A stretch of DNA of 63,450 nt, counting the filler, from Basidioascus undulatus (taxonomy: Eukaryota): NCBI GenBank assembly GCA_000826855.1. It is 6 parts of 6 records of this genome, joined end to end, with 100 filler letters (N's around TTAATTAATTAA, not from the genome) between each part and the next. Parts side by side here need not be neighbours in the genome. Positions count along the whole stretch, not along the records: positions 7,191 to 14,279 come from JTLS01001618.1; 5 more parts are not named here. One strand, 5' to 3'. A program made the translations under genes and the position numbers. The notes under the pieces are model-generated. The model was not told where the DNA came from. It saw only the letters and a program-made list of their open reading frames with translations, and did no database searches. Shown here piece after piece: positions 1-63,450 of the stretch (position 1 is its first letter; each line of letters opens with the position of its first letter).

Positions 1-1050
1 CTGGGTGGGCTTGTGCTCGGGCTTCTCTTCCTCCTCGCACTCCTCCTCTGGCTTGTGCTCAGGCTTGTGCTCGGGCTTGTACTCCTCCTTGGGCTTCTCA
101 TAGTATGGCTTCTCGGGCTTGTACTCATTCGCCTTCTCGTTGTAGGGCTTCTTCTCTACCGGCTTGTACTCCTTCTTGGGCTTCTCATAATACTCTGGCT
201 TGTGCTCAGGCTTGGACTCCTCCTTAGGCTTGTAGTACACGGGCTTCTTCTCCTTGTACGCCGGCTTGTGCTCGTAGTACTCGGGCTTCTTCTCGTACTT
301 GGGCGGCGGGGCGTACTCCTTCTGCTCGTAGAAGATCTTCTTCTCCTCCTTCTTTTCCTCGTTCTTGTTCTCGTAGTAGAGCTTCTTCTCCGTGTACTCG
401 GGCTGGTGGCACTCCTCGACCACGGGGCAGTGTGCATGCTCTCCGTGCTTGTGCTCCGGCGCGTAGTACTCTTTCTTGGGGACGTACTCCTGCTTCTCCT
501 TGATGTACTTATATTCGGGCTTCTTCCCGCAGACATGCTTCTCCTCCTTCCACTCTTGCCTGACAGTCACCCAAATTGTCAGCGCCTGGACACCAAAAGC
601 GAAGCAAGGGAGGAAGGTGACACACCACTCATTCTTCTTGCAGTAATCGTTGCACTTGCCCTCATCCTTGCCCCAGTAGCCGCCGTGGTGGAACTCGACC
701 TCGATATACTCCGCCTCATCCTCAGAGTACTCGTCGGAGGAGTACCCATCATCAGAAGAGTCGTCGCCCGAGTCGCTGTCCTCGCGGCGGACCAGCGCAG
801 CGGAGCGGCGGTCGTGGGCGTGCTTGACGTGCTTGTTATCGTACTCCTCCAGGCTGTACGTCAAGTCCGTGGCGACATCGTTGGCGATGTTGACCGGTGC
901 TGACTCGTCCGTCCCCTCCCCCGCCGCCCGGTCAGACACGGCCTTGAGCGCGCGCCGGAAGAGCGAGGTGCGGTCGGGTTGGAGAAGGGGGAAGGCGATG
1001 GAGGAGGCGGAGAGGCCGATGATGGCGATGGGGGCGAAGGAGAGCTTCAT
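1..1050 (-). CDS. Secreted Lys/Glu/Pro/Tyr-rich repetitive protein (3' end runs off the contig)
   Basis: ATG at 1050 gives a signal-peptide-like MKLSFAPIAIIGLSASSIAFP, then an acidic tract (DSDSGDDSSDDGYSSDEYSEDE). After a GT-AG intron (~625-561) come imperfect repeats such as EYKPEHKPEHKPE, KPEYYEKPK and KKPEYYEHKP, open to base 1. Confidence 0.8.
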   Translation of the reverse strand, partial: MKLSFAPIAIIGLSASSIAFPLLQPDRTSLFRRALKAVSDRAAGEGTDESAPVNIANDVATDLTYSLEEYDNKHVKHAHDRRSAALVRREDSDSGDDSSDDGYSSDEYSEDEAEYIEVEFHHGGYWGKDEGKCNDYCKKNEWCVTFLPCFAFGVQALTIWVTVRQEWKEEKHVCGKKPEYKYIKEKQEYVPKKEYYAPEHKHGEHAHCPVVEECHQPEYTEKKLYYENKNEEKKEEKKIFYEQKEYAPPPKYEKKPEYYEHKPAYKEKKPVYYKPKEESKPEHKPEYYEKPKKEYKPVEKKPYNEKANEYKPEKPYYEKPKEEYKPEHKPEHKPEEECEEEEKPEHKPTQ

Positions 1051-2091
1051 TTTTAGGTGTGGTGTGGAAAGAGTGTGGGGTAGAAGGAGTGTGGATCTGC
1101 GGGCGATGAAACGAGAGCGAAAGGCTGTCGAGATGGGGATCTTGCACGACGCAGCTGAGAGACTTCATATAGGACCGCTCCACGGGTCGCGTTGATCGCA
1201 ACAAGGTATGTTGTGATTGCAGGGCGAATATCAGGCTATCAGGGAATGTTTGGGATACCAAACATTGACGTACCGGTGCAGGCAACGAAAGAAGCATCTC
1301 GTTGGCCCTTGCGAGAAGGGGTCACAACGGCCTGCAGGGGCGTTGCTCGCTCCCTCGAGGCTGTACTAGTGAGCCCACACGCATTCCGCCGAGAAGATAT
1401 AGACTGCCAAAAAATGACATGCAACTTGAACTAACAGAACAAGTAGTTATAATCGAAGAGCGCAATGTGAAACACACTGCAGCCGCTTCTAGACTTTCAA
1501 CGTGGTCCCAATCGACTTCGCTCCAGGTCGTCACCTAGATAAAAGTCGTGCCCTATAGGCTGGGAAGATTTGGAAGTCTTCGCGCCCTACAATGAGACAT
1601 AACTTCTACCAGATAGGCGAAACAAGTACCAGACGGTAAGAAAGTTTGAAATCTTACAGCAAGCGGTGATATGAACATTCTCGGGCAGTTGCCAGTGGGC
1701 CTGGGCGACTTTAGTATCGCTGTGTTATCTACGTCCATATCCATCTAAAGTCAATAATATGTGTGCCGGTCGCACAATGAATGCGGTGAAAGCAGGGCTC
1801 CGTCGAAGCTGTGTACCGCCAACACCCATCCCACTGTCAGACTCCAGCAAGATTCAACAGTGGGTGAACCTAATAAAATTTTAGCTGAATAATGCTCATA
1901 TTTGGTCTGAATGATGAACCTGCGGAAACAGGCTGCTCTTTGGCGATCGTGCAACCTGTCTGGCTGAGAATTCTTGTGGCCGACAAGGGTGCCGATAGGC
2001 GAGCCTGCACGCGTCCAAAATCTCGGCGTCTTCCTCCTTGACTCGCATCCTTTCTTTCCTACCTTCTCCACACCCCACACTCGTTTCCACA

Positions 2092-4335
2092 ATGACGGTC
2101 GCCGAGATTCACGACGATTTCGATGCGATCCTTGTGCTGGACTTTGGGTCCCAGGCGAGTCGCAGCGTCGTCAACAGCGTCTTCTCAGGCGTACTCGGCA
2201 GCGGCAACTGACCTGCTCTACCGGAACAGTACTCGCACTTGATCACTCGCAGGTGCCGCGAGATCAACACCTACTGTGAGATGCTTCCGTGCACGCAGAA
2301 GATCTCGGAACTGAAGTGGAAGCCCAAGGGTAAGCTCCTGCCGGCCTTCAAGCGTTCCCCCGCAAGCTGACCCCCGCTCGCAGGTATCATCCTCTCCGGC
2401 TCGCCCTACTCTACCTACGACAAGGACGCCCCTCGCGTTGACCCAAATGTCTTCACCGCGGGCGTCCCTGTTCTTGGAATCTGCTACGGTCTCCAGGTAG
2501 GCGCCATTGACAGCTAGTGTGAGGCTTCGGCTCGCTCACCGGTGTGCGCGAGCTTTACAGGAGATCGCCCACACCTTCGGCGGCAAGGTCGAGGCTTGCG
2601 ACCACCGCGAGTACGGCTTTGCGGAGGTCACCACTCACAAGCATCCTGAGCACCCCTTCGCCGACCGTCTGTTCGAGGGCATCGAGGGCCCCACGCAGGT
2701 GAGCGAGCATTCCACCATGCTGGACGATCATTGGGAGGACGGGGCGGAGCAGGCGGGCGCTGGGCGTTACTCTTATGCGGGATATTGACAAGCCCATTCA
2801 ACGCAGGTCTGGATGTCTCACGGCGACGCCGTCTCCGCTCCTCCTCCCGACTTCCTCACCATCGCCTCCACCCCTACTGCCCCCTACGCCGCCATTGTCC
2901 ACCCCACCAAGCCTATCTACGGTGTCCAGTTCCACGCCGAGGTCACGCACTCTACGCGTGGCAAGGAGGTCATCGCGCGCTTCGTTCGCGACATCTGCGG
3001 GTGCAGGGGTGACTGGAGCATGGTGCGTGGTGCTCCTGTTGTCGGGATGGGACAGCGCTCACACATCCTTTGGGACCGCAGGAGTCGTTCATCGACAAGG
3101 AGATCAACCGCATTCGGGAGATTTGCGGTGAGAAGGGGCGGGTTATTGGCGCTGTCAGCGGTGGTGTTGACAGCTCGGTCGCGGCCAAGCTGATGCACGA
3201 GGCGATCGGCGACCGGTGCGTTTGCTCTGCACTTGACAAGCTGCGGGATCACATCTGACTTTTAATTTCGCACAGTTTCCACGCCATCATGGTCGACAAC
3301 GGTGTCCTCCGGCTGAACGAGGCGGCGCAGGTGCACAAGATGCTGAACGAGGACCTGGGCGTGAACCTGACCGTCGTCGACGCGTCTGAGCTCTTCCTCT
3401 CGCGCCTCGCGGGCGTCGATGACCCCGAACGCAAGCGCAAGATCATCGGCAACACGTTCATCGAGGTGTTTGAGGCCGAGGCCGCCAAGCTCGAGGCCGC
3501 CGCGGAGAAGGAGGAGGCCGAGACCGGCGGCGAGAGCAAGGGCAAGATCGAGTGGCTCCTACAGGGCACGCTCTACCCCGACGTCATCGAGAGCATCAGC
3601 TTTAAGGGCCCCAGCGCGACGATCAAGACCCACCACAACGTCGGTGGCCTCCTCGCGGACATGAAGCTCAAGCTCATCGAGCCGCTGCGTGAGCTATTCA
3701 AGGGTGCGTTTCCCCGTCGATTGGGATGGTGCCTCCCAGGCTGACTTCGCTCTTCGGTACAGACGAGGTCCGCGCGCTCGGCCGCCTGCTCAAGATCCCC
3801 GAGCACCTCGTCGGGCGCCACCCCTTCCCCGGCCCCGGCCTCGCGATCCGCATCCTCGGCCCCGTCTCCGCGCCGCAGGTGCACATCGTCCAGCAGGCGG
3901 ACGCTATCTACATCGAGGAGATCCGCAAGGCGGGCCTGTACGACCAGATCAGCCAGGCGTACGCGGCCCTCCTCCCCGTCCGCGCCGTTGGCGTCCAGGG
4001 CGACAAGCGCACGTACGATCAGATCATCTCCCTCCGCGCCGTCACCACCGACGACTTCATGACCGCCGACTGTGCGTTTCTCTACCCTATCCGAGACCGA
4101 GTTGAGGTCGACATGTGCTGATGCCCGATTTTGATTGTGGCAGGGTTCGAGTTCCCCCCCGCTGTTATGCGCCGGATCTCCTCCAGGATCACGAACGAGG
4201 TCCGCGGTGTCAACCGGGTGCTCTATGAGGCAGGTCGCAGCGGCTTTTCGTTCAGCACCTTCGAACGAAACACTGACCGTCCTTCCTCCCTTGCAGGTTA
4301 CCTCCAAGCCCCCTGCCACCATCGAGATGGAGTGA
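2092..4335 (+). CDS. GUA1: GMP synthase (glutamine-hydrolysing), multi-exon
   Basis: Spliced translation shows [99 protein letters not shown] and [12 protein letters not shown]. Confidence 0.97.
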
Positions 4336-5542
4336 TTCTTTATACCCGTTTCTGCATTTTTCGTCATTGTATTCTTGGGATGTAGCGCATAGACTGTAGA
4401 ACTCTCGGCACTTCGCATGGCATGCTGTGTGCGACTTGAACAGGCCCAGCTGGTACCCACCGTGCCCTCACACAAGCTCGCGCTGAAGTCTTGCTCATGG
4501 GACGGATTCCGCGATGGGTGACACATGTCACCCAGCGGCTGTCCCACTATATGCATCGGAAGGAACACTCGAGCCTTGTGCGCCTTCGACTCTCCCATCA
4601 GAGGCACGCGGTGGCTGGATATAAAAATACTCGATAAGCGCAGCAGCCATGGTTGGTGCGGCCCATGCTTCCATACTGCTGCGAAAATCGGTCGGCGAGA
4701 AAGGTGTCTCCGTCATCGACCTCGGTGTAGCTCTAGGACTGTAGGTGGTAAATACATGCAGAGCCAGTAGTACTTTTTATGGTGACCTCTAGGCCGACAT
4801 CCGCACATGCAGTCGCTGCCAACATGTGCATTGTGGTGCCAACGTCCACAGTATATGAAAGCGGCCCTACACCTCCTGACAAGGCAATATTTTAGGAAGC
4901 TACTGGATGAAAAGTAGCTCTACATTTAGGTTTCCTTCGAAGAAAAGACGCAGATGCAGTCGTGACCACGCTCGGAAGTCACTGATGTATTATTTCGTAC
5001 AAAGTGACGGACCCCAGGATCAACATCCCCGACAAGAGGTGCTCTCCGTCCACGCTGCTGACTCCAGTTTCTGGTCCTTCAGGACTGTGGAGCCCAAGTG
5101 GAGCCAGATCATGCCCCGCTGTGCCTCGGCGGCCAGACAGGGAGACTCCGCAGTGAAAACAAAGGAAGTCGCCATGCATGCCACTGCCCGCGTGGTTCAT
5201 GCACTTATGGCCGGTGTACTCAATACTTTGCGTCTTGGTATCGTTGTCAGCTTGCGTCGGCAGTGACCGGATGGGCGACATTTAGGGGGGACTCGATTGT
5301 TATGTTACAGAACCTGTCTCCGAGCCTGCTTTGCAGTGCCAAAAATGTATGCATCTGTCTCACCGATCTCCTTGAGCAGGTTTGGGATATTTGCGGGTTC
5401 TTCGGTCTTCTTGAGTGATGTAGCGGGGTACAGCGACTCCTGGGACTCCACAAGTTATAAGAGTGGCGGGTTTCCGGGCTGGTCCTCTCTCACCCGGTCA
5501 ACCAAATCCCTTCCCCCCTCTCCCCATTTTCTCCACGACAGG

Positions 5543-6216
5543 ATGCGTACTTCCAAGCTCGTCGCTGCTGTTGCTTTCACTCTCTCCGCTGCAACGCTCG
5601 TTGTGGCTCAACCAGTGCCGGACAAGCGTGAACCTTTCGACAAGTCCGGCAACCTCAAGGTAAGCCTGTTATCAAGCAAAGCCTGCTTGAACGCATTATC
5701 TTGCTTATGCATCTGACCACCAGATTGAGGTTCACCTCATTGACCTGACGCTTCCCGACCCGGCCACCGGTGGCGGAAACAGCTATTTGTCAGGCGCGAC
5801 GAAGGTCGCTTACCCGGACGGTAGCACCAGCTGTACGCTTTGGGTCCACATGCTTGGTGGCCTACTGAACAACAGGCCCCTTCCCTCCGAACCTATCTCA
5901 GTGCCAACTGCCGGAAGGCTGAGGACGCCTACCCGAATGGGTATCCCAAATACTGCGATGTTCCCCAGTAGGGCAGCCTCAACTACGGCATCAGGGTCCA
6001 AATTTAGCATGCACGCACCCACTTCCAGGTACTTGCCTAAACCGCTGCTGCAGCTCACACATATGAGCAGTTCCTGTCAGTTCGACCATCTGGGCGGCTA
6101 TGTGAACTTCAACTTCTGCGACAAGCACCGCGTAAGTGCAGACCCGCTACCTTCGAGCTATCCGATTCACACATAGTGACATTCTGACGGTGGCGCAGTG
6201 CTACGACACCAATTAA
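5543..6216 (+). CDS. Small secreted Cys-containing protein; middle exons uncertain, possibly disrupted
   Basis: Signal peptide MRTSKLVAAVAFTLSAATLVVA followed by a KR site; clean intron 5660-5723; terminal exons read FDHLGGYVNFNFCDKHR|CYDTN* (TAA 6214-6216). Confidence 0.55.
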
Positions 6217-6297
6217 TGGACAGCCGGAGTGCGGCCACGAAGGGGGCGGCCTTGAGGCCTTCTCCTCTGACCTCTCCGCGGTGTGTTACGTTGATGT

Positions 6298-7090
6298 CTA
6301 GGTCGCCTGTCGAGCGTGCTCCTTTATTGTTTCACTCCCTTTATTTTCATTCTTAGTCAAGCGCTCCACACAAGCCAATCGAAATGAGAACCGTTTCCTT
6401 ATACAGCCAGTTGATTCAATGTCGTATGCCTGATGCACATCGAACAGTATTGTTCTGGAGTGCACCTTCAGCCGGAAAATAACCACAGAGCCCCATAATT
6501 TCATCAGAGATATACATTACTTCCATGGCCACTGAAGAAGAAGGAGAATGCCACCGGCGAAGAGTAGTATTGTGAGCCAAACGTAAAGAAAGCAGAAGCA
6601 GCGTGCTCCCTACAAAGCCCATTGGTACCTACAAAGACGTTCACACTATGCTCAACACATAGTTGTCTAGGCCCGTACATGTCCCCCACCCTCCTTATGT
6701 GCAGTCGCGAAGCACACTCTCATCGCACACATCGATCCCGGCGCAGATTCGATCTACAGAGCGCTCTGCTGACCCTGAATAGGAAGCCATAGTGTACGTT
6801 CTCAATTACATTTCCTCCATTTATATAGTCGACCGTACCTATGCTGCCACAAAAGAAAAGAATGTCAGTGTATGAGCGGCAGTGGGGCGCGGCAATGGCA
6901 TAGCAACAGACGCACTTTCGAGGGCTGCGATCGAGATCCCACATTCAGTGAGCTGTCCCTCGCCCTTGCAATAGGAGTGGGACGTACAGAAGAAAAACAT
7001 CGTGAGGCCCGAAGGCAGGAAGAGCACGCCGATTGCCGCAGACGGGCACGGACGGCGTGTTCTCGCTGCCGTAGGTGCGCGTGCAGATGA
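6298..7090 (-). CDS. Possible 3' part of a micro-exon-rich gene of unknown function (truncated by the contig end)
   Basis: Hydrophobic stretch IGVLFLPSGLTMFFF followed by GTACGT/GTGCGT donors, CTGAC branch sites and YAG acceptors around short exons. The product was not recognised. Confidence 0.25.
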
Positions 7091-7190
7091 NNNNNNNNNN
7101 NNNNNNNNNNNNNNNNNNNNNNNNNNNNNNNNNNTTAATTAATTAANNNNNNNNNNNNNNNNNNNNNNNNNNNNNNNNNNNNNNNNNNNN
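7091..7190. other. Artificial contig linker (N-TTAATTAATTAA-N)
   Basis: 100-nt N-run with a six-frame stop cassette. Confidence 0.99.
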
Positions 7191-8255
7191 CTACGCATCA
7201 GAATGCAGAGGAAGAGCCTTCATTGGGAGGAAAGGATGGCGAGGGGAAGACGGTGAGACAGCTACGATGCGCCGGCGGGCTTTCCGCTCTGCCTGCTTGC
7301 AGGCGCAGACATGCCCAAGCTTAGGCGCGCCTCCCAACTCCCTGCGCCAGACTACCTACAGTCGCGTTCGGTGTGTCAATTCTGATAAAGCCTACGACTT
7401 TCCGTAGTTCTGTTTTCCTACCCACCACTGAAAGTTTCTAAACCTAACGAAAATTACCATCACAAACACCCACAAACACAGCCCTTGCAGCTTGCACCCG
7501 GATGCCTGGCGCTAGGTAGACCGCAGCGTCTGCACGTCAGTGAGGTCCTTCGCCAAAAGGCTGTGTCGCGTAGATAATCAGACTCCGTAAAATACTAGCC
7601 TAGCCTGTAAGAGCATCTCCGTGAATCAAGCACACAGGGTCCAGCCGCCATGGAGTGTCTCCGCTACGTGCCTTTCTAAGCTACTCAGCTGGTGAACGGT
7701 CAATCTGCTTTCGACAGGCCAGGTTCGGGTACAGCGTTCTTTTGCATCAGCTATGCTGTTGCAAGTTTTAAGTATTGGTTGCCATTGGCAGCATGTTGGC
7801 TGACAGTCCTCCCCTATGCTGCTCTGCAGCAGCTTCAGGTTCCACCTCGACCCACCCTGCCCGCCACATTCTACAGGAATGGACAGGTGTTTGGCGGGCC
7901 CGAAATGCACACAAAATTACCGCCTTTCCTTTGAAACGCTATCTTGAAAAATATGTCTTTACGGGCATGGAAGTCTGTTGTTCAGCAGTGCTCGGTTCGG
8001 GTGTTGTGTGATGCTGATGTGCCGCATTGCGAGCTGTTACGCTCACCAGCCTTTCATCAATCCACTCTGAATTTTTAGATTACCCCGCCAATTCCTTACG
8101 TAAGGGTGTGGATCTCACTTGCAGATGTTACAGACACTCCGCCTTTCCAGCGACTTACATCCTCGGCTGCTGGCCATTCGACGCTGTCGCATCGCCGCAA
8201 GCTGCCCCCATGTCCCCCTGCGTTCCAGAGCATCAATGTGCATATGAAGGTAAAG

Positions 8256-8266
8256 AAAAAGAAAAA
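8256..8266 (-). terminator. RNA polymerase III oligo-T terminator of the permuted tRNA gene
   Basis: The minus strand reads TTTTTCTTTTT starting 3 nt after G37 of the tRNA 5' half. Confidence 0.8.
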
Positions 8267-8268
8267 TA

Positions 8269-8344
8269 CCGAAGTCTAGCGCCTTGCCATTAGGCCACGC
8301 GGCCGAATCGACCACGACGCGACTCGAACGCGCAATCTCTAGAA
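8269..8344 (-). tRNA. Circularly permuted tRNA-Arg(UCG): 3' half 8344-8309, ATTC spacer 8308-8305, 5' half 8304-8269
   Basis: Minus strand: T TCTAG AGATT GCGCG TTCGAGT CGCGT CGTGGTC G | ATTC | GGCCGCG TG GCCT AATGGCA AGGC G CTAGA CT TCG G. The reassembled 72-nt cloverleaf pairs fully: acceptor 7/7 (two G-U), D stem 4/4, anticodon stem 5/5, T stem 5/5 (one G-U). Confidence 0.9.
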
Positions 8345-8353
8345 ATCAGTTTG

Positions 8354-8386
8354 CCGCTCAGGCAAGTGAACAGTGACCGTTTAAAT
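8354..8386 (-). promoter_or_regulatory. Putative Pol III promoter elements in the permuted tRNA leader: A-box-like TGCCTGAGCGG (8364-8354) and AT-rich ATTTAAA (8386-8380)
   Basis: One mismatch to the A-box consensus TRGYNNARNGG, starting about 35 nt upstream of the T-loop B-box core GTTCGAGTC (8329-8321). Confidence 0.45.
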
Positions 8387-8999
8387 CTTCAGTATCTTTG
8401 TGTGGCGTCAATGGTTGAGCCGGTTATCATGCACTCCCTGGCGGCTTCAAAGGCAGAATTCCGTGGTTGGAACGGTCTGGATATCGGAGGGCCCTGCGAG
8501 AGATAGATGGTTCCAGGAGGGTGAGGGTGCAATGCCAGGACCTGCGGGGAGGAGAGGAAAGCGACCTGGCCGGTTGGGCGGGTTTGCAGGGTAGTGTGTG
8601 GGAAGAACAGGCAGGTGGTAGTGTGTAGCTGATTTGAGAGTTTTAAGGTAAGCGTGCTCGCCTGCTTCTCCACGTGCAGGGGCCTTCCCCCAGCTATGCA
8701 GTGAGTATCTGCTTGTGGCGGCATGGATCACGCCTTCAGAAAGCAAATGAATGGAAGAATGACCCGAAAATGTACTCAAATTCTATTATGGGTCCTTTAT
8801 TCAAGGCTATACGAAGCAAAGTCGAGTACGCGTCTTAGGGCAGTCGGGAGGGTCGTTTTGCACACTCCGAGGCCTGCGTTTCGCACACACACCAGATACC
8901 ATGGCATTCTCTCGGGATTGGGTTTCTTTTATTTGGCCATACAACAGGACTCGGCTAAATGAACCGCATCGTCGGCAGCTCATTGAAAAATAGGGAACT

Positions 9000-9558
9000 A
9001 TGGGCAGGATGGGCGACGACGCTCAACGTTCGACGTTCCATCGCCCCGTTCGCTATCGGTACATCGACTTCGAGCTCAGAATTTGCTACCCCACCAACCT
9101 CCCCGCCGAGAGCTGCGGGATATCTGGCCTTCCAGTCCTCAAGTACGGTCGCCACGTCCCTCCCGAGATGCTGCAGCCCGAGCCGTACGATCCTTTCCCA
9201 GCCGACGTTTGGCAGCGACAGCTTCGGGTGACGTTCTTCGTCCGTTCAACGAGAATTTCGTTCTCATCATAGCGTTACTGACATTTTTTCAAACTTTACG
9301 CTCCAGAATGTCTTCTCCGTCGCTCCCGGGATTGAGAAGGCCGTCCACGCGATGTTCGCCGCAGACCTGGCGGCGCGGACAACTGCGCTGGGGCGTTGAC
9401 GCTCCTGCGGGACGGCCGATTATCCGTTAGGGATGAAGACCTCGACTCCTTCTTAAACCAGGGGAACTACGACAGCGAGCCACCCCTTGAGGACGAGTTC
9501 GGAGGATACGGTACGGACCCGAAAGCGAGGTTTCCGGAGCTGAGGAGGGCCTTCTAAG
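9000..9558 (+). pseudogene. Remnant of a fungal protein kinase-like gene (resembles the basidiomycete AgaK1 type)
   Basis: RSTFHRPVRYRYIDFEL and PPEMLQPEPYDPFPADVWQ resemble kinase subdomains VII-IX. No N-lobe was found and the frame breaks downstream. Confidence 0.55.
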
Positions 9559-9893
9559 CTAGTTGTATATGTCTTACTTAAAGATATAGCCCCAATTACA
9601 AAGCAATGTCTCGTCGTCTTCAGGCCTCTTCAAGCGTCGTGCTGCATTTAAGGAGACGCCGGCGCAGTCCCGCTAGTGCCCGCTGCCGTCCCGCCCGTTA
9701 CCTTCTTCAGCCGGCACTCGGCCGTACAGATGAATTTATGAGTCTACGTACAACCTGATTGAATGTTTGCATAGTAGAATTAAACTATGATCCGGAGAAG
9801 TTCCGCCGTCGCTGGTGTAGGCCGAACCTGTACGATGTGACTTCCTTTCCTCCCGCCGTGTCCAAGCTGAATCACCTTTGTAGCTCACTGGCG

Positions 9894-10661
9894 ATGCAAC
9901 CCCTCCAAAAGAGCCCCAAGAATATAAACGAAGAAACAATCGGAATTCTCGAAGAGGCTCTCGCCGACGCAGAAGCAGCTCTCTTGCTGCTCGAGTCTGC
10001 CGCCGAGCCAACGCCGCCACAGCCATCACATCGACCCCCAGTCGCTCCGACACGCGGAGGATCGACATCGGCAACCTCGCGCACACCGAATTCTGTCCGA
10101 TTTGAGCCTTTTGCAACACTAGAACCTGAACATCCCACCGCTTCGCCTCAACAGCCATGGCGTTCGCAGGTGAGCTGGGCGCGCGAGCAAGCGCGGCTGC
10201 GCGAGTGGGCGGACTACCTCTGGACGCGCCGGATCTTCCGGCCGCTGCGCACTGAGCATTCCGCTTCACCATCACCACCTATGGGCGAAAGGACTGCAAT
10301 TCCGAATCCGCCTCCCCTTACTTTGGATCGGCAGAAGTTGGTGCAGAGGCACCGCGAGAAGGTCGGGCGGATGCAGTGGGAGGCGCTGCAGGGCGTACAG
10401 AAGAAGCCGGTGGATCAGCAGGGAGCGGACCAGAGGGAAGAGGTCTGGGCGATGAAGCTGAAGGCAAGGGCGAGGACGGCGGCGCAGATGCAGGGTGGTG
10501 TGGGAGGTCGAGTGGTAAAGGGCAAGGATAACCGCAGCGGAAGGCAGGAGGGCGGCGCACTCGGTAAGGAAGTCAAGAACGTGCGGGAGAACAGGAAGTT
10601 GGGTATGGAGAGAGTGGCCCGTTGGAGGGATTCCCAACAAGAGACATCTAGAATTGGATAA
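9894..10661 (+). CDS. Hypothetical basic, low-complexity protein
   Basis: Uninterrupted ORF from ATG 9894; no recognisable domain. Confidence 0.35.
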   Translation: MQPLQKSPKNINEETIGILEEALADAEAALLLLESAAEPTPPQPSHRPPVAPTRGGSTSATSRTPNSVRFEPFATLEPEHPTASPQQPWRSQVSWAREQARLREWADYLWTRRIFRPLRTEHSASPSPPMGERTAIPNPPPLTLDRQKLVQRHREKVGRMQWEALQGVQKKPVDQQGADQREEVWAMKLKARARTAAQMQGGVGGRVVKGKDNRSGRQEGGALGKEVKNVRENRKLGMERVARWRDSQQETSRIG

Positions 10662-10821
10662 ATAGGACGGTCTGGTCCATGCGCAGACGCATCACAGAAT
10701 GCTTCGCGTGCAACGGGGCTGAAACAGCCGGTCTGAAAACATACACACACACGGCACACGATCCACAAGCTCGTTATAACCTTCCCTCATCTCTTTCGTT
10801 TCTTTCCTCTCTGTCGATCGT

Positions 10822-13123
10822 TTGATCTCCGCTCTTCGCACACTCACTGCTGTGCTTCCCTCTCCTTTTCTCCTCTTCGGGCGTCTGGCCCTCGCCGCTT
10901 CCACGCAAAAGTCCTCCGCCGACGCACTCGACTCTTCGCTCGAGACCATAGTCGATTTCAGTGGCCACAGGTTTGTCAGTCACGGCCTTGTCAGGGCGGG
11001 CCGCTTCCCCGCCGACAAGCTCGACCAGTTCGGGGACACGCTGGGTGGTCTGGGCAGTGCAGCTGCTCTGGAGCGTGGCAGCGGGAAGCGTAAGAAGGAC
11101 TGCAGCTACGAGGGCGTGATTATTGCCAACCGGATCGAGGTGCGCTTCTTTCCTGCGATGGCAGACTGTGCCAAGACTGAATTCGTTGCTGTAGGCAAAC
11201 AGGACACAATACCCAAGGTGCACTTAAGGAATTTGTTATGCCTGCGAAGATCTTTCGAACTCATTTCGATCCGAAAAGGCACAATCAACTAACCTCCGCG
11301 AAACCACCGCTTCCATCTTTTCTTTGTCGCCCTACTACAGCGCTTCGAAGCAGAGCCTTGACGACGGCGCCGAGTCGCTCGAACTCAAGTATATCGACTC
11401 AAGCTAGTACAAGGAGCGTGGCGGCAAGGAGGCTACCGGTCTCGATCCGCTCTTTGTGCGGAAGGGCGACAGTCAGTGGCCGGATCTGCCCGTCAGCCAC
11501 TAGGACAAGATCTCTGTCGACTCCGAGGGTCTCGTTATAGAGGATGGGACGTACTGGATAAGTGGAGGGATCGTTGTATTTTTAGTGAGATTCGGTAATG
11601 ATCTTACCCCACGTGCTCTTTACAGATTGCGGAATAGGTGAGAGCTGCTTTGAGCATCGAGCAAAATTTTCTTGACTGCATGCTGACAGACTGTCCTTGA
11701 TTTCGCAGCATGGGCCGTTCATCTACCATGTTGCGGAGGACGGCACCATTTTATCCGCCGTAGCCCGTGCGCCTTCTCCGCCTCATCACATTCATAACCA
11801 CCTTCCACATTACAGACGTGACCGTTGTACCAGGCCAAAAGACCTTCTCCCCTTACCTCAAGCTTAACTTCACGTCCGAGACGGATGGCAATTCCGGTCG
11901 GACGGGCAATCAGGGATTGGAGGGTCTCACTGCGTCGTGCGTCTGAATGTGCTGTAGACGCGCAACATGACTGTGCCGGCCGACGAGGAGAGGGATGTCA
12001 CGAACGGAAGTCACGACGGCAAGGCGCTTTTGCGATCCTGCAGAGTGGTGCTGTCCAGGAGTCAGCCGAAGCGGGGAATAGGGCAACGCCAACACGCGCC
12101 TCCTGCGCTACGACATCTCGAACGCGAAGGACGTCAAGTTGACCGGGCACTGGATCGTGCAGGTGCGTTACGTCTTCAAAGGCTGCTGGAAACATTGGAC
12201 TGCCATGCTGACAGCGGGTTTCTTCTTTTCGCAGCTGCCCGTTAGCAAGGACAAACCCCGGGCGACAAGCGACAACCACACTTTCTTGACTCTGAGCCGC
12301 GATGGAAAACATGAACGCTTTATCCCGCGCCTTTGCCCTGCTTAAATCCTCCCGATTAACCGCTATTCCTCTCTATGATATTTTCTCCGGGCGACAGGTA
12401 TAATTGTTTTGCTTTTAAAAAAGCGTTTTGATCGGTCGTTTAACGCGTGGCCCTTCTCTATCGGCGCGCACAAGTCCGACAAGTAGGGAGCCGACCTTGT
12501 CGACATCTCCGCGGCAACCAGTACGTATCGAGATTTCCCTGACCTGATATTTCGCGGCTGTGAGCTGATCTGCAAATTTACAGACCTCATGCACACAAAG
12601 TACGACTCGGACTCCGCCGTCTCCCCCGAAGGCAAGCTCGCCGAGGATATCACAAGCCGTTCGTCGACTACCTGGACATCAAGCAGCTGAAGGGCTTTGG
12701 CATTCACAACGACGGCACGCTTGACGACGGGCTGATCTCCGCCAAGTGGGAGAGCCTGGTCCTCGCGCCTGCCCTGGACGAGAAGGTCCGTTGTTTGGCT
12801 TTCTGAAAATGTGACTTGCGAAGAGGTTAACAGTGCTCCTGCTGTACCGATTCATGCAGAGCACTAACGATTACATTTTCATCACGATCGCCGACAACGA
12901 CTACATCACTGTCGACGGGCACTCGCTTGGGGAGAGGTACAGCGACCCTTACGGCCGCAACGTCGATACTCAGGTGCGTTTTGTGTGGCTTACATTTGCC
13001 TGAACTACATGAGAGAATTCACTGAAAAACTATTTTTTGTATAAACTCTATTAGATCATGGCGTTCCGGCTGACGCTGCCGAACGTGGACGCGAAGAAGC
13101 TCAAGAAGTTCTTGGACATTTGA
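10822..13123 (+). pseudogene. Pseudogene of the 'esterase-like activity of phytase' family (secreted)
   Basis: Motifs GLVRAGRFPADKLDQFGDTLGGLGSA, QPDRG (out of frame at ~11127), ISVDSEGLV..DGTYWIS (preceded by an in-frame TAG), NQGLEGLT (frameshifted), YIFITIADND and FRLTLP...LDI*. Confidence 0.8.
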
Positions 13124-13717
13124 CGAGACCCGACATGGCGTTGCGCTCCTCCATAGATTTAGATTACTGGATTGGGGTCGTTAATACACCCTAGAATAAT
13201 GTTGTCCTCTCCAGATGAATGGCGGAATGTTGTTGACAGATAGCGTTGGGACTGCAAATGGTGCGTGCGCTTGCGCTCGCATCGACAAACGGCAGCGGCT
13301 GTCTGTACCATTCTCATGCTCCTTCAAACTCCGATAGAAGCGAAAACTGCCTTCGTCCTTCGGATGAACAAAAGCCAGTCGACAACCCTTCCAGTACACA
13401 ACATGCTGGAAACTTCATCGATCGTCCTCAACAGCTGCAGCAGCACACGCGTTTCCACGCAAGTGCCAGCTTCAGATTATGCTCCAGACAAAGGGATTCA
13501 CCGTTTCTGCTTGTCTGTCTAAGTATGATATATTGAAGCTGTAGTGGTGTACAAAGACAACACAACGTGCAGCAGCTTAACTGCAAGAGGCCAAGAGCAC
13601 AAACAAAAGAGCGCGGTAAGCGTCAAGGTCAATGCGATTGTCGGGTCTTTTGTCCATCAGTTAGTAATACAAGTGCATTTTGAAGAAGAGTGCGGACCAA
13701 ATCCAAACACAACATGT

Positions 13718-14250
13718 TCACTCCGGCCTGTTGCCAGCGTAAGCGTCCCTCAGCAGCTTGAGCAGCCTCTCCTTCTCCAACGGCGCCGGATTGGGGTACG
13801 GCGACTTGACGGCGATGTCCGCAGCCTTCTCAATGTCGTCCTCCTTGAACCCGAGCTGCTTGAGCGAGTACGGCGCGCCAAGGCTCTTCGCGAGGTCGAA
13901 CAGGCCCTGCGCGGCGTTGTCGACGCCCATCGCGCGAGCGGCCCGCGCGATCGCCTCCTGCCCATGGGGCGCGTTGTACGCGACGGCGTGCGGGAGAATT
14001 ACGGTGTGCGTCTCGGCGTGCGGCATGTTGAACGTCCCGCCGAGCGTGTGGCAGAGTTTGTGATGCAGTGCCATGCCGACCGCTCCGAGGCAGGTCCCGC
14101 AGGCCCATGCGCCGAAGAGCGCGTCCGAGCGCGCGTCCGCCTCTTGCGGGTCCTTGACTATGAGGGGGGGAGCGCGCGCGATGGCGGAGATGCCCTGCTC
14201 GGCGAGGGAATTGATGATCGGGTTGGACTGGGTGGAGTAGAGGGGGACTG
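13718..14250 (-). CDS. Maleylacetate reductase (iron-containing alcohol dehydrogenase family), C-terminal exon; 5' part lost at the contig end
   Basis: LYSTQSNPIINSLAEQGISAI, ARSDALFGAWACGTCLGAVGMALHHKLCHTLGGTFNMPHAETHTVILPHAVAYNAP and PYPNP; preceded by an intron-like CAG acceptor. Confidence 0.9.
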
Positions 14251-14279
14251 GAGTGTGCGAGCGCGGTAAGCAGGAAGTC

Positions 14280-14379
14280 NNNNNNNNNNNNNNNNNNNNN
14301 NNNNNNNNNNNNNNNNNNNNNNNTTAATTAATTAANNNNNNNNNNNNNNNNNNNNNNNNNNNNNNNNNNNNNNNNNNNN
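14280..14379. other. Artificial contig linker
   Basis: N-run with TTAATTAATTAA. Confidence 0.99.
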
Positions 14380-17300
14380 AGGTGGAACGAGATCGTGGAC
14401 CATTCCGCGCCGATCGAACCCTGACTTCCATCCCCACTATCCTCTTATCATTTTGGGCTTTCGGACACTATTTATTGCGCATTGCGCTCTGATTTGTGCA
14501 CAGGGACAACGTACTGCTGCTCTTCCCAGTGCTTATAGTCTAGACAAGGAATAGACTACGAATATTGCCCAAAGTATTCATTATTCCTGGATCCATACTC
14601 CCATCCTCCCCCGATCTTCCGACGCCGCCGCATCCTTTTCCATCCCGTCGTGCTCGTCGATCTGAGCACGGTGGTTTCAGGAGATATATGTTTGTACTGG
14701 AGTTGTGAATGTACTGAGTCGGAGTCGGAGGTTGAGGGGCGAGCGCGGACGGGGGAGGAGAGAGAGGGAGCGGGAAAGCACGGTAAGCTGTGGAGTTCAC
14801 TGCGCCGGGGTTGGAACGAGTTAGATGCTGGATATCGAACATTGTTCAGTTTCCGCCATGCACGCTGGCAGGCCGCTCTCGCATTTTGCGCGCGTCAGTC
14901 ATCCGTCTTCTCATTTGGACTCGCACCGCTTCCTCGATCGTTTATCTCAATCATCATGTCCTAATCCTTTCATCTCAGGCGTCACACGTCCATCGAAACA
15001 GCGCGAGTGAGACCTCTCGGTCGCCGAAGCAGTTCGACCAACATACACTACCGTTTTCGCGCCTCCCCCTCTTCCTCTCCCCGTTCACCTCCCCGCTCAC
15101 GCTATCGACGTACCAACGTTCCATTCAAACATCCCGCAATGTGGATGTCTGGGCACCCCTGTCTGCCCCGCAGAATCCTTACCCTCCCGTTCCGTGCGAC
15201 CCGCGCAGTCGCCACCCTCCCCTTCCGCGCAACTCTCGCGGCTGCAAGCGCCTCGGCGCCGGTCGCGGTCTGTGTGCTGGAGCCTGTCGTCTCGTGCGTC
15301 TCCTCCTCGCGCTCCACGTCTCGTGCGCTCACGCCGTTCGACACCCCACATAGGTCCATGCTCCGCGTCTGTCCCAGGGCACAGCGCCTGGTCGCGTGCA
15401 CCACAGCTTCCAGCACCGTGACCGTCCTGGAGCAGTGGAAGGGTCCGTTTCGGTTTTCCTGCCGTGCGCATCGCCCTTTTGGGCTCCGGCACTCCCTCTG
15501 ACTTTGTAACCCAGCGCATCTGCTCTCATCGCGCTGCGGCTCGTTCTCGATCTTGCGTCCCGACGCATCTCTCACCTTTGTCCTCAGGGACATACAGACT
15601 TTGCCTTCCGAGGCATTACTCCTTTCCCTCGTAACGTTCCTCTCTTGGCAGAATCCAAGCTCTTCTTCCCTCCCTCGCTGGGGGCGTCTTCCCTCTGTCG
15701 CTGGGGCGTCTTTCCTCTCCCTCATACACGACGACGACCGCTCACTTCCGCACGCCGACTCAGGCTTCTCCCCGCAGGTCTTCCGGCCCGACGACGCGAC
15801 GACACGACGCCTCCCACGTACCGTCTCTTCTCCTTTGGCGGGGAACATGCTCTCAGCCTTGGAACTGACATTCTCTCTTCATCCGCAGACTCCACGTTCG
15901 GTGCGCAGTCTGCCTCCCTTCTTCCAACTCTGTACTGACAGCGCTTCTACCTCCGCAGACGCGCGCGACCTCTACTTCTACCTCTACCTTGCACACGGAC
16001 ACGGACAATATCTACTCCTCTTCCCTCCCAACTTCCCTTCCCCCTCCCCCTCCCCTTCGCTCCTAGGCCTCTCCTCCTCCTCGCCCCTGCCACCCGCCCG
16101 TCCGCCACTTCAAGCTTTGCGCTCCGGCACATCTCGTCTTTGCGCTCCGGCGCATCTAGTGTTTGTGCTCCGGCACATCCGCGCGCTCCCCTCATCCCCC
16201 TTTTTTCCGCTCCGGCGCATTGGCCACTTTTGCGTACCGACGCATTACTCTCTTATGAACGCGCTCCGGGGCTGCCCTTACTCTCGGGAGCATCACCTCC
16301 CTCACGCCCTCCGGGGCGCGGCGCACAGCCTGTCCTTGTCCTCCGGGACATCTCGTTTCACCGGGCGCTGTCGGGTCTCGGGAAGGAGCCCGCGCTGCCG
16401 CCATGGGGAGTCGCACCCTTTATTCTTTCTGAGGACGCCCAGGCGTCGGGAACCTGTGGCTGGCCACCCCGGGTGAACCGCGTTGCGGCGTTCCTCTCAC
16501 ACACACCCGCCCGCGGTGGCCCTCGCGGCGACGGGGCGGTTTTCTCTTTTTCTCCTCCTGGAGTACCCTATTTTTTTCTTTCTTCTTCGGTTGCGCTGTA
16601 ACCTAACCTTGTCCGGGGTCGTCCCGGCGACTCGCAATGCTGTCTTGGGCTGTCAGGGTCGTTGCTGCGTTGTCGGTTAGGATGCATCATCATGCCTTGC
16701 TCGCACGCTTTGTACTGCCTTGAAGACAATGTAGTCAAGAAGTGGCGCCAGCAACGAGGCCTTCAATCGCAAGCTCGCCGATGCTCTCGCCCGCGCACCG
16801 CAGTCCATGCTGGAGCGGATCATACTCTGGAGCAGATCATACTCGAGCGCGACATCTGGCTCGTCGACAGGCAGGAAAGCGCCGATAGAGGTCCGCCGGC
16901 GGCGGAGGCTTCGGCAAGGCGGCTTGAACCGTAGCGATGGGTTTTCGGAGGCATGGGAACTGACGCGCAGTCTTGTTTTATAAAGCGAGTAACTTCTGTG
17001 ATCCTAAGGGAAGTCTCGTGTATCGTGACAACCTCTGCCCTCGGTGTTGTGTGGCGCCTGAGCTGCCCTACGATATCTTAACAAGGCAGAGTGTATCTGA
17101 GAGACGATGATGTTTGCCCAGGACCACTAAACAGGAACAGTAAATCCAACACTGGGCTCGACGTGGCAGACGGAACCGTCTGATCAATACGTCTCAGCAG
17201 TCGGCGGAGTAAACAGAAAACTGAATGCAGGAGCAACGGGTAACACATCTGCCTTACACAGTCTGTCACTGTAACAGCTTCTTTGCATTCGAAAGGTCCG

Positions 17301-17474
17301 CGGACTCATGTAGTCAGTTTTTCTGTTGGAGATCCATCAGAGCTGGTGACAGGGGTAGTTCTGGGAATTGTTCATGCCAGGGTGACTCCGTGCCTGACGT
17401 TCCTCATGAGCCGACGGAAACCACCGCCCCACGCAACCTCTCCTCCACCGTCGGCAACCTCCTCCTCCTCAAAC

Positions 17475-18300
17475 ATGTCTTCTGGTATTTCAAAGGCTAC
17501 CTTCAAGGGAAGTACTTCGACACAGGACAAAGATGCCTTCATCGGTCTTCTTCCTGCTGAAAGCGCCGCCGAGCCAAGCACATCACCACCGCCGCCGCGA
17601 GACGCTCGCTTTTGGGCGGTATTTCTGAGCCTATGTGTGACATTTTTGCTGAGTGTCAGTGACCTGGTACGTACCACGATCTTTACGGGAAATTTCGACG
17701 TTATCCTTACATCGTCAAGTGCGGTGATAGGCAGTTTGCGAGTCGGTGCTTGACCAACTTTTAATGATGGCCGCGGCTTACCATCTGGGTGTTGATATTC
17801 AGTCTCAACCGCCTTGCCTACCATGGTACAGAGCTTGGTGGAGGAGACGTCTCATGGGTCGGAACAGTTCAGTTTTTTTGCCCCTGTTCCCAATACAGTT
17901 TGCGAATGATCATGGCCTGCTTTCCAGCTTACGCTCTCACGTCGACGGCCATCCTTCCGTGGAGCGGTGGTCTGGCCAATATCGTGGGTTTCACGACTTC
18001 TCTAGCTCTCTTGAGTCATTCCTCTTTCTCACCCAGTTTGGTCAGCGTGCGATCATGCTCGCTTCTCTCGCGTTGTGCATTCTGGCAGCGCCCTGGCGGG
18101 AGCTGCGCAGACCCTCGACTGGCTGATTGCGGCCAGGGGTAGGACAACCTAGTACCTACCATAAACGATAATGCTAAAAACGGCTCTCCATTTCAGCCGT
18201 ACAGGGCATCGGCGGTGGCAGACCTCGTCGTGTGATCCTCAACTCTCTGGAGCTCCGTGTCCATCGGTCCACCAAAAATTCACAACTGTACACGGAGCGC
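17475..18300 (+). pseudogene. MFS (DHA2-type) transporter pseudogene, 5' part
   Basis: RDARFWAVFLSLCVTFLLSVSDL, STALPT, AYALTSTAILPWSGGLANI, FGQRAIMLASLAL and VQGIGGG, with frameshifts between them. Confidence 0.8.
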
Positions 18301-18637
18301 TTTTCGAAGGAACTTTAGTTTCAAGGCTTTTGTTGCAATGCACTCAGCGAGGTGCGTGCGCAAACGCCAGGGAACGCCAGGAATTTGTGAATGAGCATGG
18401 CGGGTTATCGCACAAATATGCCAGCTGAGTTGCTTTGCAAAGCATTGTATCGACTGCATTGGATGGACAGCCGGTTCAAACATTTGGCGAACGGCGTCGG
18501 GCGACATTCAGCGGAAGCTGAAGCTGGTTGGGACGGCGCGTTCGGGCAGCCCGAGGCCCCTGCTCTTCTCTCTCTTTCTATCCCACCACCAGCATCTTAA
18601 CCGCCCAAAGAAACCGAACAGTATCGCCGCCGGAAGT

Positions 18638-19500
18638 ATGACGCGCATTTTGGGCCTTCCGAACGAGATTCTTTCGAATATTGTTTTCGAAGCGTACTTC
18701 GCCGACGATTCGAACTCGGCGCTATCCGCGTCCGCTCCCGGAACTTCGCCTTTCTTCTCGCTCTTGATCTGGAAAGCGTCTCAAGCCCATTGCAATCGAT
18801 CACCTCGAGCGCGGGGTGCACCTCATCAACGGGGATCAGTACAACTCGTTCCTCTCTCATCTTCGGAAGAACGAGGTATAGGCGGCGAGAGTCCCGAGTC
18901 TCGTCATCACCGTTCGGGGTCATCATTCGGGCATCCGGGCCATCTTGCCCACATGCTCTGGAGTGGGGACGCTAAAGCTATTGGTACTAGCTTCAGCTTG
19001 GAACGTACAGACGCTCTGCGAAGCCTTGAAGGCCCTCCGGCCCAAATCCGCATCGTTGTTTTTCCATTTCCAGGCTGGTCAGGCATGAACGAGGTCGTTC
19101 TGAGTCTGCTCAGGACCTGGATATCCCAACGCAGTCTGGACTGCCTGTCCCTCGGCGGAGACTTCGATCTGACGCGCCCGAGTGGGCTTCCATTCCTATC
19201 TCGACGCTGCGCCTCTCAAGAGTCAGTGGCATGTCGTCCGAAGCTTGGGATCAGTCTCATGAGCAACCCGCACATCGACGCTCGAACTCGTACATGGGAA
19301 GGACGGTAATCTTTCGAGCACTTGTGGCTCCAGATGTATGCAGATCGGCGTGGGGAGAACGCGAGGGAGGCGCTGCTCAAGAGGGTGGAGATCTGGAGCG
19401 GATAGGGATGGGTTCTGAAGGAGAGAGCGGGAATGGGATGGGCGTGATGCACCCGACACTTATAAACGTCTGAGCTGCCCTATTCTTGTGCGCTCGCCTG
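18638..19500 (+). pseudogene. F-box-like gene remnant lying inside the MFS pseudogene
   Basis: The start MTRILGLPNEILSNIVFEAYF has an F-box-like LPxEI motif; downstream reading is broken and Leu-rich. Confidence 0.45.
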
Positions 19501-20149
19501 AACAGTTGAGAAGAGATTTGAGGCGCCTGCCTGCGTTCCCAACTGTTGAACTGCTCGCCGCTTGTGCATGGCCGGACTAACGCACCCGTACGCCGCCCGC
19601 CGATATCTCGCAGCTGGAAGTCTTTTCTTCAGCGGAAATTGTGCATGGCCGTCGATCGTCAGTGAGCATTCGAGAGCGATGCCCCACCGCTATCAGTCGA
19701 GAACTACGGCGCCAGCAGCGCCAAACCCGGCGCGATATGCAGCCGGCCCGGAATCAAGCCGCAGCCGCTTCGGCCCTCTCTTATCTGACCCTCCCCATCG
19801 TCTTCTGAGTATCGCCCTTCTGCTGCTTCTGTTATGGCCCAATACGGGCGGCTATATCAGCTCACTGACCGTCCACCTCGTACTGACGCACACTTCAATC
19901 CATTCGCACCAGCATGTAAACCTCCGTAAGACCTTTCGAACCCCGCATCGTGGGCGACCGAGCATGATCCGCACGGTGTGCAACGCAGCCTCAGTTTCAC
20001 GCAAGCCATATCCAAGCTCACAATCGCTTTTCTGCATACTATATTCCAAAAGCCGAGTCTGAGCGCCCCGTTCCCCCTCCCCTCGGCCGCTCCCATCCCC
20101 CTCGCACCCAACGTTTTCCTCCAGCCGCCGTTGTCGAGGCGAGGGACCG

Positions 20150-20520
20150 GGCCGGGGCTGGTGCTGATCGGTAGGGTTCTCATTGAACCTCGCGAGAAGG
20201 CGTCATGGCGATGGATCTTCTACAATGTTCCTTTCTTCTTTAAACCTGACACGTCCTTGTTCTTAGGGAGCTGACATGGCCATGCAGATCTGAACCTCCC
20301 AATTGCCGGCGTCGCCATTGTCATGATCCTCATTTTCCTTGACTTGTAGATGCCCAGTGATTCCTTCCGAGAGAAAATTGGTCGTATGGACTGAATGCGA
20401 GTTTGCTTGACTCTCGTCAGAAGTCTATGTTATGACAGAGCCAATGTGGTGTCTATCGGCGGGATCACTTACATTATCCTGGCGCAGATTATTATAACGC
20501 AGGAACCTGGTTTTTCCAAT
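20150..20520 (+). pseudogene. MFS transporter pseudogene, continuation
   Basis: EKASWRWIFY, then LNLPIAGVAIVMILIFLDL*MPSDSFREKIGRMD* with an in-frame TAG at 20347. Confidence 0.75.
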
Positions 20521-21466
20521 AAGTTGGTACGTTGTGTTTCCATCCAACTCCTCTCGGCAGCTCATACTAATATCTGTATTGCAGCTCGACCCCATTACGC
20601 CGCGCTAGAACGCCGAGGGCCTCGTCTCCAAGCTCGTAAGCTGCTTGGCCGGTCTTGCAACGCCCGAACTCAACTAACCTGGAGGTGATGCTATGGGTGA
20701 CAAGGGGCGACTTCTTGTCCAATGGAACACCACCGGACACGGCACCGATAACCCGCGACCGCTCTCCAAATGCACCAGCCAGGCCTTCTACGACTTCTGG
20801 ATCGACGGACGCTCCCAAAGGGCATCTGCTAGCCCAACGGGGTCGGACAGGTCCAGGCTGAGGTGGGCTTCTCGATAATGCCAAATATACCTCCATTTGT
20901 TCTAACGATCTTTACCTTGCTGCTCAGGCCATCTTTCCTCCACTCCTGCCGTACGACGAGTGGAACACGCCGACCAACGCGTCGACTACATCCACCACTG
21001 CGACGTCTGCGACCGCGACCGCCACGTCCACCGGAGCCTGAGCTATCCTGCATTACGAACACTTCTGAATTTTTATCCTTGTATTATTCCCGAAGTTACC
21101 CGTAGTACCTTAATTCCTGTTCGAAACACCAGCTGCTCCGCTCTGATGTATCCTAACTGGACATTGAAGACGTTAGTTTAATGGAGAACATTGTCGGTGC
21201 CGCTGCTAAGCTTCTGTATCCAGCGAGCCCAGAGCACTGCGCAGAAGACCAGTCACGAACCACACACGCGCCCTGCCATGTGCCGCACACGAGTGAGCCG
21301 AAGCAGGCCATCTAGCTATCTGTCAACCAGCTGACCTAATATAAAGTGAACGAAACAAACAGACAACAAAACGAAGTGTCTCCCCCTCCCCTACTGCCCT
21401 GTCCTGCCCGCTCCTGACGTCTCCTGCTCTCTCCTGACATCTATCGGATCTTCCCACCCCCCCTCC

Positions 21467-21566
21467 NNNNNNNNNNNNNNNNNNNNNNNNNNNNNNNNNN
21501 NNNNNNNNNNTTAATTAATTAANNNNNNNNNNNNNNNNNNNNNNNNNNNNNNNNNNNNNNNNNNNN
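21467..21566. other. Artificial contig linker
   Basis: N-run with TTAATTAATTAA. Confidence 0.99.
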
Positions 21567-21945
21567 CCCCCGCAGCTGCTGGTGGCTAACATCCAACATC
21601 CCTCCCCTTCCTGCGCCGCCCGCCCCAAGCGTGTTCACCCACCCGACCCACCTCGTCCCCGTCCCCTCGCTTCCGACCACCGCGCTCGCAGACGTCCTCG
21701 CCCCCGCGAGCGAGCGCGACGGGATACTGCTCTATGTGAGGGAGGCGAGCTACGAAGCGGGGAGCACGCCGCTCGCGCTGTGGGTGCCGGCGGTCAAGGT
21801 GGAGGACTTTGCTAGGTGCGTGAGGGGAAGAGATGCTTCACGTGCTCATGAGGGGTGCTGATCGTCTGCGACGGAGGACAGGAGCGTCGGGCTGCTGGTC
21901 CCTACGGCGGGCGAAGGGGAGGCCGTAATCAACATGGAGACCTGA
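21567..21945 (+). CDS. 3' end of a hypothetical protein (5' part truncated by the contig start)
   Basis: GC3-rich frame ...GILLYVREASYEAGSTPLALWVPAVKVEDFAR, then a GTGCGT...CAG intron, then SVGLLVPTAGEGEAVINMET*. Confidence 0.45.
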
Positions 21946-22599
21946 CTTTTCATACTTTTTCTTCAACGTGCGAATTGCTATGCGCGAGTTGAACGCCGCG
22001 CAGTCTAGTCCCGAGTCAGAGCACCGCTGCTGAACAAGACACTCCTTTATCCGCTCGACATGGCTTGACGTCCGCCTGCTCAATCTGGAGGAACAGAATG
22101 ACATTCCCGTGAAACTGAAGAGTGGTGGAGACACTGGGACACTCGAGACAGGGTAAGGCACGCCCCAGGCTTGCGTCTAGAACGCAGCTTCTCGCGCAGA
22201 CTTCTGAAATGACATGGTCCTGTCTGCGCCTGAGCGCAATGAATACCAAGGGTTTTTAGGAGCTGCCAAGTAGGTGTCAACCTCCTTCGCATGCATGGGA
22301 AGTCCGCGAGCAACTCGTGCATTGGACCGTCCACAATGCATGCGTCCCGCACTCGCGCGACCGCGTCGGTTAAATCGATCATTGCTTCTGCTCGGATACC
22401 TCCCCATTCGGCACGGATTTTAGAGCTAGTATTCTCTCTCTACGGGACTTGTCCATTCGCAAAGCATGTTGTTCGCGTTTGCTCGGCAGCGCTGCAGCGA
22501 AACTTGCAGCCGAAGAAGCCACCCCGCTTTCCAAAGCTGCTGAGTCCGCGTCCGACAATAACGACATGAACGAGCAAGCGAGTCGAATGCACATTCATA

Positions 22600-25000
22600 C
22601 ATGCATGGTCAAGTCAAACAGTACTCTTGTAACAGGCCAGTCAACGAAATAACGCTCGTGCTCGTGTCCGGCCAGGTGCTCGCGAACTCGCGCAGCGTAT
22701 TGATGTCGAACTGAAGGTCCGCATGCGCTTGTTGGCGAGTCTGCGTGTTCGCTCCGCTGTCCGAATCCAGGGTCACGATGCAGGGAAGGAGGACGGTGCC
22801 CGCGCAGAAAGAATTGCTGGGGGGCAGAGGCGCGGCGGTCTGGTGAGCCGAGCACCGAAGGAACGAGACCTGGGTTTAAAAAAGCAAACGTACTGCTGGA
22901 TGGTAAGTGGGGCTTTGGAGAGCCCAACGAAACAAGGAAGCGAAGAAGGCGGACGATGTGGCTCGCAGCCGCGATGCACCGTTGCCGCTGGATAGGAAGA
23001 TCGGTCGGAGATATGATGGGATCGAGAGAGAGGACGCACAGATTCTTCGTCCGTTTGGAAGCTTGCGCGGTGAAGAAGGGTATAATAGGCGTGGAAAGAC
23101 ATATTGAGACAAACGACGCTGAAGTAAGTTTCTTCTCAGCCTTTTCGACACGAAGACTTAGACGAAACTTGAGTGATTACTGCGGTGTCGTCTCTGTACT
23201 CCCAGTCGTGACCGAGAGGCGCAGGTATCCAGGCAAAGCATGATACCTGCTCACGACTGGCGTCAGCCTCATACCAGCGGTTTCAGCAGACGGTCAGGAA
23301 GACCGCACCAGGATTCCAGCTCCAGTTCCAACTTCGCAAACTGCTGATTCCCATCCGACAGCCTTCCCCGTAACGCAAACACAGCGCCGGCGACTCGCTA
23401 GCGATGAACGCGAGCTTGGAGTGCCACACGGACGCCCAGCTGACGTGCGGCATCGCGATGCCGTACTCGACAGCCGGTTCCAGCTCGGGCAGGGTCTGGT
23501 CAATCTCGTCTTGGCGGAAGTGGCATGGCCGGCCGAGGTAGATGCTCCATAATCTGTGGTGGTTCAAAAGAATGAGGGTCAGCACAGGCTCGTGCGTGGG
23601 CGCCGTGAACATGAACGTGACCCTACGCATCGAGGATGCGAGCGGTGTAAAAGCAGGCTCGTCGGCATCGATCGAGTTCGAGTTCGACCATGCCGTTCAT
23701 CATGTGAGTGGGATCAAGATGGAGGCCGACTGAACACAGGTGAGCGGGGTTACTCCTACGCCAGGGCGAGCACGACGTGCGAGTAACATACAGTCTTGCG
23801 CAAGCCGCATCGCCATGCCTGTACAGCTCTCATTCAGTTGGGGTTCTTTGTTTTCACAAGGCAACGAAGCGCACCGATATACATCCAGGCGAGCCGGTTG
23901 TATCTGTTCAAAAGATTAGTCAAGGGTGCGCTCGAAGCTCCGAGATAAAAAGTGCTTACTCGCTGGATCGACCGTTCAAGTACGCGCTCAAGACAAAAAG
24001 CCCATAGATCGTACTGAGCTTAGGAGCGCTGGGCCCGAGTTGACGAGCCACTGAGCAGCTTCGGCAAAGGCGTCGCCACGAGTGCTCCGGTCGGCTGGGT
24101 CGGAACAGATCTCGGCCGACGCGGGCGTGAGGTAGCGAGAGCCCACTGAGAGTATCGAAAGATTGAGAAAGGACGAGTAGTAATGAGTCCGTCGGGAGGG
24201 GGACTGCGCCATATCCCTTCGAAAGGACGGCTCGTGCGTGAGCTGCCCGAAGTACAAGAAGCGCAAGAAGGCGAGATCGGCGAGCTGCTGGTGAACGTTG
24301 GGCGAAAGCGAACCGGACGAGACGAGCAGTCCGTTGAGGGCGGAAGTGGAGGAAGTAGGGTTGGCAAGGAGCTCGAGCTCGGACGGGAGGCGGGAGATGC
24401 TCGCATTGATGCTGGGAGAGGAAGGGGGACTTCGAGAATCGTGTGGAAGCTGGGGGAGAGAAGGACTCGGTAAGTTTGTTCGGCGGGAGGACTGGAGATC
24501 CGTTGCTACGAACATTGTCGACGTCGGGCCGAAAAAGCGTAGATCGCCGTCCGGCTGAAGAGCGAGGCCAGCGTTGCTGAGCGTGACCGTTCCAAGCTCG
24601 TCGCTCCCGGAGCGTTTGAAGCTAGACGGGAGATTCGTGGAGCTGCTAGTGCCGGGCAAGGACGAGGGTAAGGGCAGACACGAATCTGAAGTGACTTAAG
24701 TTGAGGTGCAAGTAGGCGTGATGTTCGTGGGAGGAGGGCAAGGGTCACAAGAAGAGCCACTGAACCAGACTTGGTCACGCCCGCTGAAGATCGTCCGAAC
24801 AGCCTCAGAAAGCTCAAGTTGCCTCGTCGCCAGTGATCGCTTCCTGTTCCCTCTTTTAAGGGTCAGTAAACGCTTGAGTCTTTGTACTTCTCTCAATTTG
24901 ACCTTTGAATGCCTAAAACGAGGCGACGTAATTAACTTTCTTCTCTTCAGTGCTCCCTGCATTCACAGTATCGGAACAGTCTTCATGTCTTCAGCCTAGT
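22600..25000 (-). pseudogene. Fungal-specific (Zn2Cys6-type, Fungal_trans domain) transcription factor, frameshifted
   Basis: DGDLRFFGPTS, HEPSFRRDM, YYSSFLNLSILSVGSRY, LAWMYIGMAMRLAQD.GLHLD, RRACFY, LWSIYLGRP and LREFASTWP. There is a frameshift near 23995 and no intact Cys6 cluster was found. Confidence 0.75.
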
Positions 25001-25775
25001 ACATCTGTCGAACGGAAGGGATGCACTGTGAGTACCATATGTCATCGTTTGGTAGTGACTGAGACAAAGACAGCAATTTCACAAAAATATGCAGTGACTG
25101 CCACTGAGGACACCTGGAACCGCGGGAAGCGGAACCGAAGGAATGTACAGGGATATTTGCTAGACAGCTGTACAGACTTTATCGAGAAATAGACTGCGGC
25201 AGCGTGTCTACTTTCGATGTGCATGGTCAAACTGCCCAATGACAATAGCTGAAAAGGGGCGGCGACCGGGCGGACAGAACATGGACTCCGCCCCGGCCGA
25301 CCTCAGGACAAATTACCCAAGATAGTAGGCATCTCAAACCCATTATACTTTACATTGTCGTGCTTATATGGTCTGTAGGTCCCTCGTGAGAGTTTCCAGC
25401 CAAGCAGGGGCAACTTGACTCTCGATAGGTATTTATAGTTTCCCTAAGTTCTAACAACAACAGCTTGATGGCGCAGGGGAAGCGCGGTGGGCTCATAACC
25501 CACAGGTCTCTGGATCGAAACCAGATCAAGCTACTTTCTTTTTTTCCCTTTTGTTCGCAGTGCCCCGCAAACGGAAGCTCTCAGTTTCCGTCCCGCTAAG
25601 TATTAGAGAAGCAACCTGCTCTACCCCCTTCTTTCATACAATCAGCGGTTGAGGCCGACCCAACTTTCAGGGCGTAGCCGTGACAGGGAGGATACCTAGC
25701 CATCTCAGGGCTACTTATCTGGGACAGTTGAGTAGCAGAGTAAAAATATTGGGCCAAATTGGACCGACTGGAGTG

Positions 25776-25813
25776 AATTGACCGGTGCCGGCCCATTGCC
25801 GGTTCGGTCAATT
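25776..25813. promoter_or_regulatory. CGG-rich inverted repeat about 120 bp upstream of the oxidoreductase ATG
   Basis: AATTGACCG (25776-25784) and CGGTCAATT (25805-25813) enclose CCGGC-CCATT-GCCGG. Confidence 0.4.
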
Positions 25814-25932
25814 TCCGACACAGTGACACCGCCTGAGGCGTCTCGATGCATCTCAGCGCTTCACTGCCTTCATCGCCTCAGCGCACTTCCACAAGTGAGT
25901 CGAACAATTTCCTATTGAGCGCTACCCTTATT

Positions 25933-27543
25933 ATGGCCCCTACTACGGAGCAAAAGAACGTCATCCGCGTTGGTCTCCTCGGCGCAGGCGAAGTCGCCCA
26001 AGGCACCCACGTACGTTCTTCCTGTATACCTTCCCCTACAACCAACCGGCGTACCGTGGCCTCGAGGAAGAGCTAACTTGGTATAATCTCACTATCAGCT
26101 TCCCACCCTCAGCCTCTTGACTCACTTGTTTAAGATCACCGCACTCTGCGATGTGAGCGAGCAGGCGCTGGCGCACTCTGCCCAAAAGTTCAACGTTGCC
26201 AAGACGTTTACCAGCAGGTCAGCACCCATCAAACTCCCCAGCGTTCTGTTGAAAGGCTCACGAGTACTTCTTCGATTCAGCTCCGAGTTCGTTAAGCAAG
26301 ACGACATTGACGTTGTCTTTATCCTCAACTCCGACGAGTACCATTTGAGTGTCGACGGCTGCGGACCCACCACCCGTTGTCCGCGGCACAAAGCTCATGC
26401 ACCTCAAACAGGCGTACAACGCGGTGGAGGCGGCCAACGCTGGAAAGCATGTCTTCATTGAGAAGGCAAGGTTTCAAACCGAGCAACAGACATCTCGCTG
26501 CAGAGCTGACTCTGTTGCTTTCTCAGCCTATAGCGCTGACCCGCGAAGACGCAGACGAGATTATCGAGGCTGGGAAGTGGAACAACATGAGCCCCATACC
26601 CAACTCCAATTCGCTAAATAGGAAACAGCTTAGCGCTCGCTCGGCAGGTCATCATCTTTGTGGGGTACATGCGGCGGTATGCGACAGCGTTCGAGGAGAC
26701 CAAGAAGATCATATTGAGCATGAAGACAATCGATTACGCCCGCGTCCGGGACATTATCGGCCCTGTAAGGAGACAAGAACACCTCTATCACACAGTTAAA
26801 TTCTCTAATCGTATCTGTAATCCGCCCTCAGAACGATTTTTTCGTCAAGCAATCCGGCAACTTCCCCGTACGCTTCACCGACTTCCCCGCGGGCGCGAAC
26901 GAGGACCGCCTAGCGCGTGGTCAACGCATCGCGGAGCTCGCACTCGGCGCCGAGCGAGCAAAGGACAAGTCCCTCGTGTTGACGTACCGGCTCCTCGGCG
27001 GCCTGGGCTCGCACGACCTCTCCGCGATGCGTGAGCTCCTCGGCTCGCCGAAGCGCGTGCTCGGCGCGGGACGCAACGCCTCAGGATTGTTCATCACTGC
27101 GCTGTTTGAGTATGCGGGGTTCGTTACGACCTATGAGATGGATATCGACCAAGTAGGGTCGTTTGACGCCCACATCGAGGTCTACGGGGATGGGAAGCGC
27201 GTCAAGGTGACTTACGACACGCCTTATATCAAGGTAAATCGTGCTTTGTGATGCTTCTTACCCCGCGGCGCCTCCTCCGTTCGAACAGGTATCCTCTGAT
27301 CCTGAACCTTCCTCATTCCAGGGTCTCCCCGTCACCCTCACCATTGGGTACAACGACGAGAAGGGCCATTACACCGAGAAGGTCGTCCGCCCCACGTACA
27401 CCGACACGTACAGGCTCGAGTACGAGCACCTCTACCGGGGCCTCACCACCGGAGAGCCCGTCAAAACAACGCCCGAGGACCCCAAGCTCGACCTTGACAT
27501 CTTTGATCAGATCATCAACGCCCTCGTTCCCCCTCCTCAATAG
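25933..27543 (+). CDS. Gfo/Idh/MocA-family NAD(P)-dependent oxidoreductase (myo-inositol dehydrogenase-like)
   Basis: IRVGLLGAGEVAQ, ALCDVS, DIDVVFILNSDEYH, AGKHVFIEK|P, FVGYMRRYA, GLGSHDLSAMRELLG and FDAHIEVYG. One required splice donor reads ATGAGC (26587). Confidence 0.9.
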
Positions 27544-28621
27544 CTCCGTCTTCACGTCGCTTGTCTCTCCGCATTTTGAGTAAATCCAAATAGCAGTGCA
27601 TTACATGTTTTGCATTTCCAGTTGTGCCTGTCAGAATGGTTTCGTCGCTTTGCAGTCCAACGAGCCACTCCGTGCTCGACGACGATCTTGTAGTGGATGC
27701 AGTTGTTGCACAGACTCTCGAGCTCGACAGTGTCTGACTTGCTTCAGAATAGCGGCTGAACAGAAGGCATCATTAGGCTTTAACATAAAGAGCTCGAGTT
27801 CTCACAATTCACCGTTCCCTTCGCGAAGAAGGCCTACCATGACAACCTCCTTCCCCCCCGCTGCTCGTTACATTCGGCTCGTGGACAGGCCGAGGCTTGG
27901 GTAGCAACAAGGGGGAGAGACGTATACCGCAGAGACGGTTCAGACGGGAGTTAAGGATCCACAGAAGTTGAGAATATGGGAGCAGCACCCACAAGTAACA
28001 AACGAATAGCGACGTGCAGCCGTTACATTAAATGACAGCCTGTGCAAGCCTGCGTTTTTGCGCGCAGGCCGCACGTAATAAAGAACCCACGCCTTGCGTT
28101 GAGCTGGGCTCTCAGCGTTTAATGGGGCAAATCTCGTTAGTGTATAATGGAGGACATATCGTGCGGAGAAGCCGGTCAGTATTAAGAAAGGTCTCACGCT
28201 TCTACCCGTCCGTGTGCAGCCGCAGCCGTCACGATTGCCAGTGGCTGGGCGCAGCTCCTTCGCTCGACGGTTACCGAGGCGAAATTGACCATTCGTCCCA
28301 GTAATGCTGCTCGAATAATGGAGACAGATTTAAGGGCTGGAGACGATTTTGAAGCATGAAGGATGCAGGGGCAGGAAGGCACAGCAGGCTCATTTACAAC
28401 AGAGACAGCGCCTGCAGCCCGTCCGAAAAATGGAAAACAAACTTGCACCTCTGCATCATGCCATGAACAGCATTAAATGGAAGGGTCCGAAGGAACGAGA
28501 AAGTATCGTAAGCGATGCGGGGTATCTGGAGTGTGGATGGGCACGGGGGCAGCAGTCTAATCGTACAGTGCAAATCGAGAACAAAACAGGACAAGAAAGG
28601 GGGACAACATAATGAAGGAGA

Positions 28622-29980
28622 CTAATCATCCATCGTCGCAAACGCCCGAGCGGCATCCTGCGCGGTGAACGACCCTGCGCGGGAGCCGAGCCCTGCGGAG
28701 GGGAAGGCCGGCCTGAGCCCGCCGAGGCCGGGAGAGCGGAACGACGGCATCGTCGTCGGGGGAGGGACGTCGCCGGATGCGTCGGAGCGGGTGGAGTTAG
28801 AGGCGGAGGACTTGGATTTAGAGCGCTTGGAGCGCGTCTGTCTGGGTGGTGCGGCGGGGGAAGTGGGAGAGGGAGAGAGAGAGGGAGAGGGCAGGTCGGC
28901 GGCGGTGAGGAGGTCGTCGTGGAAGTCTTGCGCGGCGGGGCTGTGCGCGTCGTCCACGTCCTCAGGGCTGGGGATGGGCGAGACGGGCGAGTGCGTCTGG
29001 TCCCAGAACTGCTGCTGCTGCCCCGACAATGACGAAGAGAGGGAGGGGGGCAGGTCGGACTGCTCGAGCGTGAACGCGCTCGTGGAGCTGCTCACCGCGT
29101 CGCGCGACGACTGGCCAGTCGACCGCGAGAACCCCGAAGAGTGCGAGCGCGCGCCGCTCGGGCGGAGGACGTATCGCCGCTTTGTTGGGGACGCGAGCAG
29201 CCCGGGCTCCACGTCCGCGAGCTCCTCGTCCTCCGCCTCCGCCGCGTCCGCATGCTCGACCTGGACGACAGGCTCCGCATCCGCATCCACCTCCTGGCGG
29301 CCGTACGCCCGCCCGGCCTCCTACCCCTCCTGCGCCGCCGCCCGCGCGGCAGCCTCCTCCCGCGCCTTCCGCCGCGCACGCCGCCGCGCACGTCGCACAG
29401 CGGCCTCCTCCTCCCGCGCCGCAGCCTCCTCCTCCGCCCGCAGATGCGCATCCGCCTCGGCAGCGGCATGCGCCTCCGCCTCGATCGTCTCGGATGACAA
29501 GATCGCCGGGCCAGCCTGCTGGTCGTCCTCCCCCGCAGCGGCAAAGTCAAAGATCGTCCCCTCGTGCGCGTCGTCGACGTCCAGCTCCTCCGGCTCCAGC
29601 CGCGCCGGCTGCGGCCGCTGTTGCCGCCGCCCGAAGAGCTGCAGCCCGCACGTGCGGAGTTGACGCGGCTTGCGAGTGTGCGGGCGGGCGACGCCCCCGC
29701 CGACATGGCTGTGGAGGGAGAGGTTGTCGGACGCCAGACGCGGGTCGGTCTCCGCGTCGGGGTCGCCCGCTAGGAGACGCTCGAACTCGGCGCGGTCGAA
29801 GCGCGACTCGCGGTCGTCGTCTTCGTCTGATTCGGGCGAGGTGCGTGCGGACGGGAGGCAGGGGATGAGGAGGAAGGAGCGCAGGACGTCGGTGTACGAC
29901 GGGCGGTCGAGGGACCTGCGCAGGGGGGCGGAAGTCAGCGGCGGGGCCTACGCGCGGGGGGGGCCGGCGGTGAGATACAT
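28622..29980 (-). CDS. Hypothetical low-complexity/coiled-coil protein with one in-frame TAG (possibly a pseudogene)
   Basis: Start codon split AT|G by intron 29978-29916, giving MSLDRPSYTDVLRSFLLIPCLP...DNLSLHSHVG. The TAG at 29323-29321 is in frame with ORF 28622..29290. Confidence 0.6.
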
Positions 29981-30309
29981 TTGGGGCTCCAGTATCAGAT
30001 TATTCCAGTTGAATTGCTAAGGATCAGTTGATGAAAAGGAGATGGAATGGATGTATTTGTTGAAGGGGCAAACTGGGTCTGGAAAAGGTCGGAAGTTGAT
30101 TGCCGGCCCGCTTGTCCTGCTTGTCCTTCCGCACAATATCCGCGGTTGTCCGGTGCCTAGTTGATCGACATCATGAGCGAACGCGTCTTTCACATGCCGC
30201 TGGAGCTGCACCGCCTCGTCGAGAAGACGTGTTGGCTGCTCGATGCTTTCTCTTGCCCATCAACGACAAAGCCTACACACTCTGTGGCAAAAAATTGGCA
30301 GTGGACGTG

Positions 30310-31609
30310 ATGGCTGTTGACAAAGGGACGCCTTTGGAGCCGTACAAGGATGAGCTCCCCACCGAGGCGCCACCAGCGTACACGCCCTCAGACGCCCCAG
30401 GCCCATCCTCCTCCTCCTCCAAACCCGCATCGCACCCTCCCCAACCGTCCACCTCCAGACCCACCCATCTTTCCTCTCCCTTACCGTCACACCATCCCCG
30501 CCGGCCCTCCACCGCGTCCTCCCTCCTCAGCGCGCTCCTCCCCTCACCCGCAGCAGCCGACCTTCGCGCAACAGTGCGCTCCATCCTCTCCGCGCTCGTG
30601 CGCGAACCGTCCGCCGACGTCGCCCCGGGCGTGGAAGTCCTCAAGGACTGCGCGGCCGCGTGTCGCGCGAGGGGGGTCGACTTTGCGGCGCTCTGTCAGG
30701 AGAAGAGTGTCGAGTGGAGGGAGCCGCTTTATTGGTGCCTGCTGAAGCAGGAGCCGGGGAAGGAAGACGAGGGTGAGCATGCACTCAATCACACTCTCCT
30801 TTCCGGACTCACGCACCAACCACCCCATCAGACAACCCGCTCCTCCACTTCCTCCTCTCCCAGCCTCTCCAACCCTCCACCATCTCCTCCGCACGCCTCG
30901 CAATCCTCTCCACCTCCTCCGACCCCTCCCTGCAGCTCCTTCTGCGCGCGCTCCCCACGTCCTCCCCTCTCCTCGCCACCCTCTCCCACCCAACCACCCG
31001 CGTCCTCACCCCCCCGCCCGCGTCCTCCCTCCTTGCAGACGACCCCACCGCCTTCCGGATCCTTCTCCACCTCCCGTCCTTCCACGCCCGCCTGCGCGCC
31101 TCGAAAGCAGGCACGGTTTCACACGAGTTCGCCGCCCGCAACCGGATCTGGAGGCTCGAGGTCCGCCTACCCACCCCCTCCGCCGCGCCCACACATCCTC
31201 CCCACCGAAACACACGCCACGGACATCGCGCCGCGGCGCTGTACGTGTACGGGTTCGGGCTGCGCGTCGTCGAGGGCGCGGCGACGCACGTTCAGGGCTC
31301 GGGGCGCATTCTTGCGGGAAGGGAAGGCAGGGACGACGCCCAGTTCCGCCTGCCGAGCGCGTACCTCGACCCCGTGCAGCACGTCCTGCCCAGCTTCGTC
31401 AGGCTCGAGCAAGTCCGCGATGCCCGGTCGCTCGAGTTCCAGTGCGTTTTGGTCTTCGCTGCGTGTTGGTTGGCTGCTGACTGACTGACTGGGTGGCGTG
31501 GGATGGGGCGTGCAGTGACTCGCCCTTGCTCGATGAGGACGGCGCGCTGAGGATTATGGCGGACGTGAGCCTGACGAGGGACGAGGCGACGGGTTGTACG
31601 ATATCGTGA
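30310..31609 (+). CDS. Hypothetical protein with a PPAY motif and a C-terminal CaaX box (CTIS)
   Basis: MAVDKG...EAPPAYT, VLKDCAAAC, LCQEKSVEWREPLYWCLLK; the last exon reads DSPLLDEDGALRIMADVSLTRDEATGCTIS*. Confidence 0.7.
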
Positions 31610-33789
31610 ACTCGCTAATAAAGTTACATGTATGTATTTGCTTGACACGAACTTCACCAACGCCTGCATGCCTGCCTTCCCGCAACTAACTTCGCTTCAG
31701 TCATGCCATATGACCTTTCCCGGCTAGAAGGCAGCGGCGTGAGTCCGATCCACGACCAAAGTTTGCATTGTTTCCTTCGACCCCGTACACCAGCATCAAA
31801 AAGGTCTGAAAGCTTCTTGAGCAGCGTCCAAAGACGATTTTGCTTGCCCTGTTTGCTCAACCGCCGAGTGCTCTGTCGGGGCGGAGCAGGACGCTGTCGG
31901 CGGCGGCGTCGGTTACAGGGGTCCTATCTGCCAACCAGCTCAACAGCATTTGCAGTGAAATGTTTAATGAAGTTAGAATATCACCTGAGCAAACAGGCAA
32001 TAGATACAGGAAAGCTGCTTGCGACAGACTCGGTCGTGCGGCCGCTCGCAACGCAGCTCAGTGCGTCGGCTGTTTTTCTTCAAGGACACGATCTTCAATG
32101 GTCACTTTTGAAATTACCCAACCCCCTCCGCATTATTACCTCCCACAAAATTGACCAGTGAGCGGCCGTCCACGGGGCGGATCAGCACTCCTTCAACTTC
32201 GCGAAAGCTCCTCATTTAGTTGTGGTCTTTTCTTCAACGCGCTTTCTTTGCACTTTCAGCCTTTTGGTTCACCTGTAGTCCCATAATCTGCCAACAGAAT
32301 CCTCCTAGAAAGTCACAAGGTGAAACATGTTCCCATCCCCGCGCGTCTCGCGGACTGCGCGTGAACGACGTGGTGCTTGAACGGGTACAGGCACAGAGAA
32401 GCCTTGATCATACATCCCTGAAAGGAAAGGTTGAGCTGATTTCTCTGGGGTGGAGTGGCAGAGCAAGCCGTTCCCGTGGCAGGACACGCCTACGACGTTG
32501 CTCACCGTCGAGCAGGCCCTCCAGGGGAGCAGGAATATGAGAAGTGAGCGGAGAAGGATGGGATAAGTTTTGAGGGGATGAACTGGATACATGCAGTCTG
32601 AAGCCCATGGACAGGTCAGAGCAGGCTGCTTGGAGTCAGAAATCTGAGATTTTCATGCCCGCTGCTCGACTGAAATGTTCTTGTGACAGTCTATCCAGGC
32701 AGTTCTTTCATCTGTCGCTTCTCTGAAAATTCTAGGTAGAGGTATTGACTTGTATCTGGGTCTCTGTCATCACAGAAAAAAATGCTGATGGGTCTATCGT
32801 TGCTACGCGCCGGTGGGCTTGCACTCGGCTGGGGCTCGTTGCACGTTGTTGACCTTTCTAGCTGGTTTCCACCGTTGCGAAGCTCCAGATTTCTAACAAT
32901 GTTTAGAAGTGAATTCTTGATTATTGCATTCCAGCATGTACCCAGACATAATCATGTCAACAATGCTCAGAGTCGCAGCTGGCAGGAACGCAGACTGAGG
33001 GTTTGAGTGAATCGGTGGAAGTGGTCACCGCAGTTCACGGCTTGACAGACGTCGATGCTGTACTGTAAGTATACTGCCTTTTTGACACATGCAACATATT
33101 ATTCGAATTTCACTTTTTTGCCCTTCACGATCAACCAGACAGTCGAAACAAGAGGGGAAGAAAGGAGTTCGCAAAGTGCCGCAGCTACTTGCCAAGAAAC
33201 GCGTTCTATGAGAGGCATCAGGATATCCGCCAAGTCCAGGGTGTCCCCTCCACCCTCGTGCTCTTCGACTTTTACCTGTTCACACGCGCTAGGCTTGACA
33301 TCATCCCGCTACGCTCGATATTAATACACCTCGCCGGCGTCGCGTGCGCCGACTTGGCACTGGCTGCGCAGTTGACTGGTAGCTGGGGGCGCTTTGGCCA
33401 GAAGACGTCGACTGCGGCGGGATGGAATGCAACAGACAAGACCTAGCTGGCTAGTGGGAGAATATATGTGCCTCGCTGGCCCACCCTGGATGGGCGAGAG
33501 TTGGTGGTGATCTGGTCGTTCGCGTCTTTGTCCCATCTTCTTGAACCCACTCTATCACCGTCGACGCGAGAACCCTCTATCATTTCTCCATCTTCCACAT
33601 CTGCGAAGCGCTCGGAACGCCTAATACCACTCATTCCTTCACGCTGCGTAGACCGCACGCACATCCCTTCCTTTCCGTCTCTATGCCGGCGCCTTACGCC
33701 TTTCAGCCCCTACATGGCGGCTTCGCAAACGACTCGCCCGCCTCGTCGGCGTCGGAGCACTCCCTCCTTCGGGTACCCGCAGGGCAGGG

Positions 33790-36700
33790 CGATCACTCGC
33801 AGATGACACCCACTGTCAGCGAGAAGTTCGCGCTCTCGGCGGCGCCTGTGGACTGGGGAGCGATGACCGATAGACCAGGTGCGCTCGGACAGCTTATTGT
33901 GGAAGGCGAACTGAAAGGGCAAGACTGGAGTGACTGATACTGGAGCGGACATGTAGAGCCGGATGATCGGTTGCATAACCCCGATCCGAGGAGAGATCGA
34001 AAGTACGTCGAGAACAGGCGTGCCTGTGAACCGGGCAAGGGTGCTGAATATTGGCTCTCTGCAGCAACGATTCGGCCGGCACAATCTTCACATGGCGGTA
34101 AACGCTCTCTATCTAGCAGTTACTTATAACAGCCAAGCTGATGTAGGAACCTGCCGAACAGCGGCCTCATGAATATCGGTTTTCTGGCCCTCCTAGCTGC
34201 GGCTTTGTTGATGCTCTTGTGCGTACAATCCAATTACGCCCTTTCCTTCTTACATGAATCACCTATTTAAATAAAATGATGACCAGTGCGGGTTATCCGC
34301 TCTACACCGCTTATGGCAAAAAGGGCCAAAACACCAGCGGTGGATTCAACCTCGTGCGTAACCATTTCTGTTTTCAAGGGGTGGGGAACGAAGTCTCCTG
34401 GGCCCAACACTGACAGCTCTGACACGTCCGCAACTTCAGGGATTTATCAATGCCTCAGGCCAGGTCGCGGATTTCCCTAATGGGCAATTCGTGAGATCCC
34501 GGCCCTTTTCGCGTTGCCACACGGGAGCCTCGAGGCGATACAGGTCATGCTACTGACTGCAGCTGCCGCATAACCACTCAGGGTCTAATCGATCCAGATA
34601 CGCCTGCGGAAGCCTTTACGCGAATGGGTGAGAAGCACGGGCTACCTTATGGCTGGGAGAGTTTAACTTACTCTCGGTCGTGGGGAACCGTAGGATACAA
34701 CGGCGAGGAATTCGAGTTAGTTTTCAGCGACGAGTTTAACGTCAATGGCCGCACGGTGTGTCCTAACATCTTTCGCCTCCTTTCTCCGAGGCTGACTGGT
34801 ACTGCTTTGGGACAGTTCTACCCCGGCGACGACCCTTATTGGGAGGCTGTCGACATGCACTACTGGTACGCGCTCCCCATTCAGTATGCCGTATTTCATC
34901 GAAGCTAAACATCAGATGCAGGGGAACGAACAACTTGGAGGTTTGTACGACACCTTTTCGCCCAGTCGGCTGTGACTGAAATCATGCGATGGACGACAGT
35001 GGTACAGTCCTCGGCAAATCACGACGTCTGAAGGTAATCTCGAGATTACGCTGGACGACACTCCGGTAAGATTTCTCAAGTAGTGATTTCGATTGCAGTA
35101 CTGACGCTTTGAGCCGCGCAGTCGCACAACCTCGAGTACGAGGGCGGCATGATGGCGACTTGGAACAAGTGGGCTGGGTTCTTCTGGCATATCCCGTGCA
35201 ACTGGGTCTTATAGGTTCTTTTATCCAGGTTCTGCTTTACCGGTGGTTACTTGACGGCGAACATCTCCCTGCCTGGTGCTAGGTGCGCCTTGCCGTTTCT
35301 GCCCCACAAACCCTCATTGACGCTCCTGCAATCGACACCGCGTCTAGCGACGTTGTACGTATGCTTTGCAACTCAGCTCTGCAGTATATGCCTTAATGTT
35401 GACCTCGAGTCACAAAGTGGGGGCTGTGGCCAGGCGAGTCGATTTTTCTCAGCGTTTCTGCCAGCGGCTGATACTCTGGAAAACGGTAGCCTTTTGGTCG
35501 ATGGGGAACCTCGGTCGCGCAGGATATGGTGCTTCGCTGGACGGCATGTGGTGCGTATCCTCTGAGGCTGGGTTTCGATTCGGGCAGCCTTATTCTGATG
35601 AAACGTACACTGCTGACAACAGGCCGTACACCTATGACTCGTAACGCAATCCCCGCTTTCTGCAAGCGTATCGCCGCAACTAACGCGCACTTTCTCCTGT
35701 AGCTGTGACGTTGGGGTGCGCATCCGCAAGCCGCACAACTTTGATGATGAGATAAGGTGCTCACGATTTCGTGGTCATGTAGACCCTCAGAAACCAGTCC
35801 CTCAACAGTACGAGCCCTTGGACTTCTATCGGACACTTCTAATTGTTTATGATCTTCCACTCTTCGTAGACTATCCTCCCGCCGCAACAACCACGGGCGA
35901 TCCGAGCTATGTAAGATAACTTCAATGTCTTCCCCGCAACGGTTCCCCGGCACCTTTTACTTATAGACTATCCTTTAAGGACAACTCACTTTCGTACCTT
36001 GAGGGTCAGAAATTGTCTCGCTGCACGTGCGAGGGCGAGGTGCGTCTTGCTGCTTGATGCTGGTATTCTCGTCCGCTCACAGGTCACGATTGCCCGGGTA
36101 GGATCACCCCGGTCCTAAGCATCCAGACGGGTGTGTTCAACTATGCTACTAAAACAATGCGATATAGAGGAGGCTCATGCCAGCTACTTCGCAGAACTTT
36201 CGTTGGACGAGCAGCGCCAGAGATTGATGTGCTTGAGGCACAGGTCGAAGAAGCTACGAGGACAGGTGTGTACCGTGTCGGCTTCCGCAGCGGCGTGAGC
36301 TTGATGCTCACCGTCTTCCCCTACAGGCCACGGTCCGTCCTTATTTCAGCTGAATATATTTGTTACATGCGAGCTGACAGAGACGCCGGTTTCAGTCTCC
36401 ATGTCCGGACAGTGGGCTCCGTTCAACGCGGTAAGTTCTCTCGCTTGAAATCCTCGAGCTGCTTCGTATGCGGGACGTTTCCTTACACCCAGGACGCCTT
36501 ACAGAACTACTTTTGGGTGCGATAACTTTTCCAGTTTGCCGTTCTTCAACAGCTGCTGACTCACTTCATTTGGAAGACCAACACTACCGAGTACGTCGGT
36601 TGGTATTCTGGAGCGTTGACGGGGAAACTGACATGCACTTGGCGAATAGCAACTATTTCATGGGTACGTGTCAAGCCTGCTTAGCCGCCTATCCCAAGAA

Positions 36701-38293
36701 ATTTCTAACGCTGTTGCCGTGATTGTCCAGCCGACATGTAAGGTGGTAAAGGATGTCAAGAATGAGCACCCTAAGCTGAGTCATTGGTTCACAGGGAGCA
36801 CAACGAGCTCAACACCTACAAAGGTTAGTTTCTGTGCCTCGCAGCTTCTGAACCATCGGTGCTCATAAGACTTGCCCCCACCAGGCGGTGTATTCCAGCA
36901 ATCGACGTCGGGTGTTATCATGACCAACCAAGAGTGCGTTGGCTGCATTTTCCCCTCACGCTGTAGACGTGATGCTGACGCTACAACCTATCCAGGTGCT
37001 ACCAGAACAGCGGTGGTTGTTTTGAGGAGTACGGGTTCGAGTACGCACCTGGAAACGACGGGTTCATCACTTGGTCCATCAACCAAAGAGCCGTTTGGGG
37101 CCTCACCGGTGCGTTCGTTCTTTCCAAAAGTCTACTTCTGCGCCTCCGGCTCCCACTTAATTGGCTACACTCTACCATGCCTCCTATTACAGCTGCGGGT
37201 GTAGGCCCGGACCCAGAGTCCATGATCAGTCAGCGTCCCGTTCCTTACGAGCCGATGGTGCGTGTTGAAGATGGTCAGCGTTGCCCGCGTTGTTCTGATT
37301 CTTTATTATGGGCAGTATATCCTGCTTAACCAGGGTATCTCTAAGAAGTGAGATTTTCAAACCCAAGATCTGATCAGATGGGAATGGCTCATGCATCTGT
37401 GGCGTTTCACAGCTTCGGGTGAGTAGGTCGTGGATACGACTAGCCTGCTTGAGGTGCTGACTGCAAATTACAGTAACATTGCATTCGACCAGCTTCACTT
37501 CGTAGGTACCTTTCTACAGGGAAATACAGCGTGTCTGACTTTCCAAATCCTTTCAGCCGACCATCATGAAGGTCGACTGGGTCCGAGTGTGCGTTACTCA
37601 GCAATCGTTTTCAAATTCAGTGACCCGCTGACAGCGTCTCCGCATCTCAGCTATCAACCCAAGTAAGTAGGCTTGGAATTAGCTTGGGACGCGTAAATTG
37701 ATATCTTGTTCTCAGGGGGAAGCGCAACATCGGGTAAGTCGCCAGTCCCTTCCGTATCACCAACGCATATCGCATGCTCACCCATTGTGCAACGGCCGCT
37801 GCAAGCTGCGACCCTCCCGAGGTAAGCGCACCGTTCTTCCCATGATTCACCCATACTGACGTTTTCTCTTATCGAACAGTACCCCACTGCCGATTATGTA
37901 TGTATGATTAACTTTGGTGCTTCACTTTGAAAGCTCATCATTGTATTTTCTCACAGATCAACAAACACGAGGAGGCGTACAAGAACCCTAATTTGACCAC
38001 GTAAGTACATTTTCAACGTCTTCGAAGTCCCTACTTTTGACTGAAAATGGCATAACCTGCGTACAGCTGGAAGCAATTGTAAGTTAGGAACATGGTTTGC
38101 GCAGACGGCAGGGGTTGATGAGTCCTTCACAGCAACATGGAGTACCCGAAGAATGCCCTCATGGTAAAAGCAATCAAGAATTTTTCAAACCTTTAGTCTG
38201 TATGACTAATAATGACCATGCCGACAGAACCAAGACGACCCCGCCTGCCAGACGGCGCTGAAGGTCGCGCCGCCTGAGCTGCTGCAGCTATAG
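33790..38293 (+). CDS. KRE6: KRE6/SKN1-family GH16 beta-1,6-glucan synthesis-associated type II membrane protein; true start probably further upstream
   Basis: EPDDRLHNPDP, transmembrane [87 protein letters not shown], catalytic APEIDVLE and YPKN. Confidence 0.93.
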
Positions 38294-39199
38294 ATGGCAT
38301 ACGGCCATAAGGGCTACGCTGCCCGTCAACTTCGGCGCTTTGATATAGCTACCTGTACTTTGCACTTACCAGCGGAATTTGCATCTGAAGTCTAGATTGT
38401 GTGCCTAGAGAGGGGCGCGGGCTGTCTGGAAAGGCGGACCTTCGGGAACAGCGGCATTCCGCACTCACGGCAGCGAAAACAAATGGCCCCACATTTACCT
38501 TTGCAATCTTAAGTGCACCCTACAACAAAGTTCGCCCGTATAGTCTAAGGCTTCTGATCCTGTGCGTGAAATGATACTGTCGTGGCGGAACCCGTTTGAG
38601 ACTGCTTGGAGCGTTGCGATGCAAGCAGTGCTAAAGCGGGGTATGGCCAAAGGAATCGAAATGCTATTCGTCCAGGGGCGCATTGCCTTGGGAAAGACTA
38701 ATGAGATCGTGGAATAAATACTCTTCAGTGTTTCGGGAAGACTCATTGTGCAGGCTGCCCCATGGTATTGTCGTCACATCGACGACATGTGCAATTGTAT
38801 TTTACCCTCCAGAGCATCGTACTTCAGTACTGATTTTTCTTCTTATCCAATGGTGTGGTAACTAGAGCGGTAGATTTGCAAGCGGGCTGTGTCACGCTGC
38901 ACGATCGTTCATGATCAGCCCAAGTCGTTTTCTCAGTCGCACGGACACTGTTGTAGGTGGTGCACACTCTTTCTGAAATTGCTCCCTGACCAATTACAGC
39001 AAGTGTATCAATAACGCGGAAAATCGGTGGAATGCGATACTGCAAAGGTGGCGTTGAAAGGCGCCAAGCTTTGCTCGTTCACACAGTGCACACGTACTCA
39101 GCGGCTTGTCCCAGTACCACACCGACAAAGGCGCCCCAACATCTCACGTATGTCCATATCACCTACCAAAATCTCCTGACAACATCAACATTCGACTCA

Positions 39200-40451
39200 G
39201 ACCTGTGCAAGAGAACGTCAAAGCTACCGCCCGAGATCGTCTCGCGTCTTCGCGCTCGCGACGGACGACAAGAGGGACAGGGAGAGCGAAGTTCGCCAGA
39301 ACTCCTTCCTCTCCACGCGCGCTACCTTGACGCTTCTAACAAGGCTAGGAACGTAGGTGCTCAATTTTCTACCCGAAACCTTTCCAAGAGTGCGCTAAAG
39401 GCGGCTGCGTCCCTTCGGTAGCCTTCCGCTACGACGCTCCTCTACCGGCACATCCTGATCGACTACTTGTTTCGCATGCGCCAGCTCATTTCGGCTCTTT
39501 CGAATGCCCAATCACAGGGCCATTCTCTTGGCACCCACACCTCGACACTTCACGTGCTCGCTATCGATCCTGACGACGTCGAGGAGTACGACATCCTCGA
39601 GTCGCTCGCTGAGCTTCTCGCGTTCTTCCCTCGCCTCGCTTCCCTCATTATCGAGCCACATGAGAACTTGAACATTTCGTCGGACTCCTTCAAAGCTATC
39701 AGTCGCACCATCGTACCCAACGCCGAGCATCTTCGCGTCTTGCGTGGTCTCAAACTCCGATTGCTGGAATTCAAGAACATCATAGCATTCTCCGAGCATT
39801 TACCCACCTCGAAGACCTCAAAGGATCGATCGGCTTCGTACCGACATTGTCGGGCCGGTTAAACCGCTTCAATTCCCACGTCTGGTCAAGCTCGACCTGA
39901 AGCTCAGCGGTATGACCGACGCCTTCACGCGCCTCCTCGGCGCGTCGCACTTGCCCGGCTGTGACGGATCTTCGCCTGAAGCATCTCAACCCAAGGGTCA
40001 CCTTCGGTAACCTTCAGGTTATCATCGATTGCTTCGGTGCTCAGCTCGAATGCCTTCACCTCATCGTGCTGGAGTGGTTCAATCGTTCCTGTGATCTCTG
40101 CACTGTGCCCTCGCCTCCGCGTCTTCGCCACCATCGCCGATCATTTCGTGGCCACCAATCCCATATATCTATCCCACTCCCTTCTAGAAACGTTAGAGAT
40201 GGCCAAGCAGTGGCGTCCGAGGCGACGACGTTGCCATGGCCGCCCTGTCGCGCTTGCTCGAGGCGCCCGGCATTCATGAGCGGCTGCCTGTGCTCAAGAG
40301 CGTCCAATTCAGCGGCTGGGACTACGAGGATCTTCGATCGAACGGTTCGGACGACGTGTCCTGGCTGGAGCGCATGGGCGATGTGCTCAGCCGCGTGTCT
40401 GTTCGGGCTTTGGACAAGAGGGGGCAGGTGCTGGCTGCGCAGAGGGCGTGA
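39200..40451 (+). pseudogene. F-box/LRR-like gene, frameshifted
   Basis: KLPPEIVSR, ATTLLYRHILI, LLAFFPRLASL and LCPRLRVF fall in different frames with no intron signals that explain the shifts. Confidence 0.55.
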
Positions 40452-41765
40452 TGGCTCCTTTCAACCTCGGCGCAATGGCTATTTATTTTTGGGAAAAAGC
40501 ACTATATGGAGCAAGACTTTATATCTGTTTAATCACCATCAGTAACGAGAACATTACCTTGTGGTTTTCTCGTTCTCAGCACCTGCAGTCGCAAGGCCCG
40601 AAAGCAAATCCACGGGCCACAGTCTTCACCCTGAACCTCTATCAGTAACCTCATGGATGTCATGAAATTATAGAATCCACAAATTAAATTCAAGACAGGT
40701 TTCCACATTACTCAGAAATAGAAACAGCCTTCTCAGGACGTTCAGACTCGTCATGACACTATTAATACTGATATGCTGAGTGGGCTTCACATCCGCTGCT
40801 CTCGCATACTGATGAGCCAACGGTATCCCTGCTTCACGATATACCAGTGTTTTTCGACAATGCCAGACTGACACACTTCTGCGCAATCAAACGAGGCAAG
40901 CGGTTGCCCTTTCACAGTCCTTGCTACAGACGCTTCGAAAAGCATGCATATTGAACAGGCGTGCGCCCTTTGAGGATGCACGTCAACTTTCGCCGGTGTA
41001 TTGGGGCACTGTGACAGTGCAGGCAGAACTCATTGGAGTAGGCACTGCAGTTGCAGCCTCGGGTGAGTGTTCTCTGCTGCTTCTCCTTCCCCCCCTACCG
41101 GCATTGGATTATTCCTCTTTTACAATATGTACGCAACGAGCGGTGCATCGTACAACTCATACAACTCCACGATGGTGGCCCGAGCAGAGGCAAACGCGCT
41201 AGCTGTACACCCGCCATGTAGACCGCTCCTCGCCCTCAATAATAATCCGTGCCCACACATCGTGCGGGCATCCGATAAGCCTAGCTCATCACACCAACTG
41301 CGGATTATGATGCGAGCGCCGACGCCCATGAATTGAGGAGAGGACCGCTCTCCCCCGCAGCGCTGCGGGGCTGCTGCGTCGACAGGCCTCTTTTTGTTGG
41401 TGTAACGCGCTGAGACGCGATGTGCTGGCAGCGAGACGCTGTCTTCCTGGGATGTGGGCAGTGTATTGTCAGAGATATGGATGGCAAATAGTGCTCTGAG
41501 AAAGTGTGTAAAATGCGTGTTTGGAGGCGATACGCGTTTGGCTTAATGACGCCGCGAGGGGCGGGCGAGTCGGCGCGGGACCCTGAGCCTCGAGGCAGCA
41601 GGCGCGCCCCTGGCTGATGCCGGCTGCTGCGACTCGCGTTGGCCAGGCTCGCAGCCAGTCGACCCACCGTCTTCTCTCTTGAACCGCCATCACCACCACG
41701 CCCGCTGCCGGTCTGCTATACTCTCCCCATTCTCCCCCTTCCCCCTGGATCCTAGACTCTTCCAC

Positions 41766-44229
<2,464 letters not shown>

Positions 44230-46736
44230 ACGCTTTGCCCTTTGCGCTCATCGCCCCCCGTGATATCGCCGGAGAAGGACACAGCGACGTGAAGGAAGGA
44301 AGGACGAGAAGGAAGATTAAGTTGGGGGCGGGGACGGGCCCACGCGCACCTGCCTTTATACCCCGCTGGACTGACAAGTCGATGTTCAATGCGCCTTGTA
44401 TTCGCTCGCTTGCTTTATAGACATTCTCGAGAGAGCTGCAGGTCGTGCGTGGGTGCCGCTTCTGATGTGAATTTCTTCTTTCCTCCGACGTTTGCGAACA
44501 AGACCGGAAGGGTACATCCGTTAGCCCCGTACTATCATCCGGACGTTGCAGCACTGCGACCGGAACGTCCACAAGTCATGCATGTCGTCTCGCGGCACAT
44601 AGCTGCCCGTCCTCTGCACCGGCCAACCCAGCTGCCAGCTGCCAGCTGCCCCAACCTGCCTCAATGCTCATCCAACTAATCGCAAGGCATCGGAGCCGGT
44701 CCACACCGCTTGATCGTACGAAGGGGACTTGCGTTCGAATGAGAAGGGTTTGTCGAACTCCGCAAGGTCATCCGGGACTTATCGCTGCGCACTTGCTCCC
44801 ACGCCAGGAAGCGCTGGACGACCAGCCCTGCTCAAGCAATGGAGGATTAGGAGTCAATATCTCCACTAATAAAGGCATTTCATTTCAATGGATGAGGGCG
44901 CAACTCATTCGATCCCACTCGCCGAAACCGCCCATGAGCCTCCCCTCCCGCTTGCCGCGCTCCAAGAAAGCGCGCGCCATGCCTCGCTCGCGGAGGTCGA
45001 CCATGGTCTGTCCGGTGCCCGCTGGAACTGCCTCTCATGTTCTAGTCTCGCATTGAGACAGATCAGGAAGCGGCATGCCAGTTTCGCGCGTGCCCAGCGC
45101 TGCACGTTGTGGCCGATTGTCGCCCAGATGACCTCGAGCTCCGGAGTCCAGCGCGCTGGCGGACAGTCGGAGAACATCTTGAAGGATAAGATGCAATGGG
45201 CCATGTTGTCGCGTGGCAGGAGGGAGTACATTGTGCTTTTAGGCATGGTGAGAGTTATGGTTGGGGGAGTCGGGAGAAAGCAAGCTAGCAACAGCATCCG
45301 GCGTCTTGTCGAGTCGTCCGAAAGTGAGACTCGCAGTGGTCTCAGTTACACAGCAATCCCGGGAATTATAATCGTTGTGCTTCTACAATTTAGACCATAG
45401 TCTCCTGAAGCTGAGCCAATGTTTCACACTGCTGCTGGACGGTTTACTCGGTAGCATCGCTTGAGGCAAACAGGGAAGCACTGCCTTGAAGACACCAGCT
45501 ACGTCCGACGGCTTGCTCTGCCTCTGAACATTGAGATTGTACACTTCAAAATATTCGATGATGCTTGCATCCGTCAGTCGAGGATGCCCAAGTCTGGACT
45601 TGGGACGCCATCCAAGCAATCTTTCGGTGGCACATTGTGCAGTTTGTTACCCGTCAGCGTGTGCAGTGGACAGGCATACTCATAATTACACTATATTTTC
45701 GGAGCAAAATAGCTCTGTAGGTGCCGTCCAAGCGGCTGGAGGGAAGCGAGAGGCGAGGCAGTGTGTTCACCATGGTGGTGAAAACGCCTGTGCAGCTCGC
45801 TTGGACATGCTTACAAGATAATCTCGAGAGAGCTTCAGGCCCTCAAGCCTACCGTCCTTGGTGACCATTGCATTGCTCGGGGATTTGCACATGACGGCGC
45901 CAGGTGTATCGGCTCAGATTCGTTGCTGGCGGCAAAGCATGCGAACCTGTGGACGCACGTCTCATCATCCTCTGAAAAACACCAGATCCCGTCGCCTCAC
46001 AAACTGACCACTCCAGCATGAAGTTGTCTTCAACTACACGAAGACCACGAACTTCCTTGCTGGGGCATCATCTGGCCCGGGGTCGTTGCACGCAGTCTCG
46101 TCTCTGGCACAGCAACTGTGAGAGCAAGCCCACAGACTCCTGCTCGCTGGACGACACTGTACTCGGAGCAATGCGCTGCACCTATCTCAAAAATTACAAC
46201 AGGGCTTTCCTGTGTAAGCCGCCTAATGTGGAGTTGCAGTTTGCATTCGTTGCGGACATCGGCCGAGCATACCGAAGCACACTCGGAAAGCCGGCGGAGT
46301 GCCGTCTTCACTTGCCTGCGCTGGAGGGTGTGTACCATCGACAGAGCTTTAAAGGGCGAGCAAATACGCCTTTGCTTTGCCTTTCTCAGCGCGGAACATG
46401 ATCAGCACCATCAGCGCTGACTTGATCGATGAGCACTAGGACATCAGGGAGTCAGCGAGTGCAAAAAGGTGCCATAACGCACCGCGAATCTGCCCCCGCC
46501 GACAGCCGAGCGTTGGTTTGAGTGCAAAAGGGAAGGAAATAAGGATTCTCCCTGAAAGCGATGCGAATCGCGCATAGCCGAGGTCCAAAGCCGAGGAAAT
46601 CTGCCTCCTTTTTAAAGAGGGACCGGCCTGGACGGCTGCTTGACGCTGCACTGACTCGCCGCGCAACTGAATCTTGAGGTCTTCTTCGTTCGCCCGCCCC
46701 TTGTCTTTGCCCGCTTGCCCTCCGCCGCTTGCCTTG

Positions 46737-48980
46737 ATGCTCGCTCGCTCCGCCCGCGCCGCCGCCTCGACTCTTGTTCGCTCCGCGCTCACCACAGCAT
46801 ACTTCTCTCCCGCTGCCGTCGCACGCCCCGCTCTCGCGAAAATGGCTTCTTCCAGCGCTGTGCCTTTGCCCAAGGACTTCGTGAGTCACGGGAGAGATCG
46901 CAGGGGCTCGGCAGGGAGAGCAGAGCGGTAGGGAACGGGATGGAGGGAAGGAATAGAAGGATGTTAAGGGTGCTGGAAGGAGTATTAAAAGCGTCCAGAA
47001 CATTTGGAGGGAGCGAGGACACCCATGGCGAATGCAACACCTGCTGACCCGACTTGTATTCCCGCAGAACGCCTGCCTGTACCAGACCTTGGAGCAGGCG
47101 GACCCCGAGATCGCGGACATCATCAAGGATGAGACGTACCGGCAGTTCACCGGCCTCGAGCTCATCGCGTCCGAGAACCTGACCTCCCTCGCCGTCATCG
47201 AGGCCAACGGTTCCATCCTTGTGCGTTCCCCGCGCCGCGCACGCCCTTGTACCCTTCTCGCGAGAGCGCTTATAATTGTGCCCCGGAACAGACCAACAAG
47301 TACTCTGAGGGTCTCCCGGGTGCGCGTTACTACGGTGGTAACGAGTACGTCGTATCGGCGTCCAGCGTGGGAAGGAAGACGCCAGGACTGGGACTGAGAC
47401 GCTGGGCGCAAACAGACACATCGACCGCCTCGAGGAGCTCTGCCGCAAGCGTGCACTTGAGGCGTTCGGCCTTGACCCGCAGGTAAGCCGCTGTGGAGGG
47501 GCTGGCTGGCGAGGCAGGGACGGCGGGACTGATGCGATCTGAGGATGCCAGGTTTGGGGCGTCAACGTCCAGCCTTACTCGTACGTTTCTCTTTTCATTA
47601 CCTTGCGTTTGGGAAGCACATTGACGGACTTTTTGCTTATGCAGTGGCTCCACTGCCAAGTGCGTTTTGGGTGTCTGCTCGAAGATGGGCGGGCAGATGC
47701 TGACCCTGCGCATCGCAACAGCTTCGCGGCCTTCACTGCGCTCATCCAGCCGCAGGACCGCATCATGGGCCTCGGCCTCCCCGACGGTGGCCACCTGACC
47801 CACGGCTACTACACCCCAAAGAAGAAGATCTCTGCTTCTTCCATCTGTGTGTCGCGCGCCTCTTCCATCTTCCACCCACGTTCCCCTTCTCTGAGGCTCA
47901 AAATCTTACCCCTTCCGTCGCTCGCAGACTTCCAGTCCCTTCCCTACCAGGTCGACAAGTCCACCGGGCTGATCGACTACGACGGCCTCGAGGCGAACGC
48001 CAAGCTCTTCAAGCCCAGGCTCGTCATCTGCGGCGCGTCCGCGTACCCGCGTGACTGGGACTACGGGCGCCTTCGCAAGATTGCCGACAGCCAGGGCGCG
48101 TACCTCTTGATGGACATGGCGCACATCTCGGGTCTCGTCGCCGGCAAGGTCCAAAACAGCCCCTTCGACTATTGCGACGTCGTCACCACTACCACGTGCG
48201 TGCCCTCCCCAGCGTGGATCTTGCGTTGGGAGATTGGGAGTGGTTGGCTGACTTGGGGAATGGGTTCGCATGCACAGCCACAAGACCCTCCGTGGCCCCC
48301 GTGCCGGTCTCATCTTCTTCCGCAAGGACAAGGAGGCCGACCTCGAGACCCGTGTCAACAACGCCGTCTTCCCCGCGTGCCAGGGTGGCCCCCACAACAA
48401 CGTGAGATTCCGTGTCCTCCATCTTCCGTCTCTCTTCCTCTTTCCCCAAGCCTCACCATTACTGCCTCACCTGGACAGACCATCGCCGGTATCGCCGTCG
48501 CGCTCAAGCAGGCGGCCTCGCCCGAGTTCAAGGCGTACGCGGGCGCGGTGATCGACAACTCGCGCACCCTCGCTGAGGAGCTCCTCAAGCACGACTACAA
48601 GCTCCAGACGTCTGGCTCTGACAACCACCTCGTCCTCTGGGACCTCCGCCCCCTCGGCCTTACCGGCTCCAAGATCGAGAAGATCTGCGACCTTGCGCAC
48701 ATCACCGTGTAAACTTCACTCCCCTCCCGTCTCCTTGTCTCCATTTGGACTAATCTGACAATCAATCGTGGTTGTCGGCAGCAACAAGAACGCCGTCGCG
48801 GGCGACACCTCCGCGCAGGTCCCCGGAGGTGTCCGTATCGGCACATCTGCGCTCACCTCGCGCTCGATGGGCACGGCCGAGATGAAGCAGGTCGCCGAGT
48901 TCCTGCACCGCGCGGTGCAAATCTCGCTCGCGCTCCAGAAAGAGGCCGGCTCGAAGCTCCTCAAGGACTTCATCCGCGTC
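46737..48980 (+). CDS. SHMT: Serine hydroxymethyltransferase with a mitochondrial-type presequence; native C-terminus missing
   Basis: [80 protein letters not shown] and PGGVRIGT. Confidence 0.97.
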
Positions 48981-49109
48981 ATGGGCATCTACCCACCCGG
49001 CAGCCTGGTGCAACTGGAAGACGAGCGCTATGCGCTGGTATTGGGCATGAACCCGACCCAGGCGCTCAAGCCCACGTTGATCGTCTACGATGCCGACACG
49101 CCCAAGCAG
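48969..49109 (+). other. Bacterial HD-GYP phosphodiesterase-like C-terminal fragment fused to SHMT (probable chimeric contig end)
   Basis: [41 protein letters not shown] resembles the G(I/V)YPPGSLVxL motif that follows proteobacterial HD-GYP domains; it is not SHMT sequence. Confidence 0.8.
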
Positions 49110-49209
49110 NNNNNNNNNNNNNNNNNNNNNNNNNNNNNNNNNNNNNNNNNNNNTTAATTAATTAANNNNNNNNNNNNNNNNNNNNNNNNNNNNNNNNNNN
49201 NNNNNNNNN
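49110..49209. other. Artificial contig linker
   Basis: N-run with TTAATTAATTAA. Confidence 0.99.
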
Positions 49210-50045
49210 CCCACCGCTCGACAGGGCTTCGCTCGACAAGCCGACTCCCGCGCCGCCGACTGCCGGCGCACCTGGCGCGACCTCCTCCAGCTCGCCGCGG
49301 GCATGGTCGCACGAGCAGCTGCTCCACCTGTCGAATACGCTCGGCCTCAAAGTGGTGGAGATGACGAAGGCGCAGCATGAAATGTCGCGCACGATGCCCA
49401 TCGGTGCGTGGAGGACAGTCTTATTTCAGGTCTTCCGCTAATCGACATCTTTTCCTCAGCGGACGGCACGGCTCTTGGCTTCGTCGTCGAGACGCTGGCG
49501 ATGGTCAATGCCGTCCAGGATCCCGACGTGTTCCAGTTTGGGCAGCTAGTGTTCTCCCAAATTGGTGCCAGCGTCAACAAGCGGCTCGACGACCCGCGCC
49601 CCGGGTGAGCCCCGACCCCCATCGTCCAAGCCGGCTATCTACTGACTCGTCTTTGTTCCCTTAGCGATGTCATCGTCCTCATCGGCGCCGAGTTCAAGGG
49701 TCGCGTGCGTCCAGATCGAGTTCTTGCCCCACGATATTCATCTGACTTTCCGTTTGGCATTACCCAGAAGGGCCTCGGGAGCTACAAAGCTCAATTCGGC
49801 ATGGGCACCCCGCATGCTGCTTTCATCACCGAGTGCGACATAAAGAAGGGCAAGATGAGCGGCCTGCAGGCCACCGCCCAGGCCAACAAGTATCCGACGC
49901 TCGAGACCGCTTCATGGCGTTTGGCTGACCTGAAGTCTGGCGACGTCAAGGTGAGTGTTGCACAGAAGGGTCATGTGTATCTTTCCGTAGCGCGTGCTGA
50001 CTTGCGTTGCGCATGGTTCAGGTCTTCCGCCCTGTGCCGATCTAG
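49210..50045 (+). CDS. BBC1: 3' end of a BBC1/Mti1-like actin-patch protein (C-terminal domain)
   Basis: Pro-rich stretch, then FGQLVF...PRPG|DVIVLIGAEFKGR|KGLGSY...HAAFITECDIKKGK...SWRLADLKSGDVK|VFRPVPI*. Confidence 0.7.
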
Positions 50046-51307
50046 CTGCTCGCACCACCCATTTTCTCCATTCTACTCACGATTTGCATCATACCCACGC
50101 ACATTCCTCATAGTTTCACGCATTTCTTGTTCTTGCTCGCACATTTCCTCAATTGCCATGTTGATACACAAGACACTTAAGGATTCTCACTTCGGTGCCG
50201 CATTCATGCAATCATGGCTTCCGCCGTCATTTAAGAATGCTGTCGGCTAAGGGGGGTGCTGGTAAAGAACAACATCGCAAATTGCCAACGCTGTGAAAGT
50301 TATCACAGCACGGTTGGTATCGGCCTGACATTCCGTCGCTGCAGCAAGCTTCGCACTGCGCGTCCGCAACCTCGCATCCACAGCGTCGTACCGACAGTGA
50401 CGTGTCACAGCACATCCTTGCGAGAGAACACCATAACGCACTGCCAATTTCCTGCAAAGGACTGTCGTTGACTTGTCGAGATAACGGGATGTTTCGACCG
50501 TAACCTCCACTCGGGGGTTATGCGCTCAGGGGCTTCCTCCATCTTCCCTGCGTCCTTGGGTCTTGTCTTTCCATGTCTCCAACGCACATTATTGACTGAC
50601 CGCCTATCGATATCAGCCGCCCTATCAAACGCTTAGTCTCTACACCGCTGCCCGAGGCTCCTCCTAAGCGCGCACGCGTTTCATCGGAGTCGCCCTTGGC
50701 TGCGATTATGTACCGCTCCTCCGCCGAAGTGGTGCCTCGTACGATCCTCCAGCGACCCTGGGCCGTACGTTGATCCCATATTCTGCACAGGAATATGAGA
50801 ATTGAGCGGCTCAACTCCTACAGGTTGCGCGTGCCGAGCTGGCGTCGTTCTTCGACGTCTCAAACGTGACCGTGCCGTCTCTGCGCATGGCAGCTACCTT
50901 GCATGGGCGCCAGTGCAATATGTCGCCGAAAGCCTGGGGTTACTCGCACGTCCGAACATCCGCATTTGAATGAGATAGAGCTCGTGCTCGATGAGATTGA
51001 GGTCGATTTGGGGGAAGCGAACGAGCTACCTCACTGGCCGGCGGGTGCGTCTGAACCACAAGTCGAACTCATTAATTGCCCACTCATGTCCTTCCGAGCC
51101 TCTTTCCTACCCAACTGCAGAGTATGCATATTTTTATGTCTATTTTGCGTTCAATTGCTCTCTGCTCACATAGCTTGCTTGCAGCGGTCGTCTCCGTATC
51201 TACATCCACTATAACGCGTGGGGACACGATGAACAGACTGTCTTCCGTGCGTCGGCTCTGTCCTCTGTCGTCGCTGGAATCGACTAAATAACTTTAGGCG
51301 CAATGCA

Positions 51308-51499
51308 GTGGTCAGGCCTTCCGTGCGCATCGAAGCCATGATTGTTAAACTCGGCGAGATGTTCAATGTGCATCCGAGGGAGGCGAAGCTCCGCACATGG
51401 CAGGGCGACATCCTTTTGGATACGGAGCAGACCCTGGAGCAACTTGGCATGCGAAGCGGAGCTGCATTGCATATACCCTTATGGAGGACGAGAGCATAG
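51308..51499 (+). pseudogene. Ubiquitin-like domain remnant
   Basis: KLRTWQGDILLDTEQTLEQLGMRSGAALHI resembles a Ubl/SUMO-like C-terminal half; no intact upstream gene. Confidence 0.35.
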
Positions 51500-51664
51500 A
51501 AAGCCGCAGCGGTCGTAGACGCCGTACCATGCGATGCATGAGCCTTGGTTTAGTCGTTGCGTGTGTCTGCACGCGGCTTCACGGACGATCTGTAGATTAC
51601 ATGCATATAAACACAGCATCTACTTGAATTCGACCAGCTCCAACTCTCGCGATTCAGTCCCGCC

Positions 51665-53167
51665 TCATGCCAAAGCCTCGTCTGCGAAAATGGCCACCTT
51701 CGGAGCCTCGCCGGGTCTCGCAACCCCTCGGTACATTCCAGTACTGTTCATTAGCATCGCAACTATGTTTGCCTGGGAATCAGCATGTTTCATGCTAACT
51801 AAAGAAGTCCTGAAACGCACAGCGACCCTCTTCATCGACACTGATCACGCCGCCCGACCCCCCACCCTCGCCTAGCTCGTCGATGGCCTTCTTTGCGGAC
51901 TTCTCGAGGCTCTCGCCCAAGAGCTTCATACGTTGCGCGATCTGTGAAGACAAGACAGGGTAGATTTAGTCGGACCCAATTTTGAGCCGCAGCGCACAAC
52001 GAAATTTGCGGCTGTGAGTACGCTGTGAGCAGTGTTGCGTCTGATAAAATAGTCGCCCGTCCCCGTGCCGCTGATACCAACAGACCGAGCTGGGCACTTG
52101 CGACCGAGCAAGCATAAGATCCGGTTTGGTTTAGCGTCCACGTCTCAGCCCAGAAGCCTGATCCCATGGAGGGCGTGCTGTTGCAGCGCACAGTCACCTG
52201 CGTCAGCATTGTGCGCCGAGAAGCGGGAATGACTTCCAACATACTCGCCGATCCTGCCCGGAAGCTTGTTCGTGATCCCGCCCGTGGAAGTAGCCGCCGC
52301 GATCGCACCCTCCGCGTCCAGCGCGACCGCCCCAACAGTCCCCATCGGCGCCGTCTCCTTCTCCGCGCCCGTATGCTCGCGCCACCGCTTCTCAGTCCAG
52401 AAGTAGCTCGGGTCGACGAGCTCCACCCCGCGGGACGCGCCCAGCTCTTCGGCAGGAAAGCCGCACAGGAAGACGTGCGGGTTCTCTGATGAGGAGAGGT
52501 ACAGCGCCCGCGCAAGAAGGATCGGGTTCTTCGTGCGCTGCAGGAGCGTCGCTGCGGCGCCGCGGCGCGTCGCGGGGATGGAAGAGCTGGGCGGGTGCGA
52601 GAGCATGAGGGAGGCTTCGAGCTCGTTCTGCAGTCATCAGCCACTGGACATCAGCATGGAGCCTGGGGAGAACGAATGTCGGAGCCAGCGTACTTGGCCG
52701 GCACTATTGAAGACCGCGCCTTTGCCAGCGTTGAACAGAGGATTGTCTAGACAGCAATGTGATGCTTGTTCAGCTGGGAAGCACTGTGTGCTCAGGTTAA
52801 TCTAGCAAATCCATGGTACGCACTTTCAAGCTGCACCACAGCGGCGCACACAGCCTCCATTGCGTTCCCTCCCCGCTCGAGGACAGCGTTCCCCGCTCGC
52901 AAGGCGGTCCGCAGGCCCTCACGATAGGCTTCGAACTCCTCCTTCGTGTGCCTGTGAAGGGTATTCAGCCATTTTAGGCAGTCCTCAGGATATGATAATC
53001 TGGACTACGAACCCCTCGCGAGAGATCGTACCCGCCCCGCCGTGCACGATAAGGACCGGAACTCGACCCCGCTTGGGCTTGGCCGGACCCAGGGACGCCA
53101 AGGGTGTCTTCTCCGTCGCACTGTCATCAGCTGAGAGACGTTTGAACGAGCGCTTGAAGACAGCCAT
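51665..53167 (-). CDS. Isoaspartyl peptidase/L-asparaginase (Ntn hydrolase) with an apparent 1-nt frameshift near 52140
   Basis: VLIVHGGAGTI, NPLFNAGKGAVFN, ELEASLM, KNPILLARALY, GTVGAVALD, AATSTGGITNKLPGRIGDTP, GISGTGTGDYFIR, GGVISVD and MNSTGMYRG. Confidence 0.9.
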
Positions 53168-53896
53168 TTTGGATTAGTTGCGTGTGAGGGGGTGGATGAA
53201 TGTGAGGCAAGGGGAGATGAGAGTTCTTGGGAATGAGGAAAACCCGCTGCCAGTTTCGCGTGCTTCTCGGCTGCATCGGCAATGGAAACCCGAGAACGAC
53301 TGCAGCGACGAAGCTCGTTCTGCATCGCAGAGAGGTCTTCACTCGCAGACTGACTCTTGTGCAGTCTTACACCAGCAGAAGATGTAGCCTTTTATCTCAA
53401 AGCAGTAGCACAGGACGAAGCTCGAGCTTGCGCCAGTTGGCATCTTCGGAACGTCACCCCCAAGCGGTTTGACCAATCCGCACTCATGTGGGCATGAGTT
53501 TTCTACAGTAAATATCAATTCAGGTGAACGAAGAAGTAAGAGCGAGGTAATCCCAAGGGATGGCTGTCGGGACACCGCAAAGCCTGAAAAAAAGAGAAGT
53601 GGCATCGCGTGAACTTGTGAGAAGACTCAGGACACTCATGAGCAACTGCAAAGCAATAAGTAGTACAGGTCACTTCTCGGCCTTTGGGAATTGCAAGAAG
53701 CACACGATCGCACTGCTGTGGGAGAGCTCGGAGGTGTCGGGCTGCGCGGTGCGGTCAGACAGGAGATCAGAAACACGCAGAGTGGTCTCATATAAAGTGG
53801 TGGGTGATGCTGGCCCCTCTCCTCGACGGCAACGAAAGTACAACAGGTGTCCCTCTCAAACTTCCCCTCCCCCTCCCGCACCCTGCAGAACAGCCA

Positions 53897-54355
53897 TCAG
53901 ACGGGGAAGCCCAGTCCCCGCATGCACTGCAGGTGCGCCTCCACGACCTGCCGGCACTTGTCGGTGCTGCCGGAGGATGAGTCCGCGTTGGACCCGTAGA
54001 GGAGGAAGCACTCGTCCCGGGCGCGCTTGGTGTCGGGGCATGCACAGCATCTGGAACGAGAGGAAAGCAGTGGGAGAATGTCAGTAGTGGTATGAAAATG
54101 CGGCTCCTCGTGTGACACGAACATCCGCTTCGTCCTGCTGCCATCTTGCCGGACTTCATCCACTGCAAGATCCTCGCCGCTCACAGCGCCAAGCGCCCAG
54201 CGTCCCACCAACCAGACCTTCCATCTCACATCGTTCTAAGAGAAGAGCTCGCTCGCGACGCACGGCTTCAGCCCTTGCGGATTCAGCGGGTTCTTCTTCG
54301 GGTCGGAAGCCTCGGCAGGGGTGAGCTTGGGCGGGGCGGCAACAGCGGCGGCCAT
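53897..54355 (-). CDS. COX17: Cytochrome c oxidase copper chaperone, 2 exons
   Basis: NPLNPQGLKP|CCACPDTKRARDECFL...KCRQVVEAHLQCMRGLGFPV* carries the CCxC and twin CX9C motifs. Confidence 0.96.
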
Positions 54356-56285
54356 GGCGGGCGGGTGTGCAAATTGGGTTCTCGGTCTGGGATGGGACAA
54401 TGAGGGCGTTCTCATGCACGCCGCAAGAGTTTGTAGTGATGAGAAGACGTGTGGCGAGTAAAGGCAAGGAGAAGACGTCTGAGAAGACGCATCAGTCAGC
54501 CCGGGATATAGGTCAGGTGACATACTCATCGTTTGGAATCACCAAACAACGGGTCTCTGCTTTCAACTTGGTGGTATATCAAAGGAATGGAAGTAAAAAT
54601 CTTTCGTAACGAGAGATTCCTCAGCCTATCAGGCGGTCGAGAGCATGGTTGAGCATAGTCGTCGCACAGCAGCGGCTGAGGCGGGGGGAGACCCCCGAAT
54701 GTGGGCTCCATTAGCTCTTGCGCATTAATAGGGCTTGTTTTGGAGGACAGAACGGTCTCCGTTGGGGCCGCCAGCAGCTCAGCGCGGTCTTCGGAACGAG
54801 ATTGGACGAGGGGACAGCTGGGGAGAGGGCGCAAGTGAGAGCGCACAAGTGAGAGCGCGATTGCGGTGGTGCCGGTTCCGCGATGGGGATACGGAATAGG
54901 GTGGACATAGACGTGGACCAGGAGTTGGCAAGAGCGGATAGGACTGAAAAGGAGACGTCTCCACAATACAGCCGGCCGTTCAGTTCCACCGGCATGAAAA
55001 ACCTTTTGCAAGGTTGAGGATGTCGCGAAAATTCTAAGAGGGTTGAAAAGCATGCTGGCCATATTGAACACGTAGCTTGCCAGTTAAAATAGCTCGGAGA
55101 CGAGTTGGGCCAACGATGCACTGAAGAGGAATACAACGCGCAGCATGCAGTCACCATCCTTCCCCTCGACTTCGCCCCTCACGTCCATCCCCTTCCTATA
55201 AGCAGACAACCTCTGACAACCTCTTAAACCCCTCCAGCCAATACAAACAGAAACCTCCTCTTATTTCCTTCGCCACAAGTACCCTCGCCGATAGAAACAG
55301 CTCTCACAAGCGCCAACCTCGCCTCAGGTCCCAAGGGAAGCTCCGCCGCGGCCCCACCGCTCTGGGTGCTGCTGTCGAAAATATCTCAGGACGCATCACT
55401 CACCTTTTAGGAACCCAAGAACTCCAATTCAAGATTAATATTGAGAGGACGAGCGCTCTAGTAGCCATCGAGATTCTGAGTGATTGCAATTGTCGCGTAC
55501 CCCACAATCTTCCATATTGCACTGTGCATCATGCGACGCCGTCAAGTCTTCACCGGTCCACACCGCACCGTGCTATGTCCTTTTCCCCTTTTTTCAGAAC
55601 ACCCAACTTGGCATTAACTCTCTCACCTTCACCCTCATCGCAGATACCCTTGCCACGGAGCAAATCCCTCTGCCTCCCGCCATCTCTCTTGATGGGCTCC
55701 TACTATTGCTACACCCCCACCGGACCCCCTGGGAATTTAAATAAGAGCATCCTATGCATTGGGAAAGGGGTACCGGTCGGGTCTGTGGACAAAGCGATTA
55801 AGCAACGCGAGCTCAGTCTTGAGGGGGGCGGAGGAGGAGGGGCGGTGGACAAGGAAGTGACTCTTGTCTCTGTTTGACAAATTGTCAGTCTTTCGCTGTT
55901 TGGTTTCATCAAATGTGTGTTTGAGCTTGGATGAAGCAGCGTCGCTTGCGGGTCCCCTACAGTGCGCGCGGAGCTGCTGCAAGTGCACGAATGTTCTCGA
56001 CAGCTGACAGTTCTTCTGCGGCAGCCTACGGTTCGTTGAATTGCGCTCTCACATAAGGTAAAGCGCTTTGCAGACGAAGTTTACGGACGCCGCTCACACA
56101 TCTGGGAGGTAGGAAAGGACCTGCACTGGGCAAAGACGCGGGTCAAACGCGGACTCTTCCGCGGAAGGGGTGTCGCGAACGCGCTTGAGGTTGGGGCCAC
56201 TTTGTCGCGCTGCGGACGGTCCTCTTCTCCCTCTTCGCCCTCAACCGCATCCACACCCCTTGCGCGCATTCCTCTTCCCGAACCA

Positions 56286-56385
56286 NNNNNNNNNNNNNNN
56301 NNNNNNNNNNNNNNNNNNNNNNNNNNNNNTTAATTAATTAANNNNNNNNNNNNNNNNNNNNNNNNNNNNNNNNNNNNNNNNNNNN
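56286..56385. other. Artificial contig linker
   Basis: N-run with TTAATTAATTAA. Confidence 0.99.
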
Positions 56386-56690
56386 GGCAACCCCGAGCTG
56401 GCCGCTGCCGCGAAGGAGCTCGTCGAAGCCATGAATGTGAGGAGGAGGGAGAACGTATGGATGGATGGATCTTGATGAGGCGTCGCGGGATGCTGCCGTC
56501 GTTTCGTACTACTCGCTGGCTAACATTGCTCGATCGATCAGTCAACGACGCTCGCGCACTCGGCATTCGACTTCGCTTCACTCTGGCTTTCGCCTCCGTG
56601 CTTTCGAGCAAGTATTCGCGTTCGCACACACGCGCACTGTGCATCATTTCTATCCTAACCCATCCGCGCCCTCGTCCTCATCCTCACTCC

Positions 56691-57945
56691 TCACACAATG
56701 TCCCATCTCCTCGCCCTCGTCCTCTCCGGGCTGTCGGTCGCCATAGGCGCATACAACCCTCTCGCGCTCCACGGGGCGCTCGGGTCCTCCGATGCGCTCT
56801 CCCTGTCCCTCGCCCTACCCGGGCTCCCAACCGCCACAGGCGTATACAACTCCCGTGGCGCGGCATACCTCATATCCGTCCGTCTCGCCCTCTCTCTCCC
56901 CGCTCTGCCCACTCTCGGCCCCACATTCTCCTGCGCGCTCGCGTACTCCGACGACGGGCTGCTGCTGCCGAGGACGCCGGAGGTGCAGGAGGAGAAAGAA
57001 GACGATGGAGGTGGGGGTGGGAAGAGGAGGAGTGCGTGGGGCAGGAGGAGGGAGAGGTGCTGTAGGAGGAGCTGCGGGGGGTGGGGGTGAGAAGGGGGCG
57101 GAGGACTGGGGAAGGGGGAGGGGACAGACGAGGGCGTTGCTTGGGAAAGAGAAGGGGAAATGTGGGAGGGCGATCTGGGAGATGGCGAGCGCTGCGTGCG
57201 GGGTCCAGGTTTAGCTTGAACACTCACTTCCAGCAGGTTGAGTGAATGAGACAGCGCACCGAGTCCGCACAGAACCCCTCCCCTCACGCCGCCCATCCAC
57301 GCCGCCTTCCTCCATCCCCTCCACTCTCCCATCCTTTCTACCTCCCCTCTCTCCCCTGCTCTCTCCTCCCCATCTACCGGGATCCAAAGCACCCCCGCCA
57401 CCCCGCACCACACGACAACCTTCACACTCGCGCCCGCGTCGCTCAGCGGTCTCCCCACCAACACTCCCTCTTCTCCCTGTACGGCACGGTACACTCCCGC
57501 CGCGCAGTCCAACGCCGCCGCGCACAGCGCCCCTAGAGCGAGGGCGCTGGGCAGGATGGGCGGAGGGTGCAGGGCCCGGCTGAGGAGGAGCAGCGTGGGT
57601 AGGAGGGTGAGGAGCAGGGATGCGGCGCGAAGGAGCGCGGGGGGGATGGCGCGGGAGAGTGGGGCGGGGGGCAGAGCGGATGGGGAGAGTGGGAGACGAG
57701 GAGAGGAGGGGAGGATAGAGAGCAGGCCGGAGAGGGAGAGCAGGAGCGTGGAGAGCAGGAGGAGGGCGGTGGGCCTGCGGGTGGGCGTAAATCAAGCGGA
57801 AAGAAGGGAAAGAGAAGTGAGAAACGTACAATGGCATTCTCCAGCTCCTACGACGCACACACCACCACGCTCCGAATCCCAGTCCTACAGGAGCGAGCGC
57901 CCACAGCGGCGCGGAGACTGCGAGGTTGTGCAGCTGTGAAAGCAT
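56691..57945 (-). CDS. Hypothetical multi-pass membrane protein with a disordered C-terminal tail
   Basis: ATG 57945 gives MLSQLHNLAVSAPLWALAPVGLGFGAWW; a GTACGT...CAG intron leads into hydrophobic segments continuous with ORF 56691..57512. Confidence 0.55.
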
Positions 57946-58493
57946 GTGTGTTGCGGTTGTTTGTCTTGATAGGTGGTGGCCGTACGAGAGGAGAGGACAA
58001 GCCCATGTTAGATGTTTGCGCGGTTTATGAACGGGGGTGCGTTGGGGGGGGGGAGCGAGGAGCGGGGTGAAGGAGAGAAGGCAAGTTGTGACAGCGGCCT
58101 CGTGGAAGAGGGACATCCCGACCTCGTGGAGAGTCGGCCAACATGTCCAAGTCCTCTCGTCTTCATCATGAAAATACATATGCCGCGTGTTGTCAAGGTA
58201 CACGAGGGAGAAGTCTGTCCAGTGACGCTGCTGAAGGCCGAGTCCACAGCGTTCCTGCAGTCTGGCCCGGAGAACAGCGAGCAGTCTGGAAGGTTGTACC
58301 AAGAAGCTTGACATGCATAATTTGAAAGCTGCGGACATTCTGTCCACCACCCGAGTGTCCTCTCCACCACCTCATCGATGCGCAGCGGTACACGTTCCAG
58401 CGCGAGCTCTGCGTGTCCCACAGACTCCCGTGCGAAGTCCTTCTCTGCAGCCAACGAAGGCCATTATTCGAGAATGCGTAGGCAGGGAGCCCA

Positions 58494-59330
58494 TCAAAGC
58501 ATCCACAGTAGACTCGGACGCATTCTCGACATGTCTCCAATGCGGCCAATAAACGTCGCCACATCGTACTTACAGTCACCAGCGGTGCCTAGGCCGTCTT
58601 TGGTGGGGAGGTAAAAAAGAGCAACCTTCAAAGTCTGCAGGTCGCAAAGAACGTCGAGGAATTGGGAGTGATCCTTCGGAAGATTTACCACGACTATCTC
58701 AATGAGGGCTGTAACCTTTTCAAGGCGTCCGAAGCAACGGCGTTCCAGTACTCTGCCGGGATGCAGAGGCGCTGAAGCTTCCCAGCTATGGGCTCGGAGG
58801 CAATTCCCTTCGAGCAGCTTGAGCTGAAGGTTAGCTATGCTTGGGATGAGAACGACCTCGCAGAGTTCCGAAGTTCCAAGGGCCGAGCTGAGGGGTTCAT
58901 GGCGCGCACGGTTCCAAGCCATGACCGACCCGGAGTACTCTTTGCCCGATACTTGCTCGAAGAAGCTGCACTGAAGCGCTAGACGCCGCAGAGTCGGATG
59001 CGTCGTGAGAAGGAGACCGGTCAGGGCTTCACCTCCACAGATACAAAGCCGCCGGTCGTGAGACTGAACACGGCAAGGAACTCGAGGTGGCGAATGTGGA
59101 CCGTGGATCTCTGGAGCGCCCGCACGCGCGGATAGGTCTCGACGAAGCGCGTGCGGTAGAGGTGAGGGGTAACAAGCTCATGAACGCCGTGCGAGACGAG
59201 CGAGAGCGAGCGAAGGGTGTCGTGCACTTCCGGGCACCATGCACGCGCGGTTCGGCGCAGGCACAGCGACGAGGTCGACGATGAGGCCTACAACGTCGAG
59301 AGAAAGGGGAACGGGCATTGTGCGCATGAA
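58494..59330 (-). pseudogene. F-box/LRR-like gene remnant
   Basis: MPVPLSLDVVGLIVDLV, then TLRSLSLVSHGVHELVTPHLYR in another frame, with premature stops and Leu-rich pieces downstream. Confidence 0.5.
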
Positions 59331-62300
59331 TGGGGGTGTAAGAACTCGACAGACTGGGCCTTGAGAAAATGCGAATCCTGGATGAGGAGGGCGCGGCGTG
59401 CACGGGATGGTCGTGGTTGAAGGCAAGCCGCAGCGTTCGGCTGACGAGGAAACTGAAGCTGAAGGGGCCGCGTTGAAAGTCGAAAGTGTCCTGAGCATCC
59501 TGACCAAAAGAAGCCCTGATCCCGGTTCCATTTACGCAGTCCTCGAGTAGAGGTTCAAGATGGACCGCCGCACCAGCGCTACTGCCTTACAGCGCAAATC
59601 AACCTTCAGTACTGTAATGCACAAATAAAAAATTAAGAAAACCTTGGAGTGCACAAGCGCTATCTGTCCGGCTGGGCAATGCCCCGCCTAGGTGCGCCTG
59701 CAGGCTGAACTTCAGAAAAATTGTCTGGGGCTCCTTGGAACCGCACTGTCATCTGCTCGCGTCAGATCTCACACGCTGGGGCCACTCGAAGACCCCCCGA
59801 CTAAGTCTCCTCGTTTCAACTCTCCAGTCACCATGTGCAACAGCGAGGCTGCGTTTGCTTTCGGGCTGTCGGGTGCGCGTTCATCTCCGCTTGAATGCGT
59901 CTCAGTATGGGTTCGGTCTAATGGCAGAATCGCTTTAATTTGGTAGTGGACTCACGGCAGCTCTATCACGTCTCCCAGCTCTACCCGAAGTACAAGGTGT
60001 GCTGTCCCCTCGTCATTGGCCGGTCATCCGTGAGGCTCATCTCTCGAGAATTCTGCACCGTCAGCCTGTCCGACTCCGCTCGACCTCATCGCGCACCGCC
60101 GCCGGCTCTCGGGACGCTCGTCTTCTCGTCCACAACGACCGTCAATTTCGCTTCGCTGCGCTGCCAAGTGAGATTCTCGAGCTCGTTAGAGTCGCTCTCC
60201 TACTCTTCGTACGGCGACAACTAGCTTTCCAAACCACGATCTGTTGAGGACCATAACTTCCTCACCGGACGCCGTCATGCTTGAGTATTGGATAGACCTG
60301 ACTTCTGTACCTGTATGACCTCGTATATGTGGACTACATGTGGGAATCAATTTGGGACTCCCGCATTGGAGACACATCAGTGCGTCGCCGGTGCCCGGTC
60401 ACGAGCTGCCCTCGACTGAAAGTCGCTCCGCAACAGGTCGGAGCTGTGCGCAGCTTACTTTAGGATCACGGTCTTATGCTCTTGTCCTACGGTATCTCGA
60501 CTGAGGGCGAAACCTCTCACCTCCCGCCATCCACCGTCGGGTTGCCAATCTTCCACAACGGCAAGCGCTCCGTCGAGGTGCCCAAGCTCGAGGGCTCCAG
60601 AAACTACAGACAGCATTCCATCCTGCACGTCGATCCTGGGGATTTCGTGGTGTCGGATGAGCAAAGGAGCAGGTTCCGGCGGTTCTTGCGGGATTTCGGC
60701 ATCGATGGGGCGGATGATCGCAAGGGCAGCCTGGGCTTTTCGCGGGGAGCGTTGACGGGAGATGCTGGGCGCGGCAAGGCTACTGAGCCTCGTTTCATGC
60801 TCGTACATATCCAGGACAAGTTACTCTGAGCTTTGAGAGTCCATATTTGGCTCGTGACTATGCCATGCATTTCCCCTTGCGCTGCTGAGACCGTTTGATT
60901 GAACGTCGACCGAAGCGACTCTGCACAATTTTCACCTCCATGGTAACCTTTATTTTCTGTTCGTCGGCACTCTATACTCGCCGACAGGGTCAGACCACAT
61001 TACTCCTCACTGTGGATGTTTGGACGAATGTGCTTTTGAAAAACTCTAAGGCATCTCTTTCAAAGCGATCGATACAGTGTCCTATCGATAAGAAGTATGC
61101 TCTCGCGGCGCAGGGGTAACAGGCCTGCAGGCCTGCAAGATCGCTCGAATGCCTCCGCCCGTTCCTCGGTTTCAGACTGCCTTTCTTCTACGGTCCAACA
61201 GGCTGTGCTTAGTGTACTCTTCGGCATGGAAAAACAGGCGGATGTACCTTAAGCTCTCAGCGCGCGGACGACCTCTTGAACCTCTCGCCTTCTCATCGCG
61301 CAAACGCCTTCGCCCCATCTCGCAACACTCGCAAATACCTAAATGATGGATTCCAAAAATGCTTTTGGTGCTCCTCTCCCCGCATACAGCCTCTATACAG
61401 CGTCGACCGTCTACGCCGGGCCGCTCGCAACTCAGCGCGCCTAGGTCAGCTTCGTCCCCGAGAAGACAGTGCCCGCTGTGCGCTGCCATCCGGCGCTGGT
61501 CAACACCCTGAGGGAGGATTTTCTGGATAATTCAACTAGTTACCTATAGGGTGTGGGCCCTGGCTCATTCAAGAGGGGGAGGGTGCAGCTGGTTGGGAGG
61601 GGGGAGTCAGGGAGAAGAGCTACGTTGAGGAGTATGGCGCTGTGCACCGTGAGTGTTTATCGAAGGGCCTAACAGCTTTTTTCGACATTGACTGAATACC
61701 GGTGTACTACTTCCAGAGTTCAAGCTCCGGCACGCCCCATTCGCACCGACAGACTGATCCGACACGGTCGTAAAGTGCGCCTCCCACACTCCACCTCCAT
61801 CCTGCTGTCCTCCTCACCTCCCCTTCCGTCCAGGCGAATCAAGCTCTTCCTCTACCTTCTCTCCAAGCTGAGCCTCGCCAGGCGGGCGTCCTAGCCCTCC
61901 ACCTCGCTCGTCCACCTCGAGTACAACTCACACTCTTTCTGCTCCCGTCCTACCCCCGCGCCGCCCGCTTCTTCCGGGTCTCGTTCGGGGGCAAGGACAA
62001 GATGCGCGCCGTCCGAGCGCTCCTGCAAGAGGCCCAGGCGCTGTGGGAGATCATCGGGTCTGACCCGGCGACCATCGGCGACGATCCTGACGCGAGTGTC
62101 TCCGAGCTTACGGCGACGCCTGGTGAGTGCTTTGAGTGAAGGAGCCCTAATGAGCATGCTAACAGGAGTGGACTGGGGTTACAGCACTCGGCTTCCTCCC
62201 GACGCTGGTGCTGGAGAAATGCGAAGAGATGGGTTGAAAGATCGCTTCGAACCTTGAGATCTGCGTGGCTGTTCAGGAAGGTGGAGTGCATGTAGCTTGA

Positions 62301-62833
62301 AACGGCGCTGGATTCTCTTTGAGAATGTTTAGACAGTCACTCCCACGAACTCCCGCGCGACGGCTGTCCACACGGGCCTGATAGGCAGTTGCGAGGCAAC
62401 CTGTTTGTATTTGCGCTGCTCGAGGCAACGCGGTATGGCGGTTGCCTACTCAACATGCTACGCTCCGGCTTTTGCGCTAGTGGGACACAGTAGGAGAGGC
62501 TACGATCGCTGCGGAGAGGATAAACGAGGTGGGCCAGTCCAGATTGCCTGGGTATGAAGGAGACCAGATGAGGTGAGCGAGTGCGCGCGTGGGAGCCGAC
62601 GTTCTGCTTGTCCATCCGTGATGCGATATTTGTGAGTGTGATGGGCCTGAAGTTTGAAAAGCCAGGAAGGATAGGCTGACGTGGACAGCCGGCGTCTATG
62701 GGGTAAAGTGAAGTGATAAGAATGGGCGATCGAGTCGACAGGGTTAGATTTGCGGAGGCTCGCTCTGAGAGGATTTCGAAGGAAAGCGGTAGGCGAGCAG
62801 TCAGAGTAAAGGGTGCGATGCGATGCATGGCGA

Positions 62834-63450
62834 TCAAAGGGCATTGTCGTGGTCATCGTCGTCCGCCATCATCTCCTCCTTGACCAATCTGTCGAGGAGA
62901 ACGGGAGTGGTAAGCTTCACAGACTGACGAAAGGGAGAGGAGACAGCGGGCGCACCGGTAGATTGAATTAGGGGGATATTCGCCGCTGTTCGTTCACCTC
63001 CAAGTCAACATCCCAGCTACGAATGTTCAAGAACACAGAGCAAGACGCACTCATTAGTGATAAACACATCCACAAGCTCCGGCTTGACATAGTCATAGTA
63101 CGGGACAGCGATGTCGACAGTGTCCACAAGGTCGCCCTCCTCGAACCCAAGCACCTTCGCCGGGTTCTGGAGATCCATCGCGCCGTACTCGTGGTACGTC
63201 TCGCGGAGCGGGCTGAGCTTGAACTGCCCCGTGCAGACGACGACGGGCGTGGTGTGCAGGCGCGCGACGGACGCGGCGAGCGCGGAGCCCGAGACCGCGA
63301 CGAGCCCCCCGTTCGCCAGGACGGCGTGCGTGCCCAGCACGACCTTGGAGATGCGCGGCATCAGCGCGAAGATGGACGCGTCGGGGACGAGGACGGTCTG
63401 GATCCCCGCGGACGAGAGTGACGCGGCGGTCTCGTGCCCGGTGTAGCTGG
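62834..63450 (-). CDS. GCD7: Translation initiation factor eIF2B beta subunit, 3' part
   Basis: YTGHETAASLSSAGIQTVLVPDASIFALMPRISKVVLGTHAVLANGGL, GQFKLSP, YYDYVKPELVDVFITN|GEYPPNSIYR|LVKE...NAL*. Confidence 0.92.

Follow-up and report, generated by a model that had tools for sequence, protein, structure and literature searches.

The minus strand of the window, by which we mean the whole 63,450-nt stretch of Basidioascus undulatus DNA analysed here, carries a circularly permuted tRNA-Arg(TCG) of type II, in which the break falls at position 37/38 and the two halves are separated by a 4-nt intervening sequence. The features of the locus incline us, with modest confidence, to regard it as a functional tRNA-Arg(UCG) gene of a basidiomycete nuclear genome. 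We see evenly balanced chances that it represents the first working fungal case of a permuted tRNA gene and, within the literature found, the first in a non-photosynthetic eukaryote, matured by an endonuclease of the yeast type and a fungal ligase without a bulge-helix-bulge (BHB). The gene order itself belongs to a known kind, and what appears to be new is the occurrence of the permuted architecture in the fungal kingdom and without a BHB.

Direct reading of positions 8100-8500 showed that, on the minus strand from 8344 to 8256, the 3' half comes first and is followed by ATTC, the 5' half and TATTTTTCTTTTT. The 3' half (8309-8344, 36 nt) covers tRNA positions 38 to 73, from U38 to G73. It is made of T38, the 3' strand of the anticodon stem (TCTAG), the variable loop AGATT, the T arm GCGCG-TTCGAGT-CGCGT, which carries the B box, CGTGGTC and G73. 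The 5' half (8269-8304, also 36 nt) covers positions 1 to 37, from G1 to G37, and is made of the acceptor strand GGCCGCG, T8, G9, the D arm GCCT-AATGGCA-AGGC, which carries the A box, G26, the anticodon stem strand CTAGA and the loop sequence CTTCGG, which includes the anticodon UCG. The intervening sequence ATTC (8305-8308) lies between G73 and G1, and no CCA is encoded at the locus. The coordinates of the halves and the description of their sequence given in the first-pass annotation all agreed with this reading. Upstream of the 3' half lies a leader ending in ACTGAT, provisionally placed at 8345-8356 from the fold and from direct reading. Downstream of the 5' half, the trailer (8256-8268) consists of T, A, a T5 run (8266-8262), C and a second T5 run (8260-8256), and contains a candidate RNA polymerase III terminator. 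A TATA-like element, TTTAAA, is found on the same strand at 8379-8384 and is a candidate site for TFIIIB.

Rejoining of the two halves produced all 21 expected stem pairs, 18 of them Watson-Crick and three G-U. The acceptor stem is paired at 7/7 positions (five Watson-Crick and two G-U), the D stem at 4/4, the anticodon stem at 5/5 and the T stem at 5/5 (one G-U). The conserved T8, G18G19, U33, G37, TTCGA and G73 are all kept, and the anticodon loop reads CTTCGG plus T38, so that the intact cloverleaf with every stem paired, as claimed in the first-pass annotation, was recovered in full. A junction between two different tRNAs was rejected, as 12 of the 12 pairs that bring the two halves together are formed. 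Each half was then scored alone against RF00005, a check that had been proposed at the outset, with Infernal run in truncated mode. The 5' half matched model positions 1-36 (19.6 bits, E 0.013, 3' end cut off) and the 3' half matched positions 37-71 (15.7 bits, E 0.15, 5' end cut off), both scores lying below the gathering score of 29. These matches indicate that the halves abut exactly at the canonical intron site. In circular mode, ARAGORN called a tRNA-Arg(tcg) on two of four slices, including 8269-8344, and assigned a four-letter anticodon, tcgg, to the other two, each of which had one extra base.

The first-pass annotation had predicted that standard tRNA scanners would probably miss the gene, and this proved to be the case for both of the scanners used. 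Linear ARAGORN, whether introns were allowed or not, reported for the whole window only a tRNA-Met at 25462-25534 and nothing at the permuted locus. Rfam at gathering score likewise returned the tRNA-Met only and missed the locus. We also ran a circular sliding scan with ARAGORN over the whole window, in frames of 100 nt moved by steps of 4. Fifteen wrapped matches were obtained, of which 13 came from consecutive frames at the permuted locus (ten of them called as Arg(tcg)), while the remaining two were edge effects on the ordinary tRNA-Met. When the window was shuffled with preservation of dinucleotides, 17 of the 20 shuffles gave no wrapped match, the counts in the remaining three being 1, 1 and 2. 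The permuted locus is the sole such site in the 63-kb window.

Neither the 5' half nor the 3' half has a second copy anywhere in the 63 kb, the next-best matches found by blastn-short being 8-13 nt long; the absence of second halves noted earlier for the immediate surroundings therefore extends to the whole window. This result, together with the blank output of linear ARAGORN, led us to reject an ordinary colinear tRNA gene with an intron. Remnants of the outer halves were sought by alignment in the flanks. The score observed for the 5' half against the 300 nt upstream was reached by 220 of 500 shuffles, and that of the 3' half against the 300 nt downstream by 128 of 500, so that no remnant was detectable on either side. 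A SINE of tRNA origin is expected to keep the normal colinear order of the tRNA; this origin was rejected from the permuted order of the arms, and from the finding of no further copies in the window. An insert of mitochondrial DNA was rejected as well, the tRNA being GC-rich and having an Arg-type D arm, which we take to be the nuclear or cytosolic type.

The locus is crossed without any difference by contigs from two DNA runs, which belong to separate studies (2014 and 2025); record 1 of run X1 spans 7600-8487 and record 4 of run X2 spans 7600-9000. Each run comprises about 35 million letters and contains the region in full, with depth available as one mean figure per contig. Since either run may be the source of the window itself, at most one of them is independent. 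A separate contig of 461 nt in run X1, with a depth of 9.7, is common to the window over the 30 bases at 8458-8487 and then diverges from it in the direction of the permuted gene, although its first diverging letters keep an 11-nt core with the window. This contig may represent an allele or paralogue that has diverged from the stretch located about 115 nt upstream of the gene.

The nature of the host was examined from the surrounding genes. The GC content is even over the window, at 0.51-0.62, the lowest value (0.51) being found at 6-9 kb. The window contains 200 stop-to-stop open reading frames of at least 110 aa, of which 138 were run against Pfam and seven matched a family. The matches comprise the GATase and C-terminal domains of a GMP synthase (2.8-4.1 kb), the C-terminal domain of an Fe-alcohol dehydrogenase (13.7-14.3 kb), two occurrences of SKN1/KRE6 (34.5-37.3 kb, of which one falls short of the curated cut-off), SHMT (47.5-48.7 kb) and AIM3/BBC1 (49.6-50.2 kb). 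We take SKN1/KRE6 and AIM3/BBC1 to be fungal families. The SHMT match is spread over three stretches that lie apart in a single reading frame, from which we read a gene probably split by small introns. The GMP synthase exon at 3693-4118 (plus strand) matches Phaffia rhodozyma (81%), Botryobasidium, Rhodotorula, Tulasnella and Ustilago. For the exon at 13721-14323 (minus strand), the best named matches are basidiomycete maleylacetate reductases, at about 69-77% (Rhodotorula species 72-75%, Collybia nuda 69%), followed by bacterial proteins at about 63%. This maleylacetate reductase gene is unusually close to bacteria for a fungal gene and may derive from an old bacterial transfer. The exons lying about 4 kb to one side of the locus and about 5 kb to the other side thus have best named matches that all belong to the Basidiomycota. 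Together with the fungal Pfam families and with assemblies that amount to about 35 Mb, these matches answer the question of contig taxonomy raised in the first-pass annotation in favour of the fungal host that it had named. The data support a basidiomycete host and, as far as they go, exclude an algal origin. No Pfam family was found in the 17 open reading frames of at least 110 aa located around the locus, at 4880-12851, and this neighbourhood would be either gene-poor or lineage-specific. In the small sample of 438 Pfam-supported codons of the window, CGA accounts for 0 of 18 arginine codons; the demand for tRNA-Arg(UCG) may thus be low and the gene could be dispensable.

We next considered the signals for transcription. 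A T5 run starts 2 nt past G37 and is followed by a second one, whereas direct reading revealed no T4 run inside the permuted unit. Runs of five or more T number 71 on both strands of the window, which corresponds to a chance of about 0.003 that one starts in a given span of 6 nt. The TTTAAA element lies 35-40 nt upstream of the 3' half and could be set beside one ordinary gene only, the tRNA-Met, where the TATA-like TATTTATAG precedes the gene by 24-32 nt and a T7 run follows 3 nt past its end. That gene (25462-25534, plus strand) is colinear, scores 59.4 bits against RF00005 and has the T loop ATCGAAA, presumably of the eukaryotic initiator type. At the permuted locus, the B box is located upstream of the A box, which breaks the usual geometry of the TFIIIC-dependent internal promoter. 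According to work cited in PMC3978253, TATA boxes in the upstream region are important to the tRNA genes of some fungi, and in yeast they permit TFIIIC-independent transcription in vitro. The same layout, with an upstream TATA-like element and a downstream T-stretch, is described for the permuted genes of Cyanidioschyzon merolae (PMC3978253). Just upstream of the leader, at 8351-8365 on the minus strand, the hairpin TTGCC-TGAGC-GGCAA loosely resembles an A box or a D arm. It was the sole call of a scan for promoters and terminators of bacterial type, a scan without bearing on RNA polymerase III. We gave no weight to a relaxed A-box-like motif that lies 37 nt upstream of the B box, at 8365-8354, since its pattern was drawn up post hoc; this pattern has five matches in the window.

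The ends that would have to be spliced were examined by folding of 8356-8262. The minimum free energy (MFE) structure has a value of -34.7 kcal/mol and a z score of -1.79, with 7 of 200 shuffles folding as well, so that the predicted fold as a whole is only mildly better than that of shuffled sequences. In this structure, the leader bases ACUGA (8350-8346) pair with U34-C35-G36-G37 and the first U of the trailer, forming a helix that prolongs the anticodon stem beyond a 2x2 loop of U(-1), U38, C32 and U33. The permuted cloverleaf has a predicted energy of -31.9 kcal/mol when it includes this leader helix and of -22.3 kcal/mol with the C32-G(-3) pair alone. In this alternative, G(-3), at 8347, pairs with C32 as an anticodon-intron pair. 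Both pairings of the leader ACTGAT put forward in the first-pass annotation, C32-G(-3) and ACTGA with TCGGT, are therefore possible, but the helix does not exceed chance: with 1141 of 2000 shuffled leaders, the final 12 bases gave a 5-bp helix of equal length with the loop and trailer. It thus provides no evidence of design. A strict BHB is absent, as C32-G(-3) alone can form among the four central pairs (32-35 with -3 to -6). We treated the BHB as characteristic of the permuted genes described so far, in which it is predicted, and not as a defining feature of the gene order. An excerpt of PMC4090602 states that, in eukaryotes, the splicing endonuclease takes its measure from the mature tRNA body and uses an anticodon-intron pair at the 3' site. 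Processing of the predicted transcript, in which this body is intact, would need the eukaryotic body-measuring mode.

These features suggest how the locus might be expressed. RNA polymerase III would start a few bases upstream of 8344, using the TATA-like box with or without binding of TFIIIC at the B box, and the transcript would consist of the leader, the 3' half, AUUC and the 5' half, stopping in the T5 run that follows G37. In the folded tRNA body, the acceptor stem would be closed by G73 plus AUUC and the anticodon loop would be open. The Sen endonuclease would measure from the intact body, use the C32-G(-3) pair and cut away leader and trailer, after which the fungal tRNA ligase would join G37 to U38 to yield a circle. 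RNase P and tRNase Z would then open this circle at AUUC, and CCA would be added. The reverse order would be equally possible in fungi, with processing of the ends coming first and giving two annealed pieces, spliced like a cut pre-tRNA. A circular intermediate would therefore not be obligatory.

Comparison with described permuted tRNA genes placed the locus close to those of algae. PMC3978253 tabulates 34 permuted genes from C. merolae, four prasinophytes, the nucleomorph of Bigelowiella natans and Thermofilum pendens. Their intervening sequences range from 1 to 74 bp, and most of the junctions in green algae are at 37/38 (Table 1 of that paper). The type II genes of C. merolae, Ostreococcus, Micromonas and the B. 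natans nucleomorph likewise have the 3' half first and the break at 37/38 (Soma 2007 and Maruyama 2010, as reported in PMC3978253), and the intervening sequence is as short in B. natans (5 bp; PMC3978253) as it is here (4 nt). Like the algal type II genes, the fungal locus encodes no CCA and has an intact eukaryotic consensus, and its T-stretch past the 5' half and candidate TATA-like box may correspond to the T-stretch and the AT-rich or TATA-like upstream element of those genes. It differs from them in its fungal host, in being known from DNA, and in having just C32-G(-3) or a 5-bp anticodon-leader helix in place of a strict BHB. The table of 34 genes has no entry for Arg(TCG), whereas Arg(CCT) of C. 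merolae and Arg(TCT) of O. tauri are listed (PMC3978253). The tRNA-iMet and tRNA-Tyr genes of T. pendens are also permuted, with intervening sequences of 1 and 7 bp (Chan, Cozen and Lowe 2011, as reported in PMC3978253). According to the same source, however, these archaeal genes are broken at 59/60 and encode CCA, in contrast to the break at 37/38 and the lack of CCA in the fungal locus.

Ordinary intron-containing tRNA genes of basidiomycetes provide the second term of comparison. Their discontinuity lies likewise at 37/38, and in both cases the Sen endonuclease and the tRNA ligase would recognise the mature body. In the permuted locus, by contrast, the order of the exons is reversed, the "intron" is open, its place being taken by leader and trailer, and 4 nt close the acceptor end. 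In Cryptococcus neoformans, 132 of 143 tRNA genes have canonical introns, according to an excerpt of PMC4090602. This abundance indicates that basidiomycetes can possess the starting material as well as a heavily used splicing pathway. No permuted tRNA gene of a fungus was found in the literature, as judged by titles and abstracts, where reports concern algae, a nucleomorph and Thermofilum, in line with the statement of the first-pass annotation that no fungal case was known. In excerpts, a 2026 review still restricts permuted tRNAs to algae and archaea, a 2025 preprint adds Auxenochlorella to the hosts, and the tRNAscan-SE 2.0 paper mentions permuted tRNAs for archaea only.

Function was inferred from the T5 run past G37, from the upstream TATA-like box, which is found as at the tRNA-Met, and from the intact halves. 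We further counted in favour of a working gene that the outer halves expected after a tandem duplication are absent from the window, the inner halves showing no defect, that the predicted energy of the cloverleaf with leader helix comes to -31.9 kcal/mol against -34.7 for the MFE structure, and that the junction position and the short spacer are within the range of described permuted genes. The inverted order of the boxes, the absence of a strict BHB, the lack of CGA codons and the scores of the halves below the gathering score were counted against it. Most of these latter points would also suit a young non-functional rearrangement, a possible but less probable origin, in which tandem duplication of an intron-containing tRNA-Arg(TCG) gene, or its excision as a small circle and re-insertion, put the break in the intron. 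The 3' half, the 4 nt and the 5' half would then be left over, and the copy would be perfect only for want of time to decay. The missing BHB, the leader pairing at chance level, the inverted internal promoter and the apparently low demand for CGA are consistent with such a relic, and the diverged X1 contig at 8458-8487 hints at duplication or allelic divergence nearby. However, several events or an unusual re-insertion of a circle would be needed, and yet the 72 nt contain not a single disabling change, nor do the outer halves leave any remnant in the flanking 300 nt or in the rest of the 63 kb. The position of the T5 run also argues against a relic, as this run, with its low probability of arising by chance, lies where a terminator is needed, a place that in an ordinary gene is the start of the intron. 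A T run at the intron start of an ordinary tRNA gene is expected to stop RNA polymerase III.

The locus might also specify a transcribed small RNA that has the shape of a tRNA but does not decode. Its acceptor end would be capped and its anticodon end open, and it would serve as a mimic or regulator much like the tRNA-like module of YrlA. We regard this as very unlikely. YrlA (RF02553), a bacterial Y RNA-like RNA, was the only relevant Rfam match to the linear sequence when 8150-8450 was searched at permissive thresholds, and its module is likewise laid out with the T arm first, then an acceptor-like stem and then the D arm; the terminator-like T run would also suit a small polymerase III transcript. 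The match reached 26.9 bits (E 0.0007), far under the gathering score of 69, so that membership of the family was rejected, and it is explained by the shared order of the arms. Unlike YrlA, the locus has a fungal host and a complete anticodon arm once the ends are joined, and a mimic would not need a full anticodon stem-loop with U33, UCG and G37. We know of no system of the Ro60/YrlA type in fungi. Least probable of all is an artefact, whether a misjoin in the assembly, a collapsed tandem array or a contaminating algal contig. Points in favour of such an origin are that at most one run is independent and that depth is one mean per contig. Against it, the gene and its unique flanks are covered, with zero differences, by contigs of both the 2014 and the 2025 study, and a collapsed array would not put a unique leader and trailer directly against the halves. 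A contaminant is opposed by the exons on either side that match Basidiomycota best, by the fungal Pfam families of the window and by its even GC content.

In the literature found, permuted tRNAs are discussed as oddities of algae and archaea, tied to splicing that recognises a BHB. If the permuted tRNA-Arg(UCG) gene works, the ordinary tRNA-splicing machinery of opisthokonts can rescue a gene written back to front, and a genetically more tractable setting would become available for circular or two-piece tRNA intermediates. It would also be a warning that inventories of fungal tRNAs made with standard scanners, both of which missed the locus here, can lack genes. Other permuted genes may then be hidden in basidiomycete genomes and explain some of the anticodons that scanners report as missing; missing tRNAs are reported, for instance, in an excerpt of a preprint on Trichosporonales (bioRxiv 10.1101/2023.05.09.539844). 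Even a dead relic would be a rare snapshot of how permuted genes may arise from an intron-rich set of tRNA genes.

Relatives of the locus were searched for in other collections. In prokaryotic genome contigs, exact and degenerate patterns of the 5' half gave 0 matches each, as expected for a collection that is prokaryotic. A scan of metagenomes with a pattern consisting of a T-loop, 20-50 nt and an Arg-type D arm returned 26 loci, none of which resembles the permuted tRNA-Arg or could be assigned to a fungus. By eye and from linear ARAGORN counts, 20 of the 26 were ordinary tight tandems of complete tRNAs, and two (L019 and L021) were single tRNAs with a chance TTCGA upstream. In four further loci (L011:1501-1550, L016:626-674, L018:736-784 and L022:1501-1551), a 3' acceptor strand is followed by a short spacer and by a complementary 5' strand with an Arg-type D arm. 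These four look like permuted tRNA genes and are probably algal. The contig of L011 is 91 kb long and has a GC content of 0.70. Wrapped ARAGORN matches occurred at several places in L016 (61 scan frames) and L018 (34 scan frames), which may hold clusters of permuted genes.
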